Both the position numbers and the translations under genes were made by a program. Source: Syntrophomonadaceae bacterium (GTDB taxonomy: Bacteria; Bacillota; Dethiobacteria; DTU022). Taken from it: a stretch of 64,000 bases of DNA. This document shows, one piece after another, positions 1-64,000 of the stretch; the first letter of the stretch is position 1; each line of letters opens with the position of its first letter. Under the pieces are notes generated by a model. The model ran no database searches. It was not told the origin of the DNA and saw nothing but the letters and a program-made list of their open reading frames with translations. Location of the stretch: assembly GCA_007121075.1 (NCBI GenBank), contig SKMK01000024.1, positions 1,016 through 65,015 of the forward strand. The letters are read 5' to 3'.

Positions 1-263
1 GCCTTTATTTCCGCCTGCTCGCTGCGGGGCCGGCGGAAGTGACTGTTTAAACCTTCTATCAAGGGTATCTCAATTTGGCCCGGTCCAAGGTTCAAACGGC
101 TTTCCACATAGCGTAGTGCATCTATGGAGATCAGGGCCGCTTCGTCACTTGAAACTTCCTTTTTCGAGCGAATCTCTGATGCCAGGTGGTTCAACAGGGT
201 CTTGGCCTGCACCGAGTGGGCCTGGCTAATTATTCGCTGCCGGTAGTAAACAGGTCTTCCCAT
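1..263 (-). CDS. 5' part of a gene running off the window; resembles the N-terminus of DUF1670-type proteins
   Basis: ATG at 263 after AGGCGGTGAGG; open frame MGRPVYYRQRIISQAHSVQAKTLLNHL...LGPGQIEIPLIEGLNSHFRRPRSEQ to the edge; family call from memory only. Confidence 0.5.
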   Translation of the reverse strand, partial: MGRPVYYRQRIISQAHSVQAKTLLNHLASEIRSKKEVSSDEAALISIDALRYVESRLNLGPGQIEIPLIEGLNSHFRRPRSEQAEIK

Positions 264-822
264 TTTCCTCACCGCCTGCTTTTTGCTACCGTCTTTATTA
301 AACCAGTGACCTGGGTTTTCCTGTTAAATAGCCTTTTTATTCAGGAAAAGGCGTTCGTGTGGATTTGTGGATAATCCGCTTTAGATAGGCAGATTAACCA
401 CAAGCTCCACACTTCACTTGCTTTCACCATACATTATGCTGTGATACAATTAGATCCAACCCGAGATGTTAGATCAAATGCCGGTTGATGAAGAAAGCCC
501 CGTGCATGCAGTAAGCGCAGTTTGTTTTTGGCGCAAGTCTGATAGAAATTTTGCCCCGACTTTTACAGTTTAAAAAGGCGAAAGCCCCAGTTATGTTGAT
601 AAAAATGGGCTTTTTTAAATCTCGCGTTAAATAATTTTTGTTATGCTACAGTTTGATGTTTTTCAAGGAATTGTTGAACGCCTCCCGCCGCAAACAAATA
701 TTGTAGTAGTCTCCTGCCGTAAATTACTGGTGCAGGTATAACCCCTAGTCACACTTCACATTCCGTTTTGTAGAAATCTTTTAATTCAAGATCTGACCCC
801 AACAAAAAATTTTGATCAGGGG

Positions 823-851
823 TTGACAGGGGGTTGGAATCAGGGTAATAT
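823..851 (+). promoter_or_regulatory. sigmaA promoter of tetR
   Basis: TTGACA(823-828)-17 bp-TAATAT(846-851). Confidence 0.8.
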
Positions 852-855
852 AAAC

Positions 856-872
856 ATACCGACGGTCGGTAT
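856..872. promoter_or_regulatory. TetR operator 1
   Basis: Perfect palindrome ATACCGAC-G-GTCGGTAT just downstream of the -10. Confidence 0.8.
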
Positions 873-914
873 CTCGAATGATTGATGGTTAATTATCAAA
901 CGGAGGCCGCGAAA

Positions 915-1613
915 ATGTCTGAAACACTGCGAAAAGACAACCGGAAACACGAATTCATGGCTGCCGCCCTGGAGCTATTTTACCGGAAAGGCTATGAGAA
1001 TACGACGATCAAGGATATCATTGATGAACTGGGGGTTTCCAAGGGCGCCTTCTACCATTACTTCGAGTCCAAGGAAGATATTATAATAACCATCGCCACC
1101 GAGTTTACCCGCCGGGCGGCCAGCATAGTTAAGGAGATTTTTGAGCGTCCCGGCCTGACGGCGCTGGAAAAGATGAACCTTGCTTTCGAATCGCTCAATG
1201 AATACAAGATCAGGGAATCGGAGTGGCGGACCAAGTTCAAGGGCGCGATCCAGAATGATGAAAACCTGAAACTACAAAATATGATCATCAATTCTATGAA
1301 AAATGAAATTCGCGGCCTCTATGCCGAATTGGTCGAAACCGGGGTCAAAGAAGGGGTGTTTGGCGACCCCGTTGATTCTATGGACATGGCCGAATTTCTG
1401 CTTGATGTCGGCTTTAACCTGACCGGGGCGCTACATGACCTGCAAAACAGCTACTACGACCGGGAAAACGGTATCAGTTACGAGGAGTTCCTGGAAAGGT
1501 TGGACCGAAAAGTCTATTTTTATGAAGTAGTCCTGGAAAGGATGTTACAGGTCAGGGAAGGAAAAATTGACCTGCGCGGCCCGGTTATGAAACGGGTCCG
1601 ATTGATGGAGTAA
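915..1613 (+). CDS. TetR/AcrR family regulator
   Basis: HTH ELFYRKGYENTTIKDIIDELGVSKGAFYHYFESKE; GGAGG at 902 favours ATG 915. Confidence 0.93.
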   Translation: MSETLRKDNRKHEFMAAALELFYRKGYENTTIKDIIDELGVSKGAFYHYFESKEDIIITIATEFTRRAASIVKEIFERPGLTALEKMNLAFESLNEYKIRESEWRTKFKGAIQNDENLKLQNMIINSMKNEIRGLYAELVETGVKEGVFGDPVDSMDMAEFLLDVGFNLTGALHDLQNSYYDRENGISYEEFLERLDRKVYFYEVVLERMLQVREGKIDLRGPVMKRVRLME

Positions 1614-1624
1614 AAAAATTTTCA

Positions 1625-1653
1625 CAAAACATACCTACGGTCGGTATGTTTTG
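1625..1653. promoter_or_regulatory. TetR operator 2
   Basis: CAAAACATACCTACGGTCGGTATGTTTTG; core differs from operator 1 by one base. Confidence 0.8.
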
Positions 1654-1659
1654 CAGATG

Positions 1660-1688
1660 GTGACAGTTGGGTCCGTCCCCACTGTCAC
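1660..1688. repeat. REP-like hairpin, copy 1
   Basis: GTGACAGT-tgggtccgtcccc-ACTGTCAC; related copy at 5675-5704. Confidence 0.6.
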
Positions 1689-1717
1689 ACAAAGCACATG
1701 AAAGGGAGTGGAGGTTA

Positions 1718-4381
1718 ATGGAAAAAGTCGGGTTCGTAAAGTTGCTTAATGAAGTTGGTAAGGAAGATTTGCCTGCTGCCGGAGGCAAGGGCGCCAACCT
1801 GGGCGAGATGATTAAAGCCGGCCTGCCGGTTCCGGAAGGCTTTGTGCTGCTGGTTGATTCATACCGCGAGTTTGTTGAGGCCAACGGTCTGGAAAAGCAG
1901 ATCGAAAAGCTTTTGGCCGGGCTGGATGAAAAAGTAAATGAAAGCAGTGAATGCGCTGTTTCAGCTGAAAGAGCGATAATTCTTAAGGAAACCGCGGAAG
2001 AGATCAAGGGACTGTTTGCCGGTGGCAAAATCCCGGAAGGGGTCAAGGAAGATATCAACCGGGCCTATGAAGAACTGGGCCGCCCCGGGGTGGCTGTCCG
2101 TTCATCGGCTACGGCTGAAGATCTGCCCGGTGCTTCTTTTGCCGGCCAGTACAGCACTTTTTTAAATATCAAGGGAGAAGAAAAGCTTTATGAAGCCGTA
2201 AAAAACTGCTGGGCTTCGCTTTGGAATGAGCGGGCCGTTTCTTACCGGGCCCGTCAGGGCATTGGCAGCAAAGACCTGGCCCACGGAGTAGTGGTTCAGA
2301 AGCTGATTGACTCGGAAAAATCGGGGGTTATGTTTACGGCCAAGCCGGTGAACGGGCGCAGAGATCAGGTCTCGCTCAGCTCATCCTGGGGCCTCGGTGA
2401 AGCGATTGTTTCAGGCGAAGTTGAGCCGGACCAGTGGGTGATCGACAAAAAAAAGGGCCGGGTGATCAGTGAATATATCGCCGTCAAAAAAGTAATGACT
2501 GTAAAAAGGGAAGGAGGCAGCGAGCTAGCAGACATAGATGAGCAGAGGCAAGCTGCAGTTACTCTTAATGAAGAGGAAAGAAGTGAACTGCTCAAGCTGG
2601 CCCTGGATGTGGAAGAATACTTTGGTTTTCCCCAGGATATCGAGTGGGCTTATGAAGGGGGCCGCTTTTACCTGGTCCAGACCAGGCCGATTACTGCCCT
2701 GTTCCCCGTTCCTGACGCCTGCGGCCATGAAGATGAACTGCGGATTTATGTCAATATCAACATGGCCTGGCAGGCGGTCAAAGATCCCTTTACCCCCCTC
2801 GGGTTCGACTTCTTTGAAGAGCTGACCAGGGACATGGTATCAAGGCTTAGCAAAGGCCGGCCCAAAAAAGAAGAACTTGACCTGTGGTGGTTTCATAACC
2901 TGGCCGGCAGGATGTTTTTCGACATGACCGATCTGCTCAGGCTGGAAAGAGTTCAGAACAGGCTTAAACAAAAATCGCTTGACCCCCTGGACCGGGAGCC
3001 GATGACGACGAAAGCGCTTCTACAGGTCATGGAGCAAAATAAAGCTGAGCTGATGGCCGGTGACAGGGAAAAACCCAACCTGAGAAGGTTGATCCATCCG
3101 GGGTTGGTAGGCCTGTTGCTGAATGTAATGGGCAAGGCGTTATACGGCGCATTCAATCCGGAAAAGGGCAGAGAGAAAGCGTTTCGGATAGCTGAAAATA
3201 CAATCGCCCGCCTGGAACAGGAAAGCCGCTCCCTGAAGACGGTTGAAGAGAGACTTAAATTTGTCGAGGATAACTGCGGCGCAGTATTTATGGGCGTAAC
3301 CTCGGGGTTTTTTTACGGTGTCCTGACCCTGCGCGTCATGGACCGGGTCAAGGAAGTGCTGGAAAAAAACCAGCTTGATCCTACCGAGCTGGAAAATGCA
3401 GGCAAGGCACTGCCCTACAACGTGACCACGGAAATGGGGATGGACCTGCTCAGGGCGGCTAAAAGCTTAGATGAAAGAGAAAAGAGGGCCGCTCCCGGAG
3501 AGGAAGAGGTGACTGCTTTTCTTGACAAGTACGGCCATAAATCTTCCTTTGAATTCGATGTTGGGACCGCAACCTGGAAAGAGGAACCGGGATATATCCT
3601 GGACCTGATCAATTACTATATCGATAGCAAAGATTACGATCAGCGCATAGAGCGGTTTTACCGCGAGCAGCAGGAGGCTGAAGAGGCCATTGAGCGGATC
3701 GAAAGTGAACTGAAGGCGGCAGCCGGCAGGGGAGCAGCCCGGCGGGCCGGGAAAATGCTCCGGGGTTACCGGCAGCTGTTCGGCATGCGGGAAGTGCCCA
3801 AGTTCTACGGTTCCAAGGCTTTCGGTATCTTCCGGGCGGTGATGATTGAGGCCGGTGAAGAACTGACCAAAGAAGGACGGCTGGAAGATAAATTGGACAT
3901 ATTTTACCTGACCCGGGAGGATATCCGTTCCTACCATGATTTAAAGCCCCTGGTGGAGCAGAAAAAACCTGGTTACTACCGGGATTTGAACCGCCCCGCT
4001 CCCAGGATCCTGACCGGCACCGGGGAGAGCATTTATGCCGTGGTTGACCGGGTGGCCGAAAATGCTTACCGGGGGATAGCCGTTTCGCCGGGGGTTTATG
4101 AGGGCAGGGTTAAAATCCTTGCCGATCCCTCCGAAGGTGGCAAGCTTGAAAGCGGAGACATCCTGATTACCGTGGCCACCAACCCGGCCTGGACCCCGTT
4201 GTTCTTGAGGATCGGGGCTCTGGTCATGGAAACGGGCGGGAGCATGTCGCACGGGTCGATCGTATCGCGGGAGTACGGGCTTCCGGCGGTAGCCGGGGTG
4301 GCCAACGTCACCACTGACCTGAAAGACGGCCAGAAGGTCAGGGTAAACGGGGAAACGGGCATTGTGGAAATCCTGGATTGA
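1718..4381 (+). CDS. PEP-synthase-like phosphotransferase with rifampin phosphotransferase (RPH) architecture
   Basis: ATP-grasp (GGKGANLGEM, VRSSATAED, QDIEWA, VQTRPIT), large central domain, C-terminal His swivel (GSMSHGSIVSREYG); RBS GGAGG before ATG 1718. Confidence 0.88.
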   Translation: MEKVGFVKLLNEVGKEDLPAAGGKGANLGEMIKAGLPVPEGFVLLVDSYREFVEANGLEKQIEKLLAGLDEKVNESSECAVSAERAIILKETAEEIKGLFAGGKIPEGVKEDINRAYEELGRPGVAVRSSATAEDLPGASFAGQYSTFLNIKGEEKLYEAVKNCWASLWNERAVSYRARQGIGSKDLAHGVVVQKLIDSEKSGVMFTAKPVNGRRDQVSLSSSWGLGEAIVSGEVEPDQWVIDKKKGRVISEYIAVKKVMTVKREGGSELADIDEQRQAAVTLNEEERSELLKLALDVEEYFGFPQDIEWAYEGGRFYLVQTRPITALFPVPDACGHEDELRIYVNINMAWQAVKDPFTPLGFDFFEELTRDMVSRLSKGRPKKEELDLWWFHNLAGRMFFDMTDLLRLERVQNRLKQKSLDPLDREPMTTKALLQVMEQNKAELMAGDREKPNLRRLIHPGLVGLLLNVMGKALYGAFNPEKGREKAFRIAENTIARLEQESRSLKTVEERLKFVEDNCGAVFMGVTSGFFYGVLTLRVMDRVKEVLEKNQLDPTELENAGKALPYNVTTEMGMDLLRAAKSLDEREKRAAPGEEEVTAFLDKYGHKSSFEFDVGTATWKEEPGYILDLINYYIDSKDYDQRIERFYREQQEAEEAIERIESELKAAAGRGAARRAGKMLRGYRQLFGMREVPKFYGSKAFGIFRAVMIEAGEELTKEGRLEDKLDIFYLTREDIRSYHDLKPLVEQKKPGYYRDLNRPAPRILTGTGESIYAVVDRVAENAYRGIAVSPGVYEGRVKILADPSEGGKLESGDILITVATNPAWTPLFLRIGALVMETGGSMSHGSIVSREYGLPAVAGVANVTTDLKDGQKVRVNGETGIVEILD

Positions 4382-4508
4382 ACTTGAAGGATGTTATTAA
4401 GCCGGTTTGCTCCGGCAGGCACCACGGCGGCCGTGGCAGCACAAGCCGGTTATATATCAAACTCAGAAGAGCCCACCGGGTTATATCTACAGGGGAAGGG
4501 GCTGGATT

Positions 4509-5672
4509 ATGAACCAAAAAAATATTGTCATTCTATTCATAAGCATCGTTATCGCCATGCTCGGCTACGGGATGGCCTACACCGTCCTGCCTTTTTTCAT
4601 CGAAGAAATGGGGGGAGGAGGAGCCCAGTTCGGGACTTTACTGTTCCTGTTCGGACTGATGCAGCTGCTGTTTGCCCCGGTCTGGGGAAAAGTTTCCGAC
4701 AAGTATGGCCGCAGGCCGATCCTGGTTGTCGGCATGATCGGCCTGGGCAGCGCCATGGTTTTCTTCGGCTTTGCCACCGAAATCTGGATGCTTTACGTGG
4801 CCCAGGTCGGTTCAGGTGTATTATCGAGTGCCATGCTGCCGGTATCGATGGCCTACATCAGCGACAGCAGCAGCGAGGATTCCAGAAGCGGGGCCATGGG
4901 CAAGATCGGGGCCGCCGCCGGACTCGGGGTAATAATCGGCCCCGGCTTTGCCGGCCTCCTGGCCGGGATATCGCTTACCTTTCCCTTCTTTGTTGCCGCC
5001 GGGTTTTGCCTGCTGACCTGTATTACCATCCTGCTCCTGCTTCCGGAGTCCCTGCCCCCGGAGAAGCGATCGGAAACCTTAGAAAATATCACCCTGATGG
5101 AAGTGAGGGGTATGGGCCAGGCCCTTTATACCCCGATTGCCCTGGCCCTAATCATCGCTTTTGCCATCAACTTTGGCAAGTCGAATTTTACCGGGGCTTA
5201 CGCCCTCTTTGCCGCCGGCACGTTTGGTTTTGGCACCGAAGAAGTGGGCACTATCTTGATGGTGACCGGCTTGATTTATGCCCTGGCCCAGGGATTGGTG
5301 ATCGGCCCCCTGACCAAAAAATTGGGTGAAGGGGGCGTGATCAAGCTGTCCCTTGCCGGCAGCGCTGCCGGCTTTTACCTGATGCTGCTGGCGGTTGACT
5401 ATGTGACCATGCTCGTCACGGTGGGCCTGTTCAACCTGTTTAATGCCCTGCTTAAGCCCTCTACCATGGCCTTCATCTCAAAAAAAACCACCATCACCCA
5501 GGGCTCGGCCATGGGCATTGCCGAATCCTACATGAGTCTGGGCCGGATGATCGGGCCCCTGTGGGCTGGCTACATGCTTGATGTCAACCTTAACCTGCCC
5601 TACATCAGCGGGGCCGTATTTTTCCTGTTCATTTTCACAGTCAGCCTGGTGCTGAAAGACAAGCTCCGCTGA
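4509..5672 (+). CDS. MFS drug:H+ antiporter (DHA1/TetA-like)
   Basis: Motif A GKVSDKYGRRP, motif C GVIIGPGFAG, about 12 hydrophobic segments. Confidence 0.9.
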   Translation: MNQKNIVILFISIVIAMLGYGMAYTVLPFFIEEMGGGGAQFGTLLFLFGLMQLLFAPVWGKVSDKYGRRPILVVGMIGLGSAMVFFGFATEIWMLYVAQVGSGVLSSAMLPVSMAYISDSSSEDSRSGAMGKIGAAAGLGVIIGPGFAGLLAGISLTFPFFVAAGFCLLTCITILLLLPESLPPEKRSETLENITLMEVRGMGQALYTPIALALIIAFAINFGKSNFTGAYALFAAGTFGFGTEEVGTILMVTGLIYALAQGLVIGPLTKKLGEGGVIKLSLAGSAAGFYLMLLAVDYVTMLVTVGLFNLFNALLKPSTMAFISKKTTITQGSAMGIAESYMSLGRMIGPLWAGYMLDVNLNLPYISGAVFFLFIFTVSLVLKDKLR

Positions 5673-5674
5673 AT

Positions 5675-5704
5675 GTGACAAAATTGCCCCGCCCCCACTG
5701 TCAC
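5675..5704. repeat. REP-like hairpin, copy 2
   Basis: GTGACAaaattgccccgcccccacTGTCAC; shares CCGyCCCCACTGTCAC with copy 1. Confidence 0.6.
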
Positions 5705-5743
5705 TCCTTCTTTTTAATGTCCTGCGGCTTCCCGGATTATCGA

Positions 5744-6100
5744 TCAATCCAGGAAGCGCTGGATCTCGACAGTGTAGCCGTCCGGATCAGTCAGGAAGAA
5801 GTGGTAAATGTTGAAGCGGGGGTTGGTTTTTGGCCCGCCTGCCATTTCGGTACCCTTTTCTTTCAGCCTTGCATACCACCTGTCCACGTCTTTTGCCAGG
5901 AAGGTCAGGATCGGGCTCTTTTCCCGGGCAGTCACCGCCATGTGGGAGCAAAACCCAATCATTCCTCCGCCGGGAACTTTGTAAATCCGGCACAAGCCCT
6001 GATCCTTGTAAAGTTCAAGTTCAAGCTTGCCCCGATAAAAACTGTCTGTTTCTGACAGGTCGGACACGCCAAAAAATGCAATCGATCCGCTAAAAGACAT
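5744..6100 (-). CDS. VOC/glyoxalase family protein
   Basis: DLSETDSFY...FFLTDPDGYTVEIQ; RBS GGGGGAGG. Confidence 0.85.
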   Translation of the reverse strand: MSFSGSIAFFGVSDLSETDSFYRGKLELELYKDQGLCRIYKVPGGGMIGFCSHMAVTAREKSPILTFLAKDVDRWYARLKEKGTEMAGGPKTNPRFNIYHFFLTDPDGYTVEIQRFLD

Positions 6101-6610
6101 ATAAATTCCTCCCCCTTGTGGGTCCGGTTTGTTTTAGTATTTTAAATCAAAACGGCTTCTCTTAGAAGGATCTTAATCTATTTTCACCCATTAGCATAGA
6201 TGATTAAGGTGGTATTATAAACTTTCAGCCGATTAGATGCGGCCTCAATATACCTGCAAAACAGGAGAAATTTTTACAGCTTTTGCTGTAAAAGAATGGG
6301 ATAATAGTGGGGGCAAGATTTTCAGAAAGCGGGGAAATAGAGTCAACTACAATAAAAGGAGCAAGTAAAGAAAAAATACCCGGTGGAAACGGTCAGTGGG
6401 AACCGCATACTTTAAAGCTAAAATCGGGGTCAGTTGCCGGCCGGATCGACTTGGTTCCTTTTATCGAGCTGGAGTCTGTTGAGGTATTTCTGGCAGAAAA
6501 CTTATTGTTCCAGTTGCCAAAATACAGGCTTTACTTTTTATAACCCGTTTAAAGGAATCTATAAATACTTTGAAGAATAAACCTGATAATAAGGAGGAGG
6601 AAAAACCATT

Positions 6611-7900
6611 ATGAAAATACATTATCCCCTGCTGCAGCATGTGGGAGCCCCGGCCGTACCTGTTGTTGCCCCCGGCGATACTGTAAGCAGGGGCCGGCTC
6701 TTAGCTGAACCGAACGGCCTGGGAGCGAATATTCACGCCGGAGTATCGGGAACAGTAGAAGAGGTCGCCGGCGACAGGATAATTGTAACCGGAGAAGAAA
6801 AGCAAAGAGCTGATTTTATACCAATTGATGAACCTTCCGATTACCTCGAGGCAATCAGTGAAGCAGGCATTGTCGGCGCAGGCGGAGCCGGTTTTCCCAC
6901 CGCTATAAAGATTAAATCTCTAAAAAACGCAAAAATGGTTATTGCCAACGGAACGGAATGCGAGCCCATGCTTCAGCATAACATAAAGTTTATGCAGGAC
7001 CATCCAGATGTTCTGATCCGGGGCCTAAAATATTTGCAGGAAATAACAGGGGCTCCGATCGCCTTGATCGTTTTAAAAGAAAAAAACAAAGCGATGGCTC
7101 AAGAGCTGCATAAAATGTGTACGCAGGAAAAGCGAATTCGGATTAAATTGCTGCCCGATCGATACCCCGCCGGAGATGAAAGGGTTATTGTACGGGAATT
7201 GGTGGGTCTGGAAATGAAACCAGGTGAGCTGCCTACAGAAAACGGCCTGCTGATTCAAAATGTGGAGACCATAAAGCGGATCGTAGAGGCTATTGAACTC
7301 CGGAAGCCCTTTATCGACAAGGATATTACCGTGGCGGGGCGAGTTCGAAACGCCCAAAAAGGACGGCCCTTTATGGATGTTCCCCTCGGGATGCCGGTTG
7401 GACTTTACATTGAAGCTGCCGGTGGAGTTATAGAACCGCATGGAGAAATTGTTGTAGGCGGCCCTTTCACTGGCAAATCAGGAACATTTTCTTCGCCGGT
7501 CATTAAGACCACGGGGGGAATAATGGTCGGCATGCCTTTTCCCAGGGCAGAGAAGGTATTTGGTGTTCTGGCCTGCGAATGCGGGGCCCAGGAAGAAAGA
7601 TTGTATAAGATTGCCCGGGAAATGGGAGCAAAAGAGGTAATCGCTGCCAAATGTAAGAGGATGGAAGAAGTTAACGGACGCTTTCGCTGCACCAAGCCCG
7701 GGATATGCCCGGGCCAGGCGGAAACGGTCATAGAATTTAAGAAAAAAGGGGTTGATGCGCTGCTAACCGGTTCCTGTGAAGAATGAACTAATACCATTAC
7801 TGATGTAGCTCCTCGTGTAGGAGTTCCGGTTTACCACAGCACAGACCATATCATGAGAGCGGCTGGAAATCGCCTGGTTAGAAAAACAAAGTCTAAATAA
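6611..7900 (+). CDS. prdC: Proline reductase-associated electron transfer protein PrdC, probable selenoprotein (UGA 7784-7786)
   Basis: RnfC-like (GIVGAGGAGFPT, NGTECEP, YPAGDE); frame continues past TGA as C-E-E-U-TNTITDVAPRVGVPVYHSTDHIMR to TAA 7898-7900. Confidence 0.88.
7807..7825 (+). promoter_or_regulatory. Candidate SECIS of prdC
   Basis: Hairpin AGCTCCT-cgtgt-AGGAGTT starting 20 nt after the UGA. Confidence 0.55.
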
Positions 7901-7930
7901 ATTATTTTTAAGTAAAGGCAGGTGTTGTTT

Positions 7931-9784
7931 GTGTCCATTACACCCGAAGACGCGAAGCGTTATGAAGATGAGCCAGCAGTGTTATGCTGTCGTAAGGATA
8001 AAGGATCAGAAATTGATGCCGCCAGCCTGGAAGAGCCGTCTATTCTTCCCGATCTAATTGATTCCGGCCTGTTGGCTATTCCTGATGATTGTTTAACTAT
8101 AGGGGAGGCTTTGGGAACCAGATTGAACCGGGATGTTGACGCTCTTTCTCCTTTAACGCCTGATTTGGTAGAAGGGGAAGTAGCCTCTTCGGCTCCGGCG
8201 CAGGCTGAAAGACCGAAACAGCAACCCAAAGCAGAGGCGGCTGGCCGGAACGATTTCTCTCAGGCCCAGCCTCCTGCCGGCAGTGTTAAAATAAAAATTG
8301 GTAAAGGTGAAGATATTTACCTGGAAATACCGGTAGGCACATCCGGAATGCAAAATGTTCCGGCACAGGTTGGTGAAGAAATACAGGAAGGCCGGGAAGC
8401 TCAGGTAAAAGCGGCAGGTGAAAAAGAACAGAAGAGAACAGTTGAAGAGAGGAAACTTGTTCGCAAGTATTACCCGGTTGAAAAGATAGAATTTGGTTCG
8501 GAAACCAGGCTCGAGGGGAATACCCTTTATATAAGGGAAAGCATTGTCGAAGAAGCCGCCGCTCAAAATGACCTGGTTGTTTCGCTTAAACTCGATATTG
8601 TTACTCCGGAAGATTATAAAAAATACAGTGAAACCATTCTCGATGTTCAGCCTGTAGCGACTAAAGAAGGAGATAGCTCTCTTGGAAGCGGTGTTACCAG
8701 GGCTCTGGATGGAGTGGTTGTCCTGGTTACCGGCACCGATGCCGAAGGAGTGCAAATCGGTGAGTTTGGTTCCACCGAAGGTAAACCGGAAGAAACAATC
8801 ATGTGGGGAAGACCCGGGGCCCCCGATACAGGCGATATTATCATAAAAACCGAAGCCGTCATCAAAGCAAAAATGAACATGGAAAGAAGAGGCCCTGTTG
8901 CCGTGCACGAGGTGACCGATTATATAATCCAGGAGATTCGAGAAGCGCTCAAACAGGCCGATGAAAACATGTTTGACCGGGAAGAGGAACTGGCCTATAA
9001 AAGAAGACCGCATCAGAAAAAGGTGCTGGTGATAAAAGAAATCATGGGCCAGGGAGCCATGCATGATAATGCCGTTTTACCTGCCGAGCCAGGCGGGCTG
9101 GATGGCAGTATATCCATAATTGACCTGGGTAACCTGCCGGTGGTTTTAAATCCCCTGGAAGCTCTTGATGGTGGGGTGCATGCTCTAACTTGTGTAGGTC
9201 CGGCATCCAAAGAAAATACCAGGCATTACTGGAGAGAACCTCTGATTTTAGAAGTCCTTAACGACGAAGAACTGGATCTGGCCGGCATCGCTTTTATCGG
9301 ATCCCCTCATTTGAACTCAGAGAAATACTTTGTTTCTGAAAGGCTGGGCATGATGGTGGAAGCAATGGATGTTGACGGAGTTTTTATAGGAACTGAAGGT
9401 TTCGGCAACAACCATATTGATTTTGCTATTCATCATTACCAGATGGGAATTCGCGGCATTCCAGTCGTGGGGCTTACTTTTTCCGCCGTTCAGGGCGCCC
9501 TGGTGATGGGGAATGAGTATATGAGGAACATGATTGAACTAAACAAATCGGAAGAAGGAATCGAAAACGAAGTTCTGGCCAATAATACTCTTTGCCCTGA
9601 AGATGCTGTGCGGGCCACATCCATGTTGAAAGCGGTAATGGCCGGCAAAGAAATCAAAGCTGCGGAAAGCTCGTACAACCGGAACGTTAAAGAAAATAAC
9701 CTGGATCTAATCAAATCACAAACCGGCAGGAATGTTGAAGCTGTCCCCAATGAAACCTCATTATCATCCCGTAGAGGGGAATAG
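7931..9784 (+). CDS. prdA: D-proline reductase proprotein PrdA
   Basis: MSITPEDAK..PAVLCCR start; IMGQGAMHDN; pyruvoyl site HALT|CVGPASKE; EGFGNNHIDF. Confidence 0.93.
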   Translation: MSITPEDAKRYEDEPAVLCCRKDKGSEIDAASLEEPSILPDLIDSGLLAIPDDCLTIGEALGTRLNRDVDALSPLTPDLVEGEVASSAPAQAERPKQQPKAEAAGRNDFSQAQPPAGSVKIKIGKGEDIYLEIPVGTSGMQNVPAQVGEEIQEGREAQVKAAGEKEQKRTVEERKLVRKYYPVEKIEFGSETRLEGNTLYIRESIVEEAAAQNDLVVSLKLDIVTPEDYKKYSETILDVQPVATKEGDSSLGSGVTRALDGVVVLVTGTDAEGVQIGEFGSTEGKPEETIMWGRPGAPDTGDIIIKTEAVIKAKMNMERRGPVAVHEVTDYIIQEIREALKQADENMFDREEELAYKRRPHQKKVLVIKEIMGQGAMHDNAVLPAEPGGLDGSISIIDLGNLPVVLNPLEALDGGVHALTCVGPASKENTRHYWREPLILEVLNDEELDLAGIAFIGSPHLNSEKYFVSERLGMMVEAMDVDGVFIGTEGFGNNHIDFAIHHYQMGIRGIPVVGLTFSAVQGALVMGNEYMRNMIELNKSEEGIENEVLANNTLCPEDAVRATSMLKAVMAGKEIKAAESSYNRNVKENNLDLIKSQTGRNVEAVPNETSLSSRRGE

Positions 9785-9818
9785 GCTTAAGTCTAAAGAT
9801 CATAAAGGAGGTAATATA

Positions 9819-10556
9819 ATGACCGAGATGACCTTAGTGAAAGGCCTGCAGTCAGAGATCAATGTTCCCTTATCCCCGGAACCGGTTTGGACGCCTGTGG
9901 AAAAAGAATTGCAGGATATGAAAATAGCTCTCGTCACAGCAGCCGGTGTCCATCGCAAGCAGGACAAGAAATTCAACCTGGCTGGTGATCATACCTTCCG
10001 AGAAATTCCCGGTGATACTCCAGCTTCGGAACTCATGGTGACTCATGGCGGGTATGATAATGCAGATGCCAACAAAGATATAAACTGTATGTTCCCTCTC
10101 GACCGTTTGCATGAGCTGGCGGGAGAAGGATTTGTAAAAGAATCTGCAGACACCCATTTCGGTTTTATGGGTGGAGGCGGTGATCAAATTAAGTTGAAAG
10201 AAGAAACCGGCCCGGAAATTGTAGAAATTTTAAAAAACGAGGGTGTTGATGCTGTCGTTTTAACAGCTGGGTGAGGGACCTGTCACCGCTCTGCCGTGAT
10301 TGTGCAGAGAGCGATTGAAAATGCGGGTATCCCGACCATACTAATAGCTGCCCTTCCTCCCATAGCCAGACATTATGGAACTCCCCGCGCCTCAGCACCC
10401 CTGGTGCCCATGGGGGCAAACCTGGGTGAACCAAACAACCAGGAAAAACAGAGAAATGTGCTGCGCGACACTTTGAAGCAATTAGTGGAAATAACCACAC
10501 CGACAACTATAGTGCCTTTGCCGTACCGGTATACCGGCGGAGAGGAAGCTTCATAG
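9819..10556 (+). CDS. prdB: D-proline reductase selenoprotein PrdB (UGA 10272-10274)
   Basis: Two track ORFs join in frame through TGA: LTAG-U-GTCHRSAVIVQRAIE; AAGGAGG before ATG 9819. Confidence 0.95.
10287..10313 (+). promoter_or_regulatory. Candidate SECIS of prdB
   Basis: CGCTCTGC-cgtgattgt-GCAGAG(ag)CG hairpin 12 nt after the UGA. Confidence 0.6.
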
Positions 10557-10559
10557 AGC

Positions 10560-11327
10560 ATGAGCCAAAAAGCAGAGGCTTCAACAAAACGACTTGTTAT
10601 AAAGGTTTATCATGTCGAAGAAGTGAAATTTGCCCCCGAGAGTAAATTTGAAGGCGGTACACTATTTGTCGAGCATGAGAATTTGCCTTTGTCCGGGGAA
10701 CTTGTACCTCTGCTCAGCCGAATCGAGGTAGATATCCTAAAACCCGGACAGCTTCATAGGGAAGTTCCATCCATTCTCGATGTGATTCCCATTGCCTGCA
10801 AGGTTTTGGGGCGCCTGGGAGAAGGAATTACTCATACCCTGACCGGGGTTAGCACAGTTTTGACTTTGGCCGATGCCGGTGGGAAACCGCCGGCTCAAAT
10901 CGGCAGCTCGGCCGGCTTTTTAAACGAAAAGATGTTAACCGATCGCCCCGGCACCCCATCCGGCCGGGATTTTATTATCTTGATCCGGCTTAATTTGAAG
11001 GAAGGGGTTACTTTTTCCCGAAAAGGAATTATGGCAGCCCACCAGGCAGCGGACGATTATCTTCAAAAAATCCGAAATCAATTAAAGAAAATAGACGGGC
11101 AGGCCTATACGGAAAAACACGTTTTTGAAGAACTTTTAGATCACGGTAAAAAAAAGGTTCTTCTCATAAAACTGCTTCCGGGTCAAGGCGCAATGCATGA
11201 CTTTTTTGTTTTACCCAATGAGCCATGCGGAGTTGAAGGTAGCCGCTCCATAATCGATCTGGGAAACATGCCCGTATTTTTAACTCCAAATGAATACCGG
11301 GATGGAGCTCTGAGGGCCTTGACTTGA
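10560..11327 (+). CDS. prdD: Proline reductase cluster protein PrdD
   Basis: Paralogous to the PrdA segment before the cleavage site (GQGAMHD, SIIDLGNMPV, ends GALRALT). Confidence 0.88.
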   Translation: MSQKAEASTKRLVIKVYHVEEVKFAPESKFEGGTLFVEHENLPLSGELVPLLSRIEVDILKPGQLHREVPSILDVIPIACKVLGRLGEGITHTLTGVSTVLTLADAGGKPPAQIGSSAGFLNEKMLTDRPGTPSGRDFIILIRLNLKEGVTFSRKGIMAAHQAADDYLQKIRNQLKKIDGQAYTEKHVFEELLDHGKKKVLLIKLLPGQGAMHDFFVLPNEPCGVEGSRSIIDLGNMPVFLTPNEYRDGALRALT

Positions 11328-11401
11328 AAGAACTTGCTTTTAACCCAAACAGTATTGGACCGTGCTTTGAAGGCTGAATAATGTTCCGGGAGGAATAAAA
11401 C

Positions 11402-11860
11402 ATGGGAATTGGCCCTTCTACCAAGGAAACTACCAGGCACCATTTCAAAGATCCCCTTTTGGAATTACTGGGTGATGATAACGATTGCCGACCGGTGGGG
11501 GTAATAGTGGTAGGAATAGCGGCTGATTATGAAAGCAAGAAATATATCATCGATCGCCTTGGCACATGGGTGGGCGCCCTTAAACCTGACGGAGCCATAG
11601 TTTCCATGGACAGCTGGGGCAACAGCCATATAGATTTCAATCTTTTACTGGAAAAGTTGTCAAATATGAAAATTACAGCTGTGGGGCTTTGCTTTCAGGG
11701 AAAACAAGCCGAACCGGTAACCCCGAACAGCTCCCATGCTGTTGTGGTTGATACCAGCAAGTCTCCAGGAGGGCGGGAGACTGAAATTCTTGGGGAAAAC
11801 AATATCAACAGGCAGGATGCCCGCAAAGCACTGGCAATGTTGAAATTACTGAGCAATTAG
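11402..11860 (+). CDS. prdE: Proline reductase cluster protein PrdE
   Basis: Starts MGIGPSTKETTRHHF; WGNSHIDF; paralogous to the PrdA segment after the cleavage site. Confidence 0.88.
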   Translation: MGIGPSTKETTRHHFKDPLLELLGDDNDCRPVGVIVVGIAADYESKKYIIDRLGTWVGALKPDGAIVSMDSWGNSHIDFNLLLEKLSNMKITAVGLCFQGKQAEPVTPNSSHAVVVDTSKSPGGRETEILGENNINRQDARKALAMLKLLSN

Positions 11861-11909
11861 CACTTCTGGCTGATATATCGTTTGAATCAAATCTCTTAAA
11901 AATAAGGTT

Positions 11910-12503
11910 TCAAAGTTCTCCCGCTGAAGTTACTCGGAGCAAGGGGTAAAGCGGGTTTTTCCTGTACATTTCTATGGTCCGGTTGTGGTTGCTTTCCGGG
12001 TAAGCGGCGGTGCAGTCTTCAAGCAGGATGGTCTTGAAATCGTGACATATGGCATCCAGGACAGTGGCCAGAACGCAAAAGTTGGTGGTGACTCCCGCTA
12101 CTGCGCACAGGGTTATATTTTGATCGCGCAGGCTTTTTCCCAGCCCGGTTTGAAAAAAAGCAGAAAACCGCGGCTTGGGCAACCAGGTATCGTATTCCAG
12201 CTTGTAGTCGAGACTGCTTGCAATTTCTGCCCCACGGGTTCCAACCAGTGAATGAGGCCGGAGACGGCCGGTAAAAATAAAATCATTTTGATAATAAGCA
12301 TCGGTGGAAAAAATAACCGGCCATTTCTGTTCCCTGAATACCCGGATCAGGTCATTTATGGGCGGAACAATCTTTCTGGCCGCTTCTGTGATCGGCAGAG
12401 GATGTTCGGCTTCTAAATTATCTTTGACCATGTCGATGATCAGAAGTGCCGGTTTTTCTCCGGCTAAAATATTCTTTTCTTTCCCCTGGTTCGAATTATC
12501 CAA
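11910..12503 (-). CDS. Isochorismatase-family cysteine hydrolase
   Basis: ALLIIDM, KPRFSAF, GVTTNFCV. Confidence 0.9.
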   Translation of the reverse strand: MDNSNQGKEKNILAGEKPALLIIDMVKDNLEAEHPLPITEAARKIVPPINDLIRVFREQKWPVIFSTDAYYQNDFIFTGRLRPHSLVGTRGAEIASSLDYKLEYDTWLPKPRFSAFFQTGLGKSLRDQNITLCAVAGVTTNFCVLATVLDAICHDFKTILLEDCTAAYPESNHNRTIEMYRKNPLYPLLRVTSAGEL

Positions 12504-12593
12504 CAGCAGATCCCTCCCGGTGCAGATATGTATAAAAGCGAGCCTGCCGTTAATCCAGGCTCATCGACAGGCCCGCCTTACTGGACTGCTGTA

Positions 12594-13394
12594 TTAACGC
12601 AGATATATTTTTTCTACTACAAATTCGCCTTCAAAGCTTTCGCCGTCGGCATCGTGGACTTCCCAGCCGGTAACCATCTGAAAATCTCCAAAATCAGCTA
12701 CTTTTATAATAGCAGAACCCGACTCGCCTTCTGGAACGGCAGGCGGGCCTGCGCTTATTTCAATGGAATGAACCCTGGCGGAAAGATCGCCGTAAGTTTC
12801 GGTATCAGTACCGATATGCCTGTGTGTTATCCCATCAACAGTATGTCTACCGAGATTTGCTATGTTATAAGCATCAACCTGGTGAAACGGCAGCATTACC
12901 ATAGACATCATCGGCGCAGCAACCATTTGGGCCATCTCGGCCGGAAATTCTTCGCCATTTGTTACAAGCCTCCTGAACTCACCGTCACCGTCAATCCACA
13001 TTGTAAAGTTGCCTTCTCCTTCAATACTAAACTCGACCTTGTCGGTTTGTACTCCCTCGACTTCTTCTGTCCCTAAATGCTTGTAATTAATGCTGAATTT
13101 TTCGCCCCCCACTTCCCCTACGCTGTATTGGATTTCTTTAATTGTGGCTACAAAATCCTGGTAGGTTTCCGGGGCTACCCAGTAGTCAACATCAAAAAGT
13201 TCTTCCTCGCCATCTATCTCAGGGTCCACATCTTCATCAACATCAGCTTCTTCAACCGGAGCATCTTCTTCGGGCTCGGCCGGTTCTTCGACTGCTTCTG
13301 GCGTCTCCTCGGTTTCTCCACATCCCGCGGTAGCAATCATTAATACTACCACTAAAAAAACCAGCAATCCCAATCCTTTTTTCATTTTTTCCAC
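12594..13394 (-). CDS. Acidic lipoprotein, unknown function
   Basis: Signal peptide with lipobox TAG|C, Glu/Pro-rich linker. Confidence 0.8.
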   Translation of the reverse strand: MEKMKKGLGLLVFLVVVLMIATAGCGETEETPEAVEEPAEPEEDAPVEEADVDEDVDPEIDGEEELFDVDYWVAPETYQDFVATIKEIQYSVGEVGGEKFSINYKHLGTEEVEGVQTDKVEFSIEGEGNFTMWIDGDGEFRRLVTNGEEFPAEMAQMVAAPMMSMVMLPFHQVDAYNIANLGRHTVDGITHRHIGTDTETYGDLSARVHSIEISAGPPAVPEGESGSAIIKVADFGDFQMVTGWEVHDADGESFEGEFVVEKIYLR

Positions 13395-13649
13395 CCGCCC
13401 TTTTTATATTTTTTCATGAGATATTTTTCCTATTGAATTATAATTCTTGAGATAATATGCTATTCCTGCAAAAGATGATACAATCAATAATTAAAATTTA
13501 AGACAAACCAAATCAACCCCCCTTTCCCGGTTGTTAATTGTGATTTGTTTTGGCAGGGTTGTAGCTTTTTGCCGGTAAGCAGGTATGAGTTTTATTGCAA
13601 GAGGTTTCATTGTCCATCATCACCTGTAAAATCCATCGTTTACCTCGCC

Positions 13650-13832
13650 AGCCTGGTGATGCCGCTGTCATGGTGCCTTTATACATGTTTTCAGATCGTC
13701 ATTGCCAAAAGCATCAAGCATTAAAAAAGGATCAAAGTCTTAAACATCTGGTTTCCCGATAACCCGGGTCACTTTTACTCCGGCACCGTCAACCTTTTTT
13801 CCTTGCAATTATCTTTTTATTTTACGCAGCAA
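13650..13832 (-). pseudogene. Pirin pseudogene fragment
   Basis: MLRKIKR*LQGKKVDGAGVKVTRVIGKPDV*DFDPFLMLDAF: pirin N-terminus with two stops. Confidence 0.75.
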
Positions 13833-13986
13833 TTAAATCATTCCCTGCAAAGGGATTGTCAGTGCAAAGCCAATTAACTATTAAAACTATAGACATTATA
13901 TTAATATGGTGAAAAAAAGTCAATTCCCCTGTTTTAAATTGTACAAATTCTAACTGTGGCCGAGATCTGGCTGGGGGCGAGACAAT

Positions 13987-14385
13987 CTATATTTTCTCTT
14001 TTGCCCTGGATATAAATTTTTCTTGATCGACGATAAAACGTTCATGCCAGCCCTCTCCGATTGGGCCGGCCTCATCTTCTGCTGAAACCTGGAAAACAAG
14101 CCTTTTGCCATCCACTTTAACCAGTTCGGCACGGGCGGTTGCAGTCATACCGACCGGTGTAGCCGCTGTATGGGTGATGTCGATTTTAATTCCTACAGTG
14201 GTCCGTCCTTCAGGCAAATGTCTTTCCAGGGAGTTGATAGCAGCAATTTCCATCAAGGCGACCAGCATCGGGGTGGCAAAAACAGGGACGCTGCCGCTGC
14301 CAATTTCAAGGGCCGTGTTAGATTCGCTTACGGTTGTTTCGGCTTTTCCGGTCAGGCCCGGTTCCATTTTGGTCATTTCTGACAA
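13987..14385 (-). CDS. FlK-like hotdog thioesterase
   Basis: VFATPMLVALMEIAA, ITHTAATPVG, GEGWHERFIV. Confidence 0.9.
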   Translation of the reverse strand: MSEMTKMEPGLTGKAETTVSESNTALEIGSGSVPVFATPMLVALMEIAAINSLERHLPEGRTTVGIKIDITHTAATPVGMTATARAELVKVDGKRLVFQVSAEDEAGPIGEGWHERFIVDQEKFISRAKEKI

Positions 14386-14552
14386 CTCTCCTTTGTTTGC
14401 AGTTTTTGGCTGTTGTTTGCTCCCATTTTATATTATGTCCTGGTATGTTTATATCTTTTTAAATACCACGCGTCAATTAATTAAGTGTAATTAAGTGGTA
14501 AAAGTGTTGACATAAAGGCAGGATTTTTATGAAAGGTAACGAATTATACCAA

Positions 14553-14885
14553 GTCCAGGGTGTGCTGACTGATATTACCGATCGGAAAAAAAAGCTGAAG
14601 AAAAGATTATCTACATGAGCTTCCATGATAACCTGGCCGACCTATAAAACCGTTATTATTTGGATACAGAAATTAAAAGGCTTTATGTAGACCGGCAGCT
14701 TCCGATCAGCATTATTATCGCTGATGTCAATGGTTTGAAACTGATTAATGCCATCTATAACCACGTTAAAGGCGATGAAATGTTGAAATGTGCTGCCAGT
14801 AATATTAGGAAAGCGCGCCGGCAGTCAATTTGATCCCGGGCTGGTAAAAATATTCCTGGCCATAATTGATGATCGGGAAGGATAA
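14553..14885 (+). pseudogene. Collapsed PAS-GGDEF-HD-GYP gene
   Basis: DITDRK / AEEKIIYMSFHDNLADL*NRYY..IIIADVNGLKLIN..GDEMLK joined directly to AGSQFDPGLVKIF; frameshift and stop. Confidence 0.8.
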
Positions 14886-14944
14886 GATTGGAAAAAACAG
14901 AAAAGGTATTCTATAAAATTTGGGTTCAGGCAGGGTGATCTGCT

Positions 14945-15142
14945 ATGGCCGAGCAAAATGATGAACTGCTCAAATTGACCAGGGAAGTCAGGCAGCTATC
15001 TGATTATATTGCCAGCCTGAAACGGAAAAAGAACAGGATGCCCGAGGGGCCGGAAAAAGAACAGCTTGCCGAAGATATCAAAATGAGGCAATTCCAGGCC
15101 CTGTTTTATCTTGAAAAAATGGAAAACCTGGCCAAAGATTAA
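14945..15142 (+). CDS. Small helical hypothetical protein
   Basis: 65-aa charged ORF directly upstream of the GNAT gene. Confidence 0.6.
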   Translation: MAEQNDELLKLTREVRQLSDYIASLKRKKNRMPEGPEKEQLAEDIKMRQFQALFYLEKMENLAKD

Positions 15143-15159
15143 AGGAAGAATGATTAGGG

Positions 15160-15651
15160 ATGGTCAATACAAGCGGGATAATTATTCGAACTACAATCAA
15201 GCCAGGAGATACAGGCTATATTACCTTTATGCACGGAAAACTTTACGCTGAAGAATGCGGTTTTGACCATACCTTTGAACCCTATGTTGCCATCCCCCTT
15301 TCTGAGTTTATAAAAAATCAAGGTCCCAGGGAACGGATCTGGATTGTAGAAAGAGACGGCCTGGTAATGGGCTCGGTGGCAGTAGTAAAGTGCAGTGATG
15401 AGCAGGCTCAGCTGCGCTGGCTGCTGCTTGACCCTGAAATCAGAGAACGCGGGGTAGGCAGGCAATTAATCGAGGAAGCGCTTGCTTTTACCCGCCGCTG
15501 CGGTTATTCTTCCATTTTCCTCTTAACCGTGGACATCCTGCCCCGGGCAGCCGGCCTGTATAAATCTTTCGGTTTCAAGGTTACTGAAGAAACAAAGACC
15601 CGGATGTGGGGCAGAGAGATGACCGAACAAAAATATGAACTGAATCTGTAA
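15160..15651 (+). CDS. GNAT acetyltransferase
   Basis: AQLRWLLLDPEIRERGVGRQL, AAGLYKSFGF. Confidence 0.9.
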   Translation: MVNTSGIIIRTTIKPGDTGYITFMHGKLYAEECGFDHTFEPYVAIPLSEFIKNQGPRERIWIVERDGLVMGSVAVVKCSDEQAQLRWLLLDPEIRERGVGRQLIEEALAFTRRCGYSSIFLLTVDILPRAAGLYKSFGFKVTEETKTRMWGREMTEQKYELNL

Positions 15652-16002
15652 TCATCTTGGCCCTCTAAATAAATATTACCCACTGGTTTCCAGGTTCAGC
15701 CCTTCTTCGACTTATCTATACCTTTATTTACCTGTAAGCAGCATAAGCATTCTAAAACTAGATGTATCATTTATCCTGGCTGGCAGGTATTTTTCCGGAA
15801 ATGTAGAAATATCATATAATTCCAACAAACCGGCTCGGTTAGCTTATTCCTCTAACGCCTACCATCATTATAGCGCAGGAAGCAGCAGGCGCCGGCGGAA
15901 AGAGAGGACGCCGGGAAGTCGGACAGGCCAAGTCCTGATACTGTGCAGTTTTTTAATCTTAAGTTGAGCATATAAAACTAACCGCTTGTTGGAGGTATAA
16001 AA

Positions 16003-16890
16003 ATGTTCAAGAACCGGGATAAAATCATGGCTCGAGTGGCGGAGATGCCGAAAGGAGAAAAATCAGCGTCAAACCGTTACTGGTGCCTGACCTGCAAAAT
16101 GCTCTTTTCTATGGAGGAACCGGTCTGTCCCTATATGCCCAGAATTTGTATCAACAGTCCCATACCGATAGAGCTGGTAGGGCCGGAATCTACAATCAGC
16201 CTGGAAAAGATTGGCCTCTTTTACCCGAAAATACCCCAGAAAATGCTGGCCTTTCTGGCAAAAGGTGATCCCCAAAAAGCAGCTGCCAAATGGGTGGAAG
16301 TATACCTTGATTTCCTCGATCAATGGAACTTTGAGTACAGGCACGAGCCGCTGCAGACTATTAAAAGCTTCATCATCACCATATCAGGAAGTGAAACGGG
16401 GCAGCGGATTCGCTCGGGAGAGATTACCCTGGTGCTGACCGATCTGGAAAAAGTTTGGGATGAAGATATTTTCTTCGAGCTTTTGGAACCTGCCCTGGAC
16501 CTGTTAAAAGAAAAGCTGGGCGTAAAGGAGAAGATTACCCTGGACAGCCTTGAAATTCTGGGCGATATGGATACAGGCAAGTATTTTTGCCCGATGTGCA
16601 GTAAGTTCTTTGAGTTTTCGACCCAAAAAGATTCAATCACCTGCCCGTTAATGGCCCAGAAATGCATGGCTGTGCCCACCAATATCAATAACATCAAGTA
16701 CAAACTAGAACATTTGGTCCGGGTTTACGATTATACCCCTGATATCTACATGAGGATGGCTGAAGCGCTTGAACCGCAGTCTGGAGCGAAGGATTACCTG
16801 CGCCAGCTGCTTGAAGAAGAATGGCTGTTCGAGGTGGATGAAGAACAGCTTGATTCGCTGTGCCGTCTGCTCGGCATAAAGAGCTCTTAG
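16003..16890 (+). CDS. Hypothetical protein with two Cys4 metal-binding motifs
   Basis: CLTC-x10-CPYMPRIC and CPMC-x14-CPLMAQKC; RBS GGAGG. Confidence 0.8.
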   Translation: MFKNRDKIMARVAEMPKGEKSASNRYWCLTCKMLFSMEEPVCPYMPRICINSPIPIELVGPESTISLEKIGLFYPKIPQKMLAFLAKGDPQKAAAKWVEVYLDFLDQWNFEYRHEPLQTIKSFIITISGSETGQRIRSGEITLVLTDLEKVWDEDIFFELLEPALDLLKEKLGVKEKITLDSLEILGDMDTGKYFCPMCSKFFEFSTQKDSITCPLMAQKCMAVPTNINNIKYKLEHLVRVYDYTPDIYMRMAEALEPQSGAKDYLRQLLEEEWLFEVDEEQLDSLCRLLGIKSS

Positions 16891-16974
16891 GAGCAGCGAT
16901 TATAATTGAAATAACGGGTTTGTTTTTAGCCCGGCGGGAAATCGAAGGATCAACTACATCAGAGGAGGTTAATA

Positions 16975-19014
16975 ATGGGAGGTATGTACAAGGTAGGTAT
17001 CGTAGGCGCCGGTAATATGGGGAGCGGTGTAGCCCAGAAAATGGCCCAGGAAGGTCTGGATGTTAAGTTGGCCGATATTGCGGATGAATTCCTGCAGAAA
17101 GGCCTGGACAACATCAAGCAGACCCTGCAACAGGGGGTGGAACGGAAGATCTTTACCCAGGAACAGGTTGAAAACACCCTCTCCAGGATTAAAGGGACAA
17201 CCAGACTAGAAGACCTGGCTGACCGGGACCTTGTATTAGAAGCGGTCTTTGAAAATGAAAAGGTAAAAGGTGAAGTTTTCAGCTCCCTGGACGGAATTTG
17301 TCCCCCGGATACGGTTTTGGCTACCAACACCTCGAGTTTCAGGGTCATGGATCTGGCCGGTTATACCAGCTACCGGGATCGGGTCATTGGGATGCACTAT
17401 TTTTATCACCCGGCCATGAACCGTCTCCTTGAAATTGTCTGCCATGAAGGAACCAGTGAAGAAATCCTCAATAAAGCGCTGCTTATCAGTAAACTGCACG
17501 GTAAAACTACAATTGTAGTCAAGGATTCCCCCGGTTTTGCAGTAAACAGGTTTTTTATTCCCTGGTATGTCGAAGCGATCCGTATCCTTGAAGAAGGAGC
17601 GGCTAATATCCCCACTATCGAAGAAGCGGCCAAAAATGCTTTTAAAATTGGCATGGGCCCCTTTGAATTGATTAATGTTACCGGGGTGCCTATTGCTTAC
17701 CACTCCGCCGTTGTCCTCGGTAAAGAAATCGGGCCTTTTTACGATGCTCCGGATCTTTTACGCAAACAGTTCGAGTCAAAGCAAAACTGGGATCTCAGCG
17801 GTGATGTGGATGAATCCAAGTTTTCGCTGGTTTCTGATCGCCTTTACGCTACAGCGATCGGGGTGTCATCGGACCTGGTTGAAGAGGAAGTGGCGACGAT
17901 GGAAGATACGGACCGGGGCGCAAAAATCGGGCTGCGCTGGCGCTACGGACCTTTTGAACTGGCCAACCGGATCGGGATTGATGAAGCTTACCGTATTGTC
18001 AGCGAGATGAGCAAACGCCACCCGGATTTCAAAGTTTCAGGCCTGATTAAAAAGCAGAAAGAAAAAGGCGAGCCCTTTACCTTTAAGTACGTGGACCTGG
18101 AGATCAAAGGTAATATTGCCTACATTACCATCAACAGGCCGGAGGCGATGAATGCCCTCAATCCCGCGGTGGTGGATCAGCTGGCCCGGGAATTTGATCA
18201 GGCAGAAAAGGATCCCTCAGTAAACGGAATTGTCATACAGGCGGCCGGCAAGGAGTTCGTGGCCGGGGCAGATATCGGCTTTTTCGTGAAAAATATGAAA
18301 AACGATAATTTCAAGGCCATTTATGAATTTACCCGTCAGGGCCATGAACTGCTGAAGAGGATCGAAGAATCACCCAGAACCACAATAGCTTTGCTGGACG
18401 GGCTGTCTTTGGGCGGCGGCAGTGAGCTGGCCCTGGCCTGCCAGGCTATCGTGGCCACTACCGGCGGTTCGCTCGGCTTCCCCGAAACAGGCATCGGTAT
18501 TTATCCCGGACTGGGAGGCATGTACCGATTGAGCAGGCATGTCGGCCCGGAACTGGCCAAGTACTTCGTCTTTACCGGCAAAACCCTGCGGGCTAAGGAT
18601 GCTTTTGAGCTGGGCATTGTAAACAGGCTGGTGGAGTTGCCGGAAGTAGAAAGGGCAATCAAAGAGTTGATTGATGAGGGAGTTCCCGATAAGTACAGTT
18701 TCCGGGAGATCCCTGCTTCTTACAGCCAGATTAAAAATGCCTTTTCTCCTGAAAACGTAAAACTTATGCTTAAAGGGCAGCCTCCCCAGGGAGTTGATGA
18801 AGAGTTTGCCTCTAAGACGGCCCGGATCGTTTCTAAAAAGGCGCCTTTGGCCTTGAAGATGGCCAATGAACTGATCGACGCCCAGGCCGGTGCCGATACC
18901 GATAAGGCTATAGAACTCGAACTGGATCGGTTGCAGGAGATATTCTCCACCGAAGATGCCCTGGCCGGCTTGCAGGCCCCTCCGGGACGGCCTCCCGAAT
19001 ATAAGGGCCGGTAA
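16975..19014 (+). CDS. 3-hydroxyacyl-CoA dehydrogenase / enoyl-CoA hydratase fusion
   Basis: GAGNMGSG, NTSS, GMHYFYHP; C-terminal crotonase INRPEAMNAL, AGADI, GGGSELALAC, PETGIG. Confidence 0.92.
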   Translation: MGGMYKVGIVGAGNMGSGVAQKMAQEGLDVKLADIADEFLQKGLDNIKQTLQQGVERKIFTQEQVENTLSRIKGTTRLEDLADRDLVLEAVFENEKVKGEVFSSLDGICPPDTVLATNTSSFRVMDLAGYTSYRDRVIGMHYFYHPAMNRLLEIVCHEGTSEEILNKALLISKLHGKTTIVVKDSPGFAVNRFFIPWYVEAIRILEEGAANIPTIEEAAKNAFKIGMGPFELINVTGVPIAYHSAVVLGKEIGPFYDAPDLLRKQFESKQNWDLSGDVDESKFSLVSDRLYATAIGVSSDLVEEEVATMEDTDRGAKIGLRWRYGPFELANRIGIDEAYRIVSEMSKRHPDFKVSGLIKKQKEKGEPFTFKYVDLEIKGNIAYITINRPEAMNALNPAVVDQLAREFDQAEKDPSVNGIVIQAAGKEFVAGADIGFFVKNMKNDNFKAIYEFTRQGHELLKRIEESPRTTIALLDGLSLGGGSELALACQAIVATTGGSLGFPETGIGIYPGLGGMYRLSRHVGPELAKYFVFTGKTLRAKDAFELGIVNRLVELPEVERAIKELIDEGVPDKYSFREIPASYSQIKNAFSPENVKLMLKGQPPQGVDEEFASKTARIVSKKAPLALKMANELIDAQAGADTDKAIELELDRLQEIFSTEDALAGLQAPPGRPPEYKGR

Positions 19015-19027
19015 AAAACAAATGCAA

Positions 19028-19052
19028 AAGGCGGGGGATTTTACCCCGCCTT
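19028..19052 (+). terminator. Intrinsic terminator
   Basis: AAGGCGGGG-attttta-CCCCGCCTT after the stop. Confidence 0.7.
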
Positions 19053-19176
19053 CTTCAATTAAAATAACACAGCTGATAAAGAGAATGGCAGCAGTTCTTA
19101 CACTTGCCCGGGGTGATAAGAGACTTCATGAAGCCCAAAAAGGCGGTAATAATACGGTGAAATAAAGCCAGCTCTA

Positions 19177-19830
19177 TTAGTTATCTTTTTGTTCAACCAA
19201 TGGGAGAAAGCGGCAGCCGCCAAGGCTTTCCCGATTGATATTGCCCCGGCTGTCTTTGCTGATCACCAGGAGCTCCTGCCCGCCCATGTCGCCGACGGGG
19301 ATGACCAGTTTGCCCCCGGGGGCCAGCTGTTCCAGAAGGGCCGGGGGGATCTTTTCGGATGCGGCTGCTGCCAGAATTCCGTCAAAGGGAGCTTCTTCAG
19401 GCCAGCCTTTGGTTCCGTCACCGATCCTGTAGGTTACATTATCATAGCCCAACTCGTCGAGCATTATGGAAGCGGACCGGGAGAGTTTCTCAAACCGTTC
19501 AATGGTGTAAACGTGCCCGGCCAGTTCTGCCAGGATTGCGGTCTGGTAGCCGGAACCGGTCCCGATATCCAGGACTTTTTCATCACCTTTAAGCTCCAGG
19601 GCTTCGGTCATCAGGGCGACGATATAGGGTTGGGAGATGGTTTGGTCATGTTCTATGGGCAGGGGGTGGTCCTCGTAAGCCAGGGGCCGCTGGTCCGGGC
19701 CTACAAAAATATGCCTGGGAATTTTTAAAAAGGCATCTAAGACTCTTTTGTCTCTTACACCACGGGCCTTAATCTGGCTTTCAACCATGTTTTTCCGGAG
19801 CCACTCGTAGCTTTCCCCCATCATTGCCAT
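19177..19830 (-). CDS. pcm: Protein-L-isoaspartate O-methyltransferase
   Basis: QTISQPYIVA, DIGTGSGYQTA, APFDGI, GGKLVIPVG. Confidence 0.95.
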   Translation of the reverse strand: MAMMGESYEWLRKNMVESQIKARGVRDKRVLDAFLKIPRHIFVGPDQRPLAYEDHPLPIEHDQTISQPYIVALMTEALELKGDEKVLDIGTGSGYQTAILAELAGHVYTIERFEKLSRSASIMLDELGYDNVTYRIGDGTKGWPEEAPFDGILAAAASEKIPPALLEQLAPGGKLVIPVGDMGGQELLVISKDSRGNINRESLGGCRFLPLVEQKDN

Positions 19831-20117
19831 ATACGCTCATTCCCTTCTCAAGTTTGAAATGATTACTTGCTACTAATATAACATTGCCTTCTATGTGTTA
19901 TCAATCGAAAGTAGTATGATACAATTTTTACTGCGGCAGCCAGGACAAAAAGGCAGAATCACAGGCCCTGGTTTTTCCCGGTTTGACTGGTTTGATCAAT
20001 AACAGCTATAATCATGGCAAGTAAGTTTCGGGCAATGTGAAAGTCATTATTGATCCGGTGCAATTTATTGTAGAGCGGCATTAAAAGTAAGCGCTTAAGG
20101 AGGAAATTGAGAAAATT

Positions 20118-20600
20118 ATGAAAGGAAAATCAGTCCAGGAAAGCAAAGCGATGATTATTCAGCAAATGACCCAGGCCGATGCCAATCTGGCGGGAAACGT
20201 GCACGGCGGTTCGATTGTGAAGCTGGTTGACAGCGCTGCCGGCATGGTTGCGGCCAGGCACTCCTCAAGCAATGTGGTTACCGTATCAATAGACAGGTTG
20301 GATTTTTACCACCCCGTTTATATCGGAGAATTACTTAAGATTAATGCTTCTATAAATTATGCAGGCAAAACCTCGATGGAAATTGGGGTCCGTGTGGAAG
20401 CGGAAAACGTGATGACCGGAGAAATCAGGCATACTGCTTCGGCTTACCTGACTTTCGTGGCCCTTGATCAACATGGTAAGCCCAGACCAATTCCTCCGCT
20501 ATTTCTTAATACCGAAGAAGAAAAAAGACGTAACAGTGAGGCTTATGAAAGACGTAAAATCAGGCTGGCCGAACGAAACAGGGAAAATAATACCAGCTAA
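20118..20600 (+). CDS. Acyl-CoA thioesterase (YciA type)
   Basis: DANLAGNVHGG, GKTSMEIGV, LTFVALD. Confidence 0.92.
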   Translation: MKGKSVQESKAMIIQQMTQADANLAGNVHGGSIVKLVDSAAGMVAARHSSSNVVTVSIDRLDFYHPVYIGELLKINASINYAGKTSMEIGVRVEAENVMTGEIRHTASAYLTFVALDQHGKPRPIPPLFLNTEEEKRRNSEAYERRKIRLAERNRENNTS

Positions 20601-20806
20601 AAATTCTTTGCTAAAAAAGATTATTTAGGTGATATTGTGGTTATCTCTGGCTATTGTTTTGAAAATAGGGAAGCTGCTTTATTATCAGTTTTTTGAAGTT
20701 TCGGAAGGAGTTATTGCGTTCGGTTAGAAATAACACCTTCGGGATTTTTTTCGCCTAAAAAATCTAGTTGTCTTTAAATCAAAACAGCAAAGGTGGCGTG
20801 TGACAT

Positions 20807-21808
20807 ATGAAGGCAATTAAAATTATCTTCCTCGTAATTCTATCTTTTCTTTTAATCGTGGTGGGATGGTCCTATCTGCTTGGTATGAGCCTGGAAAAGA
20901 CAGTTTTTACTCTTTCTTATTACGAGGAACTGTTAGAACAGGAAGAAATTGATTTGGAGAAAATTATTTCCGGAATTATTGAAGAGATTGATCTAGATAT
21001 GGAAGATGAGCCGGTTGAAGAATATGGGGATGTAATGATACCGGAAATGGACAGGCTGCTTAGTAATATAATGAACGACGCCCTTAAGGAGACTATTGAA
21101 GTATCCTGGGTTGAAGAACAGATCCTGCTTATAATTGAAGATATGCTTAACCTGGCCAGGGGCGAAACGGATACGCTTACTGTTGTGATTGAACTGGACC
21201 ATTTTCAGGAAGAATTCATGAAAAATATGGAGCAACGGGTCAGGGTGGTTACAGAAGAAGAGCTTGTTGAAGCCGGAGTTCCCGAAGATAATGTTGAACA
21301 GGTGAAAGAGATGTTTGTAGAGGAGTTTGCCGCAATGACGGAAGATGTTCCCGAAAAAAACGGCGAAGCTCCCCAGTTGCCTTTAGAAATTGATCTGGGA
21401 CAAATGATGCAAGAAGGTGAGCTTTCTCCGGAGTTGGAAGAGACTTTGTCAAAAGTGCAAATGTTCCATGTCTTTTTCCCCGTCCTGCATTACATTGTCT
21501 TTGCGGTCCTGCTCCTGCTGATCTGCCTGTTAGCCGGTTTGTGGGGAGGTTTAAAATGGTTCGGCGCATCTTTGCTGATTACAGGAATTACTTTTCTATC
21601 CGGCGCAACCTTTATTCGAAGCCTGGTATTAATGCCCCTGTTAGTTGAGGCAGGTGAGGAATTGCCCTTCGGGTTTGATGTTATAAGGGTGGCTGTTAAT
21701 CATACCCTTTCTATGATGTATATCCCGTCCCTGGTTTTTGGAGTGGTGGGCCTTATTGTTCTGGTTGGAGCGGTTATTATAGGAAAAAGAGTGGGCAGCA
21801 AGGTTTAA
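20807..21808 (+). CDS. Membrane protein with acidic extracytoplasmic domain
   Basis: N-terminal TM plus three C-terminal hydrophobic segments. Confidence 0.75.
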   Translation: MKAIKIIFLVILSFLLIVVGWSYLLGMSLEKTVFTLSYYEELLEQEEIDLEKIISGIIEEIDLDMEDEPVEEYGDVMIPEMDRLLSNIMNDALKETIEVSWVEEQILLIIEDMLNLARGETDTLTVVIELDHFQEEFMKNMEQRVRVVTEEELVEAGVPEDNVEQVKEMFVEEFAAMTEDVPEKNGEAPQLPLEIDLGQMMQEGELSPELEETLSKVQMFHVFFPVLHYIVFAVLLLLICLLAGLWGGLKWFGASLLITGITFLSGATFIRSLVLMPLLVEAGEELPFGFDVIRVAVNHTLSMMYIPSLVFGVVGLIVLVGAVIIGKRVGSKV

Positions 21809-21831
21809 TTCAAGCCTAAACTACAAAAAAA

Positions 21832-22080
21832 TTATCCACTGCTGGAATACTTCCGCCGGGATTGTTTTTGGAGCAGCATAAGCTTGTCTGCTTTTTTATA
21901 TACTTCTTCAAGTTTTGTAGCACTTTTTGAAGCGGTTGCGGATCCAGCGGAAGTCTCAAAATCCTGGTATTGCAAAATCGATCGCGCGCTTTCAAGCAGG
22001 GCATTATGCTCAGCTTTTAGGGTTCTTAATTCAGTTGCCAGCCCTTCCCTGCTCAGTTTATCATATGACCGGTTAACCAT
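21832..22080 (-). pseudogene. Collapsed sensor-GGDEF gene remnant
   Basis: Coiled-coil/GAF-like start (ALLESARSILQYQDFETSA) fused to GGDEF-like end (GSATA..LEEVYKKADKLM..K). Confidence 0.55.
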
Positions 22081-22309
22081 TCATATCTCCACCTTAATGG
22101 GCTTGAATAAAACAAGTAATTACTGGATAGTTTTTGTTTGTTTATTTATATTTTTAACCTGGTCAGGTAATTGAAAATGCAATATGTTTTATAAATGTTG
22201 CCTTCACAGGAAAAGATCTTACTATTTTAATTATAAAGCTTTCTATAAAGCTTTTCCATGTTAGGTTAAAAAGCTTGACGAAGTGCCTTATAAAATGAAT
22301 ACTTTACGT

Positions 22310-23506
22310 ATGTATAGTTATCCTTTTTCTTTTTCAAAAATAAGCGGGCGCCTGGTCAAAAGAGTGAACCGTTTTGTGGTTGAAGCTGAAGTAAAGGGCC
22401 GGATCGAGCAAGCTTACCTGCCCAACCCCGGCCGGCTCTGGGAGCTGCTCTTGCCGGGTACTGAGCTAATGCTCAGCCCGGATCTTTCCAGGGGTAAAAT
22501 GGCTTACACAGTGCTGGCCTGCCGAAAAAATGGGCTATGGGTGCTGCTTCATACCCATCTGACCAACAAGATTATCCACTGCCTTGTTGATGAAGGCCGG
22601 CTCAGGGATTTCGAGAATTACAGGGTTATCCAGGAAGAACCGGCTTGCGGCCGGCACCGCTTTGACCTGCTCTTGAAGCATAGAAATACCGGGGCCGAAT
22701 GTTACCTGGAGGTAAAAACCTGCACTCTTTTTGCCGGGCGGGTGGCCATGTTCCCGGATGCTGTGACTAACAGGGGCTCTGAACATCTTCTCAAGCTTAA
22801 AGAAATCTCGGCCGCGGGAATTAAAACGGCCTGCCTGTTTGTGGTTTTGAACCCGGAAACAGAATACTTTCTCCCTGCTTACCATATTGATCCGGGATTC
22901 GCAGCAGCCTTCAAGGAAGTAAAAGAACAGGTCCAGTTGAGCGCTGTAGCCTTAGGTTTTGATGCCGGTTTCAGCGAGATCGAAACCATCAAACCGCTTC
23001 TTTTACCTTTTGATTTATTAAATGCCGAACTGCAGGATGGCGGGGCTTACCTGCTCTTGATCAGCCTGAAAAATGACAGGGTGATCAACGCAGGTGGGTT
23101 GGGGCCAAAATTTTTCAAATCGGGGTGTTACATTTACGTGGGCTCGGCGAAGCGGAACCTGAGCAAACGAATGGCCCGCCATACCAGGAAAAGGAAGCAA
23201 AAGCGCTGGCATATCGATTACTTAATTGGGGAAGCAGTCAGGATCATACCCGTGCCAATCATCACTGCTGATGACCTGGAATGCGGGCTGGCCGATGCCT
23301 TGTGCCAAATCGCAGATAATCCTGTTAAGGGGTTTGGTTCCTCGGACTGCCGCTGTAACAGCCACCTCTTTTATTTTGCCAAAAACCCGCTCCAGCAGCC
23401 CTGTTTTATCGACTTAATCCAGGATTACCGTATCCGGCGCCTTGAGCAAAAACTAGATAATTTGACAAACCCGGGGTTTTGGTCTACAAAAAGAAGAGGA
23501 TATTAA
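22310..23506 (+). CDS. sfsA: SfsA nuclease fused to DUF123 (GIY-YIG-like) domain
   Basis: RVNRFVV, LPNPGRLWELL, LEVKTCTL, FPDAVTNRG; then GAYLL..YIYVGSA..WHIDYL..GFGSSDCRCNSHL. Confidence 0.9.
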   Translation: MYSYPFSFSKISGRLVKRVNRFVVEAEVKGRIEQAYLPNPGRLWELLLPGTELMLSPDLSRGKMAYTVLACRKNGLWVLLHTHLTNKIIHCLVDEGRLRDFENYRVIQEEPACGRHRFDLLLKHRNTGAECYLEVKTCTLFAGRVAMFPDAVTNRGSEHLLKLKEISAAGIKTACLFVVLNPETEYFLPAYHIDPGFAAAFKEVKEQVQLSAVALGFDAGFSEIETIKPLLLPFDLLNAELQDGGAYLLLISLKNDRVINAGGLGPKFFKSGCYIYVGSAKRNLSKRMARHTRKRKQKRWHIDYLIGEAVRIIPVPIITADDLECGLADALCQIADNPVKGFGSSDCRCNSHLFYFAKNPLQQPCFIDLIQDYRIRRLEQKLDNLTNPGFWSTKRRGY

Positions 23507-23551
23507 AAATCTGTGCAGGACTTTAACATTTTGTAAAGGATATGATTTAAG

Positions 23552-24139
23552 TTGATCAGCAGGCCAATATTTCTCAACCTGGGAGTAATAGTGGTTTTTT
23601 TGTTTGCGCTAGGAGTCGGAGGAGCCGTTACTGGCGATGTTGACTCTGATGGCACGGAAATACACCTGCTTTCCCTTGAGGAAGCCTGCGCAAGAGACAA
23701 AGGAAAAGGGCTTGTTTGGGAAATTGCTACTGGTAACCATCACCACGCGGAAGATTTATGGGCATTGGAAGAACCGGAAATGGATCTGCCCATTTCTGCT
23801 CTAATGATGGGGAACAATATCGGAGGATTAGCGACTAAAGGCTGGACCCAGAAGGGGATTGCCTCCTGGTATGGAGATAATTTTCATGAAGGCCCTACCG
23901 CCAGCGGCGAAACTTACGATATGTATACCCTGACTGCGGCTCACCGGGAGCTTCCTTTTGATAGTATTGTAAAAGTGACCCGTCTCGACAACAATGACTC
24001 GGTTGTCGTCAGAATCAACAACCGCGGACCTTTCATCGAAGGCAGGATTATCGATCTATCCAAGAAGGCGGCCGATGAGCTGGGGATGAAAGGGCAGGGA
24101 CTGGCCAAGGTCAGAATCGAGGTCATCGAGGTACCCTAG
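23552..24139 (+). CDS. rlpA: RlpA family lytic transglycosylase
   Basis: [34 protein letters not shown]. Confidence 0.9.
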
Positions 24140-24408
24140 TATAGGCCCATAATAAAGTAGTCTACGCCGGTATTACCGGGTGGAACATGGATAGTTGTGA
24201 TTATTACACATTTTTTTAATCAGGGAAGCGGAAATGACAGGCCCTGGTTTATGAAAAAATAATCTACGTTAACCTGGAAGGCTTATCAATTGGTCCTGTA
24301 TATTTTCAATATATTAGATCAGGGAGATTTGTGACTCAAGCCTTGCTTTAGAAAAGCGGTGCTCTATAGTTGCCAATAGAAATCCTGGCCGGGCAGGGAG
24401 AGGATAAT

Positions 24409-24839
24409 GTGGTGCTTCAAAATATCGAGATCAATCCCCAGTTTGAAGCGGCCCTGGATATGATGGAAAACACAGGCCGCCACGTTTTCATTACCGACAG
24501 GGCCGGGACCGGTAAATCGACCCTGCTTGAGTATTTCCGCTCCCTAACTGAAAAGAATCTGGTTGTTTTAGCCCCTACCGGGTGGCGGCTGTTAACATTG
24601 CCGGGCAGACCATCCATTCTTTTTTCGGTTTCCGGCTCGATGTGACCGTGGAAAAGGTCAGGCGGCAGGCCAAAAAGAAAGCTTCTCCCATTTACGAGAA
24701 CCTGGATGCCATTGTGATTGATGAAATTTCGATGGTCCGGGCTGATCTCCTTGACTGCATTGACGAGTTCCTGAGGATAAACGGCAAAAAGCCCGGGGAG
24801 CCTTTCGGGGGTATCCAGATGATCTTTTCAATGAATTAA
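24409..24839 (+). pseudogene. PIF1-like helicase 5' fragment
   Basis: DRAGTGKST, LAPTG/VAAVN frameshift near 24581, GQTIHSFF, IDEISMV, PFGGIQ, then truncated. Confidence 0.85.
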
Positions 24840-24840
24840 T

Positions 24841-25380
24841 TTACCGCTTCTCCGGGCTAAAGAGCCTGGTTAACGTGGTTAAATCCCTTTCCAGCAGGTT
24901 GTAAAGATGGTCGATGTTTGAGGCCATCTTTTTTATTTTTTCTGAAGAAAGTTTTGGGCCTTGATGGTGAAAATTAAGATAGAGGATGAGGTAGTTTTCC
25001 AGCAAAGAAGCTGTTTCTGGAGAAAGAATAGGAGGTCTTTTTTCAGGGAAAGGGCTTTTCATTAACCTGAGCAGGCGCGCATGCCAGTCCAGGCTCGCAG
25101 GAATCCATTTGTCGATAGTCCTGGCCATTTGCAGCAGGCAGTCCTCGACATGGAGGTAGAAGTCGAATATCAGGCAGCCGAAATAAAAAAGCCTGTATTT
25201 GTCTGTATGCTTATCTAGCAGAGCCTGGTTTTTGTTTACCTCTAAGGCGATTTGATTCATTTCAGCCAGGTTGCCCTCGATCACAGAGCACAGCCTGACC
25301 AGGCCTTCTTTTGAGGGTGCCGGACTTTCATGCCGGTATTTTTTAATGTCGATTGTCTGTGCCTCCTCCCCCGGGTCCAA
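24841..25380 (-). CDS. HepT-like HEPN domain protein with degenerate active site
   Basis: FY..VE......ARTID..IP...DWHARLL..M......RPPILS.ET...L..Y pattern; RxxxxH replaced by YLNFHH. Confidence 0.65.
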   Translation of the reverse strand: MDPGEEAQTIDIKKYRHESPAPSKEGLVRLCSVIEGNLAEMNQIALEVNKNQALLDKHTDKYRLFYFGCLIFDFYLHVEDCLLQMARTIDKWIPASLDWHARLLRLMKSPFPEKRPPILSPETASLLENYLILYLNFHHQGPKLSSEKIKKMASNIDHLYNLLERDLTTLTRLFSPEKR

Positions 25381-25490
25381 TTATTTTCGAGCTGAAGCTA
25401 AACACTTTAACTTTCCACCGCTACTTATAATATAAACCAAAAATTTACCGGTGAAAACAAGGCGGAGTGAACCGGAAGAGGCATCTTTTA

Positions 25491-25697
25491 TTATATAAAA
25501 AGAGCTCCCAACCGGACGACCAGTCCGCCAACTATAAAGGCGCCGGTTTGAGAAATACAGGGCACTGCCAGGCAGACCAGGATAGTAACAATAAGCCTTT
25601 CTTTGCGTGAAGAAAGCGATCTGCCGGCCATGATGGCCGGTATACCGTAGCCGTAGCCAAGGGTAAGGAGGTTCAATAGCCTGCGCCAAGTTGTCAA
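25491..25697 (-). pseudogene. FeoB fragment (internally deleted)
   Basis: LGYGYGIPAIMAGRSLSSRKERL..LAVPCISQTGAF joined to a short terminal helix. Confidence 0.75.
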
Positions 25698-25836
25698 GTT
25701 GGTCGATGTCTGCGGCTGTTTATTATTAATTTTCAGGAGTAACTATTTCTCCCGCGCGGGTTCTATTATTTCCATGTCAGCCAGATCGCCTGGAATTAGC
25801 TTGTGGGTCAGGTTCAGCTCGTCTTCTTTTTGAGAG

Positions 25837-27033
25837 CTACTTGCGCACCTTCAGCTTTTTAATGGCTCCTTCCAGGCCTTCCACGGTTAGCTCGTACATG
25901 GGGAAGATCTTGCGGATCATAGATATGGTGTAAGAGCCGGTGACGCTGCTCCAGTACGGGCCCGGGATGGGGTTCAGCCAAACGGAATGGCTGAAGTGAT
26001 TGGCAATGCGCTGCAGCCATTCAATTCCCGGTTCATCGTTGTGAAAGGACCAGTCAATGGCCCCGCCCCGCATGGTCAGTTCACTCGGGGCCATGCTGGC
26101 ATCGCCGAGGAGGATGATCTTGTATTCCGGCCCAAACATGCGCAGGAAGTCTTCGGTGGGGATGGCGCTGTCCATAAGGCAGTCCGGATCGAGATAGAGG
26201 TGCTGGTAGATACAGTTGTGAAAGTAGAAAAAGCGCAGGTCCTTGAAGTGGCTGGCCCGGTTCATGGCCGTAAAAAGGCGGCTGCAGAGGTGCAGGTACG
26301 GATCCATCGAACCGCCCGAATCCATGAGCAGCACCACTTTGAGGGTATTCTTCCTGCTCCTGCTCCAGACCAGCTGGAGCATGCCTCCCTTGTCTCCCGT
26401 AGCCCGGATAGTTTCATCGAGGTCCAGCTCGTTCCGGGGGCCTTCTTCTTTGCTGCTGAGCTGCCTCAATTTTCGCAGGGCCACTTCAAACTGTCTTACC
26501 CCGATGGTGGCATCGGTCCTGAAGCCCCGGAAATCCCTTTGGGCTGCCACCTGAACGGCCGATTTATTTACAGAATCGCCCCCGATGCGGGCTCCGGCCG
26601 GATGGTAACCGGAATGGCCGAAGGGAGAGGTCCCCCCGGTGCCAATCCATTTTGATCCGCCGTGGTGCTGTTCTTTTTGCTCCTGCAGCCGCTCCTCGAG
26701 ACGGCGGCGCAGGTCGTCTAAATCCCAATCCTGGAACCGGCGCCTTTCCTGATCTGATATTTGCGGGGGAGGGAGCGCTTCTTCCAGCCATTCTAAAACT
26801 TTTTCGGTCAGCTCCGGCGGCGTTTCAACCCCCTGGAAGTAGCTGTAGAAGGCCAGGTCATAACGGTCATAATGGGCTTCGCTTTTAACCAGCACCGCCC
26901 GGCCCAGGTGGTAAAATGCGGTCAGGCTGGATGAGGCCATGCCCCGGCTGAGGGCTTCCACCAGCATCATCCATTCAGTAATAGCTACGGGTACCCCGTA
27001 AGCTCTCAGCAGGTAAAAGAAGTTGATAAACAT
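25837..27033 (-). CDS. VWA domain CoxE-like protein
   Basis: HHGGSKWIGTGGTSPFG, MIDAS DSGGSM, FYFHNCIY, GDASMAP, WLNP. Confidence 0.9.
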   Translation of the reverse strand: MFINFFYLLRAYGVPVAITEWMMLVEALSRGMASSSLTAFYHLGRAVLVKSEAHYDRYDLAFYSYFQGVETPPELTEKVLEWLEEALPPPQISDQERRRFQDWDLDDLRRRLEERLQEQKEQHHGGSKWIGTGGTSPFGHSGYHPAGARIGGDSVNKSAVQVAAQRDFRGFRTDATIGVRQFEVALRKLRQLSSKEEGPRNELDLDETIRATGDKGGMLQLVWSRSRKNTLKVVLLMDSGGSMDPYLHLCSRLFTAMNRASHFKDLRFFYFHNCIYQHLYLDPDCLMDSAIPTEDFLRMFGPEYKIILLGDASMAPSELTMRGGAIDWSFHNDEPGIEWLQRIANHFSHSVWLNPIPGPYWSSVTGSYTISMIRKIFPMYELTVEGLEGAIKKLKVRK

Positions 27034-27058
27034 AAAACTGGTCCTTTCGAAAAGGCCT

Positions 27059-27961
27059 TTAGCGGAGGCGTGGAATGCCTGCAGCCGACTTGATCTGCCT
27101 GCCCTGACTGTGCAGGCGCTGCAGGATGGTATTGAAATCCTGGTCTTTTTTTAACAGAACTCCCAGGAAAGGAAATTCGGCGCTGATTTTGTCGGGGTTA
27201 ATACCCCCGATGGCCAGGGCCTGGGCCCAGTCCAGCAGTTCACTGGTGCTCGGTTTTTTCTGAAGGCCGCCGATACCGCGGATCCAGTAGAATGCTGCGA
27301 GGGCTTCTTCTAAAAGTTTTTGTTCCAGATCGGGATGGTGAACTTTGATGATTTCTTCCATCATTGCAGCATCAGGAAAGGCAATGTAATGGAAGATGCA
27401 GCGGCGCAGGAAGGCGTCGGGCAACTCTTTTTCGGCATTGCTGGTGATGACGACAATGGGGCGGTGCCGGGCTTCGATAGTTTCCCCGGTTTCCGGGATA
27501 TTGAAACTCATGATGTCCAGTTCCCAGAGCAGGTCATTGGGGAATTCCAAATCGGCCTTGTCAATTTCATCAATTAAGAGGACCACCTGGTTTTCTGATA
27601 CAAAGGACCGGCCCAGCTGGCCCAGCTTGATATAGTGGCGGATATCGGAGACGTCGTGGTCGCCGAACTGGCTGTCGTAAAGCCGCTGGACGGTGTCGTA
27701 AATGTAAAGTCCATCTCCTGCCCTGGTGGAAGACTTGATGTTCCAGATTAACAGATCTTTGTTCAGGTTGTGGGCGATGCTCTGGGCCAGCATCGTTTTC
27801 CCTGTGCCCGGTTCGCCCTTGATTAAAAGGGGCCTTCCGAGGGCCATCGCTACGTTGACGCTGTTTTGCAGCTCTTCTGAGGCGATATAGTCGCCGGTTC
27901 CGGTAAATGAGGTATGGTTGTCGGGCAATGTTTCAGCCTCCCCTGTATTTTGCTTGATCAT
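27059..27961 (-). CDS. MoxR family AAA ATPase
   Basis: GEPGTGKT, LLIDEIDKA, LPDAFLRRC. Confidence 0.93.
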   Translation of the reverse strand: MIKQNTGEAETLPDNHTSFTGTGDYIASEELQNSVNVAMALGRPLLIKGEPGTGKTMLAQSIAHNLNKDLLIWNIKSSTRAGDGLYIYDTVQRLYDSQFGDHDVSDIRHYIKLGQLGRSFVSENQVVLLIDEIDKADLEFPNDLLWELDIMSFNIPETGETIEARHRPIVVITSNAEKELPDAFLRRCIFHYIAFPDAAMMEEIIKVHHPDLEQKLLEEALAAFYWIRGIGGLQKKPSTSELLDWAQALAIGGINPDKISAEFPFLGVLLKKDQDFNTILQRLHSQGRQIKSAAGIPRLR

Positions 27962-28053
27962 GGTTTTGCTGTGCTCTATTGCATTCTACTTGATAAACCG
28001 GGCCCTCGCAACTTATAACTATTTTTTACACAGAGATTACTGCTTTTTTCCGG

Positions 28054-28911
28054 TTATTTGGAGCCCCTGGTTGTGACCTCTACTTCTTTTTCCAGCCCTG
28101 AGATTACTTCCAGGGCTTTTTTGAAGTAGGCATCCTGTTCAAAGCTAAGTTTTATAGCTTCCCGGGGGCATTCCAGGACGCACCGTCCGCAGCCGCGGCA
28201 CTTGTTTTGGTCAATTTCAGCTTTGCTTTTTTGCAGGGAAATGGCCCGGACGAAGCAGGAGTTCAGGCAGTTGCCGCAGCCCTCGCACTTTTCAGTTACG
28301 GTAATTTCTACCCCGTTCATCTTGTGGACCTTGTCTGTTATTGAGCCCGGTAGTACGGTGAGCAGCTGCCACAGGCAGCAGCATTCACAGCAGTGGCAGA
28401 CTGTAATCATAGGCTCTGAAGGTTTGACTCCCAGGTAGAGTTTGTCCAGGCGATTTTTACCGACTGTATTGAACAGCCCCGCCTCTTCCGCCCTTCGCTG
28501 CAGGGCTTTGGCTTTTTCAATGCTGACTTCCCGGCCGAACCCGGGATTGATACTGCGGGCCCCTTCACCGATAAAAAGGCACCCCACGTCAATCGGGTAG
28601 CTGCTGCAGCCGTTGGTCTGCCGGCATATACAGGCATTCATGGCAAAAAGGTAGGAGGAGTTTTCAATGAAATGATCGACCACCACTCCCGGCAAAACAA
28701 CCTTGTCCCTTTTTTGCAAGGCCCGCCTCAGAGGCAGGATTTTGAGCAGGAGTTCTTTGAGCAGAAGCCGCCTGAGTGCTTCACCCAGGAGTGGAAGGCG
28801 GAACAACCGGCCGAAATGGAAGCGGGCCGGCCAGGCAATTTTGAGTAGTTTTTGCTTTGATCGCGCTATGTTGATAACAGGCACCCTCCCCTTACTGCCT
28901 TCAATATTCAA
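28054..28911 (-). CDS. 4Fe-4S binding protein
   Basis: CICR, CHCCECCC, CEGCGNCLNSC, CRGCGRCVLECP. Confidence 0.88.
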   Translation of the reverse strand: MNIEGSKGRVPVINIARSKQKLLKIAWPARFHFGRLFRLPLLGEALRRLLLKELLLKILPLRRALQKRDKVVLPGVVVDHFIENSSYLFAMNACICRQTNGCSSYPIDVGCLFIGEGARSINPGFGREVSIEKAKALQRRAEEAGLFNTVGKNRLDKLYLGVKPSEPMITVCHCCECCCLWQLLTVLPGSITDKVHKMNGVEITVTEKCEGCGNCLNSCFVRAISLQKSKAEIDQNKCRGCGRCVLECPREAIKLSFEQDAYFKKALEVISGLEKEVEVTTRGSK

Positions 28912-29112
28912 GCTGCCTTCCTGCTTTACCTGCCTTCTGCTTTAATCCCGCAGGAATTCGCCTGCAGTTGTGCCGGTGTGAGATAATTTAAGGGAGGCCG
29001 AATTATCAAACTGGATCCTGCACTGATCATTATCTGCTGCGCTATCCATCCGGCGCAGGTAGATCAGTTGAAAATGTTGAAATAAAGTGAAAGCGAACAA
29101 CATGACTTTTTT

Positions 29113-29985
29113 GTGAGACCATTTCATTTTTCCCTGGAGGTGGTTTCCATCGAGGCCAACACAGCCCCTGTAGGGATAAAACTGGCTCCTGCCGGTTTAA
29201 ATACAAGCCCGGGCCATGGCTACAAGCTTTATTCCGGGCCCGCCTATTGTGATGCGGTGAGCAGAGCTTCATGCGGTGAAAGGCTGCTTATTACTTCAGG
29301 GTCGATCACTAGATGCCGCTGGGCTCCGGTGGTCCTGGGACTTAAAAAGGCAGAAAACAGGTTTGAAAAGGGCCTGGCTCCGCGTTTTGAAAACATGGAA
29401 TCCATCTATGCCTTTCCGCTCGAACAGAGGAATGAAGAAACACTTCAGCCGGACCTGGTAATCGTTCGAGACAGGCCCAGCTTGATTGCAACGATGTTTA
29501 AAGAGCTTGCAGATGGCCGGCTTGAGGGACCTCATGCATACCGGTTCGACACGAGCGCCCTGGCAGTGATTTACAGGGAAAAGGCAGTGCCGAGGGCAGG
29601 CGCAGTCAAAATCTTTAACCGCTTGATTTACCATCTGAAAGGTCGCCGCTGGTTTAGGAAAACAGCGGAGTTTGCCCTGAAAAGCCCGCCGGCCTGTTAT
29701 CTCTTCGACAAATTCATTGCCCGGTTTTTAGCCGATATGTCCGTTTGCCGCAATTCCACAGTTATTCCGGCTCTAAAAGAAAAGGCTAACTGCTCGTACT
29801 TTTGCAGCGGGGCCATATTCTGGGGCGGCAATGATCCTGCCTACATGACGGCCGGTATATCTTATGACCTTTTTTGCCGCCTGGAAAATAAGCTTGTATT
29901 AACCGGGTCGGGTGAAAACAGCACTGAAATTTTGGAACAGAGGAGGGCGGATTCCGAAAGGAGGGGTCAAAATCGGCAGCTTTGA
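29113..29985 (+). CDS. DUF169-like protein
   Basis: PVGIKL, YCDAV, CRWA, PDLVI, SVC..STV, SYFCSG. Confidence 0.7.
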   Translation: MRPFHFSLEVVSIEANTAPVGIKLAPAGLNTSPGHGYKLYSGPAYCDAVSRASCGERLLITSGSITRCRWAPVVLGLKKAENRFEKGLAPRFENMESIYAFPLEQRNEETLQPDLVIVRDRPSLIATMFKELADGRLEGPHAYRFDTSALAVIYREKAVPRAGAVKIFNRLIYHLKGRRWFRKTAEFALKSPPACYLFDKFIARFLADMSVCRNSTVIPALKEKANCSYFCSGAIFWGGNDPAYMTAGISYDLFCRLENKLVLTGSGENSTEILEQRRADSERRGQNRQL

Positions 29986-31171
29986 CTTTTTTCGCTACGA
30001 GTGCTGCACCCTGTGCGGCGAGTGCCTCTACCGGTGTCCCTACATTGATCTAAGCCGGGAAGAAGCGGTGGAGGAAAAAAGAAGGTTTTTGGAAGGGAAA
30101 GAGTCACTGGTCCCAGAGCGCTGTATCAGCTGTTATGCTTGCAACTTGTTCTGTCCCAACGGTTGCAGCCCTTACGAGCTTGTTACCCGGCGGTGGTTTG
30201 AAAGGTACCGGGATAGAGGCCTGCCTGTAAGAGCCCGGTATCTAATGCCCACCTTGCAACCCAACTTCAGGTCCGATTTGGTCCAGGGTTTGGACATGCG
30301 GGAAAAGGAGCTGCTTGAAAAGTGGCGGCAAACCCCACCCGAGGGGGAACTGGTGTTATATCCCGGTTGTAACAGCCTGGCCCTGCCCCATCTCCTGGAT
30401 GCTTCATTTATGAATGGGATCTCTGTTTCCGGGAGCTGGGACCTCTGCTGCGGTGAAATGTATTACCGCATGGGCCTGTTTGATCAGGTTATGCGAAGGG
30501 CTGAAGAATTGACCGACTATTACCGGGACAAAAAGATCGGAACTATGCTTTTTAATTGCCCGGCCTGCTTGAACATGTTTAGAAATGTTCTTCCGGACCA
30601 GTTCGGTGCCCGCTTTAATTTCAGGACCGCCTACCTGGAGACTTATTTGCTGGAGCAGATCGAGGACGGAAATATTCGACCGATTAACAAGATAGGCAAG
30701 ACAGTGACGATTCACGATTCCTGCCAGGGGCGCATCCTGGGGAGAGAGGTGATGTCTGCTAACCGCAGGCTCCTCGAGCAGTGTGGCATTGCAATCGTGG
30801 AAATGGAGCATTCCGGCGAAGATGGTTTGTGCTGCGGGGCCGCTGCCGGGGCAAACAGGCACAACCCTTTTGATATTCTTTCCTCCGCTTCCAGGGCACT
30901 AAAGGAAGGTGAAAAAGTGATGAAGCAAGGTGCCGTTGAGCTGGCCCTCTACTGCGGCGGCTGCCAGCTGACTTTATGCGCCTCCCGGTTTATTGTTCCC
31001 ACCCGGCAGCCTGTGCGCCATGTCCTGGAATATGTTAAAGAGGCCTGCGGCGAAGGAAGCCACAATCCTACAAAGAAACGGTGTGTGCAGATGCTGTTAA
31101 ATATCCTGGTCAAGTGCTTTCCCAAATACTTATCTTCCAGGCGGTTTTGGATCAGTAATAAGCCCGGTTGA
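29912..31171 (+). CDS. Fe-S oxidoreductase with CCG domains (HdrD/GlpC-like)
   Basis: CTLCGECLYRCP, CISCYACNLFCP, YPGC, LCCGE, HDSC, LCCGA; true start may be 29972. Confidence 0.88.
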   Translation: MKTALKFWNRGGRIPKGGVKIGSFDFFRYECCTLCGECLYRCPYIDLSREEAVEEKRRFLEGKESLVPERCISCYACNLFCPNGCSPYELVTRRWFERYRDRGLPVRARYLMPTLQPNFRSDLVQGLDMREKELLEKWRQTPPEGELVLYPGCNSLALPHLLDASFMNGISVSGSWDLCCGEMYYRMGLFDQVMRRAEELTDYYRDKKIGTMLFNCPACLNMFRNVLPDQFGARFNFRTAYLETYLLEQIEDGNIRPINKIGKTVTIHDSCQGRILGREVMSANRRLLEQCGIAIVEMEHSGEDGLCCGAAAGANRHNPFDILSSASRALKEGEKVMKQGAVELALYCGGCQLTLCASRFIVPTRQPVRHVLEYVKEACGEGSHNPTKKRCVQMLLNILVKCFPKYLSSRRFWISNKPG

Positions 31172-31239
31172 TCTTAAAAGGGGTTTACTGATTTTTATAG
31201 AATGTTATTAATTATTATCATAAGGAAGAAGGTGCAATA

Positions 31240-31447
31240 ATGAAGTACGGAGACAGGAGCCAGGTCAAAGGCAGGGTTAAATATATTAAGAAAGGGAATA
31301 TTATGTCGGAGGTTTAGTGGAACTGCCAGGTGGGGGAGAAAAGATTTAGGTGATGATTATAAATTCATTGCGGGATTTGGACCTTAAGGTGGGCGATGAA
31401 GTTAAAGTTGTGGCATATACGGTAATTTCCTGCCGGTTAAAGAATAG
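31240..31447 (+). pseudogene. TOBE/Mop molybdate-binding protein pseudogene
   Basis: MKYGDRSQVKGRVKYIKKGNIMSEV* / VELPGG..*..SLRDLDLKVGDEVKVV. Confidence 0.7.
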
Positions 31448-31455
31448 GAGCTTAT

Positions 31456-32226
31456 ATGAAAAATATGATCAGGGAAAAAATTCAGGAGGAAGCAACCCTG
31501 GGAGTTTTCCAGGGTTTTAACTCTTCAAGCATGGTGGAGATAGTCGGCTACGCTGGAATGGATTTCATAGTTTTTGACTCTGAGCACGGTTACATGTCGC
31601 CTGAAACCATGGAAAACATGGTCCGGGCTGCAGAATGCAGTAAAATTACCCCGTTGATCCGGGTCCCTCAAAACGAAAGGCAGTATATCCTGCGGGCCCT
31701 CGATATTGGAGCCATGGGCATCCATGTCCCTATGATCAACACCAGGGAGGATGCTGAAAAGGCTGTTTATCACGGCAAGTATTATCCCCGGGGAGGAAGA
31801 GGTCTGGCTTTTTCAACACGATCTGCCGGTTACGGGATCGGGCTAAACAAGAGGCAGTACCTGGAAAAAAGCAACCGTGAAACCATGATTGTCGTGCACC
31901 TGGAAACCAGGACAGCTATGGATAACCTTCCCCAGATTCTCGAGGTGGAAGATATCGATGTCCTGTTTATTGGTCCGACCGATCTGGCCCAATCGCTTGG
32001 TTATTACGGAGACCCAGGCCATGAAGAAGTGCAGGAAATGATCTCTGGAGCGATAAATTTGATCGTCAAAGCCGGAAAGGTTCCCGGGGTATTTGTAAGT
32101 GATCTTGCTGCAGCTTCCGGGTGGATCAGTTTGGGAGTAAAATATATTGCAGGGGGCGTTAGTGGTATATGTTCCGGGGCTTTTCAGAAATTTAAAGAGG
32201 ACTTTAAAGGCCTGATAACTGAATAA
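31456..32226 (+). CDS. HpcH/HpaI aldolase
   Basis: DSEHG, RVP, YYPRGGRG, HLET, FIGPTDL. Confidence 0.92.
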   Translation: MKNMIREKIQEEATLGVFQGFNSSSMVEIVGYAGMDFIVFDSEHGYMSPETMENMVRAAECSKITPLIRVPQNERQYILRALDIGAMGIHVPMINTREDAEKAVYHGKYYPRGGRGLAFSTRSAGYGIGLNKRQYLEKSNRETMIVVHLETRTAMDNLPQILEVEDIDVLFIGPTDLAQSLGYYGDPGHEEVQEMISGAINLIVKAGKVPGVFVSDLAAASGWISLGVKYIAGGVSGICSGAFQKFKEDFKGLITE

Positions 32227-32445
32227 GATCTCTGAATTTCCGGTTTAAAGAATAAAATGGTGTACCGGCTATTGAGGAAAAGGATGAATTGATTTAAAAA
32301 GCTAAGGCGGCAGGAGGAATGTTAAATTGCCCTGAACAGGGACAGGGTCGATTTGAGTTAAGCGGTAAAACAAGCTAAAGTGTTAATATTGTGTTATAAT
32401 CATTTATAAATTAATATCTTTTCCAGTTAGAAAAGGAAGACAACT

Positions 32446-33840
32446 ATGATTAGATTCAGCTTGTTCCGGACCTTGAGTATACGTTGCTCCCATTATATTA
32501 TCAGTTCCGCTTTAATTATCTTATTAGCGCTTGGCTCATTCCATTATCAGAACAGCCAGGTATATGTAGTGTCTGCTGGTGGGCATGAACTGGGTGTAGT
32601 AGAAGATGCCCGGGAAATAGATTTTTTTGTTGAAGAATTAACCGAAGAGTACAGCGCCCTTTACAGCATGGACCTGGAGTTCACTAAAAAAATAACCATG
32701 ATCAAAGAACTGCGACCGGACTGTGAACCGGACCCGGAAACGGTTCGTAAAAGAATCAGGCAGATCGGCTCCTTTTTAGCCGATGCCTACATGATCAAGG
32801 TTGATGGAAAACCCTTTGTTCCGGTGGCTAGTGAAGATGACCTGGATCAGGTGGTTGAAGCACTTAAAGATGAATATACCGGTGAATGTGAACGCGCCAC
32901 CGCTAAAGTGCTTGATTTTATAGTTGCAGAAAATCTTGACCTGCAGGAAATCCGGGTTGAGCCGGAGCAGGTTTTTACAGCGGCAGAAGCAGCCTCACTG
33001 CTTAAAGCTAATGGCAGTAAAGCTCCTCTTATAATGGCGGATGCCGGCTTGTTTGAAGACCGACTAAATGATTTGCATCTTCCTTCTATACTTGAGCATG
33101 AGTTCAACTCGGCTCCATCCCATTTGGAAGTGGTGGTCCCTGGTTCTGAACCAGTAACGGAAAAGACTCCTGTCGAAGATATTACCGTAAGCGTAAAATC
33201 CCTGGAAGAAGTTACTGAAATTGAACCGATTCCTTATTCAACTGAATATATTTATGATGATGATATGCTTATCTCAGAAAAAGAAGTTAAAGAAGTTGGC
33301 AGTGACGGAGAAAAAGAGATTGTTTACCAGGTAGAACGGGAAAACGGGATTGAAATCGAGCGTAAGGTTATTAGTGAAAAAGTTATAAAAGAACCTGAAC
33401 CGCAGGTTGAGATCAAGGGCCTTAAAGAACCGCCGTCGATTGGGACCGGCCAGTTTGTGTGGCCCGTCCGGGGTAAAGGGGTCGTCTATAATGGATTTAG
33501 TTCCAGGCACACGGGGATCGACATCCACATCGAGCAAGGCACCAGTGTTCTTGCCGCCGATGACGGCGTAGTAACATTTGATGGTTATGGAGATACCCAG
33601 GGTAAATACTTGATCCTTCGGCATGGTAAATACTGGACCCTTTATCTGCATAACAGTGAACACCTGGTTTCAAAAGGAGACCGGGTATCCAGGGGCCAGC
33701 CAATTGCCAAAGTTGGGGCCACAGGACGTGCATTCGGTTCACACCTTCACTTTGAAGTGCGGGTCGATGATGGCTCCCGGGAGTGGAATTCCTACTACCA
33801 GCACCGGCCTGTTGACCCCTTGCAGTTTTATAACCGCTGA
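32446..33840 (+). CDS. G5 + M23 metallopeptidase
   Basis: G5-like GSDGEKEIVY; HTGIDI, YLHN, HLHFEVR. Confidence 0.9.
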   Translation: MIRFSLFRTLSIRCSHYIISSALIILLALGSFHYQNSQVYVVSAGGHELGVVEDAREIDFFVEELTEEYSALYSMDLEFTKKITMIKELRPDCEPDPETVRKRIRQIGSFLADAYMIKVDGKPFVPVASEDDLDQVVEALKDEYTGECERATAKVLDFIVAENLDLQEIRVEPEQVFTAAEAASLLKANGSKAPLIMADAGLFEDRLNDLHLPSILEHEFNSAPSHLEVVVPGSEPVTEKTPVEDITVSVKSLEEVTEIEPIPYSTEYIYDDDMLISEKEVKEVGSDGEKEIVYQVERENGIEIERKVISEKVIKEPEPQVEIKGLKEPPSIGTGQFVWPVRGKGVVYNGFSSRHTGIDIHIEQGTSVLAADDGVVTFDGYGDTQGKYLILRHGKYWTLYLHNSEHLVSKGDRVSRGQPIAKVGATGRAFGSHLHFEVRVDDGSREWNSYYQHRPVDPLQFYNR

Positions 33841-33844
33841 TTAT

Positions 33845-34489
33845 CTATAAATCGCTTTGATCTTTACCTAACGACATTAAGTGACAGGTGTCATTTAGTT
33901 TAACCAGGATGAAACCGGCTTCGGTAAAGTTTAGTTCGTTGATACAGGCGGTATTTTGCCTCAGTTTCCAAAAAGCGTTAGAGCCAAGACCCAAGAGCCG
34001 GCAGAGAAGGGTCTTGTTGACTGCACGGTGTGAAATAATCACTTTTGTTTTATGAGGCCGGGCAAAGGCCAGCCTGTAAATTGCTTTTTCAGTACGATCA
34101 GCAATAGCATCAAGACTTTCTCCGCCGGGAAAGGTTACTTTTTCCGGTTCTTTTTCCCACAGTGCAAACAATTCAGGGTAGCTTTCCCGGACCTGGGGCA
34201 GGGTTTTTCCTTCCCATTTTCCAAAACATATATCGTTAAAAGCTTCTTCCTTGACAATTCTTTTCTCCTGTTTGTAGAAAGCGGCAGCAATGCAGGCAGT
34301 TTCATAGGCCCTGGAAAGGGGGCTTGAAAAAAACTGTGGATCTTTAAGTTTCCACTGAAAGAGAGCTTCACCCAGAGCGCCAGCCTGCCTGCGTCCAAAA
34401 TCGTTTAAAGGTATGTCAGCCTGTCCGCGGAAAATTTCTTCCTGGTTCCACCGGGTTTCGCCGTGGCGTATAAGTAGTATGTCTGCCAT
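33845..34489 (-). CDS. Histidine phosphatase family protein
   Basis: LIRHGET, SSPLSRAYETA, FGKWEG, ISH. Confidence 0.92.
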   Translation of the reverse strand: MADILLIRHGETRWNQEEIFRGQADIPLNDFGRRQAGALGEALFQWKLKDPQFFSSPLSRAYETACIAAAFYKQEKRIVKEEAFNDICFGKWEGKTLPQVRESYPELFALWEKEPEKVTFPGGESLDAIADRTEKAIYRLAFARPHKTKVIISHRAVNKTLLCRLLGLGSNAFWKLRQNTACINELNFTEAGFILVKLNDTCHLMSLGKDQSDL

Positions 34490-34763
34490 GTCGCACCGCC
34501 TTCTTATATTTTAGCTAACTTTTCAGGGGTAAAAAACTGTTGACAGCTTCCGGGCTCGATAATACAAATCTAATTATAGCCCCGGTTAATTATCGGCACA
34601 AGAGGGCCCTGTAGCGTTTACCTGGAAAAGCTGCATTGCCGGCAGCAACTCAAAAACATCCCCTTGTAGGGTTTTTTGAGATAACGGTGAAAGTTGTTAT
34701 AATTTATTTATGCAGCTTGATTAAAAAATATACAGGGCCTATACAGTAAAGGAGGGGCTGATT

Positions 34764-35402
34764 ATGTCGTGGAAAACTGCCAAGAGGCTTTGGGAAGCCA
34801 ACCAGGATCTTGCCGAAGCCTGTTTGAATCACCCTTTTGTCCGGGGGATAGCAAGTGGTGATCTTTCCCGGGGAAGCTTTAAGTTTTATGTTGGCCAGGA
34901 CGCTTTCTTCCTGGAGTCTTTTGCCCGGGCTTATGCTTTAGCCCTGGCCAAGGCACCAACCGGGACTTCGATCTATGCTTTTCGAGATCAACTTGACGGA
35001 GTTCTTGATGAGCTGCGTTTGCATCAAACTTATGCTAAAAGGTGGGGGATCGAGTTGGCCCCGGAACCGGCCTCGGCAACCAGGTCTTACACCGATTTCC
35101 TGCTCAGAGTGGCCTGGAGCGAACCTGTTGAAAGTATTATGGCGGCAATGATGCCCTGTATGCGCCTTTATTCCTACCTGGGTCAACAGCTAGCCCCCCG
35201 GCTTAACCCGGACAGTCCCTACCGGGAGTGGGTTGACACTTACTCGGCTGATGATTTTGATTTACTGGCCGGCAAATTAGAGGATTTATACAATGAACAT
35301 TTGGGCCATGAGCAGCCCGCTACCCGGGCGGAAGGTTACTACCGCACTGCCATGAAACTGGAACTGGCTTTCTTTCAGCAGGCTTATGAATATTCCTTGT
35401 AA
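34764..35402 (+). CDS. tenA: TenA thiaminase II family protein
   Basis: HPFV, YVGQDAFFL, PCMRLY, YREWVDTY, ELAFF. Confidence 0.9.
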   Translation: MSWKTAKRLWEANQDLAEACLNHPFVRGIASGDLSRGSFKFYVGQDAFFLESFARAYALALAKAPTGTSIYAFRDQLDGVLDELRLHQTYAKRWGIELAPEPASATRSYTDFLLRVAWSEPVESIMAAMMPCMRLYSYLGQQLAPRLNPDSPYREWVDTYSADDFDLLAGKLEDLYNEHLGHEQPATRAEGYYRTAMKLELAFFQQAYEYSL

Positions 35403-35406
35403 ATAA

Positions 35407-36609
35407 TTAACTTGTGGCTGTTTTTTCGCGCGGACCCAGCTTCGTTTCACCAGAAGAGATCAAGGCAAATCGTTCGCCTAAAGGTCCGATTACCGAACAT
35501 ACTGCAACTGCGGCCAACTCAACTGCGGTTATAACCGGTGCAATATCGGGATAAGTTTTTTGGACAATGATCAGCAGTCCGATAGTCAAACCGGCCTTGG
35601 AAAACATGCCAAAACCAAGATATTTTTGGATTTTACGTTCTGCTCCGGCCAGCTTTGCTCCCAGGAAAGTGCCTCCCACCTTGCCAATGCCACGGGCCAC
35701 TATATAGGCTGCTGTAATTAACCAGTTTTCTAGAAGGACATCAATACGCAAACTGGACCCGGCTAACAGGAAAAAAGCTATATAGACCGGAAGATCAATG
35801 TCGTCGAACGTATGAACCAATTTTGCAGGACTGTGGTGCACATTGGCGATAAGGACTCCGGCCGTCATGTTGGCCAAAAGCGGTGATAAATGAAATATTT
35901 GTGCTATACCGCTGTTTAATAACACGAAACCAATTAACAAAACCAGGATTTGAATTCTTCGATCCAAAAACCGGGCACAGATCAGAATTATCATGCCGCT
36001 GGCTGCCCCTAAAAGCAATGAGCCGGCAATTTCAACCAACGGCTCATAAAGAGACATAATTTCCAGTGTTCCTCCGCGCAGAAAAACTCCTGAAACCGCC
36101 ATTACAATGGCGAAAAAGATCAGGCAGGCCGCATCTAAAAATGCCACTACCCCAAGTAGGGTCGTGGTAAACGGGCCCCTGGCCTGGTATTCTCTTACAT
36201 TAGCCATCGGAGATGCGGGGGCGGAGGCGGTAGCTATGGCTCCAAGGATCAGGGCTACCGGGATCGGAACATCAAACACAAAGTACATAATCGCGAATAC
36301 AACAATAGATGTTCCTACAACCTGGAGTATTGTAATTGCGGCTATCGAGCCAATGATGCTTTTCATTTTTTTGTACTCAAGCTCTCCGCCTATGGTGATA
36401 GCGATCATGCCCAGGCCAAAAAGCTTGATTAGCTCAAATTCTTCGTTCAATTGTTCGGGAACAATGTGCAAAAGAGACGGGCTCATCAGGAGTCCAACTA
36501 CTATGAATCCTACAACCATCGGTGCTTTAACTTTTTGGGCCAATTTACCGCCCAGTAAACCAAGTAATATAATTAATGCTAAGCCTAAACTTTGCTGGTA
36601 AACAGGCAA
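35407..36609 (-). CDS. Cation:proton antiporter
   Basis: Multi-TM protein; ATASAPA, GVVAFLDA. Confidence 0.88.
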   Translation of the reverse strand: MPVYQQSLGLALIILLGLLGGKLAQKVKAPMVVGFIVVGLLMSPSLLHIVPEQLNEEFELIKLFGLGMIAITIGGELEYKKMKSIIGSIAAITILQVVGTSIVVFAIMYFVFDVPIPVALILGAIATASAPASPMANVREYQARGPFTTTLLGVVAFLDAACLIFFAIVMAVSGVFLRGGTLEIMSLYEPLVEIAGSLLLGAASGMIILICARFLDRRIQILVLLIGFVLLNSGIAQIFHLSPLLANMTAGVLIANVHHSPAKLVHTFDDIDLPVYIAFFLLAGSSLRIDVLLENWLITAAYIVARGIGKVGGTFLGAKLAGAERKIQKYLGFGMFSKAGLTIGLLIIVQKTYPDIAPVITAVELAAVAVCSVIGPLGERFALISSGETKLGPREKTATS

Positions 36610-36630
36610 GACTATCTGCCTCCTAATATG

Positions 36631-36981
36631 TTATTGTTTGTTGTTAGGTGAAAAACCTTTCAGCCTGGCCAGGGGAAAAACACAAGCAATGCCTGTTCCC
36701 GGTTCATCAAAACTGCCTGTGATTTTTTCCACTTCCTGGACCGCCCGGTCGTATTGTTCCAGGCTTTCTACAACGGACAAAATGGTAGTATTATAGGGTC
36801 GGCACTGTTCGTAAATTAAAGATCTCAGTCCGCCTACTACCGGGCTTTCGCAGTTCATAAAAGTTTGCCCCATACCCCGGGAATCGAAGATAGTGGCTCC
36901 CCTGATCCCAATATTGTAGAACATCTCCAGTATTTCGTTAACTGTTTCTGTTTTGTTTATAACAATCACCATTAGATACAA
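36631..36981 (-). CDS. PII-like protein
   Basis: GIRGATIFDSRGMG, PGTGIACVFP; precedes the antiporter. Confidence 0.8.
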   Translation of the reverse strand: MYLMVIVINKTETVNEILEMFYNIGIRGATIFDSRGMGQTFMNCESPVVGGLRSLIYEQCRPYNTTILSVVESLEQYDRAVQEVEKITGSFDEPGTGIACVFPLARLKGFSPNNKQ

Positions 36982-37144
36982 TAAGTGCCCCTCCTTTCAT
37001 TAAATTCGATAGAAGCGCCATTTACACATGGTGGATGATGATCGAGTATTCAATTTCCTGTAAGTAATATCCTGCAAAAAATTGACTTAAGGGGATAGTA
37101 TCTTTGCCAGATAAAAAAAGGAAAAGCCGGCGGGAAATAAAATA

Positions 37145-37166
37145 AAGCCGGCGTTTAAGCCGGCTT
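37145..37166 (-). terminator. Terminator of the cold-shock gene
   Basis: AAGCCGGC-gtttaa-GCCGGCTT. Confidence 0.65.
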
Positions 37167-37207
37167 ATTAAGTAAGATTAATATTTCTAGTATTGGGGAT
37201 AAACCTA

Positions 37208-37405
37208 TTAGAGCTTTACTACATTTGTAGCTTGCGGGCCCCGGTCGGCTTCGATTACCTCGAATTCAACTTGTTGGCCTTCCTCTAATGTTTTGAACCC
37301 TTCTTCCTGGATAGCAGAGTAATGAACGAAAACATCATTACCATCTTCTTTTTCGATAAAACCGTACCCTTTTTCAGGGTTAAACCACTTAACACTGCCT
37401 TGCAT
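37208..37405 (-). CDS. cspA: Cold-shock protein
   Basis: [26 protein letters not shown]; GGAGG before ATG 37405. Confidence 0.95.
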
Positions 37406-37694
37406 TAAATAATAACCTCCTAAAATATAGCCCTCAGGGGCGTTCGTTGTATGATAAACAATAACATAAATATGATGAGGAAGCAAGGGCTATGGCCTGC
37501 TCAAGCCATTTGCGCTGTAGGTAATAATTGCTTTAAAAAAGCTAGTTGCCCCAATGTCAAAGATCGCAAATGGCTCTGTTCATCAATATTTTATGTAGAT
37601 GAAGGCCATGGTTTTATAAAAAGCTCCAGATGGGAGGAAATATTGTTCAGAGCTATAATTAAATAAGTCATAATTGTTTAAGTGATCCAGTTAA

Positions 37695-37850
37695 GCCTGT
37701 ATAATTGTGTAACTTAGAGCCACTTCTTCTCACCTTTGGTTAGAATGTAATTGACGAAAAAAACCTAACTGAGAGGAGATTTGAAATGGCTCAATACCAG
37801 GTTACAGTACATTTAAAAAATTTACATCAACTTTTATGGCTAATTCAAAA
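37695..37850 (+). mobile_element. IS256-like left-end remnant
   Basis: CTGTATAATT end-like sequence, GAGGAG RBS, then MAQYQVTVHLKNLHQLL and a stop; resembles Firmicute IS256 transposase starts. Confidence 0.55.
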
Positions 37851-37902
37851 GATTCAGGAATGTCAGCGTTGCTAAAAACAGTATTGAAAAAGGGAGGTCC
37901 TT

Positions 37903-38601
37903 ATGAAAACAATTGGCATGCTGGGAGGAATGAGCTGGGAATCGACTCTGAGCTATTACCGCGTGGTTAATGAAGGTGTTAAAGAAGCCCTGGGAGGACT
38001 TCATTCCGCAAAAGTGGTTCTCTACAGTGTTGACTTTGCCGAAATTGAAATGCTGCAGCACAGGGGGGACTGGGAAAAGACGGCTGAAATACTGGCAGAA
38101 GCTGCCGTGTCTGTGGAAAAGGCGGGTGCAGATCTTTTAATAATCTGCACCAATACCATGCATATTGTCACCCCAAAGATCGAGAAAGCCATCACAATTC
38201 CGCTTCTCCATATTGCTGATGCGACCGCTGACACTTTAAAAAAGGACGGGATTAACCGGGTCGGCCTTCTGGGGACCAGGTTTACCATGGAACAGCCCTT
38301 TTACAGAAACCGGCTGGAAGAGAAGTTTAATATTGAAGTTATAGTCCCAAATGAGGAAGAGCGCAGGATTGTCCATGATGTCATCTACCGGGAGCTTTGT
38401 CTCGGGAAAGTCAGGGAAGAATCAAAGGAACGATTTCTTGCTATAATAGACGGCCTGGAGAAGCAAGGTGCGGAAGCGGTAATCTTAGGCTGTACGGAAA
38501 TTGCTCTTCTGGTAAACCAAGATGATACCGGGGTACCACTTTATGATACCGCGGTTATCCACGCTAAAAAGGCGGTCGAAATGGCCCTGGAAAGAGCTTG
38601 A
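37903..38601 (+). CDS. Asp/Glu racemase family (YgeA/RacX-like)
   Basis: GGMSWEST, ICTNTMH, LGCTEI. Confidence 0.93.
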   Translation: MKTIGMLGGMSWESTLSYYRVVNEGVKEALGGLHSAKVVLYSVDFAEIEMLQHRGDWEKTAEILAEAAVSVEKAGADLLIICTNTMHIVTPKIEKAITIPLLHIADATADTLKKDGINRVGLLGTRFTMEQPFYRNRLEEKFNIEVIVPNEEERRIVHDVIYRELCLGKVREESKERFLAIIDGLEKQGAEAVILGCTEIALLVNQDDTGVPLYDTAVIHAKKAVEMALERA

Positions 38602-38708
38602 ATAGTTTTATAATTCCATGGGGCAGGACTAAAAGCTTGAACAGCGAAATGTTTGTTTTAAATGTTTATCTCTAAATTTTTCCACGCTTAACGGTTAAGG
38701 AGGTTATA

Positions 38709-39398
38709 TTGATGAAGATGGTCTATGAGGGTAAAACCAAAGATGTTTTTGAGTTGGAGGACGGCAACTACCTCTTACAATTCAAAGATGATGTTACCGG
38801 GGAAGAGGGAGTATTCGATCCCGGCGCCAACAGGGTAGGACTTACTATCGAAGGGGCCGGCAGGGCGGGCCTGCGTCTTTCAAAAATGTTTTTCGAACTA
38901 CTGCAAGAAAGGGGTATTCCCACCCATTATGTTGAGGCCGACCCGGAAAAGGCAACCATGACGGTTAAACCGGCTCAACCTTTCGGCAACGGGATTGAAG
39001 TAATTTGCCGTTTTAAAGCGGTGGGAAGTTTCATGCGCCGTTACGGCATGTATGTGCGGGAAGGCCAATCCCTGGACAGGTTTATTGAATTTACTCTAAA
39101 AGATGACGATCGCGGAGACCCACCCATCACCGAAGATTGTTTGGCCACACTTGGGCTCTTGTCCGAGGAGGAGTGCGAGACAATTAAAAAGTTAACCCGG
39201 GAAATATGCACCATCATCAAAGATGAGCTGGAGGAAAAGGGCATTGAGCTTTATGATATTAAACTTGAATTCGGACGGTTGAAAGAAGACGGCCTGATTG
39301 TTTTGGTTGACGAAATATCAGGCGGTAATATGAGGGCCTACAAGGATGGTGAGCGTCTCGAGCCCCTGGAGCTGGAAAAGGCCCTGCTCAGCGGATGA
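38709..39398 (+). CDS. purC: SAICAR synthase
   Basis: YEGKTK, FKDD, LKDD, DIKLEFG, DEIS. Confidence 0.9.
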   Translation: MMKMVYEGKTKDVFELEDGNYLLQFKDDVTGEEGVFDPGANRVGLTIEGAGRAGLRLSKMFFELLQERGIPTHYVEADPEKATMTVKPAQPFGNGIEVICRFKAVGSFMRRYGMYVREGQSLDRFIEFTLKDDDRGDPPITEDCLATLGLLSEEECETIKKLTREICTIIKDELEEKGIELYDIKLEFGRLKEDGLIVLVDEISGGNMRAYKDGERLEPLELEKALLSG

Positions 39399-39485
39399 TG
39401 GGTAACGCCGAATTAAGTAAGGCGGTTGTGATATTTTTGATATGCGGTTGTGATTCCTGGCAAGAAATGTTTTAGGGTAGTTTTA

Positions 39486-39520
39486 AAGAAACCAGGGGAA
39501 AGGTTTTCCCCTGGTTTCTT
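39486..39520. terminator. Bidirectional terminator
   Basis: 16-bp perfect inverted repeat AAGAAACCAGGGGAAA/TTTCCCCTGGTTTCTT between convergent genes. Confidence 0.8.
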
Positions 39521-39567
39521 GCAGGTGCATTTAGAGGCTTATAGCGATATTCCTTTACCAGGAATTT

Positions 39568-40089
39568 TTAAAACAGGACATGCCACGCTGGAAGTGCAGC
39601 CTTGCCGGGCGCTAAATTATCCATCGAAAAAGTTTCTATAATCTCCGCTTTTCCTTCCACGACCATGTCTTCATATACATAACCGTGCGACCACTGGCTG
39701 CTGATATCAATATACCGCCTGGTAGTGCCTCCCGTGGTACTGGCTTCCTGCTCAATATGGAAATAATCTCCCACGTAGTCTTCGCCTTTTACCACTTCCG
39801 GCTGACCTTCTTCGTCCAGCTTGATCCCGAAGGCGTCTTTTTTGACTTCATAGGTAGTGCCTTCTTTGACCTTTTCGTCATAAGACCCGTAGGCTGCCTC
39901 AAAATCTTGTTTCAACCTGCCTTCTTCTCCGGGCTCTGCTTCAACCTGGACGGCCCAGATCTGATCGCTTACAGCTTCTTTTTTCCCCTCTTGAAAGCTG
40001 ATGGTAGAACTTACAGTAAACCCGGTTGTGAAAAGTGCGATCCAGCATATTGTTATTGCCATCAGATTAAATTTATTATTACTTTTCAT
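39568..40089 (-). CDS. Secreted hypothetical protein, paralog of 62619-63128
   Basis: Signal-like N-terminus; shared ~56-aa core; ends PAWHVLF. Confidence 0.8.
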   Translation of the reverse strand: MKSNNKFNLMAITICWIALFTTGFTVSSTISFQEGKKEAVSDQIWAVQVEAEPGEEGRLKQDFEAAYGSYDEKVKEGTTYEVKKDAFGIKLDEEGQPEVVKGEDYVGDYFHIEQEASTTGGTTRRYIDISSQWSHGYVYEDMVVEGKAEIIETFSMDNLAPGKAALPAWHVLF

Positions 40090-40370
40090 AATCCTAAGAT
40101 CTCCTTATTTTTAAGCCTGGACACAGCATTTTCAGATCTCCGCTTGCCTTCTTTTTCGCTTTGAAATTAACATATAGAATTATGTTATGTCAATTTCCAT
40201 CGCCGGCGGTATTTGGCGTTTTAGCCCCCGGTACAGTTTAATTCGCGGGTTTTTAGATACTTACATAACGGAAGGATAAAGGGTTAGTTTGCCATCGTTT
40301 GGGTAAGAATATAAAATAAATACAGGTTATATTAGCTTTAACCCGGATCATAAAGGAGGATAGAGCAGGT

Positions 40371-40634
40371 TTGTCCAGGAAAAGTCATACTCTTGATTTA
40401 CATCCCATTTACAATAAGGGAGATAAGATTGATGCTGCGCTGGAGCAGGCAATGAATGATGCCGAAGAAGCGAAGGCCAGCGAACTGGAGATAATCTGCG
40501 GCAAAGGAAGCGGACAGTTAAAGAAACGGGTCCTCCGGTTTCTTGATCGTAAAGATATTCGGGCCCGCTATCGCCGCCTGAAAAAGGACCCTGATGATTT
40601 TGGCCGGGTTTTTGTATATTTTAAGTGGAAATGA
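40371..40634 (+). CDS. Standalone Smr/MutS2 domain protein
   Basis: LDLH, IICGKGSGQLKKRV. Confidence 0.88.
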   Translation: MSRKSHTLDLHPIYNKGDKIDAALEQAMNDAEEAKASELEIICGKGSGQLKKRVLRFLDRKDIRARYRRLKKDPDDFGRVFVYFKWK

Positions 40635-40752
40635 CCCCGGCGCTATGGAAAGAGATGCTGTTTGGGTTTTTCGTCCCGGCCCGGGCTCCAGCTTTTTTAT
40701 ACTTTCTTGATTAGAACGGCCTTACAAAATGAAATGGAGGAAGATCTTATTT

Positions 40753-41574
40753 ATGACCGAGAAGACGATCATTACTGTTGCCCCTACAGGGAACGTGCCC
40801 ACGCAGGATCTTAACCCCCATACCCCTGTAACTACGGAAGAGATAGTCCAGGATATTTATCGCTGTTACCTGGAAGGCGCCTCTGTAGCCCATGTCCATG
40901 CCCGGGATGAAAAGGGTTGCCCCACAGCGGATCCTGATGTGTTTGAAGAGATCATCGAAGGGGTCAGGCAGAAATGCGATATTATTATTCAGCTTTCAAC
41001 CGGGGCCAGGGGAGGAAGCTATGAAGAAAGGGGCCATTGTGTCGAACTTAAGCCAGAGATGGCCAGTTTGACCACCGGGTCTTCAAACTTCCCCGGAGCT
41101 GTAAATTATAATCCACCGGATTTAATCGAAAATTTGGCCCGTAAAATGTTTGAGGCAGGAGTTAAACCGGAGCTGGAAATATTTGACCTGGCCATGATCG
41201 ACGGCGCCCTGAATTTATTAAAAAAAGGGTTGCTGAAAGAGCCTCTGCATTTTAATCTGGTCCTGAATGTGCCCGGCTCGCTGAAAGGAACCCCGAAAAA
41301 CCTTTTTATACTCAAGGAAAGTTTGCCTCCGCAGTGCACCTGGACTGTTTCGGCCATTGGCAAAAGTCATAAAAATCTAATGGCCCTGGCTTTGGTCCTT
41401 GACGGCAATGTAAGGGTGGGCATTGAAGATGTGATCGAACTGGAAAAAGGAAAGCCGGCAAGCAATTTAGAGCTGGTCAGGAATGTTAAAGAAATAGCTA
41501 AAGTGCTGGGCAAAGACATAGCCTCTCCTTCCGAAGCCAGGGAAATATTAAATCTGGGCAAAGGTGCTCGGTGA
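40753..41574 (+). CDS. Beta-keto acid cleavage enzyme (Kce/DUF849)
   Basis: ITVAPTG, HVHARD, STG, PELEIFD, RVGIED. Confidence 0.92.
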   Translation: MTEKTIITVAPTGNVPTQDLNPHTPVTTEEIVQDIYRCYLEGASVAHVHARDEKGCPTADPDVFEEIIEGVRQKCDIIIQLSTGARGGSYEERGHCVELKPEMASLTTGSSNFPGAVNYNPPDLIENLARKMFEAGVKPELEIFDLAMIDGALNLLKKGLLKEPLHFNLVLNVPGSLKGTPKNLFILKESLPPQCTWTVSAIGKSHKNLMALALVLDGNVRVGIEDVIELEKGKPASNLELVRNVKEIAKVLGKDIASPSEAREILNLGKGAR

Positions 41575-41963
41575 AATTTGCGCCGGATACAACGCGAGAG
41601 TAGATGGAAGCAGTACGCCTGATTAATCGTTTCCTCCAATTAAAAAAGTGCTTAAAAATGGGCAAGAACTTCAACTTTGCCGACCGGGAAAAAGAAATTA
41701 AAAAGAGATAGCCTCTTGCCGCAATATCCCTGTGGAGGCCGCTTCCGTAGCCCGGGAAAGCGGTTTCTTTTAGGCACCTTGTAGAATTCAGCTCATTTTG
41801 CAAAAATCCTCTTAAACATTTGGACTGACAAATATATTTCAAATAGCACCAGGAGAGCTCCTGAAAATTTTTCAGGCGAGAGGCTGAATATAAGGTGCAA
41901 CGTGAAAAGGGGTAAAGGGATTGACAAAGCAGGGGTAAAACTAAAGAACAGTGTTTCTCTTCT

Positions 41964-42869
41964 TTATTCTGCTCCCCTGCTTTGTTTAAGGATGTGATCT
42001 TTTAAAAACAAGTGGGCTTTTTCAATTAATTTAAGGTAGGATTGGCTTAACCCTTCGCTGTTTTTATGGGAATGCTCAAGAAAGAAAGGAAAAGTGTGCA
42101 GAGGGGTTTGAAAAACTTCTTTTAAGGTGGCGGAAACTTTTTCCCGGCGGTCCAGTGCTTTTGTTTTTCCACCGTAAAAGTCTTCTTGCTCGTTAAAACC
42201 GAAGTCGTCTATAAGTAATATTTGTTTATACAACCCCGGGCCAAGGAAAGCTCCGAGGATATCCCAGAATTCTTTAGTTGACTTGTGGCAGCCCAGGTCA
42301 GCTGAGGTGGCGACAAAAAACCTCTCCTGTCTCAGGGCTTGATCCAGTGGGGCTGCCTTTAAGTCAATTTTAAAGAGCTCGTTGATAATATGTCCTGTGG
42401 CCTCGGCATAATGATCGGTGGCGATGGTAGTATCCGTATCTTTCCGGCTGTTAAGAAATTCTAAAGCCGGAGCCCAGCGCGGATCAACCAGGGAGTAGGA
42501 AAAGTAGGCGTTAACAAAATGGGAAACCGCTTCCCTGATCTTTCCGGGCACCGGTTCATGTCCATTTTTGCTTAAGTACCGTTCAACCTGTTCGGTTAAA
42601 ACTTCTACATAACCCCTCTGGGTGGTGCTTCCTTCTTCCCAGGTTGGTTCCACCAGTTCATTCCAGAGAGTTTTGGGATCAGTTATGCCCATATTGGCCA
42701 GCCCGCTGTTATTCAGAGCCTGGCGGATAGTTTTATTTTTGCCGAACAAAACAGCTCCAAGGCTAAGAGTTCCGGAAAAATCAAAGATCACCAGGGTGCT
42801 GCGGTCAATAGCTTTGGTTGTGAAGCCTGTGCTGTTTTCTCTCATTGTGGCAATCGCACCTTTCTCCAT
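41964..42869 (-). CDS. HAD-like hydrolase, unknown substrate
   Basis: IFDFSGTL, ATD, HK, IDD motifs; 28 bp downstream of thiE. Confidence 0.65.
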   Translation of the reverse strand: MEKGAIATMRENSTGFTTKAIDRSTLVIFDFSGTLSLGAVLFGKNKTIRQALNNSGLANMGITDPKTLWNELVEPTWEEGSTTQRGYVEVLTEQVERYLSKNGHEPVPGKIREAVSHFVNAYFSYSLVDPRWAPALEFLNSRKDTDTTIATDHYAEATGHIINELFKIDLKAAPLDQALRQERFFVATSADLGCHKSTKEFWDILGAFLGPGLYKQILLIDDFGFNEQEDFYGGKTKALDRREKVSATLKEVFQTPLHTFPFFLEHSHKNSEGLSQSYLKLIEKAHLFLKDHILKQSRGAE

Positions 42870-42897
42870 CCATGTATTACCAGGCCCTGCTTTAGTT

Positions 42898-43536
42898 TTA
42901 CAAACTTTTACCGGTGTTTTCCCTGATCAGGGCACTCAGTTTTTTGGCTGCCGCCTCGGGATTGGTGGCGGAACAGAGGGCTGAAACTACGGCAATGCAG
43001 TCCGCGCCGGCCCTGACCACTTCGGCTATATTAGCTTCATTTAAACCGCCGATGGCGACCAGGTTGTGGTGGGAGTTTTTTCGCACCCAGGCCATGCCGG
43101 AAAGGTTCCAGCTGCCCTTTGTGTCGGTTTTGGTCGGAGTTTCAAATATCGGGCTGACTCCCAGGTAATCGGCATCGTACTGTTCGGCTCTATGGACCTG
43201 TTCTTCATTTTCTACGGAAACCCCGATGATAGCATCCGGGCCGAGCAGTTTTCTGGCCATTTCATACGGCATATCTTCCTGGCCAACATGGACTCCGTCT
43301 GCTCTCACAGCCATGGCCACATCAACGCGGTCGTTGATGATCAGGGGGACATTGTGCGCGGCCAGGATTTCTTTGATCCGGAAGGCTTCGTCGATAAAGT
43401 CCCGGGTGGGAAGATCTTTTTCCCGGAGCTGGACTATGGAGACGCCACCTTTAACACACTGTTCAACCACTTTTTCCAGGGGCCTTCCCAGGCACAAATC
43501 CCGATCTGTTACTAGATAAAGGCCGCTAATTTTCAT
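42898..43536 (-). CDS. thiE: Thiamine-phosphate synthase
   Basis: QLREK, INDRVD, GVHVGQED, TPTK, AIGG. Confidence 0.95.
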   Translation of the reverse strand: MKISGLYLVTDRDLCLGRPLEKVVEQCVKGGVSIVQLREKDLPTRDFIDEAFRIKEILAAHNVPLIINDRVDVAMAVRADGVHVGQEDMPYEMARKLLGPDAIIGVSVENEEQVHRAEQYDADYLGVSPIFETPTKTDTKGSWNLSGMAWVRKNSHHNLVAIGGLNEANIAEVVRAGADCIAVVSALCSATNPEAAAKKLSALIRENTGKSL

Positions 43537-44339
43537 TACTCCACCCTCAGCTTTCCTCTCAGATCTTCAAAAGTCATGTTGTAGAGGGCATCCAGGAAAG
43601 CAATTTGAAAGCTGCCGGGCCCCCTGCAGTAATCTGAATCGGCGGCCAGTTCACCGGTGATACCCATGGTAGCCATGGCCCCGGCGGTAGCCTTAAGCGG
43701 AGAAGGATTTACGGAGGCAAAAGCGGCGCAAAGCACCGTAGCGGTGCAGCCCAGGGCGGTCACCTTTGGCATCAGGTGGTGGCCGTTATGGACTTTAACG
43801 GTGTTGTTGCCGTCAAGGATGTAATCAACTGCGCCGCTGATGCAAACAGTTGATCCGTAAGTTTCCACCAGGCTTTTGGCGGACTCCAATGCCGACTCCG
43901 AGGATTCGGTGCTGTCGACTCCCCGGGTAGTCGCGGCCGAGGCTGCGGCGGCGTTAATTTCAGAAGCGTTGCCCCTGATGATTGTCGGTGGGCCGGAAGG
44001 GAAAAGGACATGAATAGCATTGTTGCGCAAACCGGTGGCTCCGGCTCCGACCGGGTCAAATACGATAGGGATGCCGGATGATTTGGCTTTTTCGATGGCC
44101 AGCTTCATGGCCCTGATCCAGGGGTCGCTTAACGTCCCGATGTTTACGACCAGGGCTCCGGCAATTTCCAGCATATCTTCCACTTCGTTTTCGGCGTGGG
44201 CCATTACCGGTGAAGCGCCCAGGGCCAGCAAGGCATTGGCGGTGTTGTTCATGGCCACGTAATTGGTGATGCTGTGGACCAGGGGCACTTTCTCCCTGAT
44301 CGTCGCAATATCCTGCCATACACTTTCTGAGGTAATCAT
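43536..44339 (-). CDS. thiM: Hydroxyethylthiazole kinase
   Basis: HSITNYVA, GASPVMA, NIGTL, DPVGAG, RGNASE, TALGC. Confidence 0.95.
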   Translation of the reverse strand: MITSESVWQDIATIREKVPLVHSITNYVAMNNTANALLALGASPVMAHAENEVEDMLEIAGALVVNIGTLSDPWIRAMKLAIEKAKSSGIPIVFDPVGAGATGLRNNAIHVLFPSGPPTIIRGNASEINAAAASAATTRGVDSTESSESALESAKSLVETYGSTVCISGAVDYILDGNNTVKVHNGHHLMPKVTALGCTATVLCAAFASVNPSPLKATAGAMATMGITGELAADSDYCRGPGSFQIAFLDALYNMTFEDLRGKLRVE

Positions 44340-44425
44340 GGTTTAAACTGTTCTCCTCCTTCTTGATTCAAGTGATATTTTGTAAAGGGGAGCTCGCCGG
44401 GGCAGATAAAGGGAAGGCGAATAAC

Positions 44426-44451
44426 AAAAACCACCCTATCCGGGTGGTTTT
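44426..44451 (-). terminator. Expression-platform terminator of the TPP riboswitch
   Basis: AAAACCACCC-ggata-GGGTGGTTTTT on the minus strand. Confidence 0.75.
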
Positions 44452-44458
44452 CTGCCGC

Positions 44459-44558
44459 CTGCTCCCTCCGCCGGCATTATCCGGATCAGGTTTCTCGGTC
44501 ACCCCCACAGCAATTTACAAGAGAGTATCTCAGCCTGGTTTGTCCAAGCTCCCGCTTT
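44459..44558 (-). ncRNA. TPP riboswitch
   Basis: GCGGGAGC..GGCTGAGA..GACCG..AACCTGATCCGGATAATGCCGGCGGAGGGA upstream of thiM; promoter TTGACT-17-TAATAT at 44607-44579. Confidence 0.93.
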
Positions 44559-44723
44559 TACAACCTTTATTTATCTTTATATTACGTTGTTTTTCTTAAA
44601 AAGTCAACATTTCGAATTGCATCCCGGAAAGCCCCTTTTTCCATTTTTAAAGGTGCAGGGGTTGCTTAGTGGATCGCGAATACATATTAAACAGCAGCAA
44701 ATATCTATGAAAACATTACGGCA

Positions 44724-46097
44724 ATGGGTCAATGTCGGTGGAGGTGGCTGGTTATGGGTGAAGGGCCTTTGGATAATGAACCCCGGCAGGAGGATGAAAA
44801 TGTAGGGCAGGCTAGAAATAAATTTTCCTATGCGAAGATCTGGTGGATTGGTTTTGGTTTCCTGGGAGTGCAGCTGGCATTTACCACTTACAATGCCTTC
44901 CTGCCTTTAATGTACCGAACTTTTATCGAGTCAAGGGCTTTAATCGGCCTGTTAATGGGAACCGACAACCTGATTGGCCTGCTGTTGATCCCCGTAGTCG
45001 GGGCCTGGTCCGACCGGGTCAATTCCCCGCTGGGGCGCAGGCTTCCTTTTGTTTTGGTCGCCCTTCCCGTGGCGGCGCTGACCTTTTTTGCCATTCCTTT
45101 TGCTTCAGTTATGCTCTGGACCCTGATTATAACTGAGATACTGTTTACCACGGCCATGCATTCCTATCGTGGGCCGGTTATCTCCCTGATGCCCGATCAC
45201 ACTCCCCCGGAAAAACGTTCTGCCTCAAACGGGATTATCAATCTGATGGGCGGAGTTGGAACCCTGATTGCTTTCGGAGGCCTATCGCTGATTTATGATA
45301 TTGACCCGCGGTTGACTTTCGGGATCGGAGCGTTGATCCTGCTTTTGACCCTGGTGATAGTGTTTAAAAAAGCCGACCGTCACCCACCCTATATTGACAA
45401 TTCGCCTGTGGAATCGAAAAACCCGATCCTGGAAGCGGCCAGGGGAATCCGGGTTCTGTTCAGCCCTGCTTATTTCGGCCAGTTTTTGGTCCTGGCGGCG
45501 ATGCTTTCCTACTTTATCGGTTTTGCCGGGCTCGATGCCATGTTCCCGATTTACGGCGTGGAGACGCTGGGCTTGACTGAAGGCCGGGCTGCTTTTATCC
45601 TGACTACTTTTGCCGGCTCTTTCCTGGTGTTTGCCCTTTTAGCCGGCTGGATTGGAACCCGTGTGGGTAAGGTTCCGACTATGCTGCTGGGGCTTTCCAT
45701 CGTCCCGGTTTTGTTCTTCGTCGCCATACCGGTGCGCAACCCGGTAATACTGGGTGCTATTTTTGTGGTGGCCGGCTTTGCCTGGGCCCTGGTCAATGTA
45801 CAGGCCATGCCCTTGATTGCCGACCTGGGGGGGCGAGATCGGGTGGGTTTTTATGTTGGCCTATATTATATTTTTACCATGTTTGGGCAGATGATCGGGC
45901 CCTTCGTGCTCGGTTCAGCCATGGACCTGATGGGCAATCACGGTATGTTTGTGGCCGGGGCCGTGGTTTATGCCCTCGGGTTTGTGCTGCTTAGGGCCGG
46001 ATACAAAAGGCTCGGCGCCGATCCGGAAGAACTGGCCCGCACAAGCCAGCTTGATCAGTTCGAGGCTGAGGTGGGGGAAGCTGCCAGGGGCAGCTAA
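44724..46097 (+). CDS. MFS transporter (SLC45/maltose-like)
   Basis: GAWSDRVNSPLGRRLPF; about 12 TM; start uncertain. Confidence 0.88.
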   Translation: MGQCRWRWLVMGEGPLDNEPRQEDENVGQARNKFSYAKIWWIGFGFLGVQLAFTTYNAFLPLMYRTFIESRALIGLLMGTDNLIGLLLIPVVGAWSDRVNSPLGRRLPFVLVALPVAALTFFAIPFASVMLWTLIITEILFTTAMHSYRGPVISLMPDHTPPEKRSASNGIINLMGGVGTLIAFGGLSLIYDIDPRLTFGIGALILLLTLVIVFKKADRHPPYIDNSPVESKNPILEAARGIRVLFSPAYFGQFLVLAAMLSYFIGFAGLDAMFPIYGVETLGLTEGRAAFILTTFAGSFLVFALLAGWIGTRVGKVPTMLLGLSIVPVLFFVAIPVRNPVILGAIFVVAGFAWALVNVQAMPLIADLGGRDRVGFYVGLYYIFTMFGQMIGPFVLGSAMDLMGNHGMFVAGAVVYALGFVLLRAGYKRLGADPEELARTSQLDQFEAEVGEAARGS

Positions 46098-46237
46098 TAT
46101 AACCCGGGCCGCCTTAAGGGAGGCAGCATTACCTGGATTGTTCCACCGGTTATTATGCAGGCGCCGCTATGGTTTACAGGCGATATAAGGCGGATTAGCC
46201 ATTAATGAATCCGAATCAGAATATTTGAGGTCAAATG

Positions 46238-46987
46238 TCACTGCAGTATTTTTTTCAGTTCCTGCGGAAAATCGGTAATAATAGCCTCAATGTTTTCAGA
46301 AGCCAGATACTTCATTTGTTCTGGATCATTTACTGCCCAGGGATAAAGGGGGATGCTGTGAGCCCTGAAGCCGGCCAGTAGATCCGGGTCCTGCAGGTAG
46401 TAAAAGAGGGGATGGACGGAATAGCAACCCAGGAAACGGGCATAGTGCCAGGGCTCTTTTATTTCTTCCAGGTAGATGATGCCGGTGCGGATGGATGGGT
46501 TCAACCGGCGGCAGTTGACCAGGCTCTCGGCATTGAAGGAAGAAATAATGACTTTTTCTTCGAGGCTGTAAGTGGCGATCTGCTTTAGGACCGCTTCTTC
46601 CAGGCCAGGATAAGTGGTGAAGCGGTTTTTTAACTCTATATCAAAAAGCGGGCAGCTGTCCTTGTAGGTGGTTAGGACTTCTTCCAGGGTGGGCACAGCC
46701 GCACCTTTGAATTCAGAGGTAAACCATGATCCGGCATCAAAGGTTTTAAGTTCAGCCAGGGTAAGTTCCTTAACCGGCCCTGCGCCGGAGGTGGTGCGTT
46801 CCGCGCTCTCGTCGTGGATTACTACCGGGATGTTATCTTTGCTCAACTGAACGTCGAATTCGAGGCCGTCGGCACCGATCTCGAGCGCCAGATCGAAAGC
46901 CGCAAAGGTGTTTTCGGGGGCCAGGGAAGAAGCCCCGCGGTGAGCAATATTTAGGGTGCGATTTTCAGGGCCGCGAATAGTGATCAA
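46238..46987 (-). CDS. Glycerophosphodiester phosphodiesterase
   Basis: IAHRGA, PENT, EFDV, IHD, ELK, ITDFP. Confidence 0.93.
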   Translation of the reverse strand: MITIRGPENRTLNIAHRGASSLAPENTFAAFDLALEIGADGLEFDVQLSKDNIPVVIHDESAERTTSGAGPVKELTLAELKTFDAGSWFTSEFKGAAVPTLEEVLTTYKDSCPLFDIELKNRFTTYPGLEEAVLKQIATYSLEEKVIISSFNAESLVNCRRLNPSIRTGIIYLEEIKEPWHYARFLGCYSVHPLFYYLQDPDLLAGFRAHSIPLYPWAVNDPEQMKYLASENIEAIITDFPQELKKILQ

Positions 46988-47093
46988 CTCCTGGGCAAAT
47001 CATGTCCGGGCTGTTATTACGGACTTGTTCCATCGCCGTTATTATACTAGAGCAGGGGAAATAAGCAAGAAAAAGATCCGGGTTGGTGAACTG

Positions 47094-47882
47094 ATGAAGA
47101 AGCTGCAAGCGGTTGAGTTTTTTTTACTCGATTTGGACGGAACTATTTATCTTGGCAACGAATTAGTCGCCGGGGCACAAAGGTTTTTGAGGGTTCTGAA
47201 GGAGTGTAATAAAAAGACGATTTTTTTAACCAATAACAGCTCAAAGAACCGGTACAGCTACCGGGACAAATTGCAGAAATTGGGTATTGAGGTCAGCCCG
47301 GAACAGATTTTTACTTCCGGTGAGGCCACTGTACTCTACCTGAACCGCGAAAAACCGGGGGCAAAGGTTTTTTTGCTCGGGACCCCTCTTTTGGGCGAAG
47401 AGTTCAGGAATGCCGGTTTCGAATTAATTGATCAGGGGACCCCCGACTATGTGATTCTAGGTTTTGACACGACTCTGACTTATGAAAAGCTGTGGAAAGC
47501 GTGCGATTACATCCGGGATGGGGCAGCCTATATCGCCACCCATCCTGATCTTAACTGCCCGGTGGGAGAAGGCAGGTATATGCCCGACGCGGGAGCGATG
47601 ATCAAGTTTATAGAGGCCTCAACCGGAAAAACTCCCCTTGTGATCGGTAAACCGAACCTGCATATGATCGACAGCCTTTGCAGCAAGTATGAATTTGAAA
47701 GAGATAAGGCGGCCGTGGTCGGGGACAGACTTTATACCGACATCCAGCTGGGCATAAATGCCGGTATGATTACGGTCCTGGTTTTAAGCGGGGAAACAAC
47801 TGTGGAGCAGTACCGTTCTTCAAAAGTCAAAGCATCATATGTTTATCCCTCGGTTCAAGAGCTGGCCAAAGAAATTAAATAG
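47094..47882 (+). CDS. HAD-IIA (NagD-like) phosphatase
   Basis: DLDGTIY, LTNNS, IGKP, VGDRLYTDI. Confidence 0.92.
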   Translation: MKKLQAVEFFLLDLDGTIYLGNELVAGAQRFLRVLKECNKKTIFLTNNSSKNRYSYRDKLQKLGIEVSPEQIFTSGEATVLYLNREKPGAKVFLLGTPLLGEEFRNAGFELIDQGTPDYVILGFDTTLTYEKLWKACDYIRDGAAYIATHPDLNCPVGEGRYMPDAGAMIKFIEASTGKTPLVIGKPNLHMIDSLCSKYEFERDKAAVVGDRLYTDIQLGINAGMITVLVLSGETTVEQYRSSKVKASYVYPSVQELAKEIK

Positions 47883-47885
47883 AAA

Positions 47886-47908
47886 ACAGGCTGTTTCAAA
47901 CAGCCTGT
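47886..47908. terminator. Bidirectional terminator
   Basis: ACAGGCTGTTT-c-AAACAGCCTGT between convergent genes. Confidence 0.7.
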
Positions 47909-47913
47909 AGTAT

Positions 47914-48189
47914 TTACATCTCGTCTATCTTCAACCACTTCCAGCGCAGGAAACCTGCCAGATCTATTGTGATCTGCTTGTTGAGAAGTGAATTGCTGAC
48001 ATAGACTTTTATACCGTCAAACTCCCGGATCGAATAGTTTGCAGTGTTGCTTGGTTTGCCCTCGCGCACGGCGGTTTCAATCTGCCCGCCGCATCACCCG
48101 CCTATTCCCTGGTACTGGTAAAGGGTAAATTCCCGGGCCAGTTTTGGCATATACTCAAGGGCCTTCGGGGTTACCGATACTTTGGCCAC
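47914..48189 (-). CDS. Small selenoprotein, HesB/IscA-like CC/Se-motif type (UGA 48096-48094)
   Basis: GGAGGAG RBS, GTG start: MAKVSVTPKALEYMPKLAREFTLYQYQGIGG-U-CGGQIETAVREGKPSNTANYSIREFDGIKVYVSNSLLNKQITIDLAGFLRWKWLKIDEM*. Confidence 0.85.
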
Positions 48190-48223
48190 GATTGCTCCTC
48201 CTTTTCTATTAAAATCTACTAAT

Positions 48224-48253
48224 ATTATAGAATAAATAGGGATATAATGTCAA
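48224..48253 (-). promoter_or_regulatory. Consensus sigmaA promoter of the small selenoprotein gene
   Basis: TTGACA-18-TATAAT. Confidence 0.8.
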
Positions 48254-48373
48254 CTAAATAAGTCAGCCCGTCCTGCCATTTACTTTTCAGGGGTGGGAGA
48301 GCTGTGATAATGCCGAACAATTATGGTTAAAACTGCCATTACACTGGAAAGGCATTCCGGCCGGGGGTAGGGT

Positions 48374-48898
48374 TCAGGATTCATCCTTTGGAGAGATGCC
48401 TTTTTCGAGGAGTATTTCCGCCGTCCAGCAGGCTACCTGGCCCGAAACATTGGTGCACTTGTCATCATGGCCGCCGGCTTTCTCAAACTTTTGGTAGTCT
48501 TCGGGATCCCACAGCTTATAAGAGCGGCCGACAACATTCTTTTGGACTTCAGCGCAGGTTACTCCTCCGAACTCTTTGGTAAATTTCTGGTGGAGCTGCC
48601 GGGAGTAAGAGAAGTTTTTCTTGCGGGCGGCAGTTTTTTGCCCGAACTGCGATCTTTCCCGCCCGTAATAACTGCTGATCGCGGCCAGGCCCCCGACCAG
48701 GGCTCCGCAGGTTCCCTCCCCGCTGAGTGCCCCTCCTCCGGCAAAGGCGTGAGCCGCTTTTATGACTGGATCGTCAATACCGTCAAAGAAATCCTGCAGG
48801 GCGGCCAGGACTGCCTGGGGGCAGGCCCCGTATTTTCCCTCGTATTCATAGGCCCGGTTGTAAATATCCTCCAATAGCTGCCGGTGGTCTTCTGCCAT
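48374..48898 (-). CDS. C-GCAxxG-C-C family redox protein
   Basis: CPQAVL, GTCGALVGG, TCAEV, KC. Confidence 0.88.
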   Translation of the reverse strand: MAEDHRQLLEDIYNRAYEYEGKYGACPQAVLAALQDFFDGIDDPVIKAAHAFAGGGALSGEGTCGALVGGLAAISSYYGRERSQFGQKTAARKKNFSYSRQLHQKFTKEFGGVTCAEVQKNVVGRSYKLWDPEDYQKFEKAGGHDDKCTNVSGQVACWTAEILLEKGISPKDES

Positions 48899-49165
48899 CT
48901 CGATCTGCTCCTTTTGAGGTTTTTTAGTGCTTATTTTATATTCTTTTTCAGGTCCGCATCTCCTTTAAAAAGTTTTCGGAAACAGCAATGGTTGATGGGG
49001 AAGGTTTTTTTGTTCAAAGCTATTTTTGAGGATTGCTTATGCTAAACGGAAAGATTCTTGTCGAATTTGTATCCCTCCCCGGTGTGGCAGGAACCGGTTG
49101 GCAGGGTGTTGAATTTTATTTTTAAGTAGCCGTAACAGAAGTTACTTGTAGAGGAGGGGAAGGTC

Positions 49166-50914
49166 ATTAAATATGCGGACTTAATCTGCCAGGCCAGAGA
49201 TGAAATAAGGAATAACGGACCTGTTATTGATGATATCAGGAGCGAGGCGGTAAAGCTTGGTACCAGCATCAAAATAGGGCGGACCGCCTTTTTTGATGAA
49301 ATGGGAGTATCATCGGAACTTGAATATAAAAGGCAGGCCATGAAAGAGAAACGGATCATGGTTCATGCCCATATTGGAATGAGCAGTTGGGAGGCGACAG
49401 CCGAGGCCCTGAAAAAACTGTATTTTGAGGCAAAGGAAAGGGGCGTCCAGGTAGACCGTTACGGGTTGTGCCTGGACCGGAGAATGGGGTTACCGCGGCA
49501 ACTGCGTCGCAGGGTCCCTGCAGAAACAGGACCAACCCTGGAAAACCCGGAAGACTGGTTGGAAGTAGCCAATCTGGTCCCGATCCAGCCTCACCTGGGA
49601 GACTCGATGATCGGGTTTCCAGCTTCGGCAGAAAACACTCTGCTGGCCCTGCAGGCCGGGGTAACCACAATCGGGAACCTTTCCCAGTATTTTTCAATGC
49701 AGGCGCCGATGTGGCGTGACCAGCTTGAAACCGCCGTGGAAACAGTTAAGGCCATGGCCATCATCGGGTTGTTGAGAGAAAAGGGCACCTTGCTCCATTC
49801 CTACCTGGAAGACGGGCTCGGAGCTCTGTTTTATGATTGTGCCACGGTAGCCGGATGGGCCATGCTGGAAAAGTACCTGGCGGAAGAGTTGCTGGGGACA
49901 AAACTGACCCACTGTAATGGAGGGTTAACTTCTGATCCGGTTAAAAGAGCCGGATGGATTTTTGCTCTTGATCAGATTCATGACCACGACTGCATCGGCT
50001 CCATGTTTTACGGGGATACCATCTCTTTCACAGATGATTTTGAATGGAACCGGGGGATGGTGGCCGAATATATGCTTTGGGATGCCATGGCCCAGGTGGC
50101 CTGCCCCACCGGGCATGCACTTCATCCTTTGCCGGTCACGGAAGCGGTCCGTGTCCCTTCAGGCGATGAAATACTGGACATCCATATTTTTGCCCGCCGG
50201 GTAATCGGGACGGCCGAAAAAACTGCTCCTTACATCGATTTCAGTAGATCCCGCGAGTTTGCCGCGCGAATGGTAAACGGGGGGAAAGAAGTGTTCCGCA
50301 ATGCCCTTGACGGTTTGCAGGAAGCGGGGGTTGATACCCGGAACCCGCTGGAAATGCTTTATGTCCTTAAACAGCTCGGGGCGGCGGCTTTTGAAGAGCT
50401 GTTTGGGGCCGGCAAACCGGGTGAAGGTTTTCCCAGGGGCAGGGTACCCGTGATTCCCACTGATGTATTTGAACATACAAAGGCCAATCAAAAAAAGCTG
50501 TGGAAACAACTATCACCGGAAATGCTTGGCAAAGCCAGTAGCAAATTATTTGTTCTTGCCTCCACCGACGTGCATGAACATGCCCTTTTCCTGCTTCACC
50601 AGCTTTTACAGCAGGCCGGTGCTGATGTAATTAATCTCGGCCCGGAAATGAATACCGACCAGATCGCTGCGGCAGCGGGACAGTACGACCCCCATGCCCT
50701 GGTGGTCAGCACCCATAATGGGATGGCCCTGGAATATGCACAGAATTTAAAGAAGGAGCTCCAGCAATTAAACTGCCGCGCTCCGGTATTTTTCGGGGGC
50801 AAGTTGAATCAAAAACTCGAAGATCGGGTAATGCCGGTAGACGTGAAAGATGAAATCAAGGAGCTCGGCTTTTACCCCTGCCAAGAAATAAGTGATTTAT
50901 TCTTGCTTTTATAG
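49166..50914 (+). CDS. Uncharacterised cobalamin-dependent protein (large catalytic domain + C-terminal B12-binding domain)
   Basis: STDVHEHA, VINLG, VSTHNG, FFGG; start ATT 49166 (RBS GAGGAGG) or ATG 49301. Confidence 0.8.
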   Translation: MKYADLICQARDEIRNNGPVIDDIRSEAVKLGTSIKIGRTAFFDEMGVSSELEYKRQAMKEKRIMVHAHIGMSSWEATAEALKKLYFEAKERGVQVDRYGLCLDRRMGLPRQLRRRVPAETGPTLENPEDWLEVANLVPIQPHLGDSMIGFPASAENTLLALQAGVTTIGNLSQYFSMQAPMWRDQLETAVETVKAMAIIGLLREKGTLLHSYLEDGLGALFYDCATVAGWAMLEKYLAEELLGTKLTHCNGGLTSDPVKRAGWIFALDQIHDHDCIGSMFYGDTISFTDDFEWNRGMVAEYMLWDAMAQVACPTGHALHPLPVTEAVRVPSGDEILDIHIFARRVIGTAEKTAPYIDFSRSREFAARMVNGGKEVFRNALDGLQEAGVDTRNPLEMLYVLKQLGAAAFEELFGAGKPGEGFPRGRVPVIPTDVFEHTKANQKKLWKQLSPEMLGKASSKLFVLASTDVHEHALFLLHQLLQQAGADVINLGPEMNTDQIAAAAGQYDPHALVVSTHNGMALEYAQNLKKELQQLNCRAPVFFGGKLNQKLEDRVMPVDVKDEIKELGFYPCQEISDLFLLL

Positions 50915-50950
50915 AAATTGATCAAGAAGCTTTAACGGGGGGTGTAAGGG

Positions 50951-52093
50951 ATGGCTGATAAAATAACCACAGATAACAGTTTGGTCGGTTTGGCCGGTGA
51001 AGGGGCCGGTAATTACCGGGCAGCTGTATTTCCCGGGAAATACCTGCAGGGTCCCGGTATCCTGGCTCTGACCGGCACTGCTGCTGCTGAACTGGGCGGA
51101 AAGTCCCTTCTGGTAGGAGGGAAAAAGGCTCTTGCCGAAAGTTACGCTCAGATAAAAAATGCCCTTGATGAGAAAAGTATCATCCATGAAACTTTTCCTT
51201 TTGGCGGTGAATCCACAGAAAGGGAAATAGAAGCTGTGGCCGGACAGGCCAGGAGGAGTGGAGCAGAAATGATTATCGGCATCGGCGGCGGGAAAGCAAT
51301 TGATACGGCCAAGGCTGCCGCCTGCCAGGCCGGGGTCAAGGTTATGATTGTTCCCACCGTGGCGTCCACGGATGCTCCAACCAGCACCATTTCCGTTATC
51401 CATGACGAAGCAGGCCAATTTATAAAATATTACCGGGCTGGAAGGAACCCCGATGTGGTTATTGTCGATACCAGGGTTCTGGCCCGTGCCCCGTCACGTT
51501 TCTTATGTGCCGGTACCGGTGGCGCCCTGGCGGTCAGCTATGAAGCTGAAGCTTCGGCAAAAGCAGGCGCATTGAATATGGCCGGGGGATTGCCTTTTGG
51601 CGCTGTTACCGGGTGGGCCGTTTTAAGCAGGGAACTAATTTTCAAGTACGCCGGGATGGCTAAATTGTCGGCTGACCGGGATCTGGTCACACCTGCTCTT
51701 GAATCGGTCGTAGAAGCAAACCTGCTCTTGAGCGGGATCGGATTTGAAAGCGGAGGGTTGGCGGCGGCCCATGGCGTATACCACGGTTTCCGTTCTGCTG
51801 TTCCCGGGTTGAAGTGCCTGCACGGCGAGGTGGTAGCGTTTGGGACCCTGGTCCAGCTGGTTTTGGAAAACCGTGATGAAGCAGAAATACGCCCGGTGAT
51901 CGACCTTTATGAGGGTTTGAATCTGCCTTCCAGCCTCGATCAGCTTGGGCTTGCCGATCCCGGCCCGGAACTATTACAAGAAGTGGCCCGCTATGCCTGC
52001 GAGGCGGGGACCACTAAGAATATGCCCTTTGCGGTGGACAGCAGCATGATGTTAGAGGCAATCTTGTTTGCCGATGCCTTTAACAGGGTTTGA
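50951..52093 (+). CDS. Glycerol dehydrogenase (GldA)-like protein
   Basis: FPGKYLQG, GGGKAIDTAK, PTVASTDAP, LAAAH, HGEVVAFG. Confidence 0.88.
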   Translation: MADKITTDNSLVGLAGEGAGNYRAAVFPGKYLQGPGILALTGTAAAELGGKSLLVGGKKALAESYAQIKNALDEKSIIHETFPFGGESTEREIEAVAGQARRSGAEMIIGIGGGKAIDTAKAAACQAGVKVMIVPTVASTDAPTSTISVIHDEAGQFIKYYRAGRNPDVVIVDTRVLARAPSRFLCAGTGGALAVSYEAEASAKAGALNMAGGLPFGAVTGWAVLSRELIFKYAGMAKLSADRDLVTPALESVVEANLLLSGIGFESGGLAAAHGVYHGFRSAVPGLKCLHGEVVAFGTLVQLVLENRDEAEIRPVIDLYEGLNLPSSLDQLGLADPGPELLQEVARYACEAGTTKNMPFAVDSSMMLEAILFADAFNRV

Positions 52094-52984
52094 TCCAAGA
52101 TGGTCCAGGATATGGCGGCGTAATTCCATAGAAGAAGCGGAGCCGGTAACGTGTCCCTTTTCAATTACCTTCACCGGTATATTATTCCCGTAGGATGTTT
52201 TTTGCCTTTCAAAGCGGATCAGTTGGTCATATCGAGCCAGCAGGGGAAAAACCTTATTTCCCCCGGCGGAGAAGCATTTTTCAAAATTGAGGGCGTTTTC
52301 CAGTGCTGCCGGGTTACTCAAGGCTAAGCGGTCTGTCAGATTGCGGTAAACCGAACGGGTAAAAACATCAGCGGGGACGATTCCGGCCAAAAGCGGAATA
52401 TAAGTGTCGGCGGTGTTGAATAAAGCGCAGTGGAGGTTTGTAACCCAACCTCCAAGGCTGATTCCGCTCACTATAATTCGGGTGTCTTTTCCCGCGGCAT
52501 ACTGCCTGAGGGCTTCGATCATTTTAACCGATACCATCATCAAAGTGGTAAAAGTTGACAGGCGACCCATCTGTTCAAGATAGAGCCTGAAAGAGCGGTG
52601 GAAGGGGGCCCTGATCAGGATCAGGTTGGCCGGGAAAAGTTTTCCTGCGGACAGGAAAATATCATGGAAAGTATTCCTGGCTAACAAACTGCGGTTAAAG
52701 GGCCGTTCGTTATTACCGTGATGGTAAATTACCGTAGGGTAATCTTTGCCCATCCACCTGACCAGGTGAAAAGCGGGATCTAATTCCCCAATAGGTGTCC
52801 GGGCCGGTACTTCATAGTATCCCTCCCCGTGTACCTGCGGCCATTTCAGGGTGATGGAATCCAAAATATCCTCGTATGGAGGGCTTTCCAGGCTTTCCCG
52901 AAACAACTTATTTCTCCAGAAAATAATTGAAGCTAAATATACGGGCAGGGTGTCAATTAAAACGTGCAGGTTCAAAACCACCAC
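52052..52984 (-). CDS. Alpha/beta hydrolase-fold protein
   Basis: HHG, GISLGG nucleophile elbow, GH. Confidence 0.7.
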   Translation of the reverse strand: MVVLNLHVLIDTLPVYLASIIFWRNKLFRESLESPPYEDILDSITLKWPQVHGEGYYEVPARTPIGELDPAFHLVRWMGKDYPTVIYHHGNNERPFNRSLLARNTFHDIFLSAGKLFPANLILIRAPFHRSFRLYLEQMGRLSTFTTLMMVSVKMIEALRQYAAGKDTRIIVSGISLGGWVTNLHCALFNTADTYIPLLAGIVPADVFTRSVYRNLTDRLALSNPAALENALNFEKCFSAGGNKVFPLLARYDQLIRFERQKTSYGNNIPVKVIEKGHVTGSASSMELRRHILDHLGSNPVKGIGKQDCL

Positions 52985-53071
52985 TCCTCCAGGACATTAT
53001 GGATCAGGGCCGGGGCCTGGTTTAACTTTGCTTTATGATTTTTTGATTGTCCAGTTTATTTATCACTTTTG

Positions 53072-54115
53072 TTAAATGGATCCGGTATTCAGGTCCAGGG
53101 GGTCGGTTTTGTTTAAAAATGAAGCCAACAGATCAATAGCCGCCTCCAGGTCATTTCGGTTGACCATTTCATTTACTGTATGGATATAGCGGCAGGGGAC
53201 GGAAAGGGTGGCTACAGGGATTCCGGTCCGGCTGAGCTGGATACTCCCGGCGTCGGTGCCGCCCCGCGGGAGTATTTCCATTTGATGTTTAATATTTTCA
53301 CTGCGGGCTATTTCCCGGAGGCGTTTTACCAGGTTGTGATCGGATATAGAGGCAGAGTCCATTATTTTGATGGCCACGCCTTCACCGAGCCTGGTTACGT
53401 ATTCCGGTTCTTCCCCGCCTGGATAATCGGCAGCCAGGGTTACGTCCAGGGCAATTCCTAAATCCGGGACGATCCCAAAAGATGAAGTCAGCGCTCCGCG
53501 TAGGCCGACTTCTTCCTGGACGGTAGCTACCATGTAGATATCTGCCCGGTGCTGCTGAATTTTTTTTATAGCTTCCAGCATTACCAGGACTCCGGCCCGA
53601 TCATCCATCGCTTTGGAACTGTAATTATTCCCGATCCGGGCGAACTCCTGACGGAGGCTTACCGGGTCGCCTATCTCGACTTTTTCCTTGACCTGTTCAT
53701 GGGGCAAACCCAGATCGACAAAAAAGTCCTTGATCTGAAGCTGTTTTTTCTTTTCTTCTTCGGTGAGGATATGAACGGGTTTGGTAGAGGGGGAAAGGTT
53801 GCCAATCAGGTCTACCTTTCCGTGAACGATCACCCGCCGGCCCATGAGCATGCGGGGATCAAAACCTCCTACCGGCTGCAGCCGGACGAAACCTTTATCA
53901 TCGATATATTTAACCAGGAATCCGATCTCATCCATGTGAGCGGCCAGCATGATCTTACCCTGGCCGGAACCTTTCTTTAAACCGATCAGGTTGCCCAGGG
54001 CATCGGAGCGGACCTCATCGCAGCTGGCTTCCATCTCTTTTCTGATCACTTCCCTGATCCTTTCTTCTCTTCCTGCAACACCGGGGGTTTGGGTTAGCAG
54101 TTCCAACAATTTCAT
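53072..54115 (-). CDS. M42 aminopeptidase
   Basis: AAHMDEIG, DDRAG, TVQEEVGLRGA, GGTDAG, RYIH. Confidence 0.93.
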   Translation of the reverse strand: MKLLELLTQTPGVAGREERIREVIRKEMEASCDEVRSDALGNLIGLKKGSGQGKIMLAAHMDEIGFLVKYIDDKGFVRLQPVGGFDPRMLMGRRVIVHGKVDLIGNLSPSTKPVHILTEEEKKKQLQIKDFFVDLGLPHEQVKEKVEIGDPVSLRQEFARIGNNYSSKAMDDRAGVLVMLEAIKKIQQHRADIYMVATVQEEVGLRGALTSSFGIVPDLGIALDVTLAADYPGGEEPEYVTRLGEGVAIKIMDSASISDHNLVKRLREIARSENIKHQMEILPRGGTDAGSIQLSRTGIPVATLSVPCRYIHTVNEMVNRNDLEAAIDLLASFLNKTDPLDLNTGSI

Positions 54116-54403
54116 GAAGATTCCACCTTTCCAAATAGATAACATTACAATTAGTATATGTGAAGATCTGCTGTGATGCAAAACGGTACAAAGAAAGGCC
54201 TGTTTGATTTTGATTACAACGGTATGCTTCGATTTAATCAGCAGAAACATAAAAGCCCGTTGAAGTGTTAAGCGAATATTTGTTTCCGGAACGAGGACTT
54301 AAAAAATTTACCCGCCAGCTATTGACTCAGTGGTTTCACATTGTAGCTTTAAGATAGCTAAGAATTTTGCTATAATTATAATATAAACAGTAGGAGAGAT
54401 ATA

Positions 54404-55063
54404 TTGATGAATGAAATGGACAGAAGCATGAAAGGTTGCCTGAAAAACATACCGGGTTATATAAATTATCTCTGCCGGGGTTACTATGTGCCAAAAGAAC
54501 TGAAAGAAGCAATGGCAGCAGAAGAAGATGTTATTCTGCATTTAAGCGATACTCCTTCTTATGCGTACCGTTCGGTTGTAACCCTGGTCGATATTTTAAA
54601 ACCGCGGATTATCATTCACACCGGCGACCTGGCTGATGATATAAAGCTGGAACTATATCCCGACCTTTCATTCAGGTACAGGGAAAAAGTGGTGCCCTTT
54701 TTGCGGGAGCTTGAGAAATCCGCTGCGGGGGAAATTTACATTGTACCCGGTAATCATGACCTGAAAAGCTTGCTAGATAAAGAAGCCGGCAGGAGCCGGA
54801 TTGTTCCCGATGGCACGGTGATTGAAATCCAGGATCGGAAGGTGGGGCTTGCTCACTGCCAGGAAGATCTGCCCCCGGGAGGAGACTACAACCTCTACGG
54901 GCATAATTTGGACAGTCCGGCCGATGGAAATTCCTGCACTTTAAACGGCTGCCGGAGTATCAACATTATCCTCTACCCATCGTGGCGGGTTTACCATATT
55001 CCTTATCCCGTGGGAACCAACCACGAGAGACAGTACAACCTTACGAGCGGACGACTGCTTTAA
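54404..55063 (+). CDS. Metallophosphoesterase
   Basis: LSDT, HTGDLAD, PGNHD, AH, YGH. Confidence 0.88.
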   Translation: MMNEMDRSMKGCLKNIPGYINYLCRGYYVPKELKEAMAAEEDVILHLSDTPSYAYRSVVTLVDILKPRIIIHTGDLADDIKLELYPDLSFRYREKVVPFLRELEKSAAGEIYIVPGNHDLKSLLDKEAGRSRIVPDGTVIEIQDRKVGLAHCQEDLPPGGDYNLYGHNLDSPADGNSCTLNGCRSINIILYPSWRVYHIPYPVGTNHERQYNLTSGRLL

Positions 55064-55104
55064 TATATTAGACATGTATGAAAAGTAAAGGTGGAATTTA
55101 GCCA

Positions 55105-56139
55105 ATGATTTTGGTGCGAACCGGTCCCCGCTTTCTTTTCCTCAGGAACAGTGACCGAGAACAGCTATTAGGGTTGCTGGAAAAGGAGTACTCATCTACA
55201 AGGAAACCCCTTGATCAGGCCATTGAAGAAAGCAGTGAAGGGGATACAATCATCTTCGTTCTGGAAAAAGACGAGGAGAAGGAGCAGATAAGCGGTTCCA
55301 CATCCGTTCTGCTGACGGACATCGGCTCATCCCCCCTCCTGGTATCCATGATTAATAAAAAACACCTGCAGGAAAATATCGAAGAAGCGGAACTGGGGCC
55401 GGGCCTGCTGGTGATGAAAGCTCCCCCACCGGGTGAGACGATCCTGGAAAAAGTGCGAAAAGAATATGATGCCCTTTCCATCCCCTTGAAAGAAGCAATT
55501 ATGAAAGGACACTCCGACTGGAGTGTGGTCTGTTTTACCGGCTGCCCCCTTTCAAGGTCTTTGAGCACATCCGATCTGCTGGACGATACCCTGCTTATTA
55601 AAAAAAGCGTGCCGGATTTGTACCAGGAATTGAGACGCCAGGCAGTCAAGTATTTGACCGAGGAACTGGAAGAGGGAGAATGGCGGGAATTTAAAATCAA
55701 CATTTATGATTACTGGGGACGTTACAACCTCCAGCACGAGCGGATCACCACTGTAATTGAAGACCTGGAAATCGGGTTTATCCTTGGTGAAATTTGGTCG
55801 CTCGATCATCCTTTTGTGCTGATGTCTGTCCCTGTATTCCAGATCCAGCTTTTTTCTTACATGAATCCCAAGGAAGTTAAAAGAATCTTGATGGCGCTGG
55901 AATATGACGAACAAGGCAAACGGCTTGTCGATTTTGATCTTTATTTCCAAAAGAAAAAAGTAGAATGGGGTGGAGTTGAAAAAGGCAGGCAAACGAACCG
56001 TATAGATGTTGCCCTGTCCTACAGGGAAAAGTACATGTCAATGCTTACTGCTGATAGCAGAGAGAAGCTGGCCCGCTTAGAGCAAACCCTGCATGAATGT
56101 GAAGAAAAAGAAAAGTGCGAACAAGAGGAAAACAAGTAA
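55105..56139 (+). CDS. Hypothetical protein
   Basis: 344-aa ORF co-oriented 41 bp after the metallophosphoesterase. Confidence 0.75.
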   Translation: MILVRTGPRFLFLRNSDREQLLGLLEKEYSSTRKPLDQAIEESSEGDTIIFVLEKDEEKEQISGSTSVLLTDIGSSPLLVSMINKKHLQENIEEAELGPGLLVMKAPPPGETILEKVRKEYDALSIPLKEAIMKGHSDWSVVCFTGCPLSRSLSTSDLLDDTLLIKKSVPDLYQELRRQAVKYLTEELEEGEWREFKINIYDYWGRYNLQHERITTVIEDLEIGFILGEIWSLDHPFVLMSVPVFQIQLFSYMNPKEVKRILMALEYDEQGKRLVDFDLYFQKKKVEWGGVEKGRQTNRIDVALSYREKYMSMLTADSREKLARLEQTLHECEEKEKCEQEENK

Positions 56140-56296
56140 CCAAATAGCCTGTACCTCAAAAAATCGCGATCTTGCTTTGTTGTAATAAATGTTCGTTTAT
56201 TTCCCCGTGATTGCTCCTGGATTTAATTGTGATTGATTTATTAGCCCCGCTTATAGCGGTCTCAATTACCGGCAATAAAAACAGGGTAGCTCTATT

Positions 56297-56968
56297 TTAA
56301 AAGCCCCGGGTTTGGCCCTGCCATGGCGGTTCTTTTTCGGCCTGAAACTCTTCCACACCGGGCCCACCCAGGCGACGCAACCGCCAGATCCCATAAATAT
56401 AGCTTAAAACCAGGACCACGATAATGACCGGCCAGCCCAGGAGGGCATTAACCCAGGCCAGCCTGGCCGGATCTCCACTTTGAAACAAGATGATCTGGAT
56501 GATCAGCCGGATCAGAATCAGAGCTGTCCAGAACAGGGTCACTTCCAGGTAAGCCGGTTTGACATCCCGGCGCCAGAACCACTCCAGGGGCCATCCCCGG
56601 GTGAGATGACTGGCCCAGGCGGCAAGCGGTTTGCCAGCAGTAATACTTCCCAGGGCCAGGGTTAAGAGAAGGGCACTGCCGGCAATGGCCGGAATAAAAT
56701 AGCCTGCTGCGCTGCGGGTCAGGTAAGCTAACCCGGAAGCAAGGGAAACTCCCACCAGGCCGCCCAGGGCATACATCCAGGTATGCTTGCGAATAATCCG
56801 GATTACTCCCAGCATGATGGCCAACCCCAGGGCCGTGACTACCGCAGCGTCAAGTCCGAAGAAGCCGTTGATCAGAACAAACACAAGTGGTGGCAAAAGG
56901 GCGTCAAAAGTCTGGCCCGATACCACCGATTTCAATTCTTCAAGGATTTCACTTTGTTTTATTCCCAA
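56297..56968 (-). CDS. DUF3159-like membrane protein
   Basis: DALLPPLVF, PAYLEVTLFW, LGWP; about 6 TM. Confidence 0.75.
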   Translation of the reverse strand: MGIKQSEILEELKSVVSGQTFDALLPPLVFVLINGFFGLDAAVVTALGLAIMLGVIRIIRKHTWMYALGGLVGVSLASGLAYLTRSAAGYFIPAIAGSALLLTLALGSITAGKPLAAWASHLTRGWPLEWFWRRDVKPAYLEVTLFWTALILIRLIIQIILFQSGDPARLAWVNALLGWPVIIVVLVLSYIYGIWRLRRLGGPGVEEFQAEKEPPWQGQTRGF

Positions 56969-57379
56969 GGTAATATTCCTTTTGCTAGATTTATCTACCT
57001 ACAGTTATGGCGTAATATTAGCAAAAACTTCTCTAACGGTCAAAAAAGGGTGGAAGGTCCACTGAGTCAATAAAAATTTACTCACATTGGAAGGACTATT
57101 TTCATAAAGAAAGGGGTTATATAATTCTCAGCCAGATGGCCAAGAGTGTCCTTTCCTGGCTGGTTTTGTTGCTGTAAAGCAGCTTTAGCAAAAGATGTAA
57201 GGGCATGGAAGAAATGTTGGTCATGCCCTCTTGTGATCCAGGGTTTGATTAATTTGTATTTAGTGTTAGAATATAGAAACCATTATTTTACTAAAACCAG
57301 AGTGGCAATCACCTCCGGCAGCGTCCGGCCAGTTTTTAAGATCTAGAAGGAAAGATTTTCGCCCTGGAAGGGACAGCTG

Positions 57380-58513
57380 ATGATCAAACTTAGACTGGTG
57401 GTTATAATTCTAACAGCGGCCCTGCTTCTAATCCCTGTTTTTTCCGTGGCGGCGGATGAAGACTACCCGGTTATGACCCGGGAAGAATTTGATAACTGGC
57501 CAGAGCTGCCTGAATATACCATTTTCAATCCATTTCCCTCCAAAGGTACCAACTGCACCTGGTATGGCCATGGCCGGATGATGCAGCTGGGGTACTGCCC
57601 TTATGCCCTGGACAGCATGCGCTTCAGCGCTTACCGGTGGGCCGACGATGCGGATAGGGGAGCGGAGGTTGTTGAAGAACCGGTAGCAGGCTCGATCGCT
57701 TTTTGGGATAGCGAAGCCTCATTTGGCGGTTCGCTGGGGCACGTGGGCGTGGTTGAAAAAATTAAAGAAGACGGTTCAATCCTGGTTTCTGATTCAAGCA
57801 GTTCACGAAGTGCTTACAACCTGTTCTCGATTGACCCGGATGACAGGAGATGGCCGACAGCCTTTATTACGGTCCCTGAAGGCCCGGGGCGGTCTCAAAA
57901 ATTTTCACCGCAAGAAACAGTCCGGACTACTGCCGTTAACCTTTATTTCCGTCTGGAAGGGGTGGACCAGGATCCGGTTTTAGTACCGCAACACACGGAA
58001 GCATTAATTAAGGCACATCCAAGTAACGGTATTTTCGCATCGCAGGCCTGGAGCACTTCTTCATATCACTACTGGTGGTATGCATCGGTGGAAATTGAAG
58101 GGGAACTAAAAAACGGCTGGCTGGCCGAAACATACCTGGAATTTTTCGCTGCCCCTGACCCGGAACAAAATCAGGATGAAAAGGATTCCGAAAAAAATCC
58201 AAAAGATGGGTCTGGCCATGAAGAGGAAAACACCCCAAAAGATATTGATGAAAATGACGAAGCGAAAAATATCCCGGAAGATGCTGATAAAAATGAAGAA
58301 AATTCCTTCCCGGAACCGAATCAAATTCCGGGCGATATTGACGGCGATGGTAACGTAGATGTCCTGGATGTAACCCTGGCCATGCAGCATGTCCTGAACA
58401 TAGTGGATTTAACCGGGAAACAGGTGGAAGCCGCCGACCTGAATGGTGACGGCATCGTTGATGTGCGGGATGTGGTTCTGATTATGCAGCAGGCCCTGGG
58501 GTTAAACGGTTGA
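57380..58513 (+). CDS. Secreted CHAP-domain protein with C-terminal dockerin
   Basis: NCTWY, GHVGVVE; acidic linker; GDIDGDGNVDVLD / ADLNGDGIVDVRD. Confidence 0.88.
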   Translation: MIKLRLVVIILTAALLLIPVFSVAADEDYPVMTREEFDNWPELPEYTIFNPFPSKGTNCTWYGHGRMMQLGYCPYALDSMRFSAYRWADDADRGAEVVEEPVAGSIAFWDSEASFGGSLGHVGVVEKIKEDGSILVSDSSSSRSAYNLFSIDPDDRRWPTAFITVPEGPGRSQKFSPQETVRTTAVNLYFRLEGVDQDPVLVPQHTEALIKAHPSNGIFASQAWSTSSYHYWWYASVEIEGELKNGWLAETYLEFFAAPDPEQNQDEKDSEKNPKDGSGHEEENTPKDIDENDEAKNIPEDADKNEENSFPEPNQIPGDIDGDGNVDVLDVTLAMQHVLNIVDLTGKQVEAADLNGDGIVDVRDVVLIMQQALGLNG

Positions 58514-58656
58514 GTCATTAAAGCATAAGGCAACCAGCCAGGAAATGTAATGTGTACAAAAAAAGAAGCCCGATTTTACGGGCTTTAAGCTTCTATCCTA
58601 AACTATGGGGAGGGATAGATATATTGATGATAGCTTTTATGCCATCTAATTTATGA

Positions 58657-59265
58657 TTAATTTCCCGGATTTCCGGGTTTTCCTGCACCTTCGGGACGGC
58701 CCCTGTTGCTATTATTTCCGGCGCCGGCGCTGTTATTGGCATTCCTGGCTGCTTCGGAAACACTCTGTCCAAACTCTGCTCCATTGTCACGCGCTTGACT
58801 GGCAACTGCCTGGCCGAAAGCTTTTCCATCTTCCGGGGTTAATTCTTCTTCTCCGGTCAAAGCTTCGTGGACTGCCTTAGCAACTTCCGACCGCTCATTG
58901 CCATTATCGCCTTCGTTCTGAGCTTTGGCAGCTTCCCGGGCCGCTTCCGAAACTAACTCACCCAGGTTGATCTCCTCGTCTTGAGCTCTTGCCGATACTT
59001 TTTCTCCGAAAGTGGTGTCCAGATCTTTGGGGGACGTGGCATCTCCGCTGAGGGCATTATGGACGGCTTCTGAAACAGAGAGTGGTTCTTCCTCAGCCCC
59101 GTATTCATTTTCTTCGTTGGGGTCAGTTTCATCCTCTTCAGGATTAGTAGCATCGGTCTCAGCGTTCAAACCAAACACTCCTGTCGCTGGAGAATACCCG
59201 GCAAAGGCAATCCCGCTGCCGGCTAAAACAACAATTAACAGTGCAATAATTAATGTTTTGCTCAT
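58657..59265 (-). CDS. Secreted acidic repeat protein
   Basis: Signal peptide AFA; two ~50-aa repeats; G/N/P-rich tail. Confidence 0.82.
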   Translation of the reverse strand: MSKTLIIALLIVVLAGSGIAFAGYSPATGVFGLNAETDATNPEEDETDPNEENEYGAEEEPLSVSEAVHNALSGDATSPKDLDTTFGEKVSARAQDEEINLGELVSEAAREAAKAQNEGDNGNERSEVAKAVHEALTGEEELTPEDGKAFGQAVASQARDNGAEFGQSVSEAARNANNSAGAGNNSNRGRPEGAGKPGNPGN

Positions 59266-59338
59266 GGTTCGATCTGCCTCCTTATTAAGTCAGGGCCAAA
59301 CTTAGTGCCACGGGATTTAATGCCGGTTGAAAACCAGA

Positions 59339-59425
59339 TTCGGCAGCCTGGCGATCCTGGTTCGTTTCCAAACTGTAGACCCATGGCTTTGCGCGCTTTC
59401 CTTTCGGAAAAGTTGCCTTTATCGT
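59339..59425 (-). ncRNA. c-di-GMP-I (GEMM) riboswitch
   Basis: GATAAAGGCAA..TTCCGAAAGGAA..CGCAAAGCC..GGTCTA..GCCAGGCTGCCGAA; promoter TTGACA-17-TATTAT at 59479-59451. Confidence 0.85.
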
Positions 59426-59684
59426 TTGGTTCTGCTCATGTTTTATGTAAATAATACCTAAGTATGTTTGCTATGTCAACATTCATGATGGAAAATTAAT
59501 TCCTGATCTTGGCCTTGAAAAAGGAGAAACAGCAACAAAGTAGAATTGAATAGTAAAAACATAATAATGTGAAAACTGTAATGATTGCGAGAAAAACTGA
59601 AATGACCCGCTTTCAGGAAGGGCTTATATGCTTATAAGGTCTAGCGGCCTTAAATAGTTATTTCATATTTCAGGAGGTGTGGTT

Positions 59685-60953
59685 ATGAGTTCTGAGCAGT
59701 TTAATATTGATGTTTCAAAAGTAGCTGAAATTAATGATTTCCTGGCCGATCCCAATAACCACCTGGTAAATGAACTTGTAAAAGTGGTCAACAAATACGG
59801 TACTGTTGATGAAATTAACACTGCAGCTGAAGAAGCGAAAAAATTATCCAGCTTAATGGAACGCCTTGACAACCTGGGTTCACCCTACTTAAAAGATCTG
59901 GACTGGTTAATCGGAGCAAGGGACAAGGGTGAATTTGTGCCGGTTTCTGATTTTTACCGGGATGTATTGGGTGAATCTGCAGACCTGGCAGGCATGTCTT
60001 TTAATGAAGGCAATGCGGTAACCCTTGAAATCAGTGCCCTGCAGTACTTCCCCTGGCTGATCAGCGAAGCCAAACGATCCATAGGAAAAAGAGAAATTAT
60101 GCCTGGACGCTATATCCGGGTCCGCAAAATGAAAGAGCAGGAACGTGACCAGGGCGACATTCTGGCAGTTGCGGTGGCTATGCAGGTAATTGGGGCCAGC
60201 TATGTGGAGAGCCTTGATACGAAAGGCACAGATGGGGCGAATATCCACCTTGGCGGTCCTGAAACCATTACCGGTTATTTTGGCGGCATCGGCCAACCCA
60301 ACGACTATGCCCTGATGTGGGTCGACGAGCTGCTTTACTATTACACCCGGTACGGAATTAATGAAGTCCTGAATATCAACGCGGGAACTATTTTACTGGG
60401 TTACCTCCTCTATAAGATGGGCATAAATATCAAGTTTAAAATTTCGGTTTTTATGGGTAATGACAATCCCTATTCGGTCTTATGGACCCTGCTCATGGCC
60501 AGAATGCTTTCCAGGGAAGACGAGACCACTCCCCTGGTCGGTTTCAACTTGAGCAATTCGGTTAACAACAAAACCCTTGAATTGACCTCGGCTGTCCGGC
60601 GCCAGCTGGGCCTGGAAAACAAGGTCCGCATTGAACATCACATCACGGAGACCAAAAAGAGCATTGTCCGTCAGCCCTATGACCGCCTGGATGAGTTGAT
60701 TGATATCGCCGGCACAGTCCCTAATATATCAGCCAAACATGAAGGAGGGTATCCCGACATGGAAGAGGAGTTGGATCACCCTTCCGATATCCTCGATTAT
60801 TTCCGCGACAAGGACGAAATAACTGCAGCGGGGGATATGGAGGCGCTGGAAAACAATTACCTGATCAAGCACCAGGCTGTGAACCGGACAGCGAGAAAAC
60901 TGGTTGAAAACGGCCTTTCCTTTACTGGCGCCAGGAACTTGCACCGGCGTTAA
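59685..60953 (+). CDS. Hypothetical protein with enzyme-like motifs
   Basis: AGGAGG RBS; MPGRYIRVR, LDTKGTDG, GYFGGIGQPN, EHHITE, KHEGG. Confidence 0.85.
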   Translation: MSSEQFNIDVSKVAEINDFLADPNNHLVNELVKVVNKYGTVDEINTAAEEAKKLSSLMERLDNLGSPYLKDLDWLIGARDKGEFVPVSDFYRDVLGESADLAGMSFNEGNAVTLEISALQYFPWLISEAKRSIGKREIMPGRYIRVRKMKEQERDQGDILAVAVAMQVIGASYVESLDTKGTDGANIHLGGPETITGYFGGIGQPNDYALMWVDELLYYYTRYGINEVLNINAGTILLGYLLYKMGINIKFKISVFMGNDNPYSVLWTLLMARMLSREDETTPLVGFNLSNSVNNKTLELTSAVRRQLGLENKVRIEHHITETKKSIVRQPYDRLDELIDIAGTVPNISAKHEGGYPDMEEELDHPSDILDYFRDKDEITAAGDMEALENNYLIKHQAVNRTARKLVENGLSFTGARNLHRR

Positions 60954-61264
60954 ATTACATTAATGTTCGTGTTCGCAGCCTGCTGTGCTCCGGGTTATCT
61001 CAAAGTCTAGTCCGGTATAACCCTGTTTTCCGGGAGAGGGGGGCAGCCTTTACAAGCCCTGGAGAGGCGATAATGAATTGATATCAATGAACAGGAAAAA
61101 GGTGAATTATGTTGAGATGTTCATGTAAATGATTGCCTTGAATGAGCCAAATCTCCTGCCCATTTCCGAGCAAAAGGCGGCCGACTTATGTGTGCCGAAA
61201 GTTTAAATACCGGCTCTTCGGGCCGATGTTTTCCTGGAACAAGTTTTTAAGGTATAATCCTGTT

Positions 61265-62500
61265 ATGGAATTGTTAGCGCCTGCTGGAAACCTGGAAAAA
61301 TTGAAAACGGCGGTTCGTTTTGGGGCGGATGCTGTTTACTGCGGCGCCGGCCCTTACTCTCTCCGTGTGCCCGAAGCCTCCCTATCTCCCGAAGAGCTTG
61401 CCGAAGGAATCCGTTTTGCCCGTCATCATGGCAGCAGGGTCTACCTGGCTATGAACATCTTTCCTTTTGACGAAGACTTTGATGGTATGCTTGCTTATTT
61501 TAAAAAGGCAGTAGATATGGGGGTTGATGCCGTGATCTTTTCTGATCCCGGCCTTTTTTACGTCCTCTCCCGGCTTGAGACCGGGGTGGAGTTTCATTTG
61601 AGCACCCAGGCCAACACTACCAACTCGGAGAGCGCCCGGTTTTGGAAGGAACAGGGTGTGAGCCGGATTATCCTGGCCCGGGAACTCAGCCTGGAACAGG
61701 TCAGTGCAATCAAAAAGCAGGTTCCGGGCATTGAACTGGAGGTTTTTATTCACGGAGCTATGTGCGTGGCTTTTTCCGGCCGCTGCCTGCTGTCTTCTAT
61801 ACTTACTGGCCGTTCTGCCAACCGTGGATTATGCACCCAGCCCTGCCGCTGGGAATACCGGCTGCGGGAAGTGGACCGGGAAGAGGAACTTGCCATACAC
61901 GAGGACGAAAGGGGCAGTTATATCCTGAATTCAAGGGATCTCTGTATGATCGAGCATATCCCTGAGCTGGTTGCTGCGGGCGTGGATGGCCTAAAAATTG
62001 AGGGCCGCATGAAAACCGCTTATTATGTAGCGGCTGTTACCCGTATCTACAGGGCTGCCCTGGATCACTATTATGATCCGGCTGTCAGTTATGAATTTGA
62101 TCCCCGGTGGCGGGAAGAGCTGAAAAAAGTGCCACATCGTCCTTACACCACCGGCTTTTATTTTCCCGATCGGGATAATAAAACAGAGGATACCTGGAAA
62201 GCTTCGCCAACTAGAAAATATGATTTTGTGGGTACGGTTGACGAGCATAATCTTGACGGGAATACTATTAAAATTATGGCCCGGAACCGGTTTTCAAAAG
62301 GAGATACCCTGGAAATACTCGAACCCACCCACGTTGAGGTGTTAAAAGTCAAGGTGGATCAAATAATCGATGAGCGGACTGGAATTTCCCTGGAACAGGC
62401 TCATAACAGCTATGTGGTCAGGATACCGCTTACAGAAAAACCAGGATATAAAATAAGCCGTCATTCTATTGTCAGGTCAGGGGGGGCAGAAAACAGCTAA
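61265..62500 (+). CDS. U32 family protein (TrhP-like tRNA hydroxylase)
   Basis: MELLAPAG, HGAMC..SGRC, NRGLCTQPCR, LKIEGRMK. Confidence 0.92.
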   Translation: MELLAPAGNLEKLKTAVRFGADAVYCGAGPYSLRVPEASLSPEELAEGIRFARHHGSRVYLAMNIFPFDEDFDGMLAYFKKAVDMGVDAVIFSDPGLFYVLSRLETGVEFHLSTQANTTNSESARFWKEQGVSRIILARELSLEQVSAIKKQVPGIELEVFIHGAMCVAFSGRCLLSSILTGRSANRGLCTQPCRWEYRLREVDREEELAIHEDERGSYILNSRDLCMIEHIPELVAAGVDGLKIEGRMKTAYYVAAVTRIYRAALDHYYDPAVSYEFDPRWREELKKVPHRPYTTGFYFPDRDNKTEDTWKASPTRKYDFVGTVDEHNLDGNTIKIMARNRFSKGDTLEILEPTHVEVLKVKVDQIIDERTGISLEQAHNSYVVRIPLTEKPGYKISRHSIVRSGGAENS

Positions 62501-62618
62501 AACTAGCATTGCTTAAGCATAGTGGAAGTGATAAGATCTAACCCAGGCAGTTATGCTGATCGTATGTGAATAGTTTTATCCAGATACGGGCATGACCCGG
62601 TTAAGGGGGCGATAACAG

Positions 62619-63128
62619 ATGAAATTGATTGATAAATATGTACCGATGTTGATCGCTGTTTTGGTTGGGTGTGCTTTTCTGGGCTTTGCTTTGACCCAAA
62701 ATGCCTTTGCAAACAACGCTGACAATGACGATTTAGGGAACAACTTTGAAATGGAACAGGAAGCGGGGACTTCCGGGGGGACGGTCAGGCGTCATATTGA
62801 TATCAGCAGTGGCTGGTCGGGAGCTTATCTCCATGAGAATATGACCGTTGAAGGCAAAGCGGAAATAAAAGAGAGTTTTAGTATGAGTAACCTCAAAGCG
62901 GGTTCAGGAAGCAGCCGGGGAACCGGTTCGGGCACTGGCAATTCAGGCTCAGGAAGTGAGAGCGCTACCGGAGTGGCCGGCGAAAATAATAGCAGCGGTG
63001 AAAACAATCCAAGTTCCAATCAAAACAACGATCCCAATTCAGGAGAAACAGACAATTACGGCCCGGACAATAAAACCGAGCCGGAAATAGAACCCATGAA
63101 AATTCCCGGCTGGTCAGACTTGTTTTAA
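62619..63128 (+). CDS. Secreted hypothetical protein, paralog of 39568-40089
   Basis: Signal peptide AFA; shared core; S/G/N linker; ends PGWSDLF. Confidence 0.82.
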   Translation: MKLIDKYVPMLIAVLVGCAFLGFALTQNAFANNADNDDLGNNFEMEQEAGTSGGTVRRHIDISSGWSGAYLHENMTVEGKAEIKESFSMSNLKAGSGSSRGTGSGTGNSGSGSESATGVAGENNSSGENNPSSNQNNDPNSGETDNYGPDNKTEPEIEPMKIPGWSDLF

Positions 63129-64000
63129 TTAGTGCTTTTTCCGGTTTTGCCTTTTTTGCATTACTGATAGGAAGGTGTCGGTTAATACCGGATCAAACTG
63201 GGTTCCGGAACATTTCTTAAATTCAGTTATGATTTCCTCCAGCGGCAGTTCCTTTTTGTAGGGCCTGCCGTTGTTCATAACTTCAAAAGCATCGGCAATT
63301 GCGGTTATTCGGGCCAGAAGAGGGATACTTTCTTTTTCAAGTCCCTGTGGATAACCCGATCCGTCCCAGCGCTCATGGTGAGACAGGATCTCTGTGGAAA
63401 CATGTGAGAATTCTTCCGTGGCCAGGGTAATCCGGTACCCTATCTCCGGGTGTTCTTTCATCAACTGCCACTCATCTTTGGTTAAAGGTCCATTTTTGGT
63501 TAACATTTCTTCGGGCATATTGATTTTGCCTATGTCGTGCAGGGTAATTAATATTTCCAGCCGGGTCAGTTCTGAATCGGGCAGGTTTATTTTTTTTCCT
63601 ATTCTGCCGGCGATTTTTTGCATACCAAGGGTATGTTTTTCAGTTTCATAACTTTTTGTGCCAAGGGTCTTAATCAAGGCATTTAAGACAGCGCTCCTTG
63701 CGCTTTTACTTTCGGCAAGTTTTTGCTTGTACATATCGTCTTCGGCTTCTTTTAATATTTCTGCCGGTCCGGTTGCAATACTATGGGTGGTAGAAAACCC
63801 CAGGGCCATGGATATAGGAATTGATTCCACGTAAGCTTCACGGCAGTTGTCTTTAATCCTTCTAACGATTGTATTGACTTCCCTTTCATCTGTCTGGGGC
63901 AGGATGATTACAAATTCATCTCCACCCCACCTGGTTATGACATCTTCGTTTCGGCAGGAAGTCCTTAATATGTAGGCTGCATATTGCAGTAGTTTATCTC
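63129..64000 (-). CDS. GGDEF + HD-GYP protein (3' part)
   Basis: RWGGDEF near 63915-63933; HDIGK, HHERWDGSGYP, QFDP; 5' end lies beyond the window. Confidence 0.92.
   Translation of the reverse strand, partial: DKLLQYAAYILRTSCRNEDVITRWGGDEFVIILPQTDEREVNTIVRRIKDNCREAYVESIPISMALGFSTTHSIATGPAEILKEAEDDMYKQKLAESKSARSAVLNALIKTLGTKSYETEKHTLGMQKIAGRIGKKINLPDSELTRLEILITLHDIGKINMPEEMLTKNGPLTKDEWQLMKEHPEIGYRITLATEEFSHVSTEILSHHERWDGSGYPQGLEKESIPLLARITAIADAFEVMNNGRPYKKELPLEEIITEFKKCSGTQFDPVLTDTFLSVMQKRQNRKKH

Follow-up and report, generated by a model that had tools for sequence, protein, structure and literature searches.

In the 64,000-nucleotide window (the whole stretch of DNA that was analyzed), positions 48189..47914 of the minus strand very probably constitute, as read from the sequence, a single gene for a 91-residue selenoprotein of the CC/Se family, in which the UGA at codon 32 is read as selenocysteine (Sec). 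The read-through protein scores 64.9 bits against the family profile NF041239 (cut-off of 40; E 5e-18), with residues 3–89 matching profile positions 2–89 of 91, so that the match spans the UGA. The initial annotation, which had postulated a HesB/IscA-like CC/Se selenoprotein at this position, is thus supported by a profile match that passes across the UGA, and also by Sec/Cys alternation at codon 32, by the Sec machinery of the genome, and by a predicted IscA/SufA-like fold, as described in detail below.

The family is already catalogued, as NCBIfam NF041239 (Moor_selen_rel) and Pfam PF28096 (CC_Se_fam), the latter being known here only as a precomputed label on a 51-residue fragment (P0002) and on Atlas clusters. 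Table 1 of a 2026 review (PMC13188914) includes CC/Se among the predicted selenoprotein families, with its origin in a hypothetical protein of Moorella thermoacetica. Literature searches on NF041239 and the CC/Se family returned the name from this review only; the main text of its primary sources (PMC2398784 and PMC5029168) does not mention the family. The present results do not overturn current knowledge.

A split gene and its family

The features of the locus are listed in Table 1. Expression of the selenoprotein gene would rely on a near-perfect promoter and a terminator of its own, together with a strong ribosome-binding site. All of the elements given in the initial annotation—promoter, ribosome-binding site, GTG start, in-frame UGA at codon 32, 59 further codons, TAA, and terminator—were located on the minus strand. 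The promoter is the only 12/12 site within 47700..49100, a region in which three promoter-like sites were found, compared with 1.4 ± 1.1 in shuffled sequences. The closest orthologue (G001) has the same TTGACA-18-TATAAT arrangement, which is not clearly present in the other four orthologues; purine-rich equivalents of the ribosome-binding site precede the start in four of five orthologues, the row of G004 being unaligned there. The terminator also closes a convergent HAD gene.

Table 1. Features at the selenoprotein locus (window coordinates).
Feature	Position	Strand	Remarks
CDS, 91-residue CC/Se-family selenoprotein (probable)	47914..48189	-	GTG start 48189, TAA 47916..47914; translated with TGA=U
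Sigma-70-type promoter (putative)	48224..48253	-	TTGACA 48253..48248, 18-nt spacer, TATAAT 48229..48224; 12/12 consensus, function inferred
Ribosome-binding site GGAGGAG	48195..48201	-	5 nt before GTG 48189; sequence reading
UGA, probable selenocysteine codon 32	48094..48096	-	context G-I-G-G-U-C-G-G; 59 codons further, then TAA
UGC, Cys33, adjacent to Sec32	48091..48093	-	in 6/6 same-genus orthologues
GCGGCGG/CCGCCGU hairpin of the initial annotation	48068..48092	-	arms 48092..48086 and 48074..48068; 7 bp, 11-nt loop, -12.7 kcal/mol
Family SECIS-type hairpin position, degenerate here	48059..48075	-	includes invariant GCCGUG 48072..48067
Intrinsic terminator	47886..47908	-	10-bp stem, 3-nt loop, T-run tail TTTCTATTTA
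C-GCAxxG-C-C family protein (Cys form), upstream co-oriented neighbour	48374..48898	-	PF09719 76.3 bits; TIGR01909 48.5 bits (cut-off 47.4)

Standard gene callers break this gene in two or cut it short. The claim that the ORF track had missed it was borne out, in that the translation table 11 list holds just two fragments at the locus, one of 31 aa (48189..48094) and the other of 51 aa (48069..47914). Public protein sets contain C-terminal fragments of 51–59 residues from relatives, along with forms bearing Trp at the Sec site. Given these split, truncated, and Trp-bearing entries, family-aware read-through annotation is therefore needed. When the read-through protein was used in a word-indexed protein search, the only match was the C-terminal fragment P0002, and an Atlas search with a Cys-form relative (P0004) returned only clusters of the CC/Se family itself.

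The protein shares with the CC/Se family a length of about 90 residues, a G-G-(U/C) loop, and the alternation of Sec and Cys at one column. It is a single-domain protein, and in an alignment of 71 sequences C32 and P46 are invariant, with A10, G31, V41, G44, and I75 conserved in at least 90%. The genus-level lineage to which it belongs differs from the family at two points: a U-C motif is found in place of the CxxU given for the family in the review table (PMC13188914), and Glu replaces the Ala of the family peptide PAVxAG, a substitution accompanied by degeneration of the family SECIS element. The family occurs widely among these anaerobes. In a six-frame search of 149 genomes of the class, 71 had CC/Se matches, with up to three per genome; of the 103 matches, 84 contain exactly one in-frame TGA, 17 contain none, and two contain two. 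The genome carrying the present gene holds two more members, one in the Sec form and one in the Cys form.

Reading of the UGA and the SECIS element

At the DNA level, codon 32 is UGA in 66 of 72 members and encodes Cys in the remaining six, with TGA at the same codon in relatives spanning eight families of the class. In the databases, 103 of 142 full-length representatives (among the matches listed) have Cys at this position, and the Cys form P0004 is 60% identical to the selenoprotein. Homologues thus span the UGA with either Cys or Sec, as the initial annotation had anticipated.

Were the UGA a true stop, the locus would comprise a 31-codon leader or pseudogene remnant followed by a separate 51-codon ORF starting at GTG 48069, or else a gene that a nonsense mutation had put out of action. 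Such a reading finds some footing in the ORFs themselves, as table 11 gives exactly these two pieces, in the public gene calls, which hold C-terminal pieces of 51–55 residues (P0002 and eight of the 150 best representatives), and in the degenerate state of the family SECIS in this gene. However, a stop is difficult to reconcile with the same-codon TGA in the 66 relatives, with the alignment of NF041239 across the UGA, and with the full length of the Cys forms; in addition, GTG 48069, itself located within the conserved GCCGUG, has no evident ribosome-binding site in front of it. Furthermore, the six same-genus orthologues each keep one TGA and an intact frame and, at a synonymous divergence of 0.4–0.84, show purifying selection both before and after the TGA, with dN/dS values of 0.09–0.32 on its 3′ side (11 of 15 orthologue pairs, those with unsaturated dS). 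The downstream half, on whose conservation the initial annotation had staked its claim, is conserved in homologues as well. Because of this homology evidence, the TGA-split pair of ORFs is not a chance arrangement, and a true stop is extremely improbable. In a metatranscriptome run, a 250-nt contig identical to 47920..48169 was found to bridge the UGA, this RNA support being one assembled contig that carries no strand, end, or level information and may include DNA carry-over; no contig from the same run covers the flanking genes. DNA of this stretch also occurs in samples of soda-lake or alkali sediment origin.

Insertion of Sec at codon 32 would be carried out by the organism's own SelA, SelB, SelD, and tRNA-Sec. 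The genome encodes a tRNA-Sec with anticodon UCA (74 bits), and its selB (374.8 bits), selA (589.4 bits), and selD (357 bits) genes all score above their cut-offs and are clustered on one contig. An in-frame TGA is carried by selD itself, and other selenoprotein genes of this kind in the genome are a HesB-like gene and the second CC/Se gene.

A different form of readthrough, in which near-cognate or suppressor decoding places Trp or Cys at the UGA, is very unlikely. It would accommodate both the atypical SECIS of this lineage and the Trp that occupies or adjoins the Sec column in 31 of the 142 full-length representatives (among the matches listed), an observation that the initial annotation had named as one that would speak against its reading. 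The Trp-type representatives most likely, as judged from sequence comparison, arise from gene callers rendering TGA as Trp, because their nearest DNA-level relatives have TGA there: TGG is absent from the Sec site in all 72 members for which the DNA was read, and these representatives resemble TGA-type genes. For example, the Trp-type P0005 is 77% identical to the locus L046, with W opposite U; when 401 sampled genomes from the phylum were searched, no DNA near-identical to P0005 was found, and its three genomic matches, of 35–50% identity, each have one TGA. Non-Sec readthrough is also disfavored by the complete Sec system together with the TGA-containing selD, HesB-like, and second CC/Se genes, and by the combination of Sec/Cys alternation with an RNA element specific to the Sec forms, which is a signature of Sec decoding.

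The RNA element is a hairpin of the form CCUGC-CGUGNNN-GCAGG located 23 nt after the UGA, in which 94.2% of cells are paired, compared with 19–40% when the arms are slid against each other. Its wobble–wobble pair, formed by two third-codon positions, covaries (UA 52, CG 8, AU 1), this covariation being confined to a single pair, with the remainder of the hairpin invariant and overlapping the conserved peptide PAVxAG. The sequence GCCGUG is present in 62 of 62 Sec forms, as opposed to none of six Cys forms. The hairpin fits the consensus bacterial SECIS as given in section 5 of PMC13188914, with a 5-bp stem, a 7-nt loop (C-G-U-G-N-N-N) bearing G then U at positions 2–3, and 23-nt spacing; the SECIS elements of selD and the HesB-like gene of the same genome also fit this model. 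The conserved SECIS encoded within the PAVxAG peptide of the Sec forms is a contribution of the present analysis.

In the present gene, the hairpin in the family register retains three of five pairs and a predicted stability of -0.1 kcal/mol, compared with a family median of -6.8, and so falls outside the same consensus model (PMC13188914), with three pairs at about 0 kcal/mol. A shifted 3-bp variant reaches -5.4 kcal/mol. With a covariance model derived from 56 further family members, the best match in the window was 48096..48053, at a non-significant 15.4 bits (E 0.25), and an Rfam search at E≤10 over 47000..49500 gave no SECIS-type match. SECIS prediction, suggested in the initial annotation as a check, gives a hairpin within the stem, loop, and spacing limits for the family as a whole (94.2% paired), and candidates outside these limits for this gene. 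Some bacterial SECIS elements depart from the consensus model, according to the review (PMC13188914). A lineage with a decayed SECIS, yet with a persisting UGA and reading frame, is a further contribution of the present analysis.

The GCGGCGG/CCGCCGU pairing noticed right after the UGA in the initial annotation is real and stable, but is not the conserved SECIS of the family. In four orthologues, the hairpin is weaker (-4.6 to -7.7 kcal/mol), with an internal mismatch in one. As a family SECIS, it was rejected on the basis of 65% of cells paired versus 59% when slid by -3. It also lies outside the consensus model in section 5 of PMC13188914, as its spacing is 8 nt and its loop 11 nt, and it would bury the invariant GU. 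Separately, an extra helix between the GGNGG that follows the UGA and the codon before CCU (columns 10–13 with 26–29) was discarded, being indistinguishable from its slid controls (62.5% versus 43–56% paired).

A speculative and on the whole improbable proposal is that this hairpin arose by arm switching and either directs Sec insertion or competes with the weak ancestral hairpin, tuning Sec insertion against termination. In such a mechanism, the Ala-to-Glu change in this genus would have broken the ancestral SECIS by creating a G·A mismatch, and the invariant 5′ arm with its GU (CCGCCGU) would re-pair with the new GCGGCGG, one base after the UGA. If it does direct Sec insertion, this hairpin, with its 8-nt spacing, 11-nt loop, and paired GU, would represent a SECIS geometry beyond the consensus model and a natural case of SECIS remodeling by arm switching inside one protein family. 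As a small target, the gene lends itself to the question of which SECIS features SelB requires.

Predicted fold and comparison with A-type carriers

The AlphaFold2 (AF2) model of the protein (pLDDT 87.1, pTM 0.74) adopts an IscA/SufA/HesB-type fold. The top 12 Foldseek matches are all of this type, the best being 1x0g (E 9.7e-5) and 2d2a (2.9e-4), and structural alignment with VIA-align gave Z scores of 10.1 for SufA (2.1 Å over 82 residues), 9.9 for IscA, and 8.8 for DsrR. In comparison with the A-type carriers 1x0g, 1s98, 1r94, and 2d2a, 82–85 of the 91 residues of the predicted model superpose, with Z scores of 9.7–10.1 and rmsd values of 2.1–2.5 Å. The link to this fold rests on the predicted model, because sequence similarity to IscA/HesB is marginal: the score on NF038090 (IscA/HesB) is 13.5 bits (E 0.066), with the cut-off at 85, TIGR01911 is unreported at E≤1, a Pfam search at E≤1 places no family on the protein, PF01521 included, and among PDB sequences a profile search found nothing beyond a chance match (cohesin, at E 2).

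In the model, Sec32 lies in a glycine-rich loop between strands 2 and 3, presumably where A-type carriers have their first cluster-ligand Cys. These carriers have three conserved Cys ligands, and in IscA and SufA the C-terminal Cys-x-Cys supplies most of the cluster ligands. No Cys occurs after residue 33 in the present selenoprotein, and none is found in the C-terminus of the family consensus. Thus, although the predicted fold is shared with IscA and SufA, the protein differs from both in its identity of 11–16%, in the lack of PF01521 and of the C-terminal Cys-x-Cys, and in its genomic context, which is not of the isc/suf type. An IscA/SufA-type fold, predicted with confidence, with Sec on a Gly-rich loop and without the C-terminal Cys ligands, is likewise a contribution of the present analysis.

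The protein may also be compared with the HesB-like selenoprotein (TIGR01911, NF038090) of the same genome, as both are small, have an IscA-type fold, and carry Sec in a Gly-rich loop. An hhalign comparison placed Sec32 on the Sec of this protein, weakly (E 0.0077, probability 5%). The HesB-like selenoprotein, however, contains GVGUGGPKY with the UxGP motif and a C-terminal CDGCSC, whereas the CC/Se protein has neither UxGP nor the Cys cluster. DsrR (2k4z), from the dsr sulfur-oxidation cluster, shares the predicted fold (Z 8.8, rmsd 2.9 Å over 85 residues). It illustrates a use of the IscA fold outside Fe–S assembly. DsrR lacks the conserved Cys residues, whereas Sec/Cys is the defining residue of the CC/Se family, and the present gene has no dsr context.

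The vicinal Sec–Cys pair, from which a redox or metal-handling role had originally been suggested, is present here as U32–C33, but is not a family trait. Of 66 Sec forms, 10 carry a Cys at +1 and 16 lack any Cys within six residues of Sec; the adjacent pair is specific to this lineage and not conserved family-wide.

A true A-type Fe–S carrier like IscA or SufA, in which Sec and Cys33 of two subunits hold a [2Fe-2S] cluster, is an unlikely identity for the protein. The predicted fold matches IscA/SufA, including the cluster-bound IscA 1x0g, the UC pair would provide four ligands per dimer in this lineage, and one PF28096 Atlas cluster bears the automatic name “FeS cluster biogenesis domain-containing protein”. 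Against these points stand the missing C-terminal Cys-x-Cys, the 16 Sec forms lacking a nearby Cys, the failure of the IscA/HesB sequence models, and the nearly equal fit of DsrR; moreover, no isc or suf genes were found next to any of the 72 CC/Se loci scanned.

Possible roles of the selenol and the gene neighborhood

From the fold, the motif, and the mixed neighborhoods, it is inferred that the single selenol is the working group of the protein. A redox-active or covalent carrier site has somewhat less than an even chance of being its role. In this lineage, such a site would form a selenenylsulfide with Cys33, and in members with no nearby Cys the selenol would bond to an outside thiol or to sulfur or selenium species. 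A soft-metal, metalloid, or Fe–S ligand at a dimer interface is possible but distinctly less probable, and the remaining probability falls to some other function of the selenol protein.

The initial annotation had also pointed to the upstream co-oriented neighbor as a C-GCAxxG-C-C gene and a potential partner. The identification itself was confirmed with PF09719 and with TIGR01909, the latter above its cut-off (Table 1). Service as a dedicated redox partner of the C-GCAxxG-C-C protein is, however, doubtful to a high degree. Both families exist in Sec and Cys forms, and the two co-oriented genes adjoin in five of six same-genus orthologues; yet the pairing is missing in the sixth orthologue and at all other CC/Se members whose flanks were scanned, a full consensus promoter separates the two genes, and the RNA contig covers the small gene only. 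The adjacency within the genus could be plain synteny. At other members of the family, the neighboring genes encode glycerate kinase, rubrerythrin, DUF2817, FMN reductase, rhodanese-TusA-DsrE, and ArsR/low-molecular-weight phosphatase proteins.

A selenoprotein gene of the CC/Se motif family

The small gene at 47914..48189 (−) of the window very probably encodes a selenocysteine (Sec)-containing protein, with UGA codon 32 specifying Sec32 next to Cys33. The promoter, GGAGGAG motif, GTG start, TGA, TAA, and terminator in the initial annotation are all present as written, and the gene is indeed hidden from the ORF track, where table 11 yields just a 31-residue and a 51-residue piece. The promoter matches the consensus at 12/12 positions and is the sole site of such quality within 47700..49100.

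Features of the small selenoprotein gene, its surroundings, and related loci of the same genome
Feature	Position	Strand	Remark
−35 TTGACA	48253..48248	−	sequence reading
−10 TATAAT	48229..48224	−	18-nt spacer from TTGACA; sequence reading
GGAGGAG	48201..48195	−	upstream of start; sequence reading
GTG start	48189	−	sequence reading
In-frame TGA	48096..48094	−	codon 32; then 59 more codons to stop
TAA stop	47916..47914	−	sequence reading
Terminator hairpin	47908..47886	−	10 bp; 3′ of TAA
C-GCAxxG-C-C family protein gene	48898..48374	−	upstream, co-oriented
HAD-family (Hydrolase_6/Hydrolase_like) ORF	46956..47882	+	start listed at GTG 46956; 308 aa
Family paralogues (two loci)	L024:1477-1746; L025:18-311	−; +	contigs C56 and C19
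tRNA-Sec	C69:70-163		
selA-selB-selD cluster	C51:16988-21462		loci L018, L009/L017
HesB/IscA-type selenoprotein gene	L095:1498-1812	+	contig C69; ~2.5 kb from tRNA-Sec

The 91-residue read-through product scored 64.9 bits against NCBIfam NF041239 (curated cut-off, 40), with the match spanning residues 3–89—that is, both sides of the UGA—and the assignment to the HesB/IscA-like CC/Se proteins was thus right. No match was obtained in a Pfam copy lacking PF28096, the entry (CC_Se_fam) under which database labels show the family in Pfam 38.1. The family is named in PMC13188914, the sole such paper in the literature searched. It is therefore already curated and catalogued, and the window gene is one more member.

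In a six-frame search covering the 149 genomes of the class, 71 proved to carry the family; the 103 matches have exactly one in-frame TGA (84), none (17), or two (2). Three members occur in the genome of the window itself: besides the window gene, there is a further Sec form, located on a different contig, and a Cys form that falls slightly short of the NF041239 cut-off (39.5 bits versus 40). When the read-through products of 72 fetched loci were aligned, the motif residue was U in 66 and Cys in 6, with conservation in both halves. A profile run against 1.84 billion representatives yielded 646 matches at E ≤ 0.001; among the best 150 of these, 142 are full length, with Cys in the Sec column in 103, and 8 are C-terminal fragments of 51–59 residues, which are gene-caller products of Sec forms. 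Homologues spanning the UGA with Cys or Sec, as anticipated, were thus found; one Cys form, P0004, reads G-C-C-G-G and is 60% identical to the window protein.

The result named initially as contrary to this reading, Trp at the site, was also encountered: W lies at or adjoining the Sec column in 31 of the 142 full-length representatives among the best 150 of 646 (Trp-type REPRESENTATIVES; database proteins P0003, P0005, P0008, and 28 others). However, all 72 members whose DNA was read lack TGG at the Sec site. P0005 is 77% identical to the TGA-type locus L046, with W facing U, and its three genomic matches, from a phylum-level sample of 401 genomes, have one TGA each. These observations suggest that the Trp residues probably stem from metagenome gene callers that apply a TGA=Trp code to TGA codons, rather than from genuine substitutions.

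Clear orthologues occur in five same-genus genomes (pattern GGUCGG ... TAV(R/S)EGKP ... WKWL), each with one TGA and an unbroken frame. Synonymous differences are large (pS 0.40–0.84), and dN/dS 3′ of the UGA is 0.09–0.32 in 11 of 15 pairs, those in which dS is unsaturated. The low dN/dS and the frame kept intact at such high pS show that the segment after the UGA is translated; the downstream half, whose lack of conservation was named initially as a second contrary result, is also conserved in the alignment.

Sec machinery and SECIS candidates

The genome encodes a tRNA-Sec (74 bits, anticodon UCA) and a selA-selB-selD cluster, all of whose members exceed curated cut-offs. An in-frame TGA also occurs within selD (…SAGUAAK…), and 33 nt past it lies a hairpin of 7 bp whose loop is GUU. 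The HesB/IscA-type selenoprotein (motif GVGUGGPKY, C-terminal CDGCSC), whose gene lies directly 3′ of an ArsR/SmtB-type regulator gene and has a hairpin with loop UGGAU after its UGA, falls below the cut-offs of its best NCBIfam matches, NF038090 (59.7 bits versus 85) and TIGR00049 (56.6 versus 58.8).

Gap-free alignment of 62 distinct 60-nt segments that surround the UGA, excluding L035 and L041 (loci whose U is in a different register) and two identical copies, revealed a common hairpin at a spacing of 23 nt from the UGA (CCUGC, loop CGUGNNN, GCAGG). Its pairing is found in 94.2% of cells, versus 19–40% with the 3′ arm slid, and the pair between two third codon bases reads UA in 52 segments, CG in 8, and AU in 1, with 1 unpaired. 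GCCGUG is present in 62/62 Sec forms and 0/6 Cys forms, and the hairpin codes for the PAVxAG peptide of Sec forms. Like the selD and HesB-like hairpins, it lies within the stem, loop, and spacing limits for the consensus bacterial SECIS quoted in section 5 of PMC13188914. In the window gene and its five orthologues, however, the Ala codon GCA is replaced by GAG or GAA (Glu), and therefore a G.A mismatch arises in the stem. The family-register hairpin retains 3/5 pairs in the window gene (−0.1 kcal/mol) and ranges from +4.0 to −2.9 kcal/mol across the six orthologues, versus a family median of −6.8. A covariance model trained on 56 other members placed its top match in the 64-kb window at this site, but not significantly (15.4 bits, E 0.25); the own-genome paralogue, a training sequence, scored 57.3 bits.

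The GCGGCGG/CCGCCGU pairing proposed initially right after the UGA is real and strong in the window gene (−12.7 kcal/mol), and reaches −4.6 to −7.7 kcal/mol in four orthologues, with an internal mismatch in one. As a family feature it was ruled out, with 65% of cells paired versus 59% in the slid control. It has an 8-nt spacing and an 11-nt loop, and the invariant GU would be paired. Two modest additions made here are that the PAVxAG codons hold the family SECIS, and that this element has decayed in the window lineage, where a strong competing hairpin is the other candidate for recruiting SelB.

Predicted fold and putative role of Sec32

AlphaFold2 with a 71-sequence alignment gave a model with pLDDT 87.1 and pTM 0.74. 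The top twelve Foldseek matches are IscA, SufA, or HesB-type throughout, the best being cluster-bound IscA (1x0g, E 9.7e-5), and VIA-align superposed the model on SufA at Z 10.1 (2.1 Å over 82 residues), on IscA at Z 9.9 and 9.7, and on DsrR at Z 8.8. By sequence the likeness is marginal, with an NF038090 score of 13.5 bits (cut-off, 85); hhalign with the own-genome HesB-like selenoprotein gives E 0.0077, yet places U on U. Sec32 lies on the Gly-rich loop joining strands 2 and 3, where model confidence is lowest and where A-type carriers have their first cluster-ligand Cys. Unlike those carriers, the window protein lacks the C-terminal Cys-x-Cys, with no Cys after residue 33. The model thus confidently predicts an IscA/SufA-type fold without C-terminal ligands, itself a modest addition.

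The vicinal Sec-Cys pair noted initially is present here as U32-C33, but the second thiol is not fixed in the family: among 66 Sec forms, Cys occurs at +1 in 10, +3 in 10, −4 in 12, −3 in 6, and −1 in 5; 16 lack any Cys within six residues of Sec. With the second thiol so variable, the selenol is the single constant. It may act as a redox-active or covalent carrier site, the function we infer for the window protein; a classical Fe-S ligand is considered less likely. In the window lineage, Sec32 may close a selenenylsulfide with Cys33.

Neighboring genes and environmental transcripts

The upstream C-GCAxxG-C-C gene, suggested initially as a partner, adjoins the selenoprotein gene in 5/6 same-genus orthologues, as does a HAD hydrolase gene in convergent orientation, but was seen beside no other family member among 140 flanking ORFs (at least 100 residues, within 900 nt of a family gene). 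The window stretch was found in soda-lake, salt-lake, and alkali-sediment metagenomes. In a metatranscriptome from a possible source sample, one 250-nt contig matches 47920..48169 with zero differences, inside the small gene and bridging the UGA; as an RNA-library assembly it leaves strand, ends, and level unspecified, and it may stem from carried-over DNA. Neither flanking gene is covered by that run. The consensus promoter between the genes and the confinement of this contig to the small gene argue for separate transcription, which, with adjacency limited to the genus, leaves the partnership weakly supported.

Neighbors of other members include rubrerythrin with DUF2817, FMN reductase, and glycerate kinase with Pyr_excise/DUF1722; genes of this last pair enclose the own-genome Sec paralogue, which has the canonical family SECIS. 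In other genomes (L039, L043, L031, L041, L048, L068, and L045), rhodanese-TusA-DsrE sulfur-carrier fusions, ArsR with low-molecular-weight phosphatase/ArsC-type genes, and an AIR-synthase-related (SelD-like?) gene occur, a hint of chalcogen or metalloid handling from cases too few and scattered to serve as evidence.

The HAD ORF shares the terminator hairpin with the selenoprotein gene. Its true start is probably downstream of the listed GTG, since its orthologues are shorter (262–267 aa in 3/4, 295 aa listed for the fourth). In DNA from a different soda-lake sample, a contig of 1233 nt (run X4, record 17) covers 47906..48950 with 21 differences. Every listed one falls at or above 48503, within the C-GCAxxG-C-C gene, and the small selenoprotein gene and its promoter show none of them, a pattern that could reflect unusually strong conservation or a chimeric contig.
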